Positions 1 to 64,000 are shown, counted from the stretch's first letter. The stretch is DNA of 64,000 nucleotides from Macrostomum hystrix (GCA_950097015.1 CATNEN010000007.1:2666001-2730000), one strand, 5' to 3'. Notes: generated by a model not told the origin, from the sequence alone. Program-made: numbers and translations.

Positions 1-159
1 ATCTATTTTCCCAACCGTCGGGTGATAGACGGCGACCTGTGCGAGATGTTCAACAACCTGGACCCGGCCAAGCAGAAGGAGATCGCCCAGGAGCTGGACA
101 GAACACCCAGCGAGCTGTCGAAAAAGTTGGAGGACATCCGGACTCGATTTGCCTTCTGA
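1..159 (+). CDS. SF3B3: Splicing factor 3B subunit 3, C-terminal end (5' part lies outside the window)
   Basis: Frame +1 reads IYFPNRRVIDGDLCEMFNNLDPAKQKEIAQELDRTPSELSKKLEDIRTRFAF*, matching the well-known SF3B3/SAP130 C-terminus (VIDGDLCE...ELDRTP.EVSKKLEDIRTRYAF). TGA at 157-159. Not in the ORF track. Confidence 0.95.
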   Translation: MYFPNRRVIDGDLCEMFNNLDPAKQKEIAQELDRTPSELSKKLEDIRTRFAF

Positions 160-324
160 GCACGGCTAGCTCCCACCGAGCCCCCACCGGTGCAGCACCT
201 GACCTGACTCAGTTGCTTCGCTTTTGTAATCAATTTTTGTAGTCCGGACTCGCTCACGTTTCTGTTGTTGTTGCTCCTTTATTTGCTTCAACTGTCCGTT
301 TTTAATTCACTCTCCAAGTGTAGA

Positions 325-828
325 GACTAGGTTGAATGCGGGATATTTAGGAAACTAGATTGAATGCGGGATATTTAGGAAACTAGATTGAATTTGGGAT
401 ATTTAGGAAACTAGATTGAATTTGGGATATTAAGGGAACTAGATTGAATTTGGGATATTTAGGAAACTAGATTGAATGCGGGATATTTAGGAATATAGAT
501 TGAATTTGGGATATTTAGGAAAATAGATTGAATTTGGGATATTTAGGAAAATATATTGAATTTGGGATATTTAGGAAAATATATTGAATTTGGGATATTT
601 AGGAAAATATATTGAATTTGGGATATTAAGGGAACTAGATTGAATTTGGGATATTTAGGAAACTAGATTGAATGCGGGATATTTAGGAAACTAGATTGAA
701 TGCGGGATATTTAGGAAACTAGATTGAATTTGGGATATTTAGGAAACTAGATTGAATGTAGGATATTAAGGGAACTAGATTGAATGTAGGATATTTAGGA
801 AACTAGATTGAATGTGGGATATTTATTG
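325..828. repeat. 28-bp tandem minisatellite (ACTAGATTGAAT(GC/TT)GGGATATTTAGGAA)
   Basis: About 18 near-identical units read directly. Confidence 0.95.
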
Positions 829-1189
829 GATAATTAAAGGTGGGATTAGAATAATGATTTATTACATAGAAATATGAGATTAACAATATGATGTATCAAG
901 GCAAGCAGGTGGTTTGGAATTGCCATGAAACGCTAAGTAGGCATGAAGCTTTAATGTTAATATTGCTGATGAATAAAATAATGGCGCTGGTTCATTTTGG
1001 AATTTGGATTGCAATCATTGACTCGGAGAGAGTAATGCACTGGTCACTCTTTGTCTATTTAAACGTGGCGCTGGCTGTATGCTGATGCATTACATTTCCT
1101 GCGTCCTTAGTTACATTTTTAAAACAATTTCCAAACCGCCTACCGCAGAGTAGTAATCTGCGGTGACTTCGTGTTAAATAAATTTGCAG

Positions 1190-1985
1190 CTAGTTGCATT
1201 CGTTTGCAACAATTACCATACGCAAAACACGCTTTTGCCTTCAAAAATAATTAGCATGGAACTGTGCGCATCGGTTGGTGATAGTCGACCCGCATACAGC
1301 GAGCAGCCAATTCCACTGGCCGCTGAGCACACACAGGCACACGTATGCGTACACAGGCACACTGATGTGTACACAGGCACACGGATGCGTACACAGGCAC
1401 AAAAATGTGTATACAGGCACATGGATGCGTACAGAGGCACACAAATGTGTACACAGGCACACGGATGCGTACACAAGCACAAAAATGTGTATACAGGCAG
1501 ATGGATGCGTACAGAGGCACACAAATGTGTACACAGGCACACGGATGCGTACACAGGCACAAAAATGTGTATACAGGCAGATGGATGCGTACAGAGGCAC
1601 ACAAATGTGTACACAGGCAGATGGATGCGTACAGAGGCACACAAATGTGTACACAGGCACACGGATGCGTACACAGGCACAAAAATGTGTATACAGGCAG
1701 ATGGATGCGTACAGAGGCACACAAATGTGTACACAGGCAGATGGATGCGTACAGAGGCACACAAATGTGTACACAGGCAGATGGATGCGTACACAAGCAT
1801 AGGGATATGTACACAGGCACACTCACTGAGTTCTCACATTTTCTCACACTCAAATCTGCAAGTCTCATCGTCAGGCAGTGTACACTCTCATTGTGCCCTT
1901 GGGATTGACCCTCTGGGGCGTAAAACTGCTGGTCAAGACCCCAATGTGGCCTCGCAGCGGATTCGAGCTCATGAACCTCTCATGC
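1190..1985 (-). mobile_element. tRNA-derived SINE copy with an internal 20-bp minisatellite expansion (~1325-1820)
   Basis: The flanks match the SINE family (gcagccaattcc...gctgagcacac; cgtcaggcagtgtacactctc; aatgtggcctcgcagcggattcgagctca). The middle is ACACAGGCAC+ACGGATGCGT/AAAAATGTGT repeats. Confidence 0.75.
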
Positions 1986-2172
1986 GATAGTCGCTGAAGA
2001 CTATGCGCTTGCTGCTAGTAAATAAATAAACGGAACAAAAGACAACTTCAAGAAAAATTTTCAAAAGATGGTTGAGCCTTCGCTGTCAGGTTTGGCTATA
2101 TAAAATTGATTGGCTATCTAGGCTTTCTGTAGTTACTGTTATATTATTATTATTATTATTATTATTATATTA

Positions 2173-3520
2173 TTATGTTATATTATTCTGATTCGAAACA
2201 ATTAGGTTATTCAAAACATTATTAGGGTTTGCATAGATAGTAATTGTACAATTATTCCTATTTGTATACGATACCAGAGGATAGACGGTATTTACTTTTT
2301 CATTTTCATTTTCATTTTCATTTTCGTTTTCATTTTCATTGTTTTCTGAAATTACATTTCGATCTATTTCATTAAGCTGATTTTGAATCTTTTGACTCAG
2401 TTCTTTAACTCCTAAGTCACTTGTTTTCTGCCAAAGATCGATACAAACGACATCGAAAAGCGCCATCAGAAACCGGCTACCGTCCGTCTCCTGCCAGCGG
2501 CTTGCATATCCGTACTGACTGCTGTAGATGGCGGAGCAGTTAGACAGATCCTGGGGCAGGTAGGCTCCGTCTCGTCCATTGCTCAGCACAGGGTTGGATT
2601 GCTTATCACTCCACTCCGAGGTGCCCCTACAAGCAGAATAGAACACCACAACCTGGTCGGCTTTTCCACTAAGAGGCCACACAATGTCGCGCAGTTTCAC
2701 AACGTCCCCTGGAGCTGTCAAGAAGCCATTCTTATCGCCATGAGATGAGACAAACAGAAAGATTTTTTCCTTAATAGAGTCCCTTGGCAGTCCCTCAATG
2801 GCGTCTTTCACGAACTGGACAACTCCCGCCTCTGGGCGATCGGTAGCTGGATACTCAAACAGCAACTGGCATCCGAAGGCTTCGCTGACACGTCTGATGT
2901 AGTATCGGTCATTCTCGTATCCCTCGGTACAAGCCCTGGTGTCGTTTCCGTTCGCATTCTCGATAACGATGGATATTGATATGTAACCAGTAGTTTTGGG
3001 CTGAACCCTTGGCCATTGGTCTGAAAGATTTGATGGGTTTTATAGGCAAAGAACTGATTATAAGTTCTGTCTTGTTATTCCAAGTTCTTAAACTTGGACG
3101 CGCAGGACCTACCTTCTCTTATGTTGTCAATCTGCGAATCGAGATCTTCTTTATTTTGCACTGGCCAATCTCTGTGGGATTTAAAACGTTGATAGAAGAT
3201 AAATTTCCTTCTAATGTGATAATCGAAAATACTTTAGAAATTACTCACGATTTCCTGCGCAGATCCGGACTGCCGTCACTGTGAACTGGGACTGGTGGAA
3301 GTCCGAGGTCATTGTGCTCGGTGAGCAAATCACCCAGTGCCATGGGTGCGGGCTCGGACTTCTGACGCTGAAGTCTCTGGCCGCCGTGCTGGCGATCCGG
3401 GCTCTGCGCTTCCGTCTCTGCGTCAACGCGACCGAGTCGCTGTCCCCCGGAGTCCAGGGGTTGGGCCGCCCCCTCGGAACTTACGTCGTCCAAGAGGGCG
3501 GCCCCGATGCATTCCTTTAT
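2173..3520 (-). CDS. Caspase-like protease 1 (C14), multi-exon, 5' end unresolved
   Basis: Contains FLFVSSHG and VVFYSACRG (catalytic His/Cys). Predicted exons ~3520-3249, 3210-3113 and 3020-2173, with GT-AG introns 3248-3211 (phase 2) and 3112-3021 (phase 1) that keep the frame. An (NE)n tract comes from a TTTTCA microsatellite near 2300-2340. Confidence 0.8.
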
Positions 3521-4759
3521 TTGTAGGTTAAGTAGTTGGTTTTGTTCTGGAGAGTATGTGTTGCTCATTCTCTCGTTACTGCCTGAGTTTCAAATTGCTT
3601 TCTAATATAGCATTGTGGGCCAGGCTTGTGGGCAGAATGGAGTTGGAATCGATTTGCTGTACTTCCCGGACTGTTGTACACTCTACCATCGCTGTACAGT
3701 CGAATGCCCTGTTATTGTGCTCGCTTTCAGATAGAGCTATTACCTATAGATTTGCTAAGAGTTGTCACTTCTCCATTGTCTCTCATTGTGCTTGTTGGTT
3801 TTGCGCGCCCTCTGACTGCACTTCTGGTTGGCTCGCTCTTCGTATCTCTTTCCTCGCTCCTCATTTCCTCTCTTACCCAACCCGTCCTGGCCCGTTCTGC
3901 AAAAGTACAGAGTTGTTGGCAGAAAGGTGGGATGAGCAAACACTCTGTGAGCTGTCACCATGGAAACGGGTATCCAAGGGAGTGACTTTCGAGAGTTTCA
4001 GTTTTGAACTACATGCAGCCAATTTTAAATTTCTGGCATCAAATCCCGACACTTTGTTTGTGACAGATTTGGTTGTTTGTTTTCAACCAGTTTCGACAAA
4101 CTACGATTAAAATTATTCGACAGTTTGCATACATTTCCAACAAACAGTCGATCAGTTCTAACAAGTGCCTAACAACTGTCGTTAGAAAATCAAACTGACG
4201 TCCACAATTCCACCCCGCGTTTTATGTACTGAACATTCTACTACTAAGAGTAGGAAGTAAAACCTTCTTGAGAATTCTAAGGGGCAGTTGCAAAAAACAC
4301 GACAAACTCAACAAACTCAAAAAACAAGCCGCTTGTCTTGATTTTCGTCTTGACTGTTACGGACGATAACAACAAACATAAAAAATAAGAAAAAGTAATA
4401 ATAAAGTACAATAAAATGAAAGTTTCTCTATCTTTCTGATATAAACACTCGGCATATTGCACCAAAAATTGTACTTACCAAGATCTGTTTGTCATCAATA
4501 TTGCTACAAATGAAGTAAAGCATATTACAAATGAAATGAAATATTGCTACAAATGTTGACAAACATTTCATTGTTTTTCCAGTAGCTTTGTTTGTTTGAT
4601 CGCATTAAAAATGGCATCGGACTGGACTATCGGGAAATGCAGTACCGAAAGTCACCGAAGTCCGATGCTATCAACGAAGCTTTCGATACTTCGATAGCAA
4701 CAAGGTGCAGACAAAGAATGCATTGGGTAAATTTTTTGGCAAACAGCCAAAACATCAGC

Positions 4760-7436
4760 TTACGAATGTGAGTTCATGGCAAAATGAATCTGCACGAATG
4801 ACTTGACTTGCGTCTTCTGACATTTGAAAACTCCATTGCCAGTAATATTTCGCATCTCCACTTGCACCCTTTCAGCCAGTCTAATGAACTTCTCTGGATC
4901 GTTCAAGTCATCTGGCGCAAAGTCCTGCAAGGCGTCTCTAAGAGCTCGTAGCAACAGGCCGCCAGTTTCCGCGCTCGAGTAGCTGGCGTATCCGGGGCAG
5001 CTGGCGAAGATTGCCGAGCAGTCGGGCACGTTCTGGGGCAGCGAACTGCCAACGCTGTCTGCAATAGGAAAGCTGAAGCCTTCTAACTCGGTGCTGAGAG
5101 TGTGAACGTCCACATAGTGTCGTCTGGTGCCTCGGCAGGACTGATAAAACACTTTGACACTAGCCGCAAAGTTTTTGAGCTCTTGGACCAACTGCGAAAG
5201 CTGCTCGTTCCGTCCATCAGATAGAACGAATCCCTTTGGGGTGCCGTGCGCAGAAATGCAGAGGTACAATTGAGCAATGTCCTCTTGCTGACTACGAGAT
5301 CGTATCCTAGTAATCAGTGAACCGATGTCGGATTTTACAACGTAGCCGTTATTGGTACGAGCCGTACAATAGAGGTTGTTTTCATTACGAGTACAGCCAA
5401 GCATTCTAGCGATTTCAGTAAAATTATCTGCGTCTTTCTCGCAGCCTGGTCTGTTCTCAAGGTCCAGTCCTGACCGACTGTAGTCTTGTACAAACACGCC
5501 CACGGCAACCGAAATTTTCGGGTGCAATTCCAAGCTTCTTGGCAGCAGATTTCCATTTTCCAGAGGCGAACCGCCCGGCAACTCAGCTGCTGTCACAACT
5601 GGAAGATCCACAAGCCTTCGAAAGCTTACAGACAGGCCTCTTGGCAGACCATTCACCCGTGTCTGCTGGAGACCTCGGCGCTGCAGCTCGATAAGGAATT
5701 CGTGAGTTGATGGCTGAGTTGTCCGGTCATATACGAAACGAATAAGACCACACAGGTGATTGGGCAGATCACGCCATAAATCGCGCACAGCATTGAATCG
5801 GTACACCATCAGGCCGCTTAAATGCGAACTATCTCTGTTCCATATATCATTTAGGGCCTGCGAGCTGTACCTGGCAGTAAAAGAGGGGTGATTCAAACGA
5901 CTTTACAACACTGATTAGCTGCCTCAAGGGAAAAGGCTTGAGGACTTGTGCACTTTACGACCATGAGGGCCAACCCTCAAGGCCACAGTGAGACGTAAAT
6001 GTACACTGATGTCAGGAAGATGTACACAACCAGTGTGTCAGCGCACGCGTCAGTGTGCATGTCTTTTCGGTCAGCAAAATGGACAGAATTGTCTCTTTGC
6101 TGGCTGCGGGTCGTTTTTCGCAAAATAATGCATCTGATTCCACAGCCTACTGCAATTACCACACTGAAGCACTTCGAAGCAATAAATATGCATTCTCATG
6201 ATGACAAAAAATTCAGAAGCACTCACCGCGAAGCATTCTCGCTTTTCAGCAACTCAATTCGAAAAACGAGCAGAAAGAATTCAACATAGAACAGATCGTG
6301 TCGCCGATTTCTCGGAATGCAGCTGTAAAGGTCGCTCTCTCGCACCCTTGTACCGCCCAACAGCGGCGTGTCCTGCGCATCAGCTAGCAGGCCAAGCAGC
6401 AGCCATCTGGTGCTGGAAGAATTTGCTGCAAATAAGTAGGTTTCCACTGCAGCTCGGTACTCCTCCATGCTGCTGATCGGAGCTGCTGCTATTCTGATCC
6501 TCCCAGGGAGAAGAATATTCGCGACTTCCCTGAATGGACTGAGAACAAGCATCTGCAGATTGACAAGATTGTCGGCAACCTCGTTGACTGGAACTATTCC
6601 GCTGGTTAGCGCCTGAGGTTGATGTCGTTCTGAAATAAAAAATAATTTTGTAGTCGGTACTTCATTACTTGGATGCTTTATATTTTTAGGCGCGTCTGAG
6701 AAACTGTCTGGCTCCAAGATTTGTATGGTGCTTATGGCAATGATATTACGAGTAATTATGAGGCTGTAGCTAAATGAACCCATAATGTGTCATAGGACAT
6801 AAGATGAAGGGATGGGTTAGCGAACTCAAATATGCCGCCTCCAATTTGCAGGAGGGCTGTGGGCGATGGCACACCATTTGGTGACAATAGACCTGCAGCC
6901 AGCGAGGAGTCAATTCTGCCCATTTCGCTGACTTTTGAGCACACACGCACACAGATACCGCATGCAGGAACACGCTCACACAGAGTAGTGTACATCTGCC
7001 CTGACTTTCTCATCGTCTCATCATCAAGTTGGAGGTTGGCCCTCATAGGCGTAATTTGCACGAAAAACCCCCAAGCCTTCTCTGCGTGGCTGCGCTCTAA
7101 ATGAATGTGGCCTCGCCGCGGAATCGAGCTCAGGGACCTTGGTGAGAGACGCATTCTTGAAAACGCGTGAACACTTTGCCACTCAACCCCATGCCACCTC
7201 TCACGAAGGTGCCAAAAATATCATGTACAATTTGTTTTGTCTCTAAGATACTCATAGCAGATTAAGATCCGAATATTTAAAGCTCATAAATGCGCCATGC
7301 TTGAAATATTAAACTGACCTTGCAGCTCCAGCTGTGGAGTGATGCTGGCGCCACCCACAGAATCAGCGGCGCCGTCCTGAGCTCTTTGCCGACCATCAGG
7401 CAGCTCATCCCGGTCCTGGTTGCCTGAATGCTTCAT
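4760..7436 (-). CDS. Caspase-like protease 2 (~553 aa), pseudocaspase + caspase architecture
   Basis: Exons 7436-7319, 6629-6227 and 5900-4760 (phases 1 and 2; 1662 nt in total). Motifs ISAHG, FYQSCRG, SAIFASCPGYASY. Confidence 0.85.
5931..6155 (+). mobile_element. 5'-truncated SINE copy in intron 2 of caspase-like 2
   Basis: Body matches the family (aaggcttgagg...gggccaaccctcaagg...aaatggacagaatt...gctggctgcgggtc...ccacagcc). Confidence 0.65.
6840..7160 (-). mobile_element. SINE copy in intron 1 of caspase-like 2
   Basis: ttgcaggagggctgtgggc...gcagccagcgaggagtcaattctgcc...gtggcctcgccgcggaatcgagctcagggaccttggtg. Confidence 0.85.
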
Positions 7437-7965
7437 TTCGCTGCAATGCTTCTCAAATTTTTTCTCTCTTTGCTTCGAACAGAAATCGATTCTGCTGCAA
7501 AAATAATTACGAAGAAAGATAAAGTAAGAAGAATTTTCGTGTTTCAGTGCTTTAAAGAGCAAAATGTTTTGTACCTTAGCTACAATGTACGCGGCAGCAA
7601 AGTCAGCAAGTGTACTTGGAGCTCTGTCTATATCAGTGTAGCATTCAACATAACAGAAATTCAATGACTGTACACTTAAGCCCGACTCCTCTAATCTACA
7701 GAAACTGCACTAGCTACAGCAGAGGAAGGTTCAGTCTTGACTGACTCAAAGTATAAGACCGTACAGTTGTACAGACCGTACTCATAGTTTTGCATTGTCC
7801 TCGAGCTCATTGCTGCAACCAGTGTATTTTTTCGGACTCTAAGTGGAATTAAAAGGACGTCTGTAAGAAGAAAACTATATAAATGGTGAGAGCGAAGGGA
7901 AAGCCACAATTACAATGCACTATAATGCTTTAAGCTCAGTATGCAAAAGTGTAACTTGCACACTC

Positions 7966-10429
7966 TTATGGAAGATGCACAATGAACTGGATCTGTAATA
8001 TTGCCACTTTTTTCTCCTGAAGTGTAACGCGCCCATCATTAGTAAGAGCTCGCATCACTGCTTGAACTTTCTCAGCCAGCTCCCTAAAGTTCTCTGGATT
8101 GGTCAGGTCAAATTCAAATGGAAAGCTCTCCACTGCGATGCTGAGAGCGTGCAGCAGCCAGCCGCCAGTCTCTGCGCTTGAGTAGCTGGCGTATCCGGGA
8201 CAGCTGGCGAAGATTGCAGAGCAGGAGCAGTCGGGCCAGGTCTGTGGCAGCGAGCTTCCGACACCGCTTTGATTGGTTAGGCTCAAGCCGTCCAGCTCGG
8301 TGCATATCTCATCCAGGTGATTGTTGTCGCCCCGGCATGGTTGGTAAAAGACTGTCACGTGACTCGCTATCGTCTTCAGTGACAGCACTAGTTCAGAAAG
8401 CGGCACAGTCCGTCCGTCGGAAGTGATGAAGCCACCCGGCTCACCGTGTGCCGATATGAACAGATAAACTTGTTTAAATGGAATCCTCAAGGTCCTAATA
8501 AGACTCTCTCGAAATAGTTCATAGTTATTAATTGTAATAGAACCAGTGCTCTGATTGAAGAGCATGTAAGTATCTTTGAGTGAGCAGCCAAGCAGGCGTG
8601 ATATTTTCTTGCAGTGCTCTAGGTCCGCTTTGCAGCCCGGTCTGTCAGCTAGTTGGCGTCCGGTGCGGTTGTAGGTCTGCACAAACACTCCCACCGCCAA
8701 CAGGTCGCGTCTAGCAGGTGCGTCTAGTATCTGGGGATATGTGGCCAGCCTACTGTCCTCTGTGGAAGCTGAGTTAATTGGCAAACCTCTGGGCAGCGCC
8801 GTAACCAGCAGATACTGCAGGCCGAAACTCGACAGCTGGTCCAACACGAAGTCGTCCAGGTCAGCCGGGTCGGTTGGCATTATTGATATTGTGGAGGCCA
8901 GGGCTAGAAGATGATCATTCAGGTGCGCCCAGTCAACAGTCCAAGGAATTCCGAATCGATGCACCTCCAGGCCGCTCAGTCCTGAAACGCTGCTCCACTC
9001 TGCACGCCTGTCAACAAGTGGATATAGTTATATTTGTTCTTCAGTTATTCATGATATTTTTTCGTGACAATTTTACGCATTGAATAAAGCAACGTTTCTT
9101 TAAAGACGCTGGGTGGTCTCGTGTGCCGGTTTCTGGGTTACATGATGAGCCTCATCTTATTAAGGCTAAGTGGCAGGGGTTTACCTGTCGCACCAAGGTC
9201 CCTGAGCTCGATTCCGCGGCGACGTCACTTTAGTTTGGGGCGCAGCAATGGAGAAAATACTCGGGGCTTGTCGTTCAATTTATGCCCGGCCGACTTACAA
9301 GGGACTGAGAGTGTGAGCTCACTGTAGAGGGCAGATGTAAACAATGTCTGAGTGTGGTCTGCATAAATTTTATGTGCCCATCTGTGCTCAGGAGTCAGCG
9401 GAGTGAATGAAATTGCCTGTCGCTGGCTGCAGGTCTGCTGTCACCACATTTATGTGCCATTGCCCACAGCCCGCAGACATGTTATTATTATGACGAACCT
9501 CACAGGAAGTAGCGTGGCAGGAGACGCTCTGCTTGGTAATTGACGGCCGAGCTGAAAGATTCTGACTCCGGCCAGGCCGCTTTGATTGGTCGCAGGGATG
9601 CAGTTGTACAGGTCGGTCTCTCGCACCCGGCCTCCCATGACCGGCCACCCATCGCAGTCTATCAGCAGGACATGCAGCAGCCACCTACTGCCGGAATGGC
9701 TGGCAACACTGAGACCTTCGATAACAGCGGACTGGTAGTCCGCGAGGCTGGCGATGCGTCTCAGTTCAACCGTGGCGGTACGGACCAGTGGAAATCGGAT
9801 CCGAGTCCTCTGAAATGCTGGACTCAGTACTAGCACCTGCAGACTGACTGCGCTGGATGAAGCCTCGCTGATTGGGAATGTGCCAGTGCTCAGCTGTTGA
9901 ACCTCAAACATCTCTGCAATGGGAGCACGATGTGGATCCTCATGAGAAAGCTCATAAATGTGGAAACCCATGAGATTTCTGATTTTCTGAAACTGAATCA
10001 ATGGGTAAGAAGCTTTCTAATGTGACTTTTTTTAATAATTCGTTTATTTAGCTTATAGACTGGCCAGTTTTGCACACTTTCCGGGAATACAAACAAATTT
10101 TTTATTTCCTCTATGTTTCTTAAGTCTGATTTGCGTTTTCCAGCCGCTATTTTAGCGAATGCTCAACTCATCTCAATGCTCAATCGAATCTTAATACAAC
10201 AGTATTAATGGCAGCTTTGACATGATCACATAGCAACAATGTCATTGCGATAATCTAATTTAGCAAAAACTAATCTGAATGGTTGGACCGCAAGCTCACC
10301 TGTTTGTTCCAACTCCAGTGGAGTGACATTGCTGATTTCCTGATCAGCAGTGGAGCTCGGACTTCTCTGCCGCCCTCCGGTCGCGCCCGCCGTCAGCTTC
10401 TCCTGGTCCGGCTTGTTCGGATGACTCAT
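7966..10429 (-). CDS. Caspase-like protease 3 (~528 aa), pseudocaspase + caspase architecture
   Basis: Exons 10429-10300, 9913-9499 and 9007-7966, with the same intron phases (1, 2) as gene 2. Motifs ISAHG, FYQPCRG, linker ICTELDG, SAIFASCPGYASY. Confidence 0.85.
9165..9492 (+). mobile_element. SINE copy in intron 2 of caspase-like 3
   Basis: Head ...cgcaccaaggtccctgagctcgattccgcggcga, a body matching the family, and a (TTA)n tail at ~9481-9491. Confidence 0.8.
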
Positions 10430-11221
10430 TGCAGCGCGCTACTGATGCCGTCTACAATGACCAGCGAGTGTCTTGCTCTTTTCCTAAGTTTCAAATGTAG
10501 TCTCTCATACATTGGAATAAATACATGCCCGTCAGTTGTTAAAAATAACAATTGCCGATGTACATCGCACTGAGCTGTGGAGACAAAAAAAATTGTTGCT
10601 TTTGTGACCGCAATTTGGTTTTGGTGTACACTTGACCAGACATATCTGGACAGACAGAAAAAAGAAAAAATCTTAAAGTACTGGTTGAATACCAAGTGCA
10701 TACTCATTGGAGTGCTAATTTCTGCACTAAACGGTGAGTCACTGCAAGCTAAGTACACAAGTCGAGTACGCAAAAGAGAAGTTTGAATCAGGTGTAAAGC
10801 AGTATTTTGATTGTTAGTTTTATATATGCGCTGATATTTTTAGATTTGTCACTGCATCATAAATGTACTCATAATATACCTAATAAAGAAAAGTAAAAAA
10901 CTGTTGCTTTGATAAAGCAGCTTGCGGAATAAATGTTTCACGTATTTTTGCACACAGCGACATTAGAATCGACTAGAAGGGCAAGAAGAATTGCAGCGAA
11001 AAATTCCAAAGTTTTTTTACTAACGGTAAACAAAAAATGCTCAGGGGAAAATGCTGAAATTATCAGCTATTGAAGACAAGTTTCAGATATCCTTTTTTAA
11101 TTCGAAGGACAAAAGGACAGAAGGACTGCGGATGCAATCATGACATTGGTATAACGATATGTACAGTGATGCACTTATGTTTATGTTTATGTATGTGCAT
11201 TTATGTTTATACGCTTGCGAA

Positions 11222-11392
11222 AGAGCAACAATAAGAAACAACAGGAAACAACAACGAACAACAAACAAAAACAACAAACAAAAAATAACAACAAACAACA
11301 AAAAACAAGAACAAACAAAAAACAACAAAAAACAACAACAAACAAGAACAAACGACAACAAAAAACAACAAACAACAACAAAAAACAACAAA
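11222..11392. repeat. AAC/AACA-rich low-complexity microsatellite
   Basis: Read directly. It produces the spurious K/N/Q/T-rich and F/L/V/C-rich ORFs here. Confidence 0.9.
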
Positions 11393-11626
11393 GGACTGCT
11401 CCCACAGCCGTGCAGTGGCCAAAAAGGAGGGAAGAGTCAGAGAGCGCGTCTATGGGTCAGCGACATAATTGAGGCGAACGTGCGCTGTGTCTCTGTCCTT
11501 AGCGATGCCGTGCAGGTTAAACATTTGATGAATTAGTAAAAATAAAATGCTGATAAGCTTATACACGTGGCGACATTGCAGGGATTTCGCGTTTGTCAGC
11601 AAGGTGGTTAATAAAATCGTAAGTTC

Positions 11627-13560
11627 TCATTCCTGCTCTCTAGACTTGCAGGGGATGAGCTGGCTCAGCTCTGCCAACGTCGCCTGAGGGCACAGCTGAT
11701 GGGAGACAGTCGACCCACCCCCACCGCGTTCGGTGGCTTCACTTCTGCGCATCAGGCCCGTATCGACGGTGAGGTCCTCGCAGCCCTCATTCACAATGTA
11801 CTGAATCTGGATGTAGCAGGTGTAGGATGACTCGCGGTTTCTTTGGCATTTTAGAAGGCCGTCGGTGAACTGCTCTGATAGCTTCGCCTGCACCAACTCC
11901 GCCAGCTGCGGAACGCTGATGTTCCTTCTGGCTCTCACGACATCTTGCAGAGCCCAAAGCATCCAGCTGCCTTTTTTCTCGTTCCGATACGCCTCGTAGC
12001 CAGCCATGCTGCCAAAGATTGCTGCCATCCTCGGCTTCCTTGACGGCAGGACGCAGCCGGCGATGTCGGGACTCGCGAAGCCCAGGTCTTCGACGAATGG
12101 CAAGCCGTCACGATCGCCTACCTGTGCAGGGTGATGGCCTTTACCTCGACATGCCTGGTAGAGCAGCAGAACGGAGCCGCCGAGGGGCTCCAGTAAGTGC
12201 GCGACCTCCTGCACAGGTAATTTCTTATCGTCTGATGTGTGAATCCCAGCCTGACTGCCGTGCGCCGAGACTACAACGAAGACCCATTTAGGCGAGATAT
12301 TTTTTTTATTGCACGATTCCACGACCATTTCGATGTGATCACGGATGCTGTGCTCTGACACAGTACCATCGTCGGGACACAGAATGTACGTATTCTCCGA
12401 GCTGCAACCCATTTGTTCGGAAATTACGTAGACTGCTTGCTTATCTTCTAAAACTCCGTGACGAATGTTCTTTGGGTACATCCGAATAATGATTGAGATG
12501 CAAACATTTGGGGCCGGCAAATCGATCTCATCAGACGACTTACTACTGAGTAACTGGAGTTTGCTCAGGGCATCCTCTTCGCTTTCACACTCTGGGATCG
12601 TGGGCACGTCCGGAGTGGAATTAGTGGAAGCTTTGCAGAGCTCTGCGCGTGGGATGCCGGAAACCCGCCGGAATCTGGCTCCGGAACAGCAGCCCACAAT
12701 CTGCTGCCGCATTTCGTTAATCGACACCTTCGTTCCGTTCATCTCTAGGCTACTGAAAGCGCGCTGTACTTCCTGCCAGTTGACATCGATGCTCGCGAAG
12801 TCGATGCTCAAGACGTCGCAGCCGCTTAGCGGTGCACGAAGCGGTGTGTCATACTCGTGGTCGCTAAAGCCTTTTCTAGCACTGTTTTTGTCTCTGTAGG
12901 GTCCGAGGCACTGGCATCTCAGATAAATGACGCCAATTTTTTGTCCCTCCAACTCGGTCGAACAGTCCAGTGGTTCGCTGAGCTCAGTCTCCGTCACGAG
13001 TTGTCCATCGATCACAGGCTGCGGAAAGCTTTCGTCTGCAGTGACGTCGATCTCGTGCACGACGAATACTTCATTGCTGCCCCGAGACTTTGCGGAGGAC
13101 AGGAACTGCTTGATTTTCTGTTTGTAGCCTTCAATGGAGTTAGCGTGCTCGATTTGGAACTTGAAGAGACCGTTTTCCGGCTCGACAAATGTGTCCATTT
13201 TGTGGCCTTCTCGAGTGCTGATCAACAGGACAGGTGTAGGAGGAGACGAAATGACTTCTGCTGCCTCGACATCTGGAAGCCTCGCGTGACTCTGCACTTG
13301 GTTGCTTCGCTGGTCAGCATGCTCTGAAAGTTTGGTATGCGATGCGATTCACGTAGGCGGAATTGTAGTGAAAAACACTAAAGTATAATAGTTTATGTAT
13401 GACCTGAAGTATCAAGCTCATTGTCGGGAATCACTGGGGTCTCCAAGATGCTCTGGCTCTCCTGCAATGGAACGCCCTGCGTTGGTCCCAGTGTTGCCTC
13501 GACTTTGGCAGCTTTCATAATTGGCACAATAATGTCAAGCTGACTGGCTGCCACTGACAT
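11627..13560 (-). CDS. Caspase-like protease 4 (~617 aa from ATG 13560), canonical QACRG
   Basis: Exons 13560-13404 and 13323-11627 (80-nt phase-1 intron); further upstream exons are possible. Motifs VVVSAHG, LLYQACRG (12143-12157), GYEAYRNEKKGSWML. Confidence 0.9.
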
Positions 13561-14442
13561 TTTGAAGTCTTCGTTGTCTTTAGCAGTTGAGTCTAGTGTT
13601 GAGTCCACAGGAGTCTACTTGCAATTTTCGTTTTGCTTTTAAACTACCGAAAGGGTAGGTTAAATTCGTAATTGTTATTTTTAGTCCAGCGAAACGTATT
13701 GCGTTACCTACAGCGGCAATGACTAATATACGCGACAAAGCTGTCTTTCTGCATTTAAACAACGCTGTCAAATTTTTTATTATTTTTGGTTCGATGTACT
13801 TGCAGTCAGAAATAGGCAGTTTATTCTGTAAGAAAACTACATTCGTTAAAGACGCCAGTTTGTCATTACTATATATATATATATCACCTGGCAAGAGATT
13901 TGAAAATGGTTTTCATGGCTTTGCGCGGACAATTTGAAAAAGAACTGCAATTGCTTTACAGTGCATTTGACTAATCTTCAACAGGTCAATGAGAAGCTTA
14001 CACTTTAGGCTCAAGCCAAGGATCGATATTTATTTTCAAGTAGGCTGCTTTTATTGAAATGAAAGTTGAGCTGTTTGGCAGACAGAAACAAAAATTACAA
14101 AAAAATATTAAGGCAGACGGACAAAAAGATGATTGGCGAGTTGCAATGACAAGCAAGCAATAAAATATTGCTAATATTCAATTGAGCTGTAGAATGATAT
14201 GATTAAGCTTTACATTTGCAGGTAAATTGCTTTGCTGATGAGAATCGTACCTAATGATATGTTCATAAATATTGTATTGCACAAGCTCTACGAAAAGCGA
14301 ACAACAAACGGTTGGCATCGACTGGCGAATTAAGAACCGATCGCAACATAAAAATAAAGTGATTGCACTATTCTGACTGATTTTTTGTCAATCTGTAGCT
14401 AAAACTCTTCGCGATAAAAGAGAAACTGGAGTCGGTCCGAGT

Positions 14443-16474
14443 TCACTGCGAATTCGGAGGTGCAAGCCGAGTTGAGAACCGGCCAGAGCTGGGCGGGCTG
14501 GCTGTCTGGAACGGATCGATGCGGCCACATCAGATGATTGAGAATGCAATAATAAAATAATAATTATAGTTAAAATATTTGCAGGAGGGCTGTGAGCATA
14601 GCGACAGCAACATCCTTTGGTGACACCATTTGGTAGATCTGCAGCCAGCGAGGAGGCAATGCTGCCCTCCTGAGCACACACGCACACAGGTGTGTACATC
14701 TACCCTGACTTTCTCATCGTCAGGCAGTGTACACTTTCCAGCGTAAATTGCACGACAGGCGCCCCAAATGAATGTGGCCTCGCCGCAGAATCGAGCTCAG
14801 GGACCTTGGTGCGAGAGGCAAACCAGTTAGACCGGTCTGCCAATAACCTCCCAATTCAGGGTGCAAATTTTCCGATCAGAAAAATAATCTAATTTAAAAG
14901 TCTGGTGTCAGACCAGGTAGATTCACCAAACTCACATGCTCCAGTTTCTCTGGGTCTCTGGCAGTTTCGCTGCGGCCCGACATCATGGAAGTGTCGTCCA
15001 GCGGCTCAGGTGACGCCAGCGGTTCCGTCAGTTTGGAGCGCATCCGCTTATTGGCGAACCATTTTTTCACCTGTGAGTAGCTGAGGCCGGTTGCCTGCGC
15101 CAGTGTCTTCGTGTCCTCGGCACCCGGATACGGTCGGTCCCGGTGCTCGACGAACCAGCGCAACAGAAGGTCGTTCTGATTTGTGCTGAAATTCTGCCTC
15201 TGCTGTTGCTGCTGCTCCTGAGACTGCGAAGGCGGCGGCGGCATCAGCGTCTCCTGCTGCCGGGAAGAAGCAGACTGCTTGTTGGTCTTCAGGCTCAAGT
15301 CCAGAGCAGCCTCAGCCTGGGAGAGAACGCATGAATGTGTAAAATCTTCACGAGAAATCACCAGGTTATCCCACTTTCATTATCTGTAAGACCTGTTACT
15401 TATAACTTGGCCATGTCTCACCTGGCAACCAAAGGTGTAGTTGTTACTAATGACACCAAGAACTCCGCAAGGCAGGCTAAATGGCAGCGCCATAGGCTTC
15501 ATCGGTGTGTCGCCAAGGTCGGTCACGTGACTTCGCTTGAGTGCTGGCTGCTGCAACTCTGACGATGAGCAGCAGCCTTTGGGCAGATCTTCAGACGGGA
15601 TTCTCTCCTGAGAATGGTGTTGGAGTTCTTCCAATTCAGCCACGAAATATGCTTAAGAAATAGCGTTGAGTCGCAATCTAACTCCCCGACTCCCACGTAT
15701 ATACAATGAATTAAACTATTTTTTCCTAGATAATACTTAGATCAGGAAGTCAGTAGCGAGTTTAACAAATTCATTTTTGCTCACCGGAATATTCGACTTG
15801 CGCTTCCTCGAACCGGTGGGAGCCGCCTCCGGCGATCGAATGACCTCCTTGGACATCAACTGCACAGAGAGCTCTGCCTGCTGGGGGTCGTTGTCGGTAG
15901 ATTGTGTTTTGTTTTTAATCAATTTAAAGCTTAAACTGCGCTTAACAATCTGCAGTATGAGCTAGTTTCTCAAAGCATCATATAAAAAAGCAGACATATT
16001 TCTGTAAGGCGCACAACCAAATGATTAAGTGCATCACATCAACTCAATTTCAATAAGCGGCTTTTGTAAGAATATATTTTAATTAGTAGAGTGAAACACA
16101 TTGTTCAAAGTACGACAGGCAACTCACACTGTCGCCACCGTGGTAGACGGTCACGTGCTCCAGCATGATGTCGCTCTGGGTGGACGCGGCCAAACAAAGT
16201 CGGCAGCGGTACACAGGCACCTGGTCCAGTGAGTGGCTGCGGTACGCGTGACTGGCCAGCACCTGGGACTGCAGGCTCATAAACGGACAGCGGGGGCAGC
16301 AGAGGACGTGGGTAACGGCTGTTGACAGTGGGACAGCTTGAGTCATTGCTGTGCTTTTGATTTCTGGCTGGTTGCTGAGCTGATAGAAGTGATAGAGCTC
16401 GTAGAAGCTTGGAGTTCCCTTTTTATCCAAATCTTGAGCGGAAGTGGGCACCGAAGGGACACCAAAAGAGTTTG
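14443..16474 (-). CDS. Two C2H2 zinc fingers + TALE-class homeodomain transcription factor (5' exon not resolved)
   Basis: Exons 16474-16128, 15949-15785, 15607-15422, 15316-14936 and a probable last exon 14505-14443, all joined in phase 0 by GTGAG...AG introns. Fingers CPRC...HAYRSH and CRLC...HVTVYH. Homeodomain LLLRWFVEHRDRPYP...QVKKWFANKRMR. Confidence 0.8.
14545..14835 (-). mobile_element. SINE copy in the last predicted intron of the ZF-TALE gene
   Basis: AAT-rich tail, ttgcaggagggctgtg, and head gtggcctcgccgcagaatcgagctcagggaccttggtgcgagaggcaaac. Confidence 0.85.
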
Positions 16475-18229
16475 CTGTGGGCTGAAGTCACTGACTCACT
16501 CACTTTTCAAAACTTTTTATATGCTGTATCTGTTTAGGCTTAACAGGCGCACACTGGGCGGCCTACCAAAGCCAGTCAGGGCGCCGCGGGCACACGCAGA
16601 AAGCTGTTCGCAATGTTTAGCGAATTCGGGCCCCGTTAGCAACAGTTGATGCGCGAGGACAGCATAGAGAGAAGGAGCTGGGCTGGCTTGAGCGGTTATG
16701 GCGCGAGTGAGCGAGCGATCTGATAAATAAACAGAGCTGCAGAGAGAAAGCAGGAGATCAGCTCCTAGAGGCAGAGCCCGGCCTTTAATGCGTCTGGCCA
16801 GAGATACGGCGCAGATTAGCTCCGCTGGTCCTAGAAGAGAGAGAGCTGGTGCAGCCTGAGGCAGCAGCTGGCGGGGGAGTTTCAGCTTTACGAGAATAAG
16901 AAATTACACGGAGAGAAGTCAAGAGAAGATGAAAAATGAATTTTGCAAGTCTGCACTGGGCTCCGGAAATGCACACGCTGCAGTGGGCCAGGGAAATACT
17001 GGCGAATATTCTTATAAGTTAACTCTCTGTCTCTCTGATTTCTCTATAGTCTTCTGTGAGCGCAGTGGAAGCCCTTTATTATGCGATGCATAAAGTTTTA
17101 TTCGCTACAGGGGATGAGATCCTCAGACGGTGGCGGGGAGTATCGAAGGTGCGGGCTCCCAGTGAAGGCTCGGCTCAAGGATAGGCTCGGATGAGCTCAA
17201 CGTTTCCCAGTTAGTTTTTCGTAGTTTTAGTATCGCTTTGCAACTGGGGGTTTGCTGGCCTGGAAAAGCCAGCCCCCTCCCCTATTCTCAGTTCTCAATC
17301 GCTTTGTGCTCAACTTGGCTCGCTTGAGAAAGGGGACACCGAGTAGGGTGCTCTTCCCAGCCGGAAGAGTGCACCAATCTGTGCGCTCCCTTTGTGCTCT
17401 CCCTCCGCTGTCTCGCGACTCTGCGGCTCCCCTACTCACAACTCAGGACTCTATTATATCTATAATATAATTTATTTCCCTTGCTGGCTCTGAGGACTCG
17501 TGGGAAGAAAAAAACTCTGCTCAAAAGGTCCTCTCGATTTTGGAGCCGCCTTCAACTACGCCCGTATTATTTTTGCTTGTTGAGCTCAAAGCCAGAGCCC
17601 TCTGTTCCATACCACTGAAGCGTTTTCACTCCCTCACAATGCGCACGCAGACTGTCATCCTTGTTTGTCTTGTTTGGGTGCATTGTGGGGCCACCCTAGC
17701 TAGACAATCTGTGAGTCAAAGGAAGTCAGATTGCTTATTTGCTGCGTCTTCCAGCAAAAGTGACCAGGATGTCTTTACTAAAAATCGCTAGGCCCGGCTC
17801 GCAACAGAGACAAACAATTATTTGTTGATAAAGTTTCATTTCTTTCTGCAGCAGCAGCAACTGGCTTGACAATGGGCTGGCAACAACTAGCATTTCCTGC
17901 TGAGTTCACATCCTGTTCTTCATTTCTCAGACCGGACCATTCTCCCATCATGGGCTAACCTGACTCGACTAAAAAATTCACTTCCTGTTTTCTTAATTTG
18001 ATGTGGCTCGAGCATTTTCAGTGTAAACTAATATAATCCTGCAACAGCCGAATACAGTATATTTCAATAAAGGCTGGCATAATTTACGAGATCAAGTTCG
18101 TCAAACTATTTCTAGAACAGCTCGGCTGTCTTTTAATACAACGTGAGGGAATTTTCTCCCACTTATTTCCCTTTCTCACACATCATCGCATTTATCTTTA
18201 TTGATATAACTATATAATCGTATGTATGG

Positions 18230-18594
18230 TATAGTAATAATACTTGCAGGAGGGCTGCAGGCATTGGCACATCATTCGGTAACACTAGCTGCAGCCAGCA
18301 AGGAGGCAATTCTGCCCATTCCGCTGAGCACACACGCACACAGATGCCATACGCAGGAACACGCTCGCACAGGAGTGTACATCTGCCCCGACTTTCCCAT
18401 CGTGAGGCCGTGTACACTCTCACTGTGCCTTGGAGGTTGGCTCTCGAGTACGAAAATTGCACGACAAGCCTCCAAGCCTTCTCTCAGCGGCTGCGCCCCA
18501 ATTACGAAATGTGGCCAATTGTCGCGGAATCGAGCTCAGGTACAGGGACCTTGGTGCGAGAGGCAAACGCGTTAACCGCTCTGCCACTCACCCC
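18230..18594 (-). mobile_element. Near full-length tRNA-derived SINE
   Basis: The reverse complement begins GGGGTGAGTGGCAGAGCGGTTAACGCGTTTGCCTCTCGCACCAAGGTCC...GAGCTCGATTCC (Pol III A and B boxes) and ends in a TAT-rich tail. Confidence 0.88.
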
Positions 18595-20644
18595 TAGGTA
18601 ATATAATAGTACTCAATCATCTATGTCACTAGATTTTTTATTTTAGTTGTTTCTGAAAATAGATTGAAACCACACATAAACTGGCCCAGTGCGTTAGATG
18701 TATGCAGCCAGTGGCAGTGGCTCAGTCCCGCCTATCTTACTGCGCTTCTAACGGCTGTGTACAGTACAGGCGGTGTTTTCCTAATTACAATAGTACAATA
18801 TTAATTAACATACCTAGAATAGACTAGATCATAGACTGGATCATACTAGATTTGACTATCGACTATTGACTATAGACTTGACTTGACACGCTAAGCTTGA
18901 CTTGACAACAAAACGAAAACGCATGCTCTTTGTTGGTCAGCTTTAATCCAATTAGACAGCAGACTGATCATCACTGTATTTGCATATAGACGGACTTCCA
19001 CCAGTCAGTCCGTACCATGCAGCCAATTAAATTTTGTCCTCGAATATTTTTTATGATCACGCAACAACGGTCTGTCATATAAGCAGGCTCTAATTTTTTA
19101 CCCTCTTTCGAGTTAGAAATCATGCATTGTATATATATTGTATTTAATTCTATAAAGCTTAGGTATTTTACGGTTTAATTTAATAGACTTTGATAGTTTC
19201 TCCTTATCTAGCAAAGCGAATTCGAAGAGTTGGTTAATTTGCAAAAACAGCAAAGGTTAAAAAACGAGAGCATGTGCCAGGCAAAAAGTCTAAGGATTCA
19301 AGTAATGCTATATATTGAAGTACAAGGGCTTTATTTTAGAATTACTAATCACTTTGCTAATAAAAATAATGATAAATTTGTATGAACTGTCGGCACATTA
19401 ATTTATAAGCCGATTTTAAGCACATTTTTGGCCGTCAAACTGTTGCAGTTAAACAAAGAACTCAAAACTCATTTAAATCCAGAAATCATTTTTTAAATAG
19501 CAGATATAAAAGCCTATCAGACTTTAAGGTTGTTTGAGAAAAATACAGATTTTTGTCGTTGCAATTTTTAAACTGGATGGCGCGAAAAAGATTCGCGTGC
19601 ACATTCACGATTAATTAATTCATCTTCTCATTCTCATTTCGGCATTCTGGGACGATTACTGCATGGATTGCTATTTGTTAGTGATACTGTCTATGGCAGA
19701 GCTAAGGGCTGCCATTGGTTGCAGCCTTCATGCAATTGTGATTTTTTGATTATAACTTAATAAGGGGGTCATAACTCATGAGCCAGATTTTTCATGGGTG
19801 AAGGTACCAATGTGGCTAGTGCGGAGTGGTGGACAGGCATTGTTGACTTTGACCCGGCGAGATTAAAATCATTGATACACCACGTCTCCCCAATTATATA
19901 ATTCCATATTTTTACCCTCCATAGCAGCTTAGGGCCTACTGATACTGCATGTTTTTGTATGAAAATAAGAATCCAATTAATATTTTTTGCCTATGACTTG
20001 TTCCTTTGGTTTATGTCAAATAATCATGTATTGTCATCAGTTATTGACTTACAATATTGTGTCCATTAGGAGCTTTGCAGTGTGATTAGTAATACTATTC
20101 TAAAAATTGTATGAATATGTACATTTTTCTTTTAAAAGGTAACTAAAACACTTGTATCAATGTTTATTTTTTACTTCTCAGCTTCTAGGCCCTAGATGTA
20201 TATGTAAGGCAATTTAGTATTTTTAGTGCTAATGTTTTTTATATATTCTCAATATATAGCCTAAAGCTTTTTGGCAACATTTTTTGCTAGTTGTGTGACC
20301 TTTTTGAGCAAGAGTGGCTGAAATATGAATTTTTTTTCTTGTTTGAAATTATTAGAGCAATACTAACAGCATTTTTTAAGATAGGAAAATAAGATAACTA
20401 ATGTAGATATGAAGTGCAAGTATGTCATGTTTTTACACACATAATGTGTAAACAGGTTTCCTATTTTTATAAATAAATTAATAAAGTAAAAAATAGAAAC
20501 GTTGCAATTAGCAGTTAAACAACAACTTGCAAAAAAACTATCTGTTTGATGTCAATATTTTTAGTTTTTTTTATTTCTGGTAGAAAGTAAAGGATAGACC
20601 TGGAACATATTGATTTGAACTGTTTACCTGCATCTTAAAGGAGC

Positions 20645-21888
20645 ATGTCAGACTGCAATCCCAAGCCATCATCTGCATACTCTGTGACCTCGGAGACTGT
20701 GAGACACGCAGGCAAATGGCTTAACTTTGTTGAGAGGCGCTACAAGCATCGGGATGGTCACGAGATCACCTATGAGAGCGTCAACCGTCTGGGTCATCAG
20801 CCCGGACAGCCAGCCGCAGTCATCGCTGTTCCTCGGTTTGGCGACTCCCTGGTACTGGTCAAACAGTACCGAGCCCCTGTGGACGCCTGGGTGGTTGAAT
20901 TCCCTGGTGAGCAACTGGGGATCAGGGTGTACGCACTGGTGTGCCTAATGTTCTCTGTTCCACTTAAGAGTACTGTACACCTGTTATCGACTCCTACAGT
21001 CTGCCCTCGCCGTCTCTCCACTGTCTTCTCTCCGTCTCCCCTCTCCGTCTCCCCTCTCCATCTCCCCTCTCCGTCTCCCCTCCGTCTCCACTCTGACTCC
21101 CCTGTCTCCCCTCTCCCTCTCCATCTCCCGTCTCCATCTCCCCGTCCCATCTCCCGTCTCCATCTCCTCTCTCCGTCTCCCCTCTCCATCTCCCCTCCGT
21201 CTCCACTCTGACTCCCATGTCTCCCCTCTCCCTCTCCATCTCCCGTCTCCATCTCCCCGTCCCATCTCCCGTCTCCATCTCCTCTCTCCGTCTCCCCTCT
21301 CCATCTCCCCTCCGTCTCCACTCTGACTCCCATGTCTCCCCTCTCCCTCTCCATCTCCCGTCTCCATCTCCCCGTCCCATCTCCCGTCTCCATCTCCTCT
21401 CTCCGTCTCCCCTCTCCATCTCCCCTCTCCGTCTCCCCTCCGTCTCCACTCTGATTCCCTGTCTCCCCTCTCTCTCTCCATCTCCTCTCTCATATATTTC
21501 GTCTTGTCCCAACCCGTCCGAAAACCCCACCGCCCAAGCCGGCTTAGTGGACTCGGGCGAGACGGCGGAAGCAGCGGCCATGCGCGAGCTGGCGGAGGAG
21601 ACCGGCTTCGCTGGCACCGCTGTTGGCGGAGCGTCTCCACGCTGCGCGGCCGAGTGCAGTTTGACTAGCGCCGACGAGGTGTTTGTCAGCGTGCTCTGCC
21701 AGTCGCGCGGCCCGCAGGCCTCCGAGGCCGACGAGGACATCGAGGTGCTGATTGTGCCAGCTAGACAACTGGCTCAGCGCCTGGAGTCTCTGGCTGCTGA
21801 AGGCTGCCTGATCTGCTCCAGACTGCAGGCCTTTGCTATGGGCCTGGCCTTTGGCAGCTGCGGTGACAGCGGGAGCGGCCCTGCCTGA
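20645..21888 (+). CDS. NUDT5: ADP-sugar/ADP-ribose pyrophosphatase (Nudix), two exons
   Basis: Exons 20645-20906 and 21539-21888. Splicing restores [28 protein letters not shown] (Nudix box). Also GKWLNF, LVLVKQYRAPV and DEDIEV, typical of the NUDT5/NudF family. Confidence 0.85.
21010..21492. repeat. CT-rich intronic repeat (period roughly 115 bp)
   Basis: ctccactctga recurs at intervals of about 115-130 bp inside the NUDT5 intron. Confidence 0.9.
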
Positions 21889-22014
21889 TGGACTTCGGCT
21901 TTCAAGGGGATGCGGATGGCTCTAGCTGGATGGGCTGAATCAGCGATCGGGTTGTTGTGGGACGATGTGTGCAGAATTAGGAAACACTGAGATGGTAGAA
22001 GTCGGAAGGAGGCA

Positions 22015-22330
22015 AGATAGAGAGCGGAAAGAGGGGGATAGAGAGCGGAAAGATGGGGATAGAGAGCGGAAGGAGGCAGGATAGAGAGCGGAAAGAGGGG
22101 GATAGAGAGCGGAAGGAGGCAGGATAGAGAGCGGAAAGAGGGGGATAGAGAGCGGAAGGAGGCAGGATAGAGAGCGGAAAGAGGGGGATAGAGAGCGGAA
22201 GAAGGCAGGATAAGAGCGGAAGGAGGCAGGATAGAGAGCGGAAAGAGAGGGATAGAGAGCGGAAGAAGGCAGGATAGAGAGCGGAAGGGCGAGGAGGGGG
22301 ATAGAGAGCGGAAGGAGGGGATAGATCGGA
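22015..22330. repeat. GA-rich ~21-22-bp tandem repeat (GATAGAGAGCGGAA...)
   Basis: Read directly. Confidence 0.9.
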
Positions 22331-24330
22331 AGCACCAGAGGGTGGATAGGGCTATAAAAAGGTATGAAGATTTTTAGCTCCACCCTTTGATCTGCTCGTT
22401 TTTATCCTGTATTTTAAACATAAAGTAATTTTTTACATAACAAATTACAATTAAAATACAGTTTTGTGTGTTTGTTTTGCAATAAAAAATCCTGAAATTT
22501 ATTATTTCAGGTCATAAAAAATATACTTAAGGCAAAATATAACATAGTTAACAGTTTTTAATTTATTAACGTGCACTAAGCAGCGTTTCAAAATCAAATA
22601 TATAGCTTTCAGTATATTTTCCTTTTTTCTCTACTTTAAGTACCATGTTAAGAGTATTGGTTTCTAAGAAAATTTGCAGAATTTCAAATTAAACTTCTTG
22701 TATGCGAACACGCAATTGCGAAGCAGCGCGAGTATTATACGATAGTTTTAGTGCTGATGGACATATGAGAACTAGAAATGCAAGCTGTTCCTAGATTGTT
22801 TCTAGACTGGGCCTTAAAATACAATTGTAGAGTTTTTTATGAAGAACATAGAGAGACAATTCCCAGATTTTCATCTATTTTTTCAGAAATATTCGAGCAA
22901 ATCCTCTTTGTTTTAGATTACGCTGATGTGTCTGCCTGTTATTGCTTACAATATGTGCTGATAAGGGTAGTTTAAAATACAAATGTTCATTTTGCAGTCA
23001 GAAACTCGGTTTGTGATAATAAGTATTAACAGTAGAACTACCAAGGGGGGAATTTCCCCCCCCCTTGGTAGAATTCCCCCCTGACAATTTTTTTTGCTGG
23101 AACAATGCAAGCACTCGAAACTCAAGAACACGGGCCAACTTTTTTGTTGCGCATCTTCTGAAACAAGAAACAAGTCGCCAGCTCTTCAGACCATCGAGAA
23201 ATTCAATGTTTCTGGCCGAAGGTCCGATTTTTCCCATAAGAGCTAGTGTATTTCATACACCCCTATACACGAATTTGCACTGCGCCTCAGTGCGGCCTTT
23301 CCAGACCTTCAAACTTTATCAGCATGTCACCCGAATGTGCCTGCATCATCTCCGTCTTTGGTGGCCACCTACCTTTGTCTAGACGGACTGCGGGACCTTC
23401 AAATGCAAAAAATGTGGAAATAGGCCACTCTGGACACCCTGACGCGAATTTATAAAATTTCACTGCTGAAGCCTAAATATTAGGCGCAGCTCAACTACAG
23501 GACACCATCGCCTAGTCTGTCAACCAATCAGTCACCACCCTACGCGGTTAGCTTTCAGGCGCTGCCAAAAAATGTTCTCAGGGGGGTATATAAAAACGGG
23601 CGGCAAAATGGCTTGGTAGTCCTACTGTTAATTAAGAAAACTTGGATTTATTCTCTTTTTATTTAACAGCTTTTTACTGCATGTTTCATTCGGTAGGTAT
23701 TTATATTTGTCTACAAGTTAAGCTAACTACCTACCCGGACAACTACTAAAGTGTCATGAATCACAATTTTTGCACAGCTCGCTGGCAATACCTAGGTATA
23801 CAGGCAGACTCACCATTTTCAGCAAAAAAACTAGAGAGAATATTCAGCTCTCAGCAGCAGAAAATTCCGTAAAATTCTAGTCCGTAAAATGGAGTTGTCG
23901 CTCCAGTTTTTTACATTCGGAGATGTTTAGTCTATGGCCTTAAATAAGTGTCGCTGTGTTCTAACTCGCAGGCGCCTGCTAAACTCTTCGAATTGGTCAT
24001 TCAATAAATGAACAAGTTATACTATGTAATTCTACTGGAGTTGTACAATTAAGTACTTGCAAGAAACCTATCATAACTTCTTTGTGAAGCGAGATCGAGT
24101 GATTCCAGGTCAAGAGTGTAAGAGAGTCAGAGAGTATAAGCAAAACATGTCATCCATATTTCAGTTTCAGATCTTATTACGAGCGTATTACAATTGTTGA
24201 AAAAGTTCTTGACTCCACAGATATAGAACGCTTGTCCTACGCCAATCCCTTATTGGTTCTTGTAGTTCGTAGACTTAAAAATCTTTAATCCGTGCATGCA
24301 AGTATACATTTATTTACACTGCTTCGCTCA

Positions 24331-26517
24331 TCAAACACGGCTGGTTTCACTGTGCAGCGCACCCTCCGATCGTCGCCGAGTTTCAGCGGCAGCAAAGTCG
24401 CCGAGGTCCTGGTATTCGTTGCTGCTGCCACCGGCGCAGGGAGCGGCCATGGCTGATCTCCGCGACGTTGAACAGCAGTCGGCCGGAAAGCCTCTGATTG
24501 GCTGAGGCAGCAACAGTAGTTGCTGTTGTTGCTGCTGCTGCTGCTTGCAGAATAGATTGGCGTTGTGCTGTCGTGATCGCGTTGATGGCAGGGTTGCCGA
24601 GGAAACTGTCGATGTAGGACAGGATGTCAGTGGCTGCTGGCCGCTGCCGCCGACGCTTCCGGAGCCGCGGTTGTCGTAAAAGCCGCAGGTGCCGCTGATC
24701 GAGTGCGGCAGGCCAGCAAGCGACAATGGCACGATGGTGCTGGACGGCGAGTAGAGGATCTCGTGCGAGTCGTCGCATTCTCGAGTTGCCGCCTCCTTAG
24801 CCTTGAAGCTGCTTCAACGAATTTGGTGGTGGATGGTGGTCCTGTCAAATGTACTTAAAACTACAACGAACAAAGACTATGAGTTCTACCGTTAAGCCTC
24901 ACTGAAGCAACTTACAGTCTGAAGACAAAGGTCGCCAGTACAACTGAAAGCAGCACTAGAAGACTAGTCACCAGAATGACTAGGAAGATCACTGGAAAAA
25001 AGTAAAATGAAAGGAGAATATGTACTTAGATAATCAGCTCACTTTGCTCACTTTGATCACTGCATCAGAACTTTGTTGACAGCCCTTGGAAAAGATTCGC
25101 TCAGATTGACGTGAAGCTCCAGCCCTGTTAATTAAGGACTCATACAGAAATCACCCATGATCTCATAAAAAACGGTCGAGCGTTGTTAAACAGATTAGAA
25201 CAACAACGTTATCAAGTTTTCCGCGTCAGTTCCTTTGATTTGAGGGCCACAGAAGATCATACGCAGTTAGCAGAATTTCCTGTGTTGCACTTCCTTTAAT
25301 GTCGATTTTTTGTTGTGAAAATTATTGCGGACAGTTGAAACGAATGAGACTGTCTTTCAGCTTTTATCTTGGAAATCAAAATTATGTAACGTACGTATCT
25401 GCATGTACTGTCGTGACAAGTGACTGTAAAAGTCTCAGCTATGCAAATTCTCTTTCTATTAGACTCTCTATCCGAATGTTCTTCAAAATTCTCACATTTT
25501 CAGCCTGGGCATTAAGCAACCTGCTATAATTTTTACCGATGCTGTCGCCGTGTCCCGCGAATCGGCCACTGGACGCTTCACCGCCTCGATAATTGACATA
25601 GATGCTGCCGCTGCCGTCAGTTCTTGGACCATTGTTCTGAGCCGTCACGCTTTCCAGCAGGACCATTACAGGGGAGCCGACCGCATCGTTGGAACTAGTC
25701 GTCGTCGTCTCCAGTGTTGGACTCGCAACTTCGTCTGGCTCCGGAAGCAGTGGACTTGCTTCATATTTGAGCCAGAACCCTGCGTAACCAACACCAGCCA
25801 CTGGGCCGGTTGTCAGCTGCACTCGAACCTCTGGACCGTCTGTCAGCATAATCGACTGCATTCTTAGCAGGCCACAGCGTTGCCAAATTTTAGGCCGACT
25901 CTGCGAGCTCACATTGCTAATCACAGTCAAACTACTGTTGCAGTCGAGATCCAAACTCAGCAGCGTAATTTGAATTTTTCTGTGCTGGTAAACTTTTGCT
26001 CCAGTGGCTGTCGGCAGGCTCAGGGTTAGCGAACAGTTTAGGCCAGCCGGATAGGCTTCGGGGTAGTACGGACTGATCACGTGACCTCGCTGTCCAGTCA
26101 GTTGCCCAGTCCGGCAGACGTCGTGCAATCCGTTGGATGGTACGCAGTCGAACACAGCCTGATAGTAGACTGGCTTCACCGGCTGCCGACAAGTTTCGCT
26201 TGCTGGAATCGGGCCAGGACTGCGCACGCTGGTGACACAGTCGGTGCGCCCGTCGCACACCCGGTTCAGACTGGCGTCCATCCGGAAGCAGTCGCCAGCC
26301 GCTCGCCGACATCGGCGAATGCCCACGTCCGCCGGGGCGCCAAAGTAGGCGTGCTGAATGAGGATTCGTTTGCCTGGAGGACAGCTCAGCTGCACTGGTG
26401 TTGTTGGCGACGTTAGAGGCGAATTATCCCCTGTCTGCTCGTCTTCCAAGCAGGTTGACTTCACTTGGTAGCCGTCGGCTGCGGATTGAGAATCCACGGA
26501 ATTTTTCGGACAATGAC
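24331..26517 (-). CDS. Single-pass receptor: SUEL/galactose-type lectin + CUB + TM + cytoplasmic tail (signal-peptide exon not located)
   Basis: Exon 26517-25537 has LSCPPG..I.IQHAYFG...C...CDGRTDC...FDC (SUEL-like) and GHVISPYYPEAYPAGLNC...GFWLKYE (CUB). Exon 24991-24916 encodes the TM segment VIFLVILVTSLLVLLSVVLATFVFR. The last exon starts at acceptor 24841 or 24808. Confidence 0.8.
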
Positions 26518-29265
26518 CTAAGTCAAAGTTTTTGCTTAAATAACCTTATTAGATTAAAGTTCGACTTAGTGAAGTCATATTTCTTCATTTTGTGTGCCAA
26601 AAGCAAAATAAGAAAATTCAAAAACATCTAAGAACAAATCGTGAGCCAGCTCGTACCCGCAGAAGCATTGTTGGACATTGGAAATAGCAAAAGAAGCAGC
26701 AGAGTCTTAGAGGTCGAGGTCAGCGTCGCGCGATGATATTTCATTGTATGTTGTCCAATTCTTTGATTGTGTGAGATAAAATAATTCAGCGGCGTGCTTT
26801 GGAAGGCCGAGTGGGCGGTACAGCGAAGAAGTTCTTTCTTTGGTCCGCCTTAGCAGTCTCTGGTTTTAGCGCCTCCTGCTAATTTGAGGCTGACGCTCCT
26901 GGTTGAAAAAAGAGGGAAGTGAAAAAAAGTTGATGGAAAAAATGGTGATCGCTGGCGGATAGGGAGGATGGTCTGTGCTTGTTGGCCCAATAGAGGAATA
27001 GGAGACACAAGGGCTTAAGTGGGGGCAAGGAAACTATTTGGCTATAGAGAAAGGAACCTGAGCGAAACCAGATAGACTTAAAGCAGCGGTAAAAACTGGA
27101 GCGCAAATAGACGTGAAAATGGAGAAAAATGACGGGGCCGGGGCTCGTTGCGGCCAGTGACAAGGCGAGCTGGAAAAAACGCTCGGGAGACTGGAGACTG
27201 GGAGACACGGCGAATGGGAAGCGTTGGCGAGGAAGGCGCGACTGGGGTTGGTCGACGAAGAGCCGAGCAGAAAATTGTCTTTTCGTCTGGGCTTCATTCC
27301 GAAATGAAGTGGAATTGCCCAAAAAAGGCTCTACATGCAATGATAATATGACCGAGAAGCGAAATGGAACATGTTGGCAATTATTGGGGCACTGAATGGG
27401 ACATCACCCAAATTGCCTCTCCCAGTCTTCTGATGGGGCCTAAAGCCAGCTCATCAGTAGACGCTGTTCTACGTCAGAACTTGCCTGTGCTGCAGCCGTG
27501 CAGCAATGCGCAGTCCTTTGTTCCTCTTTCGGTGTATGTCTTATCCTGCTCCTATGCGGTCGCTGACTTCGCTTCCCTGTTTCGCCTTTGGCTTTTTCAT
27601 CATCCCATCTTTTCCCAGCTTTCTCCTCTTCAAATCATTTTCCGAAAAATGTTTTCTGGTCGCGAAATTTAATCCCACTCTGATCGTTCCGCGCTGCTGC
27701 AGCTGCTTTTAATAATTTAGTCTCGCCTCGCTGCTCCGGACAAGCACGGCGGGGCCTAATCCCAAATGGGGATTCTGGAAGGAGGATCAGGAGTTGCTGT
27801 GGCCGAATTCCCACCTGGCAATCTAGTTGGAATTCGTATAAGAACAAGGGTTCAAATGTGGCATTAGCTGCTGATGTGGATTCAAATTTCGACGGTCAGC
27901 TATCGTCGAGTTCGGTTTCCAGGGAGATACCAATGGCGCAGATTTCTCGTTCCTCAGTCTCAGGATGCTTCTTGCCTTTGTCCCAAGTAAGATCTCCCAT
28001 TAATGCGGATTTTCATTTTATCAGCATTCCTAATTAGCCAGCATTCTTACCGGCTTCATTACCCTCGAGGCTTGCCAGGCTTCCAAATCAGCTGCCGAAT
28101 GATCCAGTTTTTTTACTAGAAACTATTCAAGCTTGTGTGAGTTCGCGAGCTTCGTTTATCTCAATGCTCAGCATCTTTACATTGCAGAATGCTTGCTTCT
28201 AGAATGAGCGAAATGGAGAAATAGAAGACAGCAACAGAGGACAGCAGGGAGATGAAGTGAAAAGGAAAGCCACCCAGCAAATAGGAATAGCCGGAGGAAA
28301 CTTTGAGGCGATTTTCCGGTCCATCGATCTCGACCTGCACCCCCAGCTTGGACGCGAGGGCGATCAGGTCGTCACAAAACATGCATAATAAACGGATTGG
28401 CTGGGCTTCCCACTCTGGCGCTCTCCCCCCTTGTGCCAGGAGTCCCTCGACCCACGCCTCCCAATCTGAGCACCGACTAAGGTTGCTGACTGCCTAATTA
28501 GGGCTCGGAAAATCGGGACATGATGCGAGCTCGCCGTCAGCTCAGAGTAACGCCTGTGTAAGTGCTCACCGCCTCCTCTAGCATCAGCTTTTGTGAGAAT
28601 CTGTGAAGGAGGAGCTGCTGCTAACTGTGCGCAGCATGCTTCTGTGTGTAGTTCGCATGGGACTTGCGCTCTGACAATTCAACTTTATGCAAATTAATTT
28701 ATGTTGGATATACACTATACTACTTAGAGTAGAGCTACAGTACAGCATTTAAGATTTTTAGAATTATCTTTCAATATCTATTTATATATCCAATAGACTT
28801 CAGTAAACACATGATATTGTACTGATTATTAAGCATAATTTTTTGGAAATTTTTGTGCGATAAGTTCTGGTTAGCAAATCATTTGTTTAAAAAGCGAAAT
28901 TTACTTCGAAGCTTGTAGCACAATTCGATACGCTCGTGAAAATCCCCTGTGTTACTTTTGCTTGTTTTAATTTTCTGAAATTAAAACATATCTACTATGC
29001 ATATACCTGCGCACCTACCTTCTATGAACTGCAAGTTTGCCTGGAAAATGATTTTCACAAAGCACTATATAAAACAAAATTACAAATCAGGATAATTGAT
29101 CATACGCTTGCACATTATTAGTAAACTCTTTTAGCATGCGCAAGATGAAACTGTCAAAAACGCTATGTGCATCATATAAAATACAAGGGTAATAACTCGA
29201 ATGTGAAAACTTGTTTTTCAGTTTGCTGTCTTAGTCAGATATCTTCTAAAGCTGCCAGTCCTTCG

Positions 29266-29832
29266 CTAGCCACACAGCATTGGCTCTGGCACAAGTAGCA
29301 AAGCCAGTCGGGCCTGCCTGAGCAGTCTGAGAGCCCAGCGCAGATCAAAGTCGTCAGCAGAAGTGAGCAAATCGTAGGTGGCCAGAAGGGCACGGGCTCG
29401 CTGCTCGCTGGCGATTCGCACCAGAGTTTCCACCCGGCTTCGTCCGAAGGCGTGGATGTAGCGAAACGAAGCGCAGCCGCGTGCCTTCAGCTGCACCACC
29501 AGACGCTCCTCTCGCCGCACCGACTCTGTCAGCTGTAGCTCCATGGTCGCTTCTATTGGCGAAATCATCTGTAGTCGCTCGCGCTTCGTCTCGTCTTCTT
29601 CGTCAGCTGCGGTGGTCTCGATGGACAGCTCACTGCCTGCCGTCATCAACCCGTCGACACAGCCGCTGTCAGCGTCCAGAGCCATCATCGGCTGAAGCTT
29701 CGGTACTAGTACACTGACGAAGACCAGGCGATCTCCGGGGCGCTTCAAGTTGGCGGCGTACCAGTCAGCGATATGCAAATTGACGTCCATATTTGGAACC
29801 ACTGGAACAAGGATTGGGCGCTCGACACTCAT
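29266..29832 (-). CDS. Universal stress protein (UspA-like) domain protein
   Basis: N-terminus RPILVPV...ADWYAANLKRPGDRLVFVSV is the animal USP pattern. C-terminal strand LALLLVP. Single 188-aa ORF. Confidence 0.7.
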   Translation of the reverse strand: MSVERPILVPVVPNMDVNLHIADWYAANLKRPGDRLVFVSVLVPKLQPMMALDADSGCVDGLMTAGSELSIETTAADEEDETKRERLQMISPIEATMELQLTESVRREERLVVQLKARGCASFRYIHAFGRSRVETLVRIASEQRARALLATYDLLTSADDFDLRWALRLLRQARLALLLVPEPMLCG

Positions 29833-30662
29833 TTGGTCTGCGAGAGGACAAAAAATATGCGCGATGGGTGTCTGGACAGCTGCCAGTTTTGTGAAAGGCC
29901 TGGCACTTTATACACGCTTACAGTAGGTCACGTTGTGCACCCGCCCAACTCTCTTAGCAGGCAGAGATAGATACCTGTCCGTCTGACGTCTGTCGCGATT
30001 TGTCACGTGGTTCGGTTGTCTGTTGAAATTCAACTTAGATTCTCGGTTGGGTTTTGCCGGCTTCTGTTTACAGAGTGCAAGGGCTCGGTCCAATGAAAAC
30101 CATTGAGTGCCAGCCTCCCGGCCTTGCCCGATCTGTTGGGCTACTAACAATCCTTTCCTGTTGCTAAAATTGGATCAAATGGCGGCGCATTTCAGACTGA
30201 ATATGCGCAAGGTTATTATGTTTTTGCACCCCAATTCCACGCAACTGACCAATAGAATATAAGTTATAGGAATGCAAGTTGACGACGATAAATGACTTTG
30301 TGTCAAGAGAGAAAAAGCGAATCGAGAAGACTGCCTTCAGTTCCACCTGGAGCCTGTACAACTGCAGCCTCATCATCCTTCCTTACCGTTCTAAACGCGA
30401 GGTCAGTGCGAGTGCTTGCAGGCAATAGATGAAAGATCCAAGTTAAAGAAGTAACGCGCCAAAGGAGACGCGGCCTCCGCTCCTTCCTCCTTTGACACAG
30501 CCGCGCCGGCTCCGTCAGCTGCTTCTTCACCAAACTCTTCGCCTGCGCCGTACAGTTTTTAAATATCTGCGCTTACACTTTACAGTGAAGGCATAGTTAC
30601 ATTCTCATAGGAATGAGCCAGTCGGGACCTCAGGAGAATACTTTAAATGATATTAAATTATA

Positions 30663-31560
30663 AATCAAAGAGTCTAGGAATCAAAGATTCTAGGAATCAA
30701 AGATTCTAGGAATCAAAGATTCTAGGAACCAAAGATTCTAGGAACCAAAGATTCTAGGAATCAAAGATTCTAGGAATCAAAGATTCTAGAAATCAAAGGT
30801 TCTAGGAATCAAAGATTCTAGGAATCAAAGATTCTAGGAACCAAAGATTCTAGGAACCAAAGATTCTAGGAATCAAAGATTCTAGGAACCAAAGATTCTA
30901 GGAACCAAAGATTCTAGGAATCAAAGATTCTAGTAATCAAAGATTCTAGTAATCAAAGTAATCTAGTAATCAAAGATTCTAGGAATCAAAGATTCTAGGA
31001 ATCAAAGAGTCTAGGAATCAAAGATTCTAGGAATCAAAGATTCTAGGAATCAAAGATTCTAGGAATCAAAGATTCTAGGAATCAAAGATTCTAGGAATCA
31101 AAGATTCTAGGAATCAAAGATTCTAGAAATCAAAGATTCTAGGAATCAAAGATTCTAGGAATCAAAGATTCTAGGAATCAAAGATTCTAGGAATCAAAGA
31201 TTCTAGGAATCAAAGATTCTAGAAATCAAAGATTCTAGGAATCAAAGATTCTAGTAATCAAAGATTCTAGTAATCAAAGTAATCTAGTAATCTAGTATTC
31301 TAGGAATCAAAGATTCTAGGAATCAAAGATTCTAGGAATCAAAGATTCTAGAAATCAAAGGTTCTAGGAATCAAAGATTCTAGGAATCAAAGATTCTAGG
31401 AACCAAAGATTCTAGGAACCAAAGATTCTAGGAATCAAAGATTCTAGGAACCAAAGATTCTAGGAACCAAAGATTCTAGGAATCAAAGATTCTAGGAATC
31501 AAAGAGTCTAGGAATCAAAGATTCTAGGAATCAAAGAATCAAAGATTATAGAAATCAAAA
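30663..31560. repeat. 16-bp tandem satellite (TAGGAATCAAAGATTC)
   Basis: More than 50 units, with a block of variants repeated twice. Confidence 0.97.
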
Positions 31561-32555
31561 CATGAATTAATTGGTTAACCTCTGTTTGCACTGATAGTTG
31601 CGCCATACGGTTCGTGGGCGTTGGAACAAGACAAATCTCCCAGTGTGCCTGCCTGCAAACATATTCGCATGTGTGTATAACCTACATATTGTGCAACAAG
31701 ATGTGACTTTTCAGAGGATGCATGTATAAGAGACGCATGTTTGAAGTTAAGCTGCAGTAAATTTGTTTATTCTGAAGAAAGCGTCCTACCTGATATTTGA
31801 TTGACACCACGACCCTTTTGTACACTTTCGTGCAATGGGCACTGTTCCTATAAGTCCCGTAAGGGATTTATAGGGCTTGGCTACGTTCAGAAGGCTTGGT
31901 ATATGTCAGCTGGAGCGCATAAAAGTACAAGAACGCCCTTTTGTGAGACTTTCTGTTCACGTGTTTCTTATTATTAACTTAAACTGACAGATGGGTGATA
32001 AAAATCTAATTTAAAAAAAATCGAATGATATAGTTTGCAAATTTGTGCACGGTCGTAGCTCCTATACTTATAATAATTCCTGCTCTCATCACAATTATTT
32101 GACGTGTCACCATTCAGCTGAAAATACAACACGAAAATTCACAAAAAAATTAAGTCCATTCTAAATTGGGCCATCCGTCACATAAATGGGACCTCTAGCT
32201 TAAAGTTGACCATTTCTTCCAGAATTAAAATCAGTTATAAAATGCTTCGCTTTGACGACCTTATGGACGTACTACTTATAGCGGGCTGAACGGATTAAAA
32301 TTATATAATCTGTTTGATATCAAGTCGGGTTCACAGAAAAGTAAGCAAAGTTCCGGTAAGCAATTCTATAAAAATAAATTATGCAAAAGCAACAACAGCG
32401 CTTGATACGACTTGACCATATTCACTGAACATGTGGAGCCGTGGGCTAAACGTTACGCAGACAAAATTGAACGACAGTCGACAAGAAGCGTGTAGTGAGA
32501 ACACATTTTTCAAACCAATGGATTAAATAGTCCAGGCAAGCCCCTCAGTGAGCAA

Positions 32556-32635
32556 GGTAGCGTGGCCGAGTGGTCTAAGGCGCTGGATTTAGGCTCCAGT
32601 CCGCAAGGGCGTGGGTTCGAATCCCACCGCTGCCA
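32556..32635 (+). tRNA. tRNA-Leu (anticodon TAG)
   Basis: GGTAGCG/CGCTGCC acceptor stem, D-arm TGGCCGAGTGGTCTAAGGC, anticodon stem CTGGA-TTTAGGC-TCCAG, long variable arm, GGTTCGAATCC, followed by a TTTT terminator. Confidence 0.96.
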
Positions 32636-33493
32636 AATACATTTTGTCTTACCTTGCTTTGCTGTTAATAGTTATCCAGACAAGTTTTTATTTACATGGA
32701 GTATGCATTTTAAGTTAAGTATTTGCTAGTTTTTTAGTTCTTTAGGGTTTTTAATTTACATCCTTTTTTATTCTACATCATTTGTTTTTGCTATCGACGA
32801 GAATTATGTAAGCATTTTCAAGTATTCTACTAATAGTAAAAATAACACATTTTTACAATCTTTTTTTTGACAAATCTAACATTTTTCTGGAAATTCACAA
32901 ATCGTATGCTTTTATTCAACTTATTGATGTTGAGAAGCTATAAAAAATAAAATAACTTTCCGACAAAATCGTGGCGTGACCAAGTAAACCTAATTAGCAC
33001 TTAAGGTATGAAGGGAAGCCCTTTTGCTTCGACCAGCATCAAACCCATAATACTGAAATCCATGAAACTGTTTATTAAATAAGTGAACGGAAATGTGGTT
33101 TCACTTAAGAGACCTTGATTCGCTTATTAAAAATTTCGATCTAATTGTTTTAATCGCAGTTAAGCCGGAATTGGAATTTCAAAACTTGCTTCTTTCGCTA
33201 CATATCGGCTGCATCCTCATTTGACAATTAGGCATTAAATTTCTGCAGCTGAACCAGTCATGTCATGAAGTGGAAACGAGCTCTGCAAAAAAAACTCCGA
33301 AATTCGGTAAGTAACTCAATTAGCATGAAACAGAAGCCCGTTAAAGTCACACTCACTGACAATATCAACTATGATTGAGTTAAGTGCAAATATTTGTGTC
33401 TTTTAAGCATTCAAGCTAATTTCGTGAGAAGAGGTTTCAGTTAGCCACCTACTTGAATATTTCAATAATCAAGAAGAAAATCAGGCACTTGAG

Positions 33494-34113
33494 GGTTCGG
33501 TTCACTGAGCGATACACCTGAGTGTTCGTTGAGCGATACACCTGAGGGTTCGTTGAGCGATACACCTGAGGGTTCGTTGAGCGATACACCTGAGGGTTCG
33601 TTGAGCGATACACCTGAGGGTTCGTTGAGCGATACACCTGAGGGTTCGTTGAGCGATACACCTGAGGGTTCGTTGAGCGATACACCTGAGGGTTCGTTGA
33701 GCGATACACCTGAGGGTTCGTTGAGCGATACACCTGAGGGTTCGTTGAGCGATACACCTGAGGGTTCGTTGAGCGATACACCTGAGGGTTCGTTGAGCGA
33801 TACACCTGAGGGTTCGTTGAGCGATACACCTGAGGGTTCGTTGAGCGATACACCTGAGGGTTCGTTGAGCGATACACCTGAGGGTTCGTTGAGCGATACA
33901 CCTGAGGGTTCGTTGAGCGATACACCTGAGGGTTCGTTGAACGATACTGCACCTGAGGGCTCGTTAAGCGATACACCTGAGGGTTCGTTGAGCGATACAC
34001 CTGAGGGTTCGTTGAGCGATACACCTGAGGGTTCGTTGAGCGATACTGCACCTGAGGGTTCGTTGAGCGATACACCTGAGGGTTCGTTGAGCGATAGACC
34101 TGAGGGTTCGTTG
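33494..34113. repeat. 24-bp tandem minisatellite (CCTGAGGGTTCGTTGAGCGATACA)
   Basis: About 25 nearly identical units. Confidence 0.97.
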
Positions 34114-34597
34114 CAGCAGCATCTAAGCAGCTAGCAAAGGCAGATGGACTAAATGACGGCACTATCCTAAAGCACGTTGGTTGCTGAATGCATATCGTCG
34201 ACAAGCACGCTCTGCTTTTTAAAGGTGGAATAATAAAAAATGACTACCCAAAGCCCGAAATGCCACAGCTGTATGCCGATTCGCAAAAGCAGCTGCTACG
34301 AAGTCTTACTTGGAGCAATAAAAATCCTCCGATTTCCATGCGGATTTGGAAATTTCAGCCCACACTCGTAAACATTTTCTGGGGCTACCAAAAACCATCG
34401 CCCAAGTGGCGCTGAGCCTATGACTGCAGGATCTGTTACTAAATATCTCGAAGCGAAGCCTATGACCGTAAAGTACAAGCCATTCAAGCCCACCCACTTG
34501 CCCTAAACAAAAAGCCTTCCTTTCCTCCCGGAGACTGAAATACCGTAAACGAATACTTTTCCAAAACGGGTCGGCTGACTCACAATGCGCTCCGTAA

Positions 34598-34762
<165 letters not shown>

Positions 34763-35765
34763 CATAGTCTAGCGCTTAGCTACCCCTCAATATTCAGAAC
34801 AGCTTTAATTTACGATCAGCCGCTGTGACGGTCGTGGAGCCACGGAAAGCTGTGCTCGATTCCAGCTGTTTCTATAGCTAAGGCCAGCCTTTAACACAAA
34901 CCCTTTCGCTGCTGTCAATGAAAAGTTGGGCAGCTTACGGCCAGGAATATTCTAAATTTCATCCTGGCTTGTAACCCCAGGATACCGCGGACCCCAGAGC
35001 TTGGTCCTTGGAAAAGCTAATTAAACTGAACCCACTTCCCCTTCCTCTTGGGATGAGGGTTGAGAGAGAGACGGAGGGGAAGTGAAATTTTTGCGATGCG
35101 TGAAGCCGATCCCGCAGATATATTGAACTGAAGCTGCATAAAATTCCGCCAGAATACGCGCTGCATAGCTGCCCCGTCTCGCGGGGACATAAAATTCTCG
35201 CTTCATTTGCGGGATCCAAACAAAGGCAAGTTACAAGAGAGGGATTGGATAGAGAGGGGATCGCTACTCAGCAATGGGAAATAAAGGCCTTAGTGGAGAT
35301 TGCAGCGGATAAAGCTTCGGTGGTTTCATTGGGCACTGGAGATAAAGGGGTTATCCCAGTGCGCGTGCAGTCATTTATCAGAGTGGTGGCGGCGGGTGGG
35401 TCGGTGCAGAAGGCTGGGGTGGCTGTTTTAGGGGCCGCAAGCCGACCCAAGGCAAAAAATTAAAAGAACGCAAGCGCACACAAACACGCAAAATGAGGGA
35501 CGCGGTTTTGCTGGTCTCTGCTCTCTATCTCTCGTTCCTTCGAAGCAGCGGTTTCAAGGACCAATCCGGTCGCTTCTTGTCTAAAAATAGCCCCAGCGGT
35601 CACCGCTACAAATTTAGAAGTTTTAAGTCCGACCCCCGCTGCGAGGCTCCGAGAGAGAGCTAGGAGAGAAATAGAGATTTTTAGAAGGCGTCAAAACAAA
35701 GCGTAAACTTAGCTGCAAGCCCAAACTCAGCGGACATCCCACTAACATCAGCAGCAAGGACTGGC

Positions 35766-36144
35766 GTGATGGCGCCAATACCTACATCGGCCGGGAGTAG
35801 CGCTACCCCGGTGGTCGCGCCTGTACAAGCAGCAAAGAGCGTCGGATTCAGCGGTATCGACACGGGCTCGCACGACGAGGTTCTGATGCTGCTCGTGAAG
35901 CTGAACCTCTGCCTTACAGCAGTGGCACTCGGTGTGCTGCTGTTCCTGCTGGGTGGCAAGCTGCGCAGATGGCGCTCGTCCAGAGCAGATCGTCGAGTTT
36001 TCAATTTCAGCCAGAACGCCAGCTGGGAGAGCGTTGTCAAGAAGAGCCAAAGCGGCGCCAGGTGGAGGGCCTGGCGTGAGCGGCTGGCAGCGTCCGCCAG
36101 ACCTTTCAGCAAGCAGGCCCGGAAGGAGATGCAGCTGGAGAGGG
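35766..36144 (+). CDS. Putative exon of a single-pass membrane protein (unknown family)
   Basis: GC-rich ORF with a hydrophobic stretch LLVKLNLCLTAVALGVLLFLLGG followed by KLRRWR, ending at a G|GTGAGT donor. No family recognised. Confidence 0.45.
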
Positions 36145-38408
36145 GTGAGTTCAGCAGACAGAGGAGAGAATCGATTTGATTTTTGCTGACCCTATGCAAG
36201 ATTTGGTCGCCGAGAACGACCTCCAAGCCACATTTTTGTTTACAGTAGTCTATGGCAAAAGGCTTGAAGGCAGACATAAGCCCTGGTGCGTTGACAGTGA
36301 ACACGCATGAGCAGTAAACTAATTTAACTCGTCTGTCGTCAAATATGGAATTCAGTTGCTAATCATGGAGACAAACCAAGCCATGAAAAGTAGTAGGGGT
36401 AGCTATAGGTGGGAGACAATGACTGCCTTCTGAAGATCAATTCTCGAACAAAAAACACCGAGGACCATGCAGCCCCTAAACTTTACTGTTTTATGACCGT
36501 GAAGTTCTGTCTGTGACCAAATTTGGGCCTTCCCAGTTGGGGCGCATCCTCCCGCATGCAATCGGAGTCAATCAAATTAGCTATAAAGCCAGGTAAATGG
36601 CTTGCTAGTTGCACCGGGAATTGCAGTTCAAGCGTGGTGACACGTTTGACATCTCTAACTTCATTCGAACGGAAGTAATCAGCGCACTGTAATTGGGATT
36701 TTTATGAATTTCGAGGTGATAGCTTTAACTTTTTAAAATACACCTGGCAACAAGGCTTTGGATTTTGTCTCCGTGTGAACCGCATTCACATAAATTGCAG
36801 ATGGAAATAATACAACTTCATCCTTTACGGCCTATGATCGTTTTTTTGGGCCCTGTATATTTTATGGAAGAACTTAAATAAAGACTAGTACTTTCAAGAT
36901 CTTTAAATGCTCAGCATTCACAGAAGATTATGATGCAGTAAATTGTAGACGCAGGTTTCCTGATGTTTGAGTTCTTGCTCACAAGACACACTGGAATTCT
37001 GGGGAACCAATACATTTTACAAAAATTAAGAAGGCAAATTTGTCTTTGCCGTGGCCCGTGGGCAGACAATGTCCCATCCTCGGAAACCCGCAGCTCGCCG
37101 TGGCCCCATAGAATACATCTAATTATGCGCTAAAGCCTCAAGTCGCCTAGTGATCCTGGGGATTATTCGCAAATTATTCAGAGCTGGCTCTCGCTTCACG
37201 TTTCTCTGTGCGCTATTCCAGTCCATGACCAAGGGCCTAAAAAAGCTTATCTTGACAGCCTCTCTTTCTCTCTTATTCTCCTGGCTTCCCAAGGCGCATT
37301 GCGTTGTGTGCCACGCATGACAACCCAGGCAGGGGGAGCCCGGAGTGATTGAAGACTGCTGCGCACACAGCCAGTCAGTACATGCGATAGAGAGAGAGGG
37401 ACAGACGGTGAGGTCAGTGAGGACGTCTCGATCAGCAGAGGCTTATTTCGAATGCAAAAGCTATAAGCAATGCACTTGATTCCCTCCTCAACCTGTACAA
37501 TGGCATGCGCTGGTGGCCGGTGCTTGCACGTGACTATAGCTTTTCCTCTGAAAGTGTCACATGCTCATGGCTTATAGTGTAGGTGCAATATCAATAACTG
37601 GCTGCCAAGAACCAGTAGTAAGAGCCACTTGAGATTGAATTAAACAAGCTCAGTTTCACTTATTAGCTAGGCCACGCAGTCTGCAGAACAAAGCATCAGT
37701 CTCAAATAATCTTTAGCTGTCCCGCTCTGGCAACAGCAACCAAGAGCAAAAATTCTCTGTTGTATGTGGCGTCATAAAACCCAACCCCATTCCAATGGCC
37801 TCCGAGAGGCAGCTGAAGTTGTATCTGCCAAAATGCGTCTCAAATATTGTGAAGGGTGTTTGTCAGCGGCAGGGCAGACCTGGATAGATAGGGGCAGATG
37901 TTGCAGTGACTGGTCACTCTCTTGTGCAGGAGAGTTGGGGCCATAAAACTTGGCTCCGGAAAACGACTGCTAGCTGAGCGTGCGAGCAGTTCAGCAGTTC
38001 TCTGAGCATTTCTCTGCTCAGGGTTCTCACGCAGTCTCCCAACGCCTCGGCGGGCAGCGCTGTACTGCACCAGCGCATGCGAGAAAACGCCAGGCTGCTA
38101 GAGAGCGATAAAAACTCAGGAAAGTGGGTCTGAAACGCCCATTGGAATTGCTAGCATCGTTTTATGCGCGAATTAGTGGAATAGCTCTCAGTTAGGTACT
38201 GTGCGAGCCTCTGTAGAGGTGACTTACTGCTCACTGCTCACTTACGCACACAGGCTTGCAGGTAACCAAACGCTACGGGAAGGTCAGTCGCGAATTAATG
38301 CTAGCAATTGTCAAAGCCAACTGAGGCGATGGTTGCAGAAATTGTTGCTTACTGTGACTATCACACTCCAGAGACCAGTTCAGGTTTTTTATCAACACGT
38401 AAATAATT

Positions 38409-39032
38409 TTGGAGAGCGACACGACGCGATTTTTTAAACGCTGTCGAAATCTCTGTAAAAATATGAATGACAGCCTTACTAAACAGTCCATATCCACCCC
38501 AACGTCCTCTGCAGAGCTGTCCGACTTTGAAACTTCGCCAATGCCTGTCGCAGCTGACGCACCGGCATCCGTGACTCACTTTCATTGGTCGCCAGCTCCG
38601 GTCAGAGCGACAGTCAATGAGGCATCTCCGCCATCTCCTCCACCAGTATCAGTGCTGCACCAGCAGCCCCTGCAGCGCAAGCAGCAGCAGCATCAAGGCC
38701 AACAATTTCTGCAGCAACAGCAGCATCATCAGCAAAGACCGCTCCATCAGCGACATCAGCAGCAGCTCTCAATTCCAGCCACTGAGACAGTGACCACTTG
38801 CAGCTCCTCTGGCGGCAGCGTTCTCTCACTTAGCGCCGCTTCCGCTGCGTCCTCGGCCGCCCTGCTGACCTGCCGGTGCCTGAATGCAGACCTGCGACTG
38901 CACAACACCCCGGCATCCAGCGAGTTCTCGCTGCCATCTGTCGACCAGCTGGCAGGACCCTCGCTGCAGCCACCGCCGACGCCGCAGACCCCATTCAGCG
39001 GAGAGAGCGTGATCACGACCAGCAGCTGCTGA
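38409..39032 (+). CDS. Putative Ser/Pro/Gln-rich terminal exon (unknown protein, possibly the tail of the 35766 gene)
   Basis: 207-codon GC-rich open frame with polyQ. No domain recognised, and the splice link to 35766 is not established. Confidence 0.4.
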   Translation: MESDTTRFFKRCRNLCKNMNDSLTKQSISTPTSSAELSDFETSPMPVAADAPASVTHFHWSPAPVRATVNEASPPSPPPVSVLHQQPLQRKQQQHQGQQFLQQQQHHQQRPLHQRHQQQLSIPATETVTTCSSSGGSVLSLSAASAASSAALLTCRCLNADLRLHNTPASSEFSLPSVDQLAGPSLQPPPTPQTPFSGESVITTSSC

Positions 39033-39924
39033 TGAAGTCCTTTTCCGTTAAATATAATTAAGATGTAGAATTGCAATCGTAGTGCTGCCATGCACTTACA
39101 GCTTTTCCCACCGCCTCACTACCCCATCCCTACAAGGAAGAATATAGGATATTCCATTCAGATTACTAAGAGTAGCCGCTTGCAGAAATAACAATGTGAC
39201 CCTTTGTTGTGGAGATTTCGATTTGCTTCATGCTAGCTGTTTCAAATTTGTACTTTAGTAGCATTGTTGCACCCATATTCGAGCACCTGGATATCTAAAA
39301 AAAAAGTTTGCAATCATTTTTAGTGCTGTCTTATATGTCAATCAGTTAATGTACACTGGAGCAGCTGATATGTACAGGCCGTACCAATGTACACCAATGA
39401 TTTATTGCCATGAGTTTGTACAGTTTAGCATAAAATAATGCAAATTATACTAAGATGCCATGAGTAAACTGTCTGTATTCTGCATGCTTTAATAAAAACA
39501 TTCAATTATCATTGCTTTGTTTTGCTTATCCAACGCACTATTGCAACTTTCTCATCAGCACCGAATCGTTCTGTGCTTTGAAATGCGACTTTACTGACTC
39601 CCGGTTTTACAGAAATGAAGCAAATTTTATAAATCTGTGCATTTTTTGGAATTCCTTACTGACGTCATTTTAGCTGCTTGTCAGTTGCTTGACAGAAATT
39701 TGAGCCTACGTAAAAGCCGTTATTCCTTTGATTAATCACAAATTAACTGATGGAGGTTGTAGCCTGTGTGAACAAAAGACCATTATGATATCATGACATC
39801 CAGTACTGCGAAGCAGGACACTGTTTCAAAGAATGGAAAGACGCATTAATGATTGAGGGAGTAAATTACAAGCCTTGGGATTAAAGTACAACTTCAACTT
39901 CTTCCAGGAAACTTATATTATCGA

Positions 39925-41230
39925 AATCGAGCTCGTATAATATAATCAGTCGTCTGCCGGCAGCGCGGTGTACTAAGCGTACATTGCTATATAATAGCTC
40001 GTATAATCAGGCCGTCAGTCAGCCGCCAGCGTGGTGTACAAAGCGTACATTGGTATATAATAGCTCGTATAATCAGGCAGTCAGTCAGCCGCCAGCGCGG
40101 TGTACAAAGCGTACATTGGTATATAATAGCTCGTATAATCAGTCGTCTGCCGGCAGCGCGGTGTACTAAGCGTACATTGGTATATAATAGCTCGTATAAT
40201 CAGGCAGTCAGTCAGCCGCCAGCGTGGTGTACAAAGCGTACATTGCTATATAATAGCTCGTATAATCAGGCAGTCAGTCAGCCGCCAGCGTGGTGTACAA
40301 AGCGTACATTGCTATATAATAGCTCGTATAATCAGGCAGTCAGTCAGCCGCCAGCGTGGTGTACAAAGCGTACATTGCTATATAATAGCTCGTATAATCA
40401 GGCAGTCAGTCAGCCGCCAGCGTGGTGTACAAAGCGTACATTGCTATATAATAGCTCGTATAATCAGGCAGTCAGTCAGCCGCCAGCGCGGTGTACTAAG
40501 CGTACATTGGTATATAATAGCTCGTATAATCAGGCAGTCAGTCAGCCGCCAGCGTGGTGTACTAAGCGTACATTGGTATATAATAGCTCGTATAATCAGG
40601 CAGTCAGTCAGCCGCCAGCGCGGTGTACTAAGCGTACATTGGTATATAATAGCTCGTATAATCAGGCAGTCAGTCAGCCGCCAGCGCGGTGTACTAAGCG
40701 TACATTGGTATATAATAGCTCGTATAATCAGGCAGTCAGTCAGCCGCCAGCGCGGTGTACTAAGCGTACATTGGTATATAATAGCTCGTATAATCAGGCA
40801 GTCAGTCAGCCGCCAGCGTGGTGTACTAAGCGTACATTGGTATATAATAGCTCGTATAATCAGGCAGTCAGTCAGCCGCCAGCGCGGTGTACTAAGCGTA
40901 CATTGGTATATAATAGCTCGTATAATCAGGCAGTCAGTCAGCCGCCAGCGTGGTGTACTAAGCGTACATTGGTATATAATAGCTCGTATAATCAGGCAGT
41001 CAGTCAGCCGCCAGCGTGGTGTACTAAGCGTACATTGGTATATAATAGCTCGTATAATCAGGCAGTCAGTCAGCCGCCAGCGCGGTGTACTAAGCGTACA
41101 TCGGTATATAATAGCTCGTATAATCAGGCAGTCAGTCAGCCGCCAGCGTGGTGTACTAAGCGTACATTGGTATATAATATAATCAGACAGTCAGTCAGCC
41201 GCCAGCGCGGTCTACTCAGCGTACATAGGT
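39925..41230. repeat. 66-bp tandem minisatellite
   Basis: About 19 units of TGGTATATAATAGCTCGTATAATCAGGCAGTCAGTCAGCCGCCAGCG(T/C)GGTGTAC(A/T)AAGCGTACAT. Confidence 0.97.
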
Positions 41231-41512
41231 ATATCACGTAGTGTACTCGTATACATGGGTATATACTACGTGACACCTGTAGTGTCTCTACTTCGTAAAG
41301 GTGTGCATTATTTAGTTACTGAAAATAAGGTACTAGTTTAAATTATTGCACTATATAATGAGAAAATAACTATTATTGACTGCACTTCAACTGGGTAGAA
41401 TGTACAGGTGGCTGTGAGTCATCTGGTGTAGACTCATGTCTATATAGCTTAGTACTGCAGCCGCAATTACTGTGGCAAAAAAGCAACTTCGGAAGAAGGC
41501 ACAAGCGCAGCA

Positions 41513-43959
41513 ATGGAAGCCGTTTACTGCTCGCCATTTAAAATTAAATGCTTAGACGAGAGCTGTGTTCATTTATCCACTTTGATTACTACTAATGCCC
41601 AGGCAGCTTGCGATGAGGTCAGCGGTACAAGTTTCGTGGCAGGTGAAGACACACGAACTTCTATGGAATCCTAACGTACCTTCATTTGTTAAACTGGTTC
41701 AGAAAGTCGTTTAGGTGGTTGGATACATGGACTTGTAAATAATAGTTTTAGTAGTCCCCATAGTCACTACTGAATACTTATTTAGTGTTCAGTAGTCCCT
41801 GTGAGGATAGCCAGTTGTACCTGTCTATGAGGTACCGAGGACAGCTTCATGTAAACCAAGTGACGAACGGTTTTTCCTGTACGGGTCACCCTCTACCTGT
41901 CTAACGGGTGATAAGGGCAGCTACATGTCTTACGGGTGATAAGGGCAGCTACCTGTCTAACGGGTGATAAGGGCAGCCACCTGTCTAACGGGTGATAAGG
42001 GCAGCTACCTGTCTAACGGGTGAAAAGGGCAGCTACAAGTCTAACGGGTGATAAGGGCAGCTACCTGTCTTACGGGTGATAAGGGCAGCTACCTGTCTAA
42101 CGGGTGATAAGGGCAGCTACCTGTCTATCGGAAGACAGCTGCCTCTAAGTTGTAGCTGAAATGAACTTCCCAATGATCTCAAGTCCAAGCAAATCATACA
42201 TATGTTTTACCCACTGATGGCTTTCCTCTTACCGCCTTTTATAGACATAACATCCGGCACAGCAGCGGGCGTCAAGTGTCAGAGTGACGAAACTCTGCCA
42301 GCTAGCGAGGGCCTTCCCGCCGGACGACCCGAAGGCCGTCTGGTGGCATTTTTTAGTGTGCACCCGGACATTGAGAAATACAAAGAGCTTGCATGTGAAA
42401 CCAGCAATGTTAAATTCGCACAAACATGCAGCGTTGAAGGCCTACAGATCGAGCAGGAAAACCTGTTCAAGTCTAGAGATCCAAAGGCCATTCGCGAACT
42501 CTGGCTGTTCCACATTTTCATTATTGACAAGGACAATAAGCCGATGATGAGTGGACGGATCGTAACGGAGAATGATATGTACAAACACATATTTTGACAA
42601 GATTTGCAACGAGTCTGCATTTTTCAGCTTGCGCTTCGCGTGGACGTCAAACCAGCGCCATCTTCGAAACGCATTCCAACCGACCGCAAATCAGACGAGG
42701 AGAACGAAAAGCTGAGGCGCTGTTCCACAGGTAGCGGCATACATGTTTACCTATTTAGAGTGGAAAAACCAGACGATTGGAAAACTGTGATTCCAACCGT
42801 TGCGGATGTAGTCATTCGAGCGTCGTCATTGCAGACAGACTTCACTGACAGCAGAGCTGCACAATGGCTGAGCCAATCCCCCCGCCTAACACTCCTGCAA
42901 CAGACTGGTGGTCCGAATGGGCGAGCCATTGATCCACCTGAGTGTCCAGACCTCGTGTACTTGGCTACTCAGCCGCAGTTGAGCACAATCAACAAAAGCA
43001 GGACGCCACCCTTGTGGCGAATGCATTCAACGAGAAGCCTAGTGCAGCCGAATGAGAGCAGTGACCAACTGCAGCAACTTGACGCGAGCTGCGGCGGCAA
43101 TAGGGCGACCGTTGAGAACATTCCTCTTTTGATGCCTCAGTATCACAAGTGCGTCTCAATTAGTATCGTCATTGACGGCTACAAAAGCTCAGTTTACAAG
43201 CAACTACAGGACAGGGAAGGAAGCGCCATCGACGAAAATATAATCCGCGATTTATCACAGATGTTTTGTTGCAAAACTGGCGACATTCATACGAATTGCA
43301 ATGTACACTACGAAACTAAGACTAGCATTGCTGACTTTATCAAGAAAATCACCCATCATTATGGCAATGAAAGCCACCTGGAGACAGTATTTCTTTTTGT
43401 TTCAGCTCATGGCGATGAGAAGGGCCTTCTAACCTCTACTGGCGAAGCGATGCCACTAAAAGATCTCCTGGAGCCGCTGCAGGAGATCGCCCGTCACGTG
43501 CTAATGTTTTACCAGCCATGCAGAGGCAATCGCCAGCACTGCTCAGATGCACCGGAGGAGCCTCAAATTCCAGCGCTCAGCTTTCCTGGAAACAGAATCG
43601 CCGGTTGCTGCTTGCCAAACGGCGGGAAACAGAATGTCTCGGCCATCTTCGCTAGCATGCCTGGTTTTGCCAGTTATAACTGCCCGAAAACTGGTAGCCT
43701 GCTCCTGGCCGCACTGCATGCTGTTTTAACCAGACCTACGATGTGTGGCCAGAAGATTCTACAGAAAGACCTGGCGTGTCTGGTGCAACAGCATCTTGCA
43801 GCGACGTACCCGAACGGACTGCGTCTGCGTGGAATGCCTGCTGGTGATCAGTCACGTCTGTGCCAGGTGCGAGTGCACTATGATGTGCGACAGGAGCACC
43901 CCATCAAAATAGCTGATATTTCGTTTCCAAAAGTCAGTTCTGAAGCTGGGATTTTGTGA
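41513..43959 (+). CDS. Caspase-like protease 5 (pseudocaspase + caspase) with an in-frame TGA at 42595-42597; possible pseudogene or readthrough gene
   Basis: Tentative exon 41513-41642 (phase 1), then 42245-43959. ORFs 42202-42597 and 42604-43959 are in the same frame. Motifs FVSAHGDEKG, FYQPCRG, SAIFASMPGFASY. Confidence 0.75.
41892..42127. repeat. 28-bp tandem repeat (CTACCTGTCTAACGGGTGATAAGGGCAG) in the predicted intron of caspase-like 5
   Basis: About 8 units. Confidence 0.95.
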
Positions 43960-45029
43960 TTTTCGGATCGTCCCATCCGACGCTGCCGCTCCGCAATGAC
44001 CTCCTACGGCCTTGACGCCCAATGCGCTGCGATCGAGCGGAGTAACCGAGAGCGAATTTTTGATGAAAATCGAATTCAATGCTTCAAATTCGAAGCAGGT
44101 AAAACATCTCACTATTAAAAAGCGTTCATCACTTTTAAGCGAACTGAACTAAAAAGCGGAAATTCGATGAGATTAAAAGCTTTGCCAGAAATTATAATTA
44201 CCTATTTTTGTTACTGGGATCAATGATAGGAATTGTATTGTAGTGACTGTGTTTCTCAGTTCGACTGCTCGCCAAGGCCGTTGTGTTTGAGGCCGGCTTG
44301 TTTGGCTCGGCCTTGGCCTCGCCCTTTCTCTCCCTCCTCCCCCGGCCCTGCTCAGGGTGCCCTGTGCCGCCATCTGATTGGCTGGGAGCGGGGATTGTCT
44401 GTCAACCCTTACCCCAGCCCTGCGTGGCTTTGCCCCTCCCGCCAATCAGCTCTGCGTAGCTTTGCCCGTCCACCCGGCCAGCGCGTACAACCCTACCACT
44501 CTCTGCGCGCTGGTGGCAGGACTCTGTCTGTGCACCGCCTCCCCTGTCTGCCCCCCTTGCTGTCAATATCTGCCCGTGCCGGGGCAACCGCGCTCGCTCC
44601 GGCGAACTTTAAGATTCCACCGGTGAAGACGGTCTCTTACTGCGAAGTCTCAAGTTATTTAATACTCGTACAAATAAACGAAATCGAAGTCTACTGTCAT
44701 CCTGCGTTCCGAAATGCTAGGTTTCCAAAATCCGAAAACAAGTTTTTTTCTAGGGTCACTCAGAAATCATTCTGACATGTTCTTGACTAAAAATAAAGAC
44801 AAAATTTATAAGCAGCGCTAACTAAACTAAACTGCCTGCGCTCACACAGGTGCATAGGCAGACGACCAGGTCAGGTTGCTGTCTGACTGCAATTGGCGGG
44901 GTGGCTAGTGTCTACTCACCTGGCCTTTTAGATGCGGCCATCTTACTGAAAACTGTAGGAAATAGGAATCAAAGTAACCATGAAACAGAATAACGCAAAC
45001 AAACAACATTTTGTCTCAATACCAAAGCT

Positions 45030-45140
45030 CAGGTGAAGCCCCCAAAGCCTTCTCTCTGCGGCTGCGCCCTAAATGAATGTGGCCTAACCGCGGAATCGAG
45101 CTCAAGGACCTTGTCACGAGAGGCAGATACGTTAACCGTT
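45030..45140 (-). mobile_element. SINE 5' (tRNA-like head) fragment
   Basis: ccaaagccttctctctgcggctgcgccc...gtggcctaaccgcggaatcgagctcaaggaccttgtcacgagaggcagatacgttaacc. Confidence 0.75.
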
Positions 45141-45785
45141 ATGCCAATCAACGTCTTGCCGCAGAAGTTGCTGAATGAATGTAAAGAGTTTAAACGATAA
45201 GCACACTTGCACTCACGCAATTACGATTGGCATTTTCGAAAAATTATTCTCGTTAGCAGAAAAAGCTTTCCAGGTTTCAAAATACAAGGTGTAGATTTTT
45301 TAACCGAAAATAAGTTAACCAAAATTGACTCACTCGTACGAATACTTAACAATGGTCAATTTCTCGTAGAAGAAATCAAGAAGTTGATGAAAAAAATAAC
45401 GCTTGTTAACGGACCAATGCCCAAAACTGGTTGTTATAAATAAAAGTGCAAAGTGTATACTACGTTTCGAAGTGCTTCGAATACTTTATTGAAGCGATCG
45501 GGGCTTACATCAAGTTTCACAAGAAAGTATAGTACTTCAGAGTCACAGAAGCGTCTCGGAAATTGTATCGTTTGTAATTTTCTCGCCGCCACTTGAGATT
45601 GGAGAGCGAGAGCTGTGAGAATGGGAGTCAGATCCTCCTCTAAATTCCGGCACAATAAGAACAGCGAAATTTAATCCCATCAGTCCTTAAATTTACCATA
45701 TAAGGAGTGAAAATCAATGAAGAATTGTCGTTGCCAGTCAGTATTTAATGTGCTGGGGTACAAAAACGATTGGATTCAAAGCGCG

Positions 45786-46579
45786 ATGAGGAAAGCACAA
45801 TGCGCATCACATTCAGCGATGCTTCTTGCACTGTACCTGACTGCTAGCGCGTGTGCTGTGGCAGACGGAGCAGGAATTCACACAGCCATTAGCGGACTGC
45901 AGTGTGTCAGACCCGAGTTTGTCGAGACTCACAGCAATGCGAAATCCAAGATCGAGTGCGCGAGTCTGTGCGATGCCAAGCACGACTGCCAGGCGTTCAG
46001 CATGGCCGACGGTCCGTGCCAGCTGTTCGTGTTCAACAGGTGCAGCAAGTACGTGAGAGACTGCAGCTGTACTCGCTGTACGTGAGAGACTGCAGCTGTA
46101 CTCGCATCAAGCAGGTGTTTGTGAAGCAGCAGCCGGGACTGCCGCCCGGAGCTCTGTGTCCTGCCGGATTCGCTGACGACTTTTGCGGCACGAAGTACAA
46201 GTTCTACACCGGCTTTCAAGACTGGAATATCGCCAAAGCTGCGATTGACGCATTGCCAGGTCTCACAATCATGGCTGATGTTACAGACTCGATGGAGATG
46301 AGCCATTTAACTGGCTACTTCTCGGCAAACAGCCTCGCAAACTTCATTCTCGGCGGCTGGCAGATTACGGGCAGTGCGGAGCCATTTGACGGCTGGCAGT
46401 GGGTCGCCTGCAACTCCAGCGTCAGTCCCGCTCTCTGGGCCACCGGACAGCCGAGCAACGCTGGCGGTGCAGAGAACTACCTGTCCAGTGGGACTGCTTT
46501 TGGCAGTTTGAACGATGGCAAAGTCTTCTCGTTTAATTATGACAGCGTTTTAGCCGAGTGTCCGTCGCCATTTGACTAG
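45786..46579 (+). pseudogene. PAN/apple + C-type lectin gene copy 1, frameshifted by a 29-nt tandem duplication
   Basis: Signal peptide MLLALYLTASACA. GTACGTGAGAGACTGCAGCTGTACTCGC occurs at 46049 and again at 46078, shifting the frame before the CTLD. Otherwise paralogous to copies 2 and 3. Confidence 0.75.
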
Positions 46580-49052
46580 TGTCAAATAATTACAGTTTTT
46601 GATCCGATACGAACCACCGTTGCAGGGGTCTGTAGAACATTGAAGGAACGCAAATCGATGACGGACGGAATTTAACTGTTTTAGCGGTAATAAGGAAGTT
46701 ATAATACAATCATTTCGGACTCTTATTCCAAGGTTTCCCTATTCTATTCTTTCCTTCATGTGCTGGGCACACAATTTATATGCGAAACTTACATGCGATT
46801 ACTTAACCATTTTAGCACAATTTTCACTGAAGGTTGCATAATTTGTGTGCATGAAAAAATCACGTTTTATTAATGAAAATCAATACTGTATATCTGAAAT
46901 GTGATGCACAGCTTCAAGTGACATGTCATGGTCTTGGAATCATCTAGACGCATCTATTGAAACCATTTTCAATGACTTTGGGGCAAAGAACAACATTTTA
47001 TTAGAGTAAACTCGAAAATGCTGCTTCTCTTAAAAGTACTGCATCGTGTACTGACGCTCAATCAATGTTCACAGGCAGGCATGGATGCTGTCCTTTTGAA
47101 GAGGGCTCTAAATTCTATCCAACGACACCAAACTTGATTCGAGAAATTGCACTACTAAAATCTTATGAGTAATCTTATGAGAAATTAGCATAGGCCCCGG
47201 GTGTCAAAATTGCTGCAATGTGCCTTCCATTTCGAAAAATCGAATTTTCCAACACTAATGCAGCTGCTCATCCGATGCAGAATAGTATTGGGTACAATTC
47301 GTCTCTGTACATCAAAAAAATTCGCAAGACCGTTTTTACAATATTTACCTTTATAGGTCCGAAAAATGGCATGCTTTTTTCAATTTCTACGAAAACAACA
47401 CGTTTTCCAACTGCAAATCAAGCTTTAGAATCTTGAATGTGAAGCTGACTTTAAGTTGACATGTCATTCTCTTTCAAACATCCACATGCGTCTATTGACA
47501 CCATTTTTAGCTCAATGCGACACAGTGCACTATCGTAGAGGCAGAAATGGCAAACTTTTTCTCTCATACGTACACCTGTACAGGTACATATCTTAGTACA
47601 GATGGCCAACAACTGAATGTGTGTACATGAGTCTAGTATCAAATGAAAGAGGGTCCTAATTGCAATTCAGCAACGCTTAGCGCAACACCAATGGATGCAT
47701 CAATCAAAAGTTATGACTGATCCCGTTTTGCATATTTAGCTCCCCGGGGGGGGGTCAAAATTCGGGATTTTCGCATCCACCTTCGGGGCAAGTGGATGCT
47801 TAGAAAATGCAAAATATACATTTTGTGCGCACATCTGTTGCGCTTCTAAAAACTGAAGCCGAATTCAAATCGCACACCAAATACGTTCTGGCCATGCAGT
47901 TTTGTACCTCGAAAAATGACTAAAAATGACCAAAATCACGTTTTTGGGATTTAATTACCCACATCTTCGGTAAACAACATCCAATCAGACTGAAACCAAC
48001 ATTTTCGGATAGGCGACACCCAAGAAAGTTGGTTGACATGTGTTGAAATGCAATTCAAGTCACCTGTCTGTGTCATAGAGGCGTCCAAAGTGCACACTGT
48101 ACTAAAAGTACTTTAAAAGTGCACATTTTTTTTCAATCATAAAAGTACACGGTCAAAAAATTTCTTCACCATCAAGTAGGCCCATGTGTTGGGGTTACGA
48201 CCCAGCAAGTCAAAGTTTAAAAACATGCACATTTTTTCAACCTCAAAAACCCGTTTTTTTGACCCTTTGACCCAGAAGATGGGTCAGCAAGAAAAATTCC
48301 ATATCAAATCATTGTAGGCTTCTATAGCCTGCATCGACTGGATAGAGTCCAGACCGCATCCAAATCGGTTCAACTGGGCAAAAGCGGCAATCGTTAAAAT
48401 TTGAAAAACGTGCTTTCCTATCCCGACACGTTGGTTACATCTTATCAAGATGAGATATCGCATCCTTAATGACCAAGAGAAAGACTCGCTTACGCTCGGC
48501 TTCCTCTTGGCCATTCCTGGCTCACTCATCCCAACTAGCTCGTATGTTTTCTTCGAATCAAGCCAAGTAACACCATAGAACTTATTCACCTGACTCTAAG
48601 TAGTCTTACTCGTAAATCAGAGCAGCATATTAGTGCTATTAAATTCTATTGTAGTCAGCTCAAAATCAGAGAAAGCTTGTTCAAAGCGGCTGCAAAGCGG
48701 GAGTGATGTTTGAAGTTAAAAAGTTAAAAAACACATGCATGCATGATGAAAATATGAATACAAAGCCTTGTTGAGCCTGAATATGCTGGAAAAACAGCAT
48801 TTTAAGAGGTAAAAAACTGCAGCTCGCATTTCAGTTCTTTGCTTCCAGATCACAATTGAAAACATGGGTCTTGTGTTTATGCTTACCTGCAGGCACAATG
48901 CCGTGCAAAAAATGCCGAAGGAAAATATATTTAGACTTTTTTGCGACTGTCAAACAAAAGCATAAATGTGCCGTCAAAACTGAAATGCAAAAAGGCCTCG
49001 TAACGGCCTTATCGAGCAAGTAAGGAGTTGAAACGGCATCTGATTTCGGATC

Positions 49053-49829
49053 ATGGCGTCATCCATCGCCATGAAAATTTACTGTCGTCTGAGCATCGTC
49101 AGCCTAGTAATCGCAGCTGCTCGCTGCACAATGCCAACGTGCCCTGCAAAGCGGCTGTTCCGCGAAACCCTGGGTCTTCAGTGCCTGAGGCCTGAGTTCG
49201 TTCTGACGTACCAAGGACTGAAGTGCGTAACAGAGTGCGCGCTCTTGTGCGATCGAGTCACTGATTGCCAGGCCTTCAGCGTGGCCGATGGTCCGTGCCA
49301 GCTGTTCGTGTTCAACAGGTGCAGCAAGTACGTGAGAGACTGCAGCTGTACTCGCATCAAGCAGGTGTTTGTGAAGCAGCAGCCGGGACTGCCACCCGGA
49401 GCTCTGTGTCCTGCTGGATTCGCTGACGACTTTTGCGGTACCAAGTACAAGCTCTATGAAAACTGGACCGACTGGGATTTGGCAAAGGAGGCAGTCGATG
49501 CTTTGCCAGGCCTCACAATCATGGCTGACGTCACCGACCAGACTGAGATGGGCCATTTGCAAGCAGTTTTCAACCGGGACCAACTGACGAGGGTGATAAT
49601 GGGAGGCATGCAGCTTCCAGGCAGCTCTGAGCCAGCCGGTGGATGGATCTGGGCCAGCTGCAACCTCAGCATTAGTGCCGACCTGTGGGCAGCTAAGCAG
49701 CCCACCGATTCTGCCGGCATCGAAGATGTCATAGTTGCTGGCTCGGACTTTCTGGGCTTGAACGACGGAAAGCGTTCGAGTTCAAGATTTGAAGGAGCAT
49801 TTGTCGAGTGCGTGTCGCCGTTTAATTGA
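49053..49829 (+). CDS. Secreted PAN/apple + atypical C-type lectin protein, copy 2 (258 aa, intronless)
   Basis: Signal peptide; ECALLCDRVTDCQAF...CQLF (PAN/apple); CTLD-like IMGG...GGWIW...LWAAKQPT...LND...VEC. Confidence 0.85.
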   Translation: MASSIAMKIYCRLSIVSLVIAAARCTMPTCPAKRLFRETLGLQCLRPEFVLTYQGLKCVTECALLCDRVTDCQAFSVADGPCQLFVFNRCSKYVRDCSCTRIKQVFVKQQPGLPPGALCPAGFADDFCGTKYKLYENWTDWDLAKEAVDALPGLTIMADVTDQTEMGHLQAVFNRDQLTRVIMGGMQLPGSSEPAGGWIWASCNLSISADLWAAKQPTDSAGIEDVIVAGSDFLGLNDGKRSSSRFEGAFVECVSPFN

Positions 49830-50289
49830 AGCTGTGGACAGTGAATGTGTAAACTCAGTGCGTAATAGCCTAACAGTATGCTTAGAGAGAAAGGACTGCT
49901 AATTAGAAGGTCTCTTAACTTCATATCTATAAAATCTTGAGTATACAGATCGGCCAAAAATGTGGATTTTAATAAACTGAATGTTTTTCGAGTGATTCTA
50001 ATGGCCTTTTATCTGTAAATTTTACAACAAGCTCCACTAGAACTGCTTATGACCTGCCCTAGTTCTCCGATCTCATATTTACCCGCTGAAATTCACAGGA
50101 GCAATGCATCAACATTATTTAGGAGCGTAAAATACTTTTTACATGTCCAGTTAAGCAGTTTTCGTTCATATTTCATGTCTCATGTTCCATATCCTTTGAG
50201 CTCATGTAGAGATGTTTCTATGAAACATGAACCTCTTATGTTTCCTGTTTGAGGTCAGGAAGCTGATAACATTGCCAAGGTCATCTTGA

Positions 50290-50990
50290 TGGATGGCCAT
50301 TCAACAGCTGTGGATCTTCCCCGCCGTCAATCGTCTAGCGGGTGCTACAGGCTGTCTTCGCGAGAACCGGACTGCCCCACGTGCTGCGGAGCACCATGGC
50401 GCAGATCTGCTCGCCTGGCTTTGGAGGATCGCTCTGCTAAGACGCCACCGAGACACCCGCAATCGAACGGCCTTGCGGACCGGATGTTCCAATCCGTCAA
50501 GAGAGCATCCTTGGACTCCTGAACTACTGAATCCTTGGCTCCTGAACTACAGGTGCGCACCGCATGCGAGCCGGTTCAGAGCCCGACGCAACCCGATCAC
50601 GATGCAGACGCCAATTGGAGCGAGCGTCTGGCATACGCCCGGGGGCAAGCAGGCCCAAGAGCGAGTCGAGCTCGTGGCACAGAAGGGCACAAAAATGCAC
50701 AGAAGGGCACTAACACAGCACTGATCGCGCGACACGGAGGCCAGGTCACCCTGGCTCATGCTGACCAGCTGACTCACATCATCGAGAAGTGGCAGACAGA
50801 GGAGGCACACCAGCTTGATGAGTCCGCCCTGCAGCAGCCCAGCGGTCCTGTTGAGCAGCAGCGAAGTCGGCAGCATCAACCGGACGGCCTCGATCAAGAC
50901 AAAATCTGCGAGCCAACCGAGGAACCAGAACCCCGCTAACCCTGTACGTGCGAATCGAGGCGCGCCACCATCTCGATTTGAAGAGGGAGA
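50290..50990 (+). mobile_element. Degenerate Ty3/gypsy integrase 3' remnant with a polypurine tract
   Basis: TPPRHPQSNGLADRMFQSVKR and LLNYRCAPHAS match the gypsy integrase core (TPYHPQSNGxAER; LLxYRxTPH), with frameshifts. The basic tail PVRANRGAPPSRF is followed by GAAGAGGGAGA and then TG at 50991 (possible LTR start). Confidence 0.75.
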
Positions 50991-51484
50991 TGAGATGGAG
51001 CTTGACTGGTGGCTTGAATCGACTTGCTTGTTTAATTAACTTGAACTGACTTATTTACATCACCACATATTTACTATTCCTTTGTTCGTTTGTTTGAGCC
51101 CACAGCAAGTTTGTGCTCATTCCTTTTCTAATATACTACCTTCACTTGTCTACCTGTATGCGTGTTGGCCCACCAGCCAAATATTTCCACCCTTCTCTTT
51201 TGATCGCTATAAAACACCTCGCAATTGCTGAGTCTCGCAAATATACCAAAGGAAATTCATCTTGTCTCTTTTTAGCAACAACGAAAACTAACGCCAACTT
51301 GGCGTAGTTATTTGCGACACAACACTTTTATAAGTCTGGCCGGCGAGTAAAAAGACGATCTGATCTCCAAATAAAATAAATCCGAGTATTGGTTTTTATT
51401 TGTGTTCTTTATTTCCGCCTGGGACTTTAGAGTTTTTGCATGCGTCTACCTCAATCTTCCTCGATTCACTGACGCTGTTTATGG

Positions 51485-51840
51485 GAGGTCGGTGCCAGAG
51501 CGGTTAATGCGTTTGCCTCTCACAACAAGGTCCCTGAGCTCGATTCCGCGGCGAGGCCACATTAAATTGGGTCGCAGCCGCGGAGAGAAGGCTTGAGGGC
51601 TTTTTAAGACCTTGAGGGCCAACCTCCAAGGCACAGTGAAAGTGTACATTGCCCGATGATGAGAAATTCAGAGCAGATGAACACACCTGTTTGAGCGTGT
51701 GCCTGCGTACAGTATCTGTGTGCGTGTGTGCTCAAGGAGTCAGCGAAATGGGCAGAATTCCCGCGCAGGCTGCGGGTCTAGTATCACCAAATGATGTGCC
51801 ATTGCCCGCAGCCCTCATGCAATTATTATTATCAATATTA
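51485..51840 (+). mobile_element. Near full-length tRNA-derived SINE
   Basis: GGTGCCAGAGCGGTTAATGCG...GAGCTCGATTCCGCGGCGAGGCC head, family body, (ATT)n tail. Confidence 0.88.
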
Positions 51841-52897
51841 TGAGCACTGCTGCAGTCCGCTGCAACTATTTAAAAGGATTGGTAAGACACCGACCCGGGT
51901 GAGTAGTATGCTCGACTTTATTATACTCGTGATAGTATACATCGAGTTAACGAGCATTGTGTACAAAGACTGGTTTTTCTCAGTCTTTATCCCAGTTGAA
52001 CAGGGCAAATACGAATATAAATATATTTGCAATAAGCTCCTGAACTCAGAACTCCCGTCCCTTGCGTAGATGTACAGCAAGTATTTCCAAGAAATATCTT
52101 CGTACTCAACCAAGCTCAGTCCCTATACATCGACAAAGAGATATTCCATGTGGAAATCTGATTTATAGATTAGATTGGGCAAGATCGGCTCTTTAACAGT
52201 GTCAACCTCAACTGCCTGACCATCAGGTACATTGATTCAGTGAATGAGTATTGAGAACAATGCAGGCAGGGAGGGGAGGGTAAAACGATTTCTTGGAAAT
52301 CATCAATCATCAATTATCATCAATTAGAAAGCAAAAGACTGCTTTGTATCTCAATTAATTTGTGTAGGTTTCAGAATAGAGTGAAACTCTTTCGTATTTG
52401 AAAGACGCATAGAATTCGGTAGTTTTTGTCAATAAAAACTGTTCTCGGTACTGAAAAATTCCCTCAACAGACCGGTTTTTTCCGGTTTGAAAAGCTGTTT
52501 TTTCGTCCCCAACTCGAACTCATCTGTAGGCGGAGCTGTCAATCAATAACTCATTGTTCTGTTTCTGGCCAAAATTTACCTTACAGGTAGCGTCTCCAGC
52601 CAAAAAAACACTAAAAAGAGATATCGCACAGTGGCTCCAACGCATTGTAATCAAGTAAGCTTTCACAGATCAAGGCCCCTCAGCAGATAAAGGTTTTATC
52701 GTCCATTGTCTTTAAACGACAACGTAAATAGGCTTTGTGTATGTTACGCATCATCTATAGAAGTGCTGATTTTCATATTTAAAGAGCTAAACAAAACTTC
52801 CAGCTTTGTCTGCTTTAGTCCGAGTATTTATCCTCAAGTTGAAGTTAAAAAATCTCCCACTGGCTTCATATGTGGCCAAGACTTACACTCGTTTACA

Positions 52898-53632
52898 ATG
52901 CTGTTCCAACTGATAACTAGTTTAGCATTGCTGGCCACACCTGCAGCTAGCAGCGTATTCTATGAAACAGTCGGGCAGCAGTGCATAAGAGCACAGTTCA
53001 TGAGGGGCTTCATCAACATTTCGAGAAAGACGGAATGCGCCCTTCTGTGCGCCATTTCTACCGACTGCCAGGCATTCAGCGTGGCCGATGGTCCGTGCCA
53101 GCTGTTCGTGTTCAACAGGTGCAGCAAGTACGTGAGAGACTGCAGCTGTACTCGCATCAAGCAGGTGTTTGTGAAGCAGCAGTCGGGACTGCCACCCGGA
53201 GCTCTGTGTCCCGCCGGATTCGCTGACGACTTTTGCGGCACCAAGTACACGCTGTACTCTGGAATCGCAGAATGGGACTTGGCCAAGGCTGCTGTGGATG
53301 CGCTGCCCGGCCTCACAATCATGGCTGATGTAACTGACCTGACGGAAATGACTCACATTAATGCAATCGTGACCAGGGACAATCTGAGGAAAGTAATCAC
53401 AGGAGGCTGGCAGGCCCCAGGCAGCTCTGAGCCAGACGGTGGTTGGATCTGGGTGGTCTGCAACTCCAGCATCGACCCGAGTCTCTGGGCTGCACGGCAG
53501 CCCAGCAACTATTTAAATAAGGAGAACTATGTGTCCATCGGGTCGGGCGCATTCGGGCTGAACGATGACTCGAGAACTCATGTCCTCTACGCTGGAGTGC
53601 TTGTTGAATGTGTATCACCATTTTCTCCGTGA
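52898..53632 (+). CDS. Secreted PAN/apple + atypical C-type lectin protein, copy 3 (244 aa, intronless)
   Basis: ATG at 52898 gives signal peptide MLFQLITSLALLATPAASS. Same PAN and CTLD motifs as copy 2. Confidence 0.85.
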   Translation: MLFQLITSLALLATPAASSVFYETVGQQCIRAQFMRGFINISRKTECALLCAISTDCQAFSVADGPCQLFVFNRCSKYVRDCSCTRIKQVFVKQQSGLPPGALCPAGFADDFCGTKYTLYSGIAEWDLAKAAVDALPGLTIMADVTDLTEMTHINAIVTRDNLRKVITGGWQAPGSSEPDGGWIWVVCNSSIDPSLWAARQPSNYLNKENYVSIGSGAFGLNDDSRTHVLYAGVLVECVSPFSP

Positions 53633-54146
53633 CGCTTAGACGAAAAACTCGACCATCGTTTGATTTTGATAAGAGAGCTTGATTTATATAGCGAGAGAAA
53701 ATTTATAGTTGAAATCTTGAGAATAGTTTGCAAGCTTGGCTACCATATGCCCTACTGAAAATATTTTTTCGTCGCTGTCTGGAGTGAGTCACTAAATCAA
53801 TGTTAAATAAATGTTCCTCTGGTACCTGTGTACTGCTCGAATATTAGCAACCTTTTTAGAATCTCTGGTTGTTGAAACACGAAACTATTGATAGCTGTTC
53901 ATAGGTCGTGTTACAATAAGTAATAAACTAAAGACTTATTAAACTATTTAGCAAAGAAAACATAAGGTGAGAGGAACTAAGCGGTGAACGAGGGCTGAAC
54001 GAGTTATTCTTTTGAAGCAGAAGTATACAAAAAGACTAAAGTTTTTCTAAATTCTGAAAAAATAGACATGCTTGCATCAGAAGTCTGGTGATAGCCCTAT
54101 TTGATATCTAGAGTCTGTGCTCGGAAAATTCTTCAGAGCGTCCTGC

Positions 54147-55717
<1,571 letters not shown>

Positions 55718-55893
55718 CTTGGTCAATAAAGTACTTAAAGAATAAGTGTGGGCAGATTCAACGGTGGGCTTGTACTTCAACCGAGTTTTATTAGTGGTTT
55801 GGCAGAGGGAACCCACGCTCGCGTCAATTTATGCCCTCTCGTCATGGCTGACCGGAGCGAACCGGAGTCGGGGATCTCTCGCGCATGCGAGTA

Positions 55894-55907
55894 GTTGCCA
55901 TGGCAAC
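55894..55907. promoter_or_regulatory. RFX X-box (GTTGCCATGGCAAC) upstream of the beta-tubulin copy
   Basis: Perfect 14-bp palindromic X-box consensus ~180 bp upstream of the ATG, next to a GCGCATGCG (NRF1-like) motif. Confidence 0.7.
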
Positions 55908-57031
55908 GCTTAATTTTGTGTTTTTTGCTGAATATGTCCTGGGAAGTCTAGTCGCTTAAAATGCTAGAATAATAGCAATAGTGAGGGGAGGTTGGGGTGG
56001 CTAGCGTTGCCTGGTAAAACTCATCTCTGTGAACAGTGCGGACCTCCAACCTCCCTTACCTGTTGTCCTGGAGACTTATTTGACAGGAGTTTGTCAGAGA
56101 GAAAATGCATACCGCCTCCTCTGTTCAACTGTTTTCCCACAATCGCTTCCCATTGTCTTAAGTATTCTCTCTGCTAATTTAGAATAGAATTTGTTGCTGC
56201 TATGTCTACCGCGTGACAGGCGTATCAGGACTTAGAGACGGATTAGGAAATCCCAAATGCTTGCACTAGCTCTAACGGCCTCGGAAATCCTACATATTTC
56301 GCTACAAATCCTACAGGTCAGCCTGTCACTATTTATGACACAAAGTGCTCCTTGTAGAAATAATAACAGCAAGAACAACTTACGCTGTAAAAAAACTGAG
56401 TCACAGCAGGGCGAACGAAGGCCGCACCTCCGGCAGAGTCCGGGGTGCGAGCTTCAGGCCGTAGGCAGAAAAACTAATTGTATAGCAAACCTTGAATCGT
56501 AATTTGAAAAGAGCTCTTGTTGATTTCCGATTTTTTGTATTACTCAAGGTCAAACGTTTCTTCAATAAACCAAAGCGCTAATCAACTTTACAATAAATTT
56601 ACAAACATAACACTGTATACTTGTAGAGACATAAGGCAATATGTAAAATAAAAACTGTTGAATTCGTCTTTACTTTAGGTCCAGCTGTCAACAAAGCATC
56701 GTTATTTTTTGTGTTTGTGCCTGAAAAGAAGATTAAAAAGCCGAATGTCAAAACTCCTAAACCTAATGTATAACATAATAGCAAACACATTTTAAACCTA
56801 GTGTCAAGACTACAAAAATTCTAGGATTAAAATCATGGCTTTTCTATAGTCTAAGCCGGCCCATTTACCATGGCTTGGACTATGGGATAAAAATTGTTAT
56901 ACCGCATGTCATTTTCTTAGATTTTTTATTTCTTTTCTAGGAAATCTGGCATAAAATTCTTGTTTGCTAATGCCATGGTGAAACTTGTCACTATTAACTA
57001 CTTTGTTGTAATTAAGTGAGAGAATTTTAAT

Positions 57032-57679
57032 GAATACAGGACAGTTCTGTAACAGACAGTTCGGTAACAGACAGTTCGGTAACACTCAAGGACAGTTCGG
57101 TAACATACAGGAGACAGTTCGGTAACACACCGGGGACAGTTCAGTAACAATTGAAAGTCAATAAAATCAATCTAGGTTTGTTCTAACAATGTATCTACTA
57201 TCGTTGCTAGGACACAACTGACTGATGTTACTGATGTATCTGAAACTGACACGTCATTTAGAGTGTGCAAGTAGGGTAAAGGCTCGTTCAAAGGGATGTA
57301 CAAAGGGATGAAAAATTAGTGCAAATTGTGTGATCACACGAAATTTGGCCTCACTTGATATCTGTATGAATGACTTGATGACGGTACATTGTCGCTATTT
57401 GACGCCCAAATGTGAAATATGTAACATGCAAAATGCAACCTCATACTCATATTTCGAAAAGCTAAATATGGTTCGAAGTGCTATTGACTTTACTTTGTAA
57501 CTTTACCGAACTAAATATAAAATAATTTCGCAAAAAACCCTTCCGATCCAGTTTAATCAATTGTTACCGAACTGTCCCTTGATATGTTACCGAACTGTCC
57601 TGTGGTGTTACCGAACTGTCCTGTGGTGTTACCAAACTGTCTGTTACCGAATTGTCTGTTACCGAATTGTCCTGTTACC
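57032..57679. mobile_element. MITE / non-autonomous DNA transposon with internally repetitive TIRs
   Basis: Left GACAGTTCGGTAACA repeats (57032-57155) are inverted relative to right TGTTACCGAACTGTC repeats (57558-57679). An 8-bp direct repeat ATTTTAAT flanks it at 57024-57031 and 57680-57687. Confidence 0.8.
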
Positions 57680-60009
57680 ATTTTAATGTGTCTGCCTATG
57701 ACCTGTGATGAGGTCGAACTGTGAATATATGGTTTATTACAGTGCTCTAAATTATTTCAGCAATGTGCTGACTGGTGACGCAAGTACATCGTTCCAATAA
57801 ATTGTGTTCCTTCGTCAATTGTTATCATTAGTGGAATGCACTATGTAGAATTCATTTTCAAACATTTAAAGTATACCAGTATGGCTGTCCTTGTGTAAAT
57901 TCTACACGTTACAGTTAGGATAAAGCCTTGGGATTTTTGCCTCTTCTAAGTAAAAAGGCTGTCACTATTGTAAGTATATGTATGTCATTTCTTGCTTGCT
58001 TTAGGAACTTTCCCAATCCCATTATTTAGTTACAAATATAGGCCTAATAGTTTAAATTTTTAGCAATATAAGTCTTACATGCCTCTCTCTTTGTAACTAC
58101 ACTGTATACAAGGAATATATAGGCATAAAGCCCACACTGCCACAGTGCATTTCACAGTGTGCAAACTTAGGGCAATGATTTACTTTGTTCCTCGTAATTC
58201 TTATTCTAACTGTTTTTTATCTCATGCGACCAGGGTGATGTATAATATGATGTGGCAAGGGTCACAGACATATGCTGACATAGCTTTTCAAGGTTTTAAG
58301 TGCTGACATGGATTTGGGAAGTATTAAGTGTCATAGAAATATGTGGTCTTTGTGTGTTGGGGCTGGGGATGACTAGGGCAAAATATAGAAGTGCATCTTG
58401 ATTCTCCTAACTGCTAATATTTCTATGCCATGGCTGGTCGGCCAGCTGCCCCATCTTGGATTGTGCGACCAAATGAGGTATGAGGTGTAGCAGAGTTACT
58501 AGATTTGTCAATATTGACATTGAGCATCTTCACTTGTTGCTGTTTGTTGTTCTTTTTTCATTTTTTCATTTTCCAATATTCTTTGATGAGGATGTGCAAT
58601 TTCAAAAGAAAAAATGATTATGCAAAACAGAGTAAAACATTGCCCAAACTAGAAACATCCAGAGTACATTTGTCTTCCTTTCATACATTCATACAATGGC
58701 ATACAAATAGGTTTTCAGTACTTTTGGCACAATTAAATTATTGGCATGATAGCATTGGTTGAATGCCTACTTGGATTGAACACTTGGATTGGGGGCTTGA
58801 GCAAAGAGGCCACATATAATTAAATTTATTCAATACTTGCATAGGGGCCTACTTACATTTTTAAATATAGGCCTATATGGCAACATATTGGTTATATTTA
58901 TTCTGGCCAAATATTTATTATCAAATATAGCCAAATATAGCCTATATATATATATTTATGACTAATGAGTATTCATAGGCTATCTAAACTGTTTAGAAAT
59001 GATCTAGAAAGTATACAGCAACAGCTACAGCAAAAGTTACAAATGCTCTACTATTTAAATTGAGGGTTACTTGGAAATATTAAAGTTCTCAGCGAATATT
59101 CTGCAGTTTAAATAGTAAAATATAGTTGTCCTTAACACAATGCATTTTTGAAACCCATTACAAATCCTTGGCCTTAATCTTAACCTCGCCCATGTTATTA
59201 ATAGTAAAGTAGAAAACATATATTAATGTGACATTTATATTATGACTACAGTGAGTAATTACATTTCATTATGATGTTTATTCAATTCCATAAGCAATGT
59301 ATTTTTATAAACATGGCAAGTTATGCATGAAACAGTTTAAATTATTTAACTCCTGTTATAAAATAAAATGAAAATATGTATAGATATATGATTGCTAACA
59401 ATGCAATAAGAAAATACCTTAAGCTATATACAACCATTGGTCTTGGCTCCACCATATCCAGAAGCACAGTTTATGCAACAAGAAAGTGAAAATTGATTTT
59501 ACCTGCCACAATCAGGTCAGATGTGCAGTCGAAAGCATAGCTGCAGCCATTGTGCAGTGCATCTGAAAACTGCCAATGGTTGTTAAGCTCATGGACTAAA
59601 GGGGATGTCACACCACCCTCAATTACTACAGCTAGTGCTGGAACACATTTACAGCTACATCTGGGTGAACTGAATCAATGCTGAGTTAAGTGTCTTGCTA
59701 AAGGATACAAATTGTTCCAGTGGAGCTGGAAATAGAACCCCACGACATTAAAATCCTGAGTCCAATGCTCGAACCACAAAGCTACAATTCCCTTGCCCTG
59801 CAATGTAGGCAGTTGAGGTAGTTTAATCACTTCATCAAGTTTCAGTTGCCATTCAGTTTCAAAGTCCATAAAGTCCCTCTGATTTTTGCACACCGTTGTC
59901 TCATCATACTGCATGTACATCTGACCTAGCTAGTTTAGGTGTAATTTCTATTTGTTCTGAATTACTACAATTACTATTAATGAAACAATTGTTACTCCAG
60001 CAACCGCAG

Positions 60010-62498
60010 ATGGAGGCGAATGTAGCTGCGGATGCGGGTGACAAAATGCCCAGCGGATTTCACGTGAAAGCCGCTGCCAAAGCCGCCAAGCTGCAGCGCC
60101 AGGCGGCACGCCTTGCCTCAGCCTCGGCCCTGGAATCTCCGGGCAGCATTGATAGGCGGCCAGGCGAATGGGCGCCAACCCAGGCTAAACTGCTGCGCCA
60201 GGTGCCAGTGGCCGCGCGACCAGGGCATTTTGAGCTCAGCCTGCAGTACGGGCCCTACTCACTAGCCTACGATGGCACCGGCCGCCTGATGGCTTTGTGC
60301 GGCCGTGGCGGCCACGTGGCCGCATTCGAATGGAGGCAGAAACGCCTGCTGTTCGAGTCTCAGGTGATTCATTTGTCTCACTGGGCTCAAATAGTTTTCT
60401 TTCGCTATCTCCCTGAACTCAAGTTTGTTTTTATCCCTATCTCCCTGTACTCAAGCTGGTTTTTATCCCTATCTCCCTGTACTCAAGTTTGTTTTTATCC
60501 CAATCTCCCTGAACTCAAGCTGGTTTTTATCCCTATCTCCCTGAACTCAAGCTGGTTTTTATCCCTATCTCCCTGAACTCAAGTTTGTTTTTATCCCTAT
60601 CTCCCTGAACTCAAGCTGGTTTTTATCCCTATCTCCCTGTACTCAAGCTGGTTTTTATCCCTATCTCCCTGAACTCAAGCTGGTTTTTATCCCTATCTCC
60701 CTGAACTCAAGCTGGTTTTTATCCCTATCTCCCTGAACTCAAGCTGGTTTTTATCCCTATCTCCCTGAACTCAAGCTGGTTTTTATCCCTATCTCCCTGA
60801 ACTCAAGCTGGTTTTTATCCCTATCTCCCTGAACTCAAGCTGGTTTTTATCCCTATCTCCCTGTACTCAAGCTGGTTTTTATCCTTATCTCCCTGAACTC
60901 AAGCTGGTTTTTATCCCTATCTCCCTGTACTCAAGCTGGTTTTTATCCTTATCTCCCTGTACTCAAGTTTGTTTTTATCCCCATGTCCCTATAGTCAATT
61001 TGGTAGTTAGTTATCTCCATCTTATGAAATCCGACAAACGACGCTTCTGTAGGTTAGCACCGTTAGTACTTTAAAAGGTAAGAAATTTTATCGCTAATAG
61101 TTTTCTAAATGATGCTACTTATAGTAGTCTTATTTAAAGATTGTTTTAAATCCGTTTTTAGCACCAAATTTCCCACATAAAATTTGATTTTAAAACTATA
61201 CGAGGTAGCATTGACTTTACACACGTGATTACCAATCCCGCCAGGTGCACGAGCCGTGCAACGCGCTGTGCTGGATTGGCGCCGGCTCCACTCCGCAGCT
61301 GGCCGTCGCCCAGAGCAACTGGACCTACATCTACGACGCCCAGGGCCTGGAGTTGCACTGCTTGAAGCGTCTTCACAAGGCCAATCGGCTGTTCTGGCTG
61401 CCGCGGCACTGGCTGCTGGCGGCATGCACAGATACCGGACACCTGCACTGGCAGGACGTCAGCACCGGACAGACCGTGGCCAGCTACTGCGGGCATCACG
61501 GCCCGCTCAGAGTGGCCGCTCTCCACCCGGACAGCGGCTGCCTGCTCACTGGACAGCCAAACGGCCAGCTCTGCGTCTGGACTCCGTTGGAGAAGCGACC
61601 CGTGGTGAAACTGCTCTGCTGTCCGGCCGGCGTCCGAGCCGTAGCCTCCGCCCCAGCCGGACACGCTGTTTACACTCTGGGCGGCGATGCCCGACTGCGC
61701 CTGTGGGACATTCGCTGCCTGCGCCCGCTGCCAGTCGGCGAGGCGGACAGCCAGACAGCTTCAAACTTGCGCCTGTTTGACGCGGCGCCGCAGCTGGCGG
61801 TGAGTCAGCGCGGCCTGCTGGCATGTCCTGTTCGGCATGGCGCCGGAATCATTGTGCTGCCCGCTCTGGGCATCGGCAGCGGAGGCGGTGGGAACAAGCC
61901 GCTGCTCAGCCACACCAGCCCTGGCCGGGTCTCCGAACTGGCCTTCTGCCCATGGGAGGACGCGTTGGGATTCGGCCACAGCCGCGGCCTCGGCTCCCTG
62001 CTGGTGCCTGGCGCTGGCGAGGCCAATCCAGACGGGGCCTTCCATCCGTTGGCCGGCCGCCGGCAGCGTCGCGAAGCCGAAGTTCGCGGCCTGCTGGACA
62101 AACTGCCGCCGGAGACTATCGCCCCGCCATTGGCTGGCGCTGGCGTCAACGCCATCGACTCCGAGGGCATCGATGAGGCGCTGGCCAGAAAGCGTGCCGC
62201 CGTGATGGCACTGCCCTCTGACGAGGCGCGTCTCTTCCAGCCGCGCCGGCGCAGCGGCAAGGCGTCTGGCGAGCTGCAGCGAAAGATTGGCGAGCGGTGG
62301 CAGCGCCGCCGCATGGAGCTGCGCCAGTTGTTGAAGTCCAAGAAGCGAGTACTAGCCGAGATCGGCGACGCTGACGCCGAGGTCGAAGGCAAGAAAAAGA
62401 GAAGGCAGAAGAGGCACACTCGGCAGAAACAGGCGGGGGAGCTGACTAGACCTTCGACTGGCACTTTTCTGGACCGGCTCATTCCCAAGGCTGATTAA
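60010..62498 (+). CDS. WDR46: WD repeat-containing protein 46 / UTP7 (BING4), SSU processome
   Basis: Exons 60010-60363 and 61245-62498 (phase 0; an upstream exon is possible). Motifs FELSLQYGPYSLAYDGTGR..ALCGRGGHVAAFEW, LAVAQSNWTYIYD..GLELHCLK, and BING4CT FCPWEDALGFGH...LLVPGAGEANPD...RREAEVRGLLDKLP. Confidence 0.92.
60405..60985. repeat. 32-bp intronic minisatellite (CTCAAGCTGGTTTTTATCCCTATCTCCCTGAA)
   Basis: About 18 units in the WDR46 intron. Confidence 0.95.
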
Positions 62499-64000
62499 AC
62501 TGGTTTTATCTTGTTTTTAGTGCTTCAGATCGGTTCTGATCCGATTTCGTCTGCTAACTGGCTTGATCAATGATCAATAAATTCACGAGATCGCATTTAG
62601 CAACAAAAATTAGCTGTCTGTTTGTTTTGGAATTTGAACTGCAAGGAAAAAGACAAAAGTGTTTATTTAACTGTTGATTTAGTCGTCACTTTTCTACGTT
62701 AGTTCGTTCATAAGGGTATTTTATGAAACCCGTAAACGGTCGTTCTTTAAACAGCAGCGAGTAGCTCAACCACTCGAGTTGATCTCGCCCTTCTTAAAGT
62801 CAGTCACAGGGTAAAAATGAATTGTTGAAATAGCCGATTTCCAATTGTCTGGGGACTCTTGGAAAAGTTGTGTATGCACTCTTCACATGAGTGGAGCGTG
62901 TAGTCTTAAGGCGCGAGCAGCGAGCAACTCTTGGCTTAAGTTTTTTTTGAGAAGGTTAAGTTCTTCTCAGGCGAACTCGCCTCAAGAGAACTGCTTCATC
63001 AGTTCCACTCTTGTGGAGGTCAATTTGTGTTCAGGAGGCCTCGGGGACTCGTGAAGAGTGAAAATTTAAATAACTCGGAGCCAGACGGACAGGCATGAGA
63101 TGCTGCTGGTCCTATAGTGCTTGACCAAGTGCTCACAGTGCGGGCTGCTGCTGATCGATACGTGCTAAGTCCAACTGCCAGTCGGGTCTCCTGGATTTCT
63201 CGGATGATGTGACACGCGATACGTGTTGACTAGTTCAGCTGGGACTCAGTTGAATGTGGCTACGCAGAATTAGCAAAGTGTGCTCTCTCTCGCTGTATCG
63301 CCTGCTGCTGTATTTCTTTGCTCAGCGTGTCTCGTCTCGAATGTTTTCATCGCGCTCGCTAACTTCAATTCGTCATTTTCTCGGTCCCGGAGGTTTCCAC
63401 CGCCTCAATAAGTCCAGTGGATGTTTTGTGTCATCTCTCGCATTTCAGTATCACTGCGCACTTTTCTCCTATTTTCGCTCCGAATCCAGGGTTGTAACCA
63501 GCTATTCAGTCCATGGAATAGGCGTCGCCACACCCAAATTCCTACCCCAGCCAGCGCTGATACCTATTTTACAGATAGATGAACTGAAGTAATTATAAAC
63601 CAGTTTCTTCCGAAACCTCAACTCGGTCAGAAGTCAGATTATTTAGCCACTGGTCTACGCTCGTACAATCTGCCCAGCCCCTTAAAATCGGGGCTAGTTG
63701 TGTTTTGTACAGCTCATACACTCGAGCCCACGACTCTTCGTGATTACATCGTTCAAATCAATTAACTCTCTGTGTGCCTGTTTTTCCCCGGTCTGTTCTC
63801 ATTCTCTCAGACACAACATTGTCACCGCCAAGATTTTTTACTATTCAAATCGATGATGCTTCAGGGACACCGGGCTGCAGCTCACAAAAACAGTATTTCT
63901 TATCGCACCGCTCAATAGGTCGCGTGGGAGAATTTCCCAGCTGGCGAAAAACATGTCTTGCGTCTGTCCTTCCACCATTCTCAATCCTCGTTAATTTGTT

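What the first reader, a model, noticed from the sequence alone, without database searches (positions are those of the whole stretch)
4760..13560. Single-chain pseudocaspase-caspase proteins: a hidden dead caspase fold fused N-terminal to an active caspase
Seen: genes 2, 3, 4 (and 5) share a ~200-aa N-terminal region that does not resemble a CARD or DED by eye but aligns with their own catalytic domain. In gene 4, NEVFVVHEID...GQLVTETELSEPL...IGVIYLRCQ parallels KWVFVVVSAHG...KKLPVQEVAHLLEPL...VLLLYQACRG. A Cys sits at the catalytic-Cys position but His-Gly is lost. The following GCDVLSIDF...WQEVQRAF...VSINEMRQQIV...FRRV parallels the small-subunit strand-helix-helix-strand (ISVPQLAELVQ). Gene 3 has RWLLHVLLIDCDG...RVRETDLY...VRIFQL; gene 2 has RWLLLGLLADAQD...RVRESDLY. 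Known: caspases work as dimers, and cFLIP/caspase-8 pseudoenzyme heterodimers tune activity. Inference: an internal duplication made a covalent pseudoenzyme-enzyme heterodimer that could self-activate, autoinhibit or sense ligands without an adaptor platform. I do not know this architecture among described animal caspases.
Basis: partly seen in the sequence, partly recalled or inferred. Interest (0 to 1): 0.9.

Follow-up and report, generated by a model that had tools for sequence, protein, structure and literature searches.

The report
Flatworm caspases with dead-caspase prodomain
A cluster of Macrostomum-type flatworm caspase genes carries, ahead of the working protease, a roughly 200-residue domain that sequence searches cannot name but that is predicted to fold like a catalytically dead caspase; this design is already published for coral caspase-X and mammalian caspase-16, so it is a new lineage-specific example, not a new kind.

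Summary
Genes 2, 3 and 4 (minus strand, 4760-13560) and gene 5 (plus strand, 42160-43959) each join a shared ~200-aa N-terminal domain to a Pfam-confirmed caspase domain with intact SAHG and QxCRG motifs.

In gene 4 and in M. lignano BOX15_Mlig012038g1 both domains lie in one uninterrupted ORF, so the fusion needs no splicing assumption.

The catalytic His-Gly is gone in all copies. A Cys remains at the catalytic position only in the gene-4 clade. Helix alpha-1 is missing.

The intramolecular pseudo-dimer mechanism is untested. The novelty claim fails: coral caspase-X (2016) and mammalian caspase-16 (2025) have this architecture. I found no paper describing this family, which has been seen only in Macrostomum.

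The parts
13404..13560 (-). Gene 4, predicted exon 1 (ATG at 13560-13558; 52 codons plus 1 base)
   Evidence: An ORF with a GT donor at 13403-13402 and an 80-nt intron to the acceptor AG at 13325-13324. The phase-1 join keeps the frame. The M. lignano syntenic orthologue P0004 has a similar acidic N-terminal extension. There is no RNA evidence.
11627..13323 (-). Gene 4, main exon: N-domain, linker and caspase domain in one uninterrupted ORF (stop at 11627-11629)
   Evidence: The 618-codon model includes the stop codon.
12641..13237 (-). Gene 4 N-domain (pseudocaspase-like): TPVLLIS ... GIPRAE. Order of elements: b1, b2, a2, b3, a3, b4, long loop, b5, a4, a5, b6; no a1
13043..13054 (-). Gene 4 N-domain EIDV, at the place of the catalytic SAHG (the His position holds Asp)
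   Evidence: hhalign register and model secondary structure.
12911..12925 (-). Gene 4 N-domain YLRCQ, at the place of YQACR: a Cys is retained at the catalytic-Cys position
   Evidence: The Cys is conserved in P0001 and P0004 but not in genes 2, 3 and 5.
11792..12508 (-). Gene 4 caspase domain (NVCISII ... IQIQYIV). SAHG at 12257-12268, QACRG at 12143-12157, P1-binding Arg in AYRNE at 11978-11992
9504..10001 (-). Gene 3 upstream exon: first half of the N-domain (LQVLVLS at 9822-9842, LIDC at 9654-9665, IFQLG at 9546-9560). The 5' end is not determined; a possible ATG is at 9971
   Evidence: N-domain HMM E 4.7e-37; this sequence was used to build the HMM.
7966..9000 (-). Gene 3 downstream exon: second half of the N-domain (to ALPRGL at 8782-8799) plus the caspase domain (8680-7978). 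SAHG at 8443-8454, QPCRG at 8329-8343
   Evidence: The predicted 503-nt intron runs from 9503 to 9001, GT..AG, phase 0. The join is supported by collinearity with the uninterrupted ORFs of gene 4 and P0001. Pfam.
6227..6783 (-). Gene 2 upstream exon: first half of the N-domain (LQMLVLS at 6538-6558, LADA at 6376-6387)
   Evidence: The donor is CG|GTGAGT.
4760..5870 (-). Gene 2 downstream exon: second half of the N-domain (to GLPRGL at 5633-5650) plus the caspase domain (5509-4775). SAHG at 5243-5254, QSCRG at 5129-5143
   Evidence: The predicted 356-nt intron runs from 6226 to 5871, phase 2, frame kept. Pfam E 4.8e-9.
42160..43959 (+). Gene 5: the same N-domain plus caspase architecture in one frame, with an in-frame TGA at 42595-42597 inside the N-domain. 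SAHG at 43402-43413, QPCRG at 43513-43527
   Evidence: N-domain HMM hit E 1.2e-6 on ORF 42160-42594; gene 5 was not used to build that HMM. Sequence. Pfam.
2176..3039 (-). Gene 1: a neighbouring caspase paralogue with a complete catalytic domain (SSHG, SACRG) and no detectable N-domain
   Evidence: Its M. lignano orthologue (39% identity) lies next to P0004.

Best explanation
Genes 2, 3, 4 and 5 belong to a caspase family seen only in Macrostomum. Their prodomain is a strongly degenerated caspase-like (clan CD) domain that has lost the His-Gly of the dyad and helix alpha-1. It is followed by a ~45-100 residue flexible linker and a catalytically competent caspase domain.

Shown:
- The fusion lies in one ORF.
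- The N-domains of the family members are homologous to each other.
- The catalytic motifs of the C-domain are intact.
- The N-domain has a predicted caspase-like fold.
- The N-domain has been kept across a deep species divergence.

Inferred:
- The N-domain descends from a caspase domain, by an old internal or paralogue duplication.
- It works as a built-in cFLIP-like partner. It would pair with the catalytic domain, within one chain or between two chains, through the alpha5/beta6 face. The protease would then be regulated without a CARD or DED adaptor platform.
- By analogy with coral caspase-X, the default effect would be restraint of activity, relieved by linker cleavage or by a ligand.
For: One-ORF fusion:
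- Gene 4 ORF 11627-13297.
- M. lignano P0001, a single 1629-nt exon.

Family homology of the N-domain:
- Alignments.
- An independent HMM hit on gene 5, E 1.2e-6.
- Exhaustive phmmer finds only the M. lignano proteins P0001 (E 1.7e-23) and P0002 (E 4.7e-16).

Fold:
- AlphaFold2 model of the N-domain alone from a 6-sequence alignment without templates: pLDDT 71.8, pTM 0.77.
- The same secondary-structure order appears in the independent full-length run.
- Foldseek against the PDB: the top 50 hits are all caspases or the paracaspase MALT1; best is procaspase-1 3e4c_A, E 3.5e-5, TM 0.48.

Sequence echo:
- hhalign of the N-profile against the C-profile: local 26.2 (P 0.0046), global 17.0 (P 0.0027).
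- No column-permuted control reached these scores (0 of 200). The alignment is in the structural register and includes the caspase 'DG..V...EL' hairpin/alpha3 motif.

Constraint:
- Gene 4 and P0004 are syntenic orthologues. Both lie between a TALE homeobox gene and the gene-1-type caspase.
- They share 34% identity in the N-domain and 47% in the C-domain. The neighbouring TALE protein's exons are only 44-60% identical.

Mechanism analogy:
- Caspase-X and caspase-16.
Against: - No sequence method places the N-domain in PF00656, and no PDB sequence hit exists.
- The structural Z (about 10) is half that of the true catalytic domain (19.5). It is only 2-3 units above generic three-layer alpha/beta folds.
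- TM-scores are below 0.5.
- The model rests on a 6-sequence alignment, and the b5-b6 half has pLDDT of only about 55-78.
- Helix alpha-1 is absent.
- The reversed-profile control reached a local hhalign score of 21.3, so part of the profile signal is generic strand/helix patterning.
- Nothing tests inter-domain packing, and the full-length pTM is 0.46.
- There is no RNA or protein evidence for this species. All three word-based searches found nothing encoded by the window.
- Gene 5 carries an in-frame stop.
Confidence: 0.7

Rival explanations
1. The N-domain is a generic Rossmann-like alpha/beta domain of separate origin. It only superficially resembles a caspase, and it serves as an ordinary protein-interaction or ligand-binding prodomain.
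For: - No Pfam or PDB sequence hit.
- The alignment behind the model is shallow, and alpha-1 is absent.
Against: - All of Foldseek's top 50 hits and the top 16 VIA hits are clan CD peptidases, over 165-190 aligned residues spanning the whole domain.
- The profile-profile alignment to the family's own caspase domain exceeds all 200 permuted controls and lies in the structural register.
- The caspase DG..V..EL motif is retained.
Confidence: 0.2
2. The N-domain is caspase-derived but acts between molecules. N-domains, or an N-domain and a C-domain of different chains, dimerise and bring catalytic domains together. The domain would then be an adaptor-free activation module like a death fold, not an intramolecular inhibitor.
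For: - Initiator caspases are activated by induced proximity (established knowledge).
- The caspase-16 authors raise the same alternative.
- The intersubunit linker of P0004 has no Asp, so that protein cannot be activated by cleavage at an Asp in this linker.
Against: - In coral caspase-X, removing the first domain increased killing, which points to inhibition.
- A 45-100 residue linker would allow intramolecular pairing.
- There are no data here either way.
Confidence: 0.3
3. The fusion is an artefact: the N-terminal ORFs belong to separate genes, or the loci are decaying pseudogenes.
For: - The joins in genes 2 and 3 are predicted only from GT..AG sites and frame.
- Gene 5 has an in-frame TGA.
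- No transcript or protein from this genome was found.
Against: - Gene 4 and M. lignano P0001 carry both domains in one uninterrupted ORF.
- In genes 2 and 3 the N-domain itself spans the intron and stays collinear with gene 4.
- All catalytic motifs are intact.
- Orthologues are conserved across species in synteny.
Confidence: 0.04

Closest known systems
Acropora caspase-X (CASc*-CASc; Moya et al. 2016, PMC4715348)
   Same: One polypeptide carries an N-terminal caspase-like domain lacking the catalytic His/Cys and a typical active C-terminal caspase domain. The family is lineage-specific and multi-copy. It was proposed to form a cFLIP/caspase-8-like beta6-beta6 pair.
   Different: The first domain of caspase-X is recognisable as CASc by sequence. 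The flatworm N-domain is invisible to Pfam, lacks alpha-1, and keeps a Cys at the catalytic position in one clade. phmmer finds no sequence relationship, so an independent origin is likely. Functional data exist for caspase-X (N-deletion is more toxic) and none exist here.
Mammalian caspase-16 (Eckhart et al. 2025, PMC12198278)
   Same: The prodomain is a duplicated caspase domain that has lost the dyad, and the catalytic domain is C-terminal. An intramolecular pseudo-dimer was proposed.
   Different: In CASP16 the duplication is still visible by BLAST and by exon structure. Here each domain is encoded without matching exon boundaries, and gene 4 and P0001 are essentially single-exon. The similarity is seen only at fold and profile level. 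The phylum is different and there is no orthology.
cFLIP-L / procaspase-8 heterodimer
   Different: cFLIP-L is a separate protein recruited through DEDs. Here the two domains are covalently linked and there is no death fold.
Flatworm caspases with unusual prodomains (ANK caspases; the M. lignano kinase-caspase; PMC11463336)
   Same: They come from the same phylum and genus and show the same trend of replacing CARD/DED with other domains.
   Different: That survey reports no other unexpected prodomain in platyhelminths. The present prodomain is caspase-like, not ankyrin or kinase.
Separase (clan CD, C50): a pseudo-protease domain next to the active protease domain
   Different: It belongs to a different family (C50), is a very large protein, and is regulated by securin. 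There is no relationship beyond the clan-level fold.

Membership tests
Caspase family C14A (Pfam PF00656), C-terminal domain | Profile match above Pfam's gathering score | tested here: met
   Gene 4 scores 49.4 bits, gene 2 36.7, gene 3 24.6, gene 5 27.6 and gene 1 21.9, against a cutoff of 21.4.
Caspase family C14A (Pfam PF00656), C-terminal domain | Catalytic dyad in the S(A/S)HG and Q(A/P/S)CRG motifs | tested here: met
   Present in genes 1-5 and in P0001 and P0004.
Caspase family C14A (Pfam PF00656), C-terminal domain | P1-Asp pocket arginines (caspase-3 R64 and R207 equivalents) and Gln161 | tested here: inconclusive
   The R64 and Q161 equivalents are present in all copies. The R207 equivalent is present in gene 4, P0001 and P0004 (AYRNE). 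It is replaced by Ser in genes 2 and 3 (ASYSS) and by Asn in gene 5 (ASYNC). In gene 1 it is shifted (SRW). This comes from alignment by eye to the caspase-3 GYYSWRN motif recalled from knowledge.
Caspase family C14A (Pfam PF00656), C-terminal domain | Caspase fold | tested here: met
Pseudocaspase (caspase-like domain without a dyad), N-terminal domain | Caspase/hemoglobinase fold | tested here: met
Pseudocaspase (caspase-like domain without a dyad), N-terminal domain | Loss of at least one catalytic residue | tested here: met
   The His-Gly position holds Asp/Glu followed by Val, Thr, Cys, Ala or Lys in all seven sequences. Cys is kept only in gene 4, P0001, P0004 and P0002.
Pseudocaspase (caspase-like domain without a dyad), N-terminal domain | Sequence-profile membership in PF00656 | tested here: not met
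   No hit at E up to 10 for six N-domain sequences, and no PDB profile hit. The only signal is a pairwise profile-profile alignment at P about 0.003-0.005.
Tandem CASc*-CASc caspases (caspase-X / caspase-16 type) | Inactive N-terminal and active C-terminal caspase-like domains in one polypeptide | tested here: met
   Uninterrupted ORFs in gene 4 and P0001.
Tandem CASc*-CASc caspases (caspase-X / caspase-16 type) | Intramolecular pairing through alpha5/beta6 | not testable with these tools
   No coordinates or PAE are returned, and the full-length pTM is 0.46.
Tandem CASc*-CASc caspases (caspase-X / caspase-16 type) | Common descent with caspase-X or caspase-16 | tested here: not met
   Exhaustive phmmer with the N-domain against 1.84 billion proteins finds only Macrostomum proteins and one spurious bacterial repeat protein. 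The shared architecture is best read as convergent.

The most novel reading that the evidence does not exclude
Macrostomum flatworms independently evolved a covalent cFLIP-like pseudo-dimer caspase, a third origin after corals and mammals. The dead domain has drifted beyond sequence recognition but still gates the active one, giving adaptor-free, single-chain caspases. In the gene 2/3/5 branch the P1-binding Arg is replaced, so these proteases may no longer be Asp-specific.
Probability: 0.3. Interest if true: 0.6.

Novelty: new member of a known kind. Interest (0 to 1): 0.45.

Why it matters
If confirmed, this would be a third, apparently independent appearance of a single-chain pseudocaspase-caspase, after coral caspase-X and mammalian caspase-16. 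Recurrence would suggest that building the regulatory partner into the chain is a repeated solution when death-fold adaptors are lost. Platyhelminths lack FADD and DED caspases according to PMC11463336.

It also shows that sequence-based surveys of caspase prodomains miss such domains. The 2024 lophotrochozoan survey lists no further unusual prodomain in platyhelminths, and the M. lignano members are annotated only as hypothetical or uncharacterised proteins with a caspase p20 domain.

Macrostomum lignano is a transgenic-capable model (my own knowledge, not checked here). N-deletion and linker-cleavage tests should therefore be feasible there, unlike for caspase-16, which is a pseudogene in human and mouse.

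Tried and rejected
- BLASTP of gene 4's N-half against its C-half gave nothing (E at least 1.2).
- hhalign with 3- and 6-sequence profiles was not significant (P 0.16 and 0.13). It became weakly significant only after gene 5 was added.
- Pfam at E up to 10 and a PDB profile search gave only chance hits: a mini-intein, CHMP1a and annexin.
- Word-based protein searches with gene 4 and with gene 2's exon 2 found nothing. The search with P0001 found only P0001 and P0004.
- P0003, the third phmmer hit, is a 2649-aa bacterial repeat protein matched through 8 short repeats. I rejected it as spurious.
- Supplying the exon pieces of genes 2 and 3 as separate rows misaligned them (A2, A5, A6). The exon-2 pieces were therefore left out of the alignment used to fold the N-domain (A7).
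- A 49-nt intron that would remove gene 5's TGA was considered and rejected. It breaks the frame and would delete the conserved beta4 strand.
- Searching the full-length model for a chain spanning both domains, such as separase, found only single-domain matches.
- phmmer of gene 4's catalytic domain against PDB sequences found nothing at 1e-3. The whole family is very divergent.
- No N-domain was found upstream of gene 1 or upstream of its M. lignano orthologue.


Full report
**What is there**

The window is eukaryotic. Earlier notes of this scan call it a Macrostomum-type flatworm, and I found its closest relatives in M. lignano.

On the minus strand, four caspase genes lie head to tail downstream of a TALE homeobox gene:
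- Gene 4: 13560-11627
- Gene 3: about 10001-7966
- Gene 2: about 6783-4760
- Gene 1: 3039-2176

A fifth caspase gene lies on the plus strand at 42160-43959.

**Gene models**

Gene 4's N-terminal region, linker and caspase domain lie in one ORF of 556 codons. A short upstream exon (13560-13404) can be joined in frame across an 80-nt GT..AG intron.

Genes 2 and 3 each need one intron, of 356 nt and 503 nt. Both have GT..AG ends and keep the frame. The intron falls inside the N-terminal domain. The joined proteins stay collinear with gene 4 across the junction, which supports the joins without RNA data.

M. lignano BOX15_Mlig012038g1 (P0001, 542 aa) carries the same two domains in a single 1629-nt exon. 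The fusion is therefore not a splicing artefact. I found no transcript evidence for this genome.

**The N-terminal domain is a real, conserved family**

An HMM built from genes 2, 3 and 4 and the M. lignano proteins finds gene 5's copy, which was not in the HMM, at E 1.2e-6.

Exhaustive phmmer against 1.84 billion representative proteins finds only two M. lignano proteins (E 1.7e-23 and 4.7e-16) and one spurious bacterial repeat protein. A word-based search adds BOX15_Mlig001330g1 (P0004, 615 aa).

P0004 is the syntenic orthologue of gene 4. In M. lignano the order is TALE homeobox, P0004, then a caspase that is 39% identical to gene 1. In the window the order is TALE, gene 4, gene 3, gene 2, gene 1.

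The two species are distant, since the TALE protein's exons are only 44-60% identical. Even so, the N-domain keeps 34-36% identity against 47% for the catalytic domain. Both domains show the same clade structure: gene 4 with P0001 and P0004, gene 2 with gene 3, and gene 5 apart. This points to an old fusion kept under purifying selection.

**Is the N-domain a caspase-like fold?**

Sequence methods alone say no:
- No Pfam hit at E up to 10.
- No PDB profile hit.
- BLASTP of the N-half against the C-half is at chance level.

The AlphaFold2 model of the N-domain alone used a 6-sequence alignment and no templates. It has pLDDT 71.8 and pTM 0.77. Its element order is b1, b2, a2, b3, a short hairpin, a3, b4, a long loop, b5, a4, a5, b6. 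This is the caspase order minus helix a1. The independent full-length run gave the same elements.

Structural searches point to caspases:
- Foldseek against the PDB returns only caspases and the paracaspase MALT1 in its top 50. The best hit is procaspase-1, E 3.5e-5, TM 0.48.
- Clostripain, MALT1, legumain and a CHAT protease follow at 8.0-8.5. The first fold outside clan CD scores 7.8.

With gene 5 added to the N-domain profile, hhalign against the family's catalytic-domain profile gives a local score of 26.2 (P 0.0046, 138 columns) and a global score of 17.0 (P 0.0027). Column-permuted controls (n = 200) gave:
- Local: mean 13.1, sd 2.3, maximum 19.8.
- Global: mean 3.2, sd 2.2, maximum 10.1.

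A reversed profile reached local 21.3 over 29 columns and global 1.3. The best-kept motif is the caspase 'DG..V...EL' hairpin/alpha3 segment: IDGQLVTETELSEPL against SDDKKLPVQEVAHLLEPL in gene 4, and MGGRVRETDLY against SDGRTVPLSELV in gene 3.

**Catalytic positions of the N-domain**

In the hhalign and structural register, the His-Gly position holds Asp (Glu in P0001) followed by Val, Thr, Cys, Ala or Lys in all seven sequences. The catalytic-Cys position keeps Cys in gene 4, P0001, P0004 and P0002. It holds Gly in gene 3, Val in gene 2 and Ala in gene 5. The N-domain is therefore predicted to be inactive.

**Mechanism**

Nothing here tests how the two domains interact. The tools return neither coordinates nor inter-domain confidence, and the full-length pTM is 0.46.

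By analogy I favour a built-in cFLIP-like partner that pairs with the catalytic domain through alpha5/beta6. In coral caspase-X, removing the first domain increased cell killing, and a model placed the two domains in a cFLIP/caspase-8-like beta6-beta6 pair. The caspase-16 authors propose the same pairing and also the intermolecular alternative.

I put about 0.7 on 'caspase-derived dead domain fused to an active caspase'. I put about 0.4 on intramolecular pairing as the mode of action.

**Novelty**

- Acropora caspase-X (2016; PMC4715348).
- Mammalian caspase-16 (2025; PMC12198278).
- Mytilus caspases with two CASc domains (PMC10967218).

What is new is the lineage and the degree of degeneration. 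The 2024 survey of lophotrochozoan caspases reports ANK caspases and one kinase-caspase, and 'no other' unexpected prodomain in platyhelminths. The M. lignano members are annotated only as hypothetical or uncharacterised proteins. phmmer shows no link to caspase-X or caspase-16, so the origin is probably independent. I class it as a new member of a known kind.

**Limits**

- The fold assignment rests on a model from a shallow alignment.
- The second half of the domain is less confident.
- The 5' ends of genes 2 and 3 are undetermined.
- No expression data for this species were available.

Noticed in passing
window 42595-42597 (+): Gene 5 has an in-frame TGA inside its N-domain, between ...DMYKHIF and QDLQRVCIFQL..., while the rest of the 1.8-kb frame is open and the catalytic motifs are intact. 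It could be a young pseudogene, an allele or an assembly error. A bridging intron does not fit.
   Followed up: partly
window 8173-8187, 4970-4984 (-) and 43672-43686 (+): The Arg that binds the P1 aspartate (the caspase-3 R207 equivalent in GYxSWR) is Ser in genes 2 and 3 (ASYSS) and Asn in gene 5 (ASYNC). It is kept in gene 4, P0001 and P0004 (AYRNE). Gene 1 and its M. lignano orthologue have SRW. Substrate specificity may differ within the cluster.
   Followed up: partly
window 2176-16474 (-); L003 621-13328: Synteny with M. lignano is conserved: TALE homeobox, then the gene-4 orthologue, then the gene-1 orthologue. Genes 2 and 3 are extra in this genome. They share 72-81% nucleotide identity over about 180 nt of the small-subunit region (4919-5094 against 8122-8303).
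   Followed up: partly
P0004 (L003 6001-8539), intersubunit linker: The linker between the large and small subunits of M. lignano P0004 contains no Asp at all. Gene 4 has several candidate sites (FVED/L, GDRD/G) and an SDEID/L site just before the catalytic domain. Activation by linker cleavage may not be general in this family.
   Followed up: no
L001 10001-11629: M. lignano P0001 is a single-exon gene nested, on the opposite strand, inside the called range of an inositol-trisphosphate/ryanodine-receptor-type gene (2914 aa).
   Followed up: no
window 7066-7147 and 9188-9269: There is an 82-nt inverted repeat, 80% complementary. One arm lies upstream of gene 2 and the other inside gene 3's intron. 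These are probably two copies of a short interspersed element.
   Followed up: no
window 326-825, 1331-1821, 11227-11392: There are minisatellites of period 28 (18 copies) and period 40 (12 copies), and an AAC-rich microsatellite just downstream of gene 4. They produce long spurious ORFs on both strands.
   Followed up: no
window 12641-12658, 8782-8799, 5633-5650 (-): The best-conserved motif of the second half of the N-domain is G(I/L/V)P(R/K)(A/G), right after the predicted beta6 at the start of the linker. It has no counterpart in ordinary caspases and its role is unknown.
   Followed up: no
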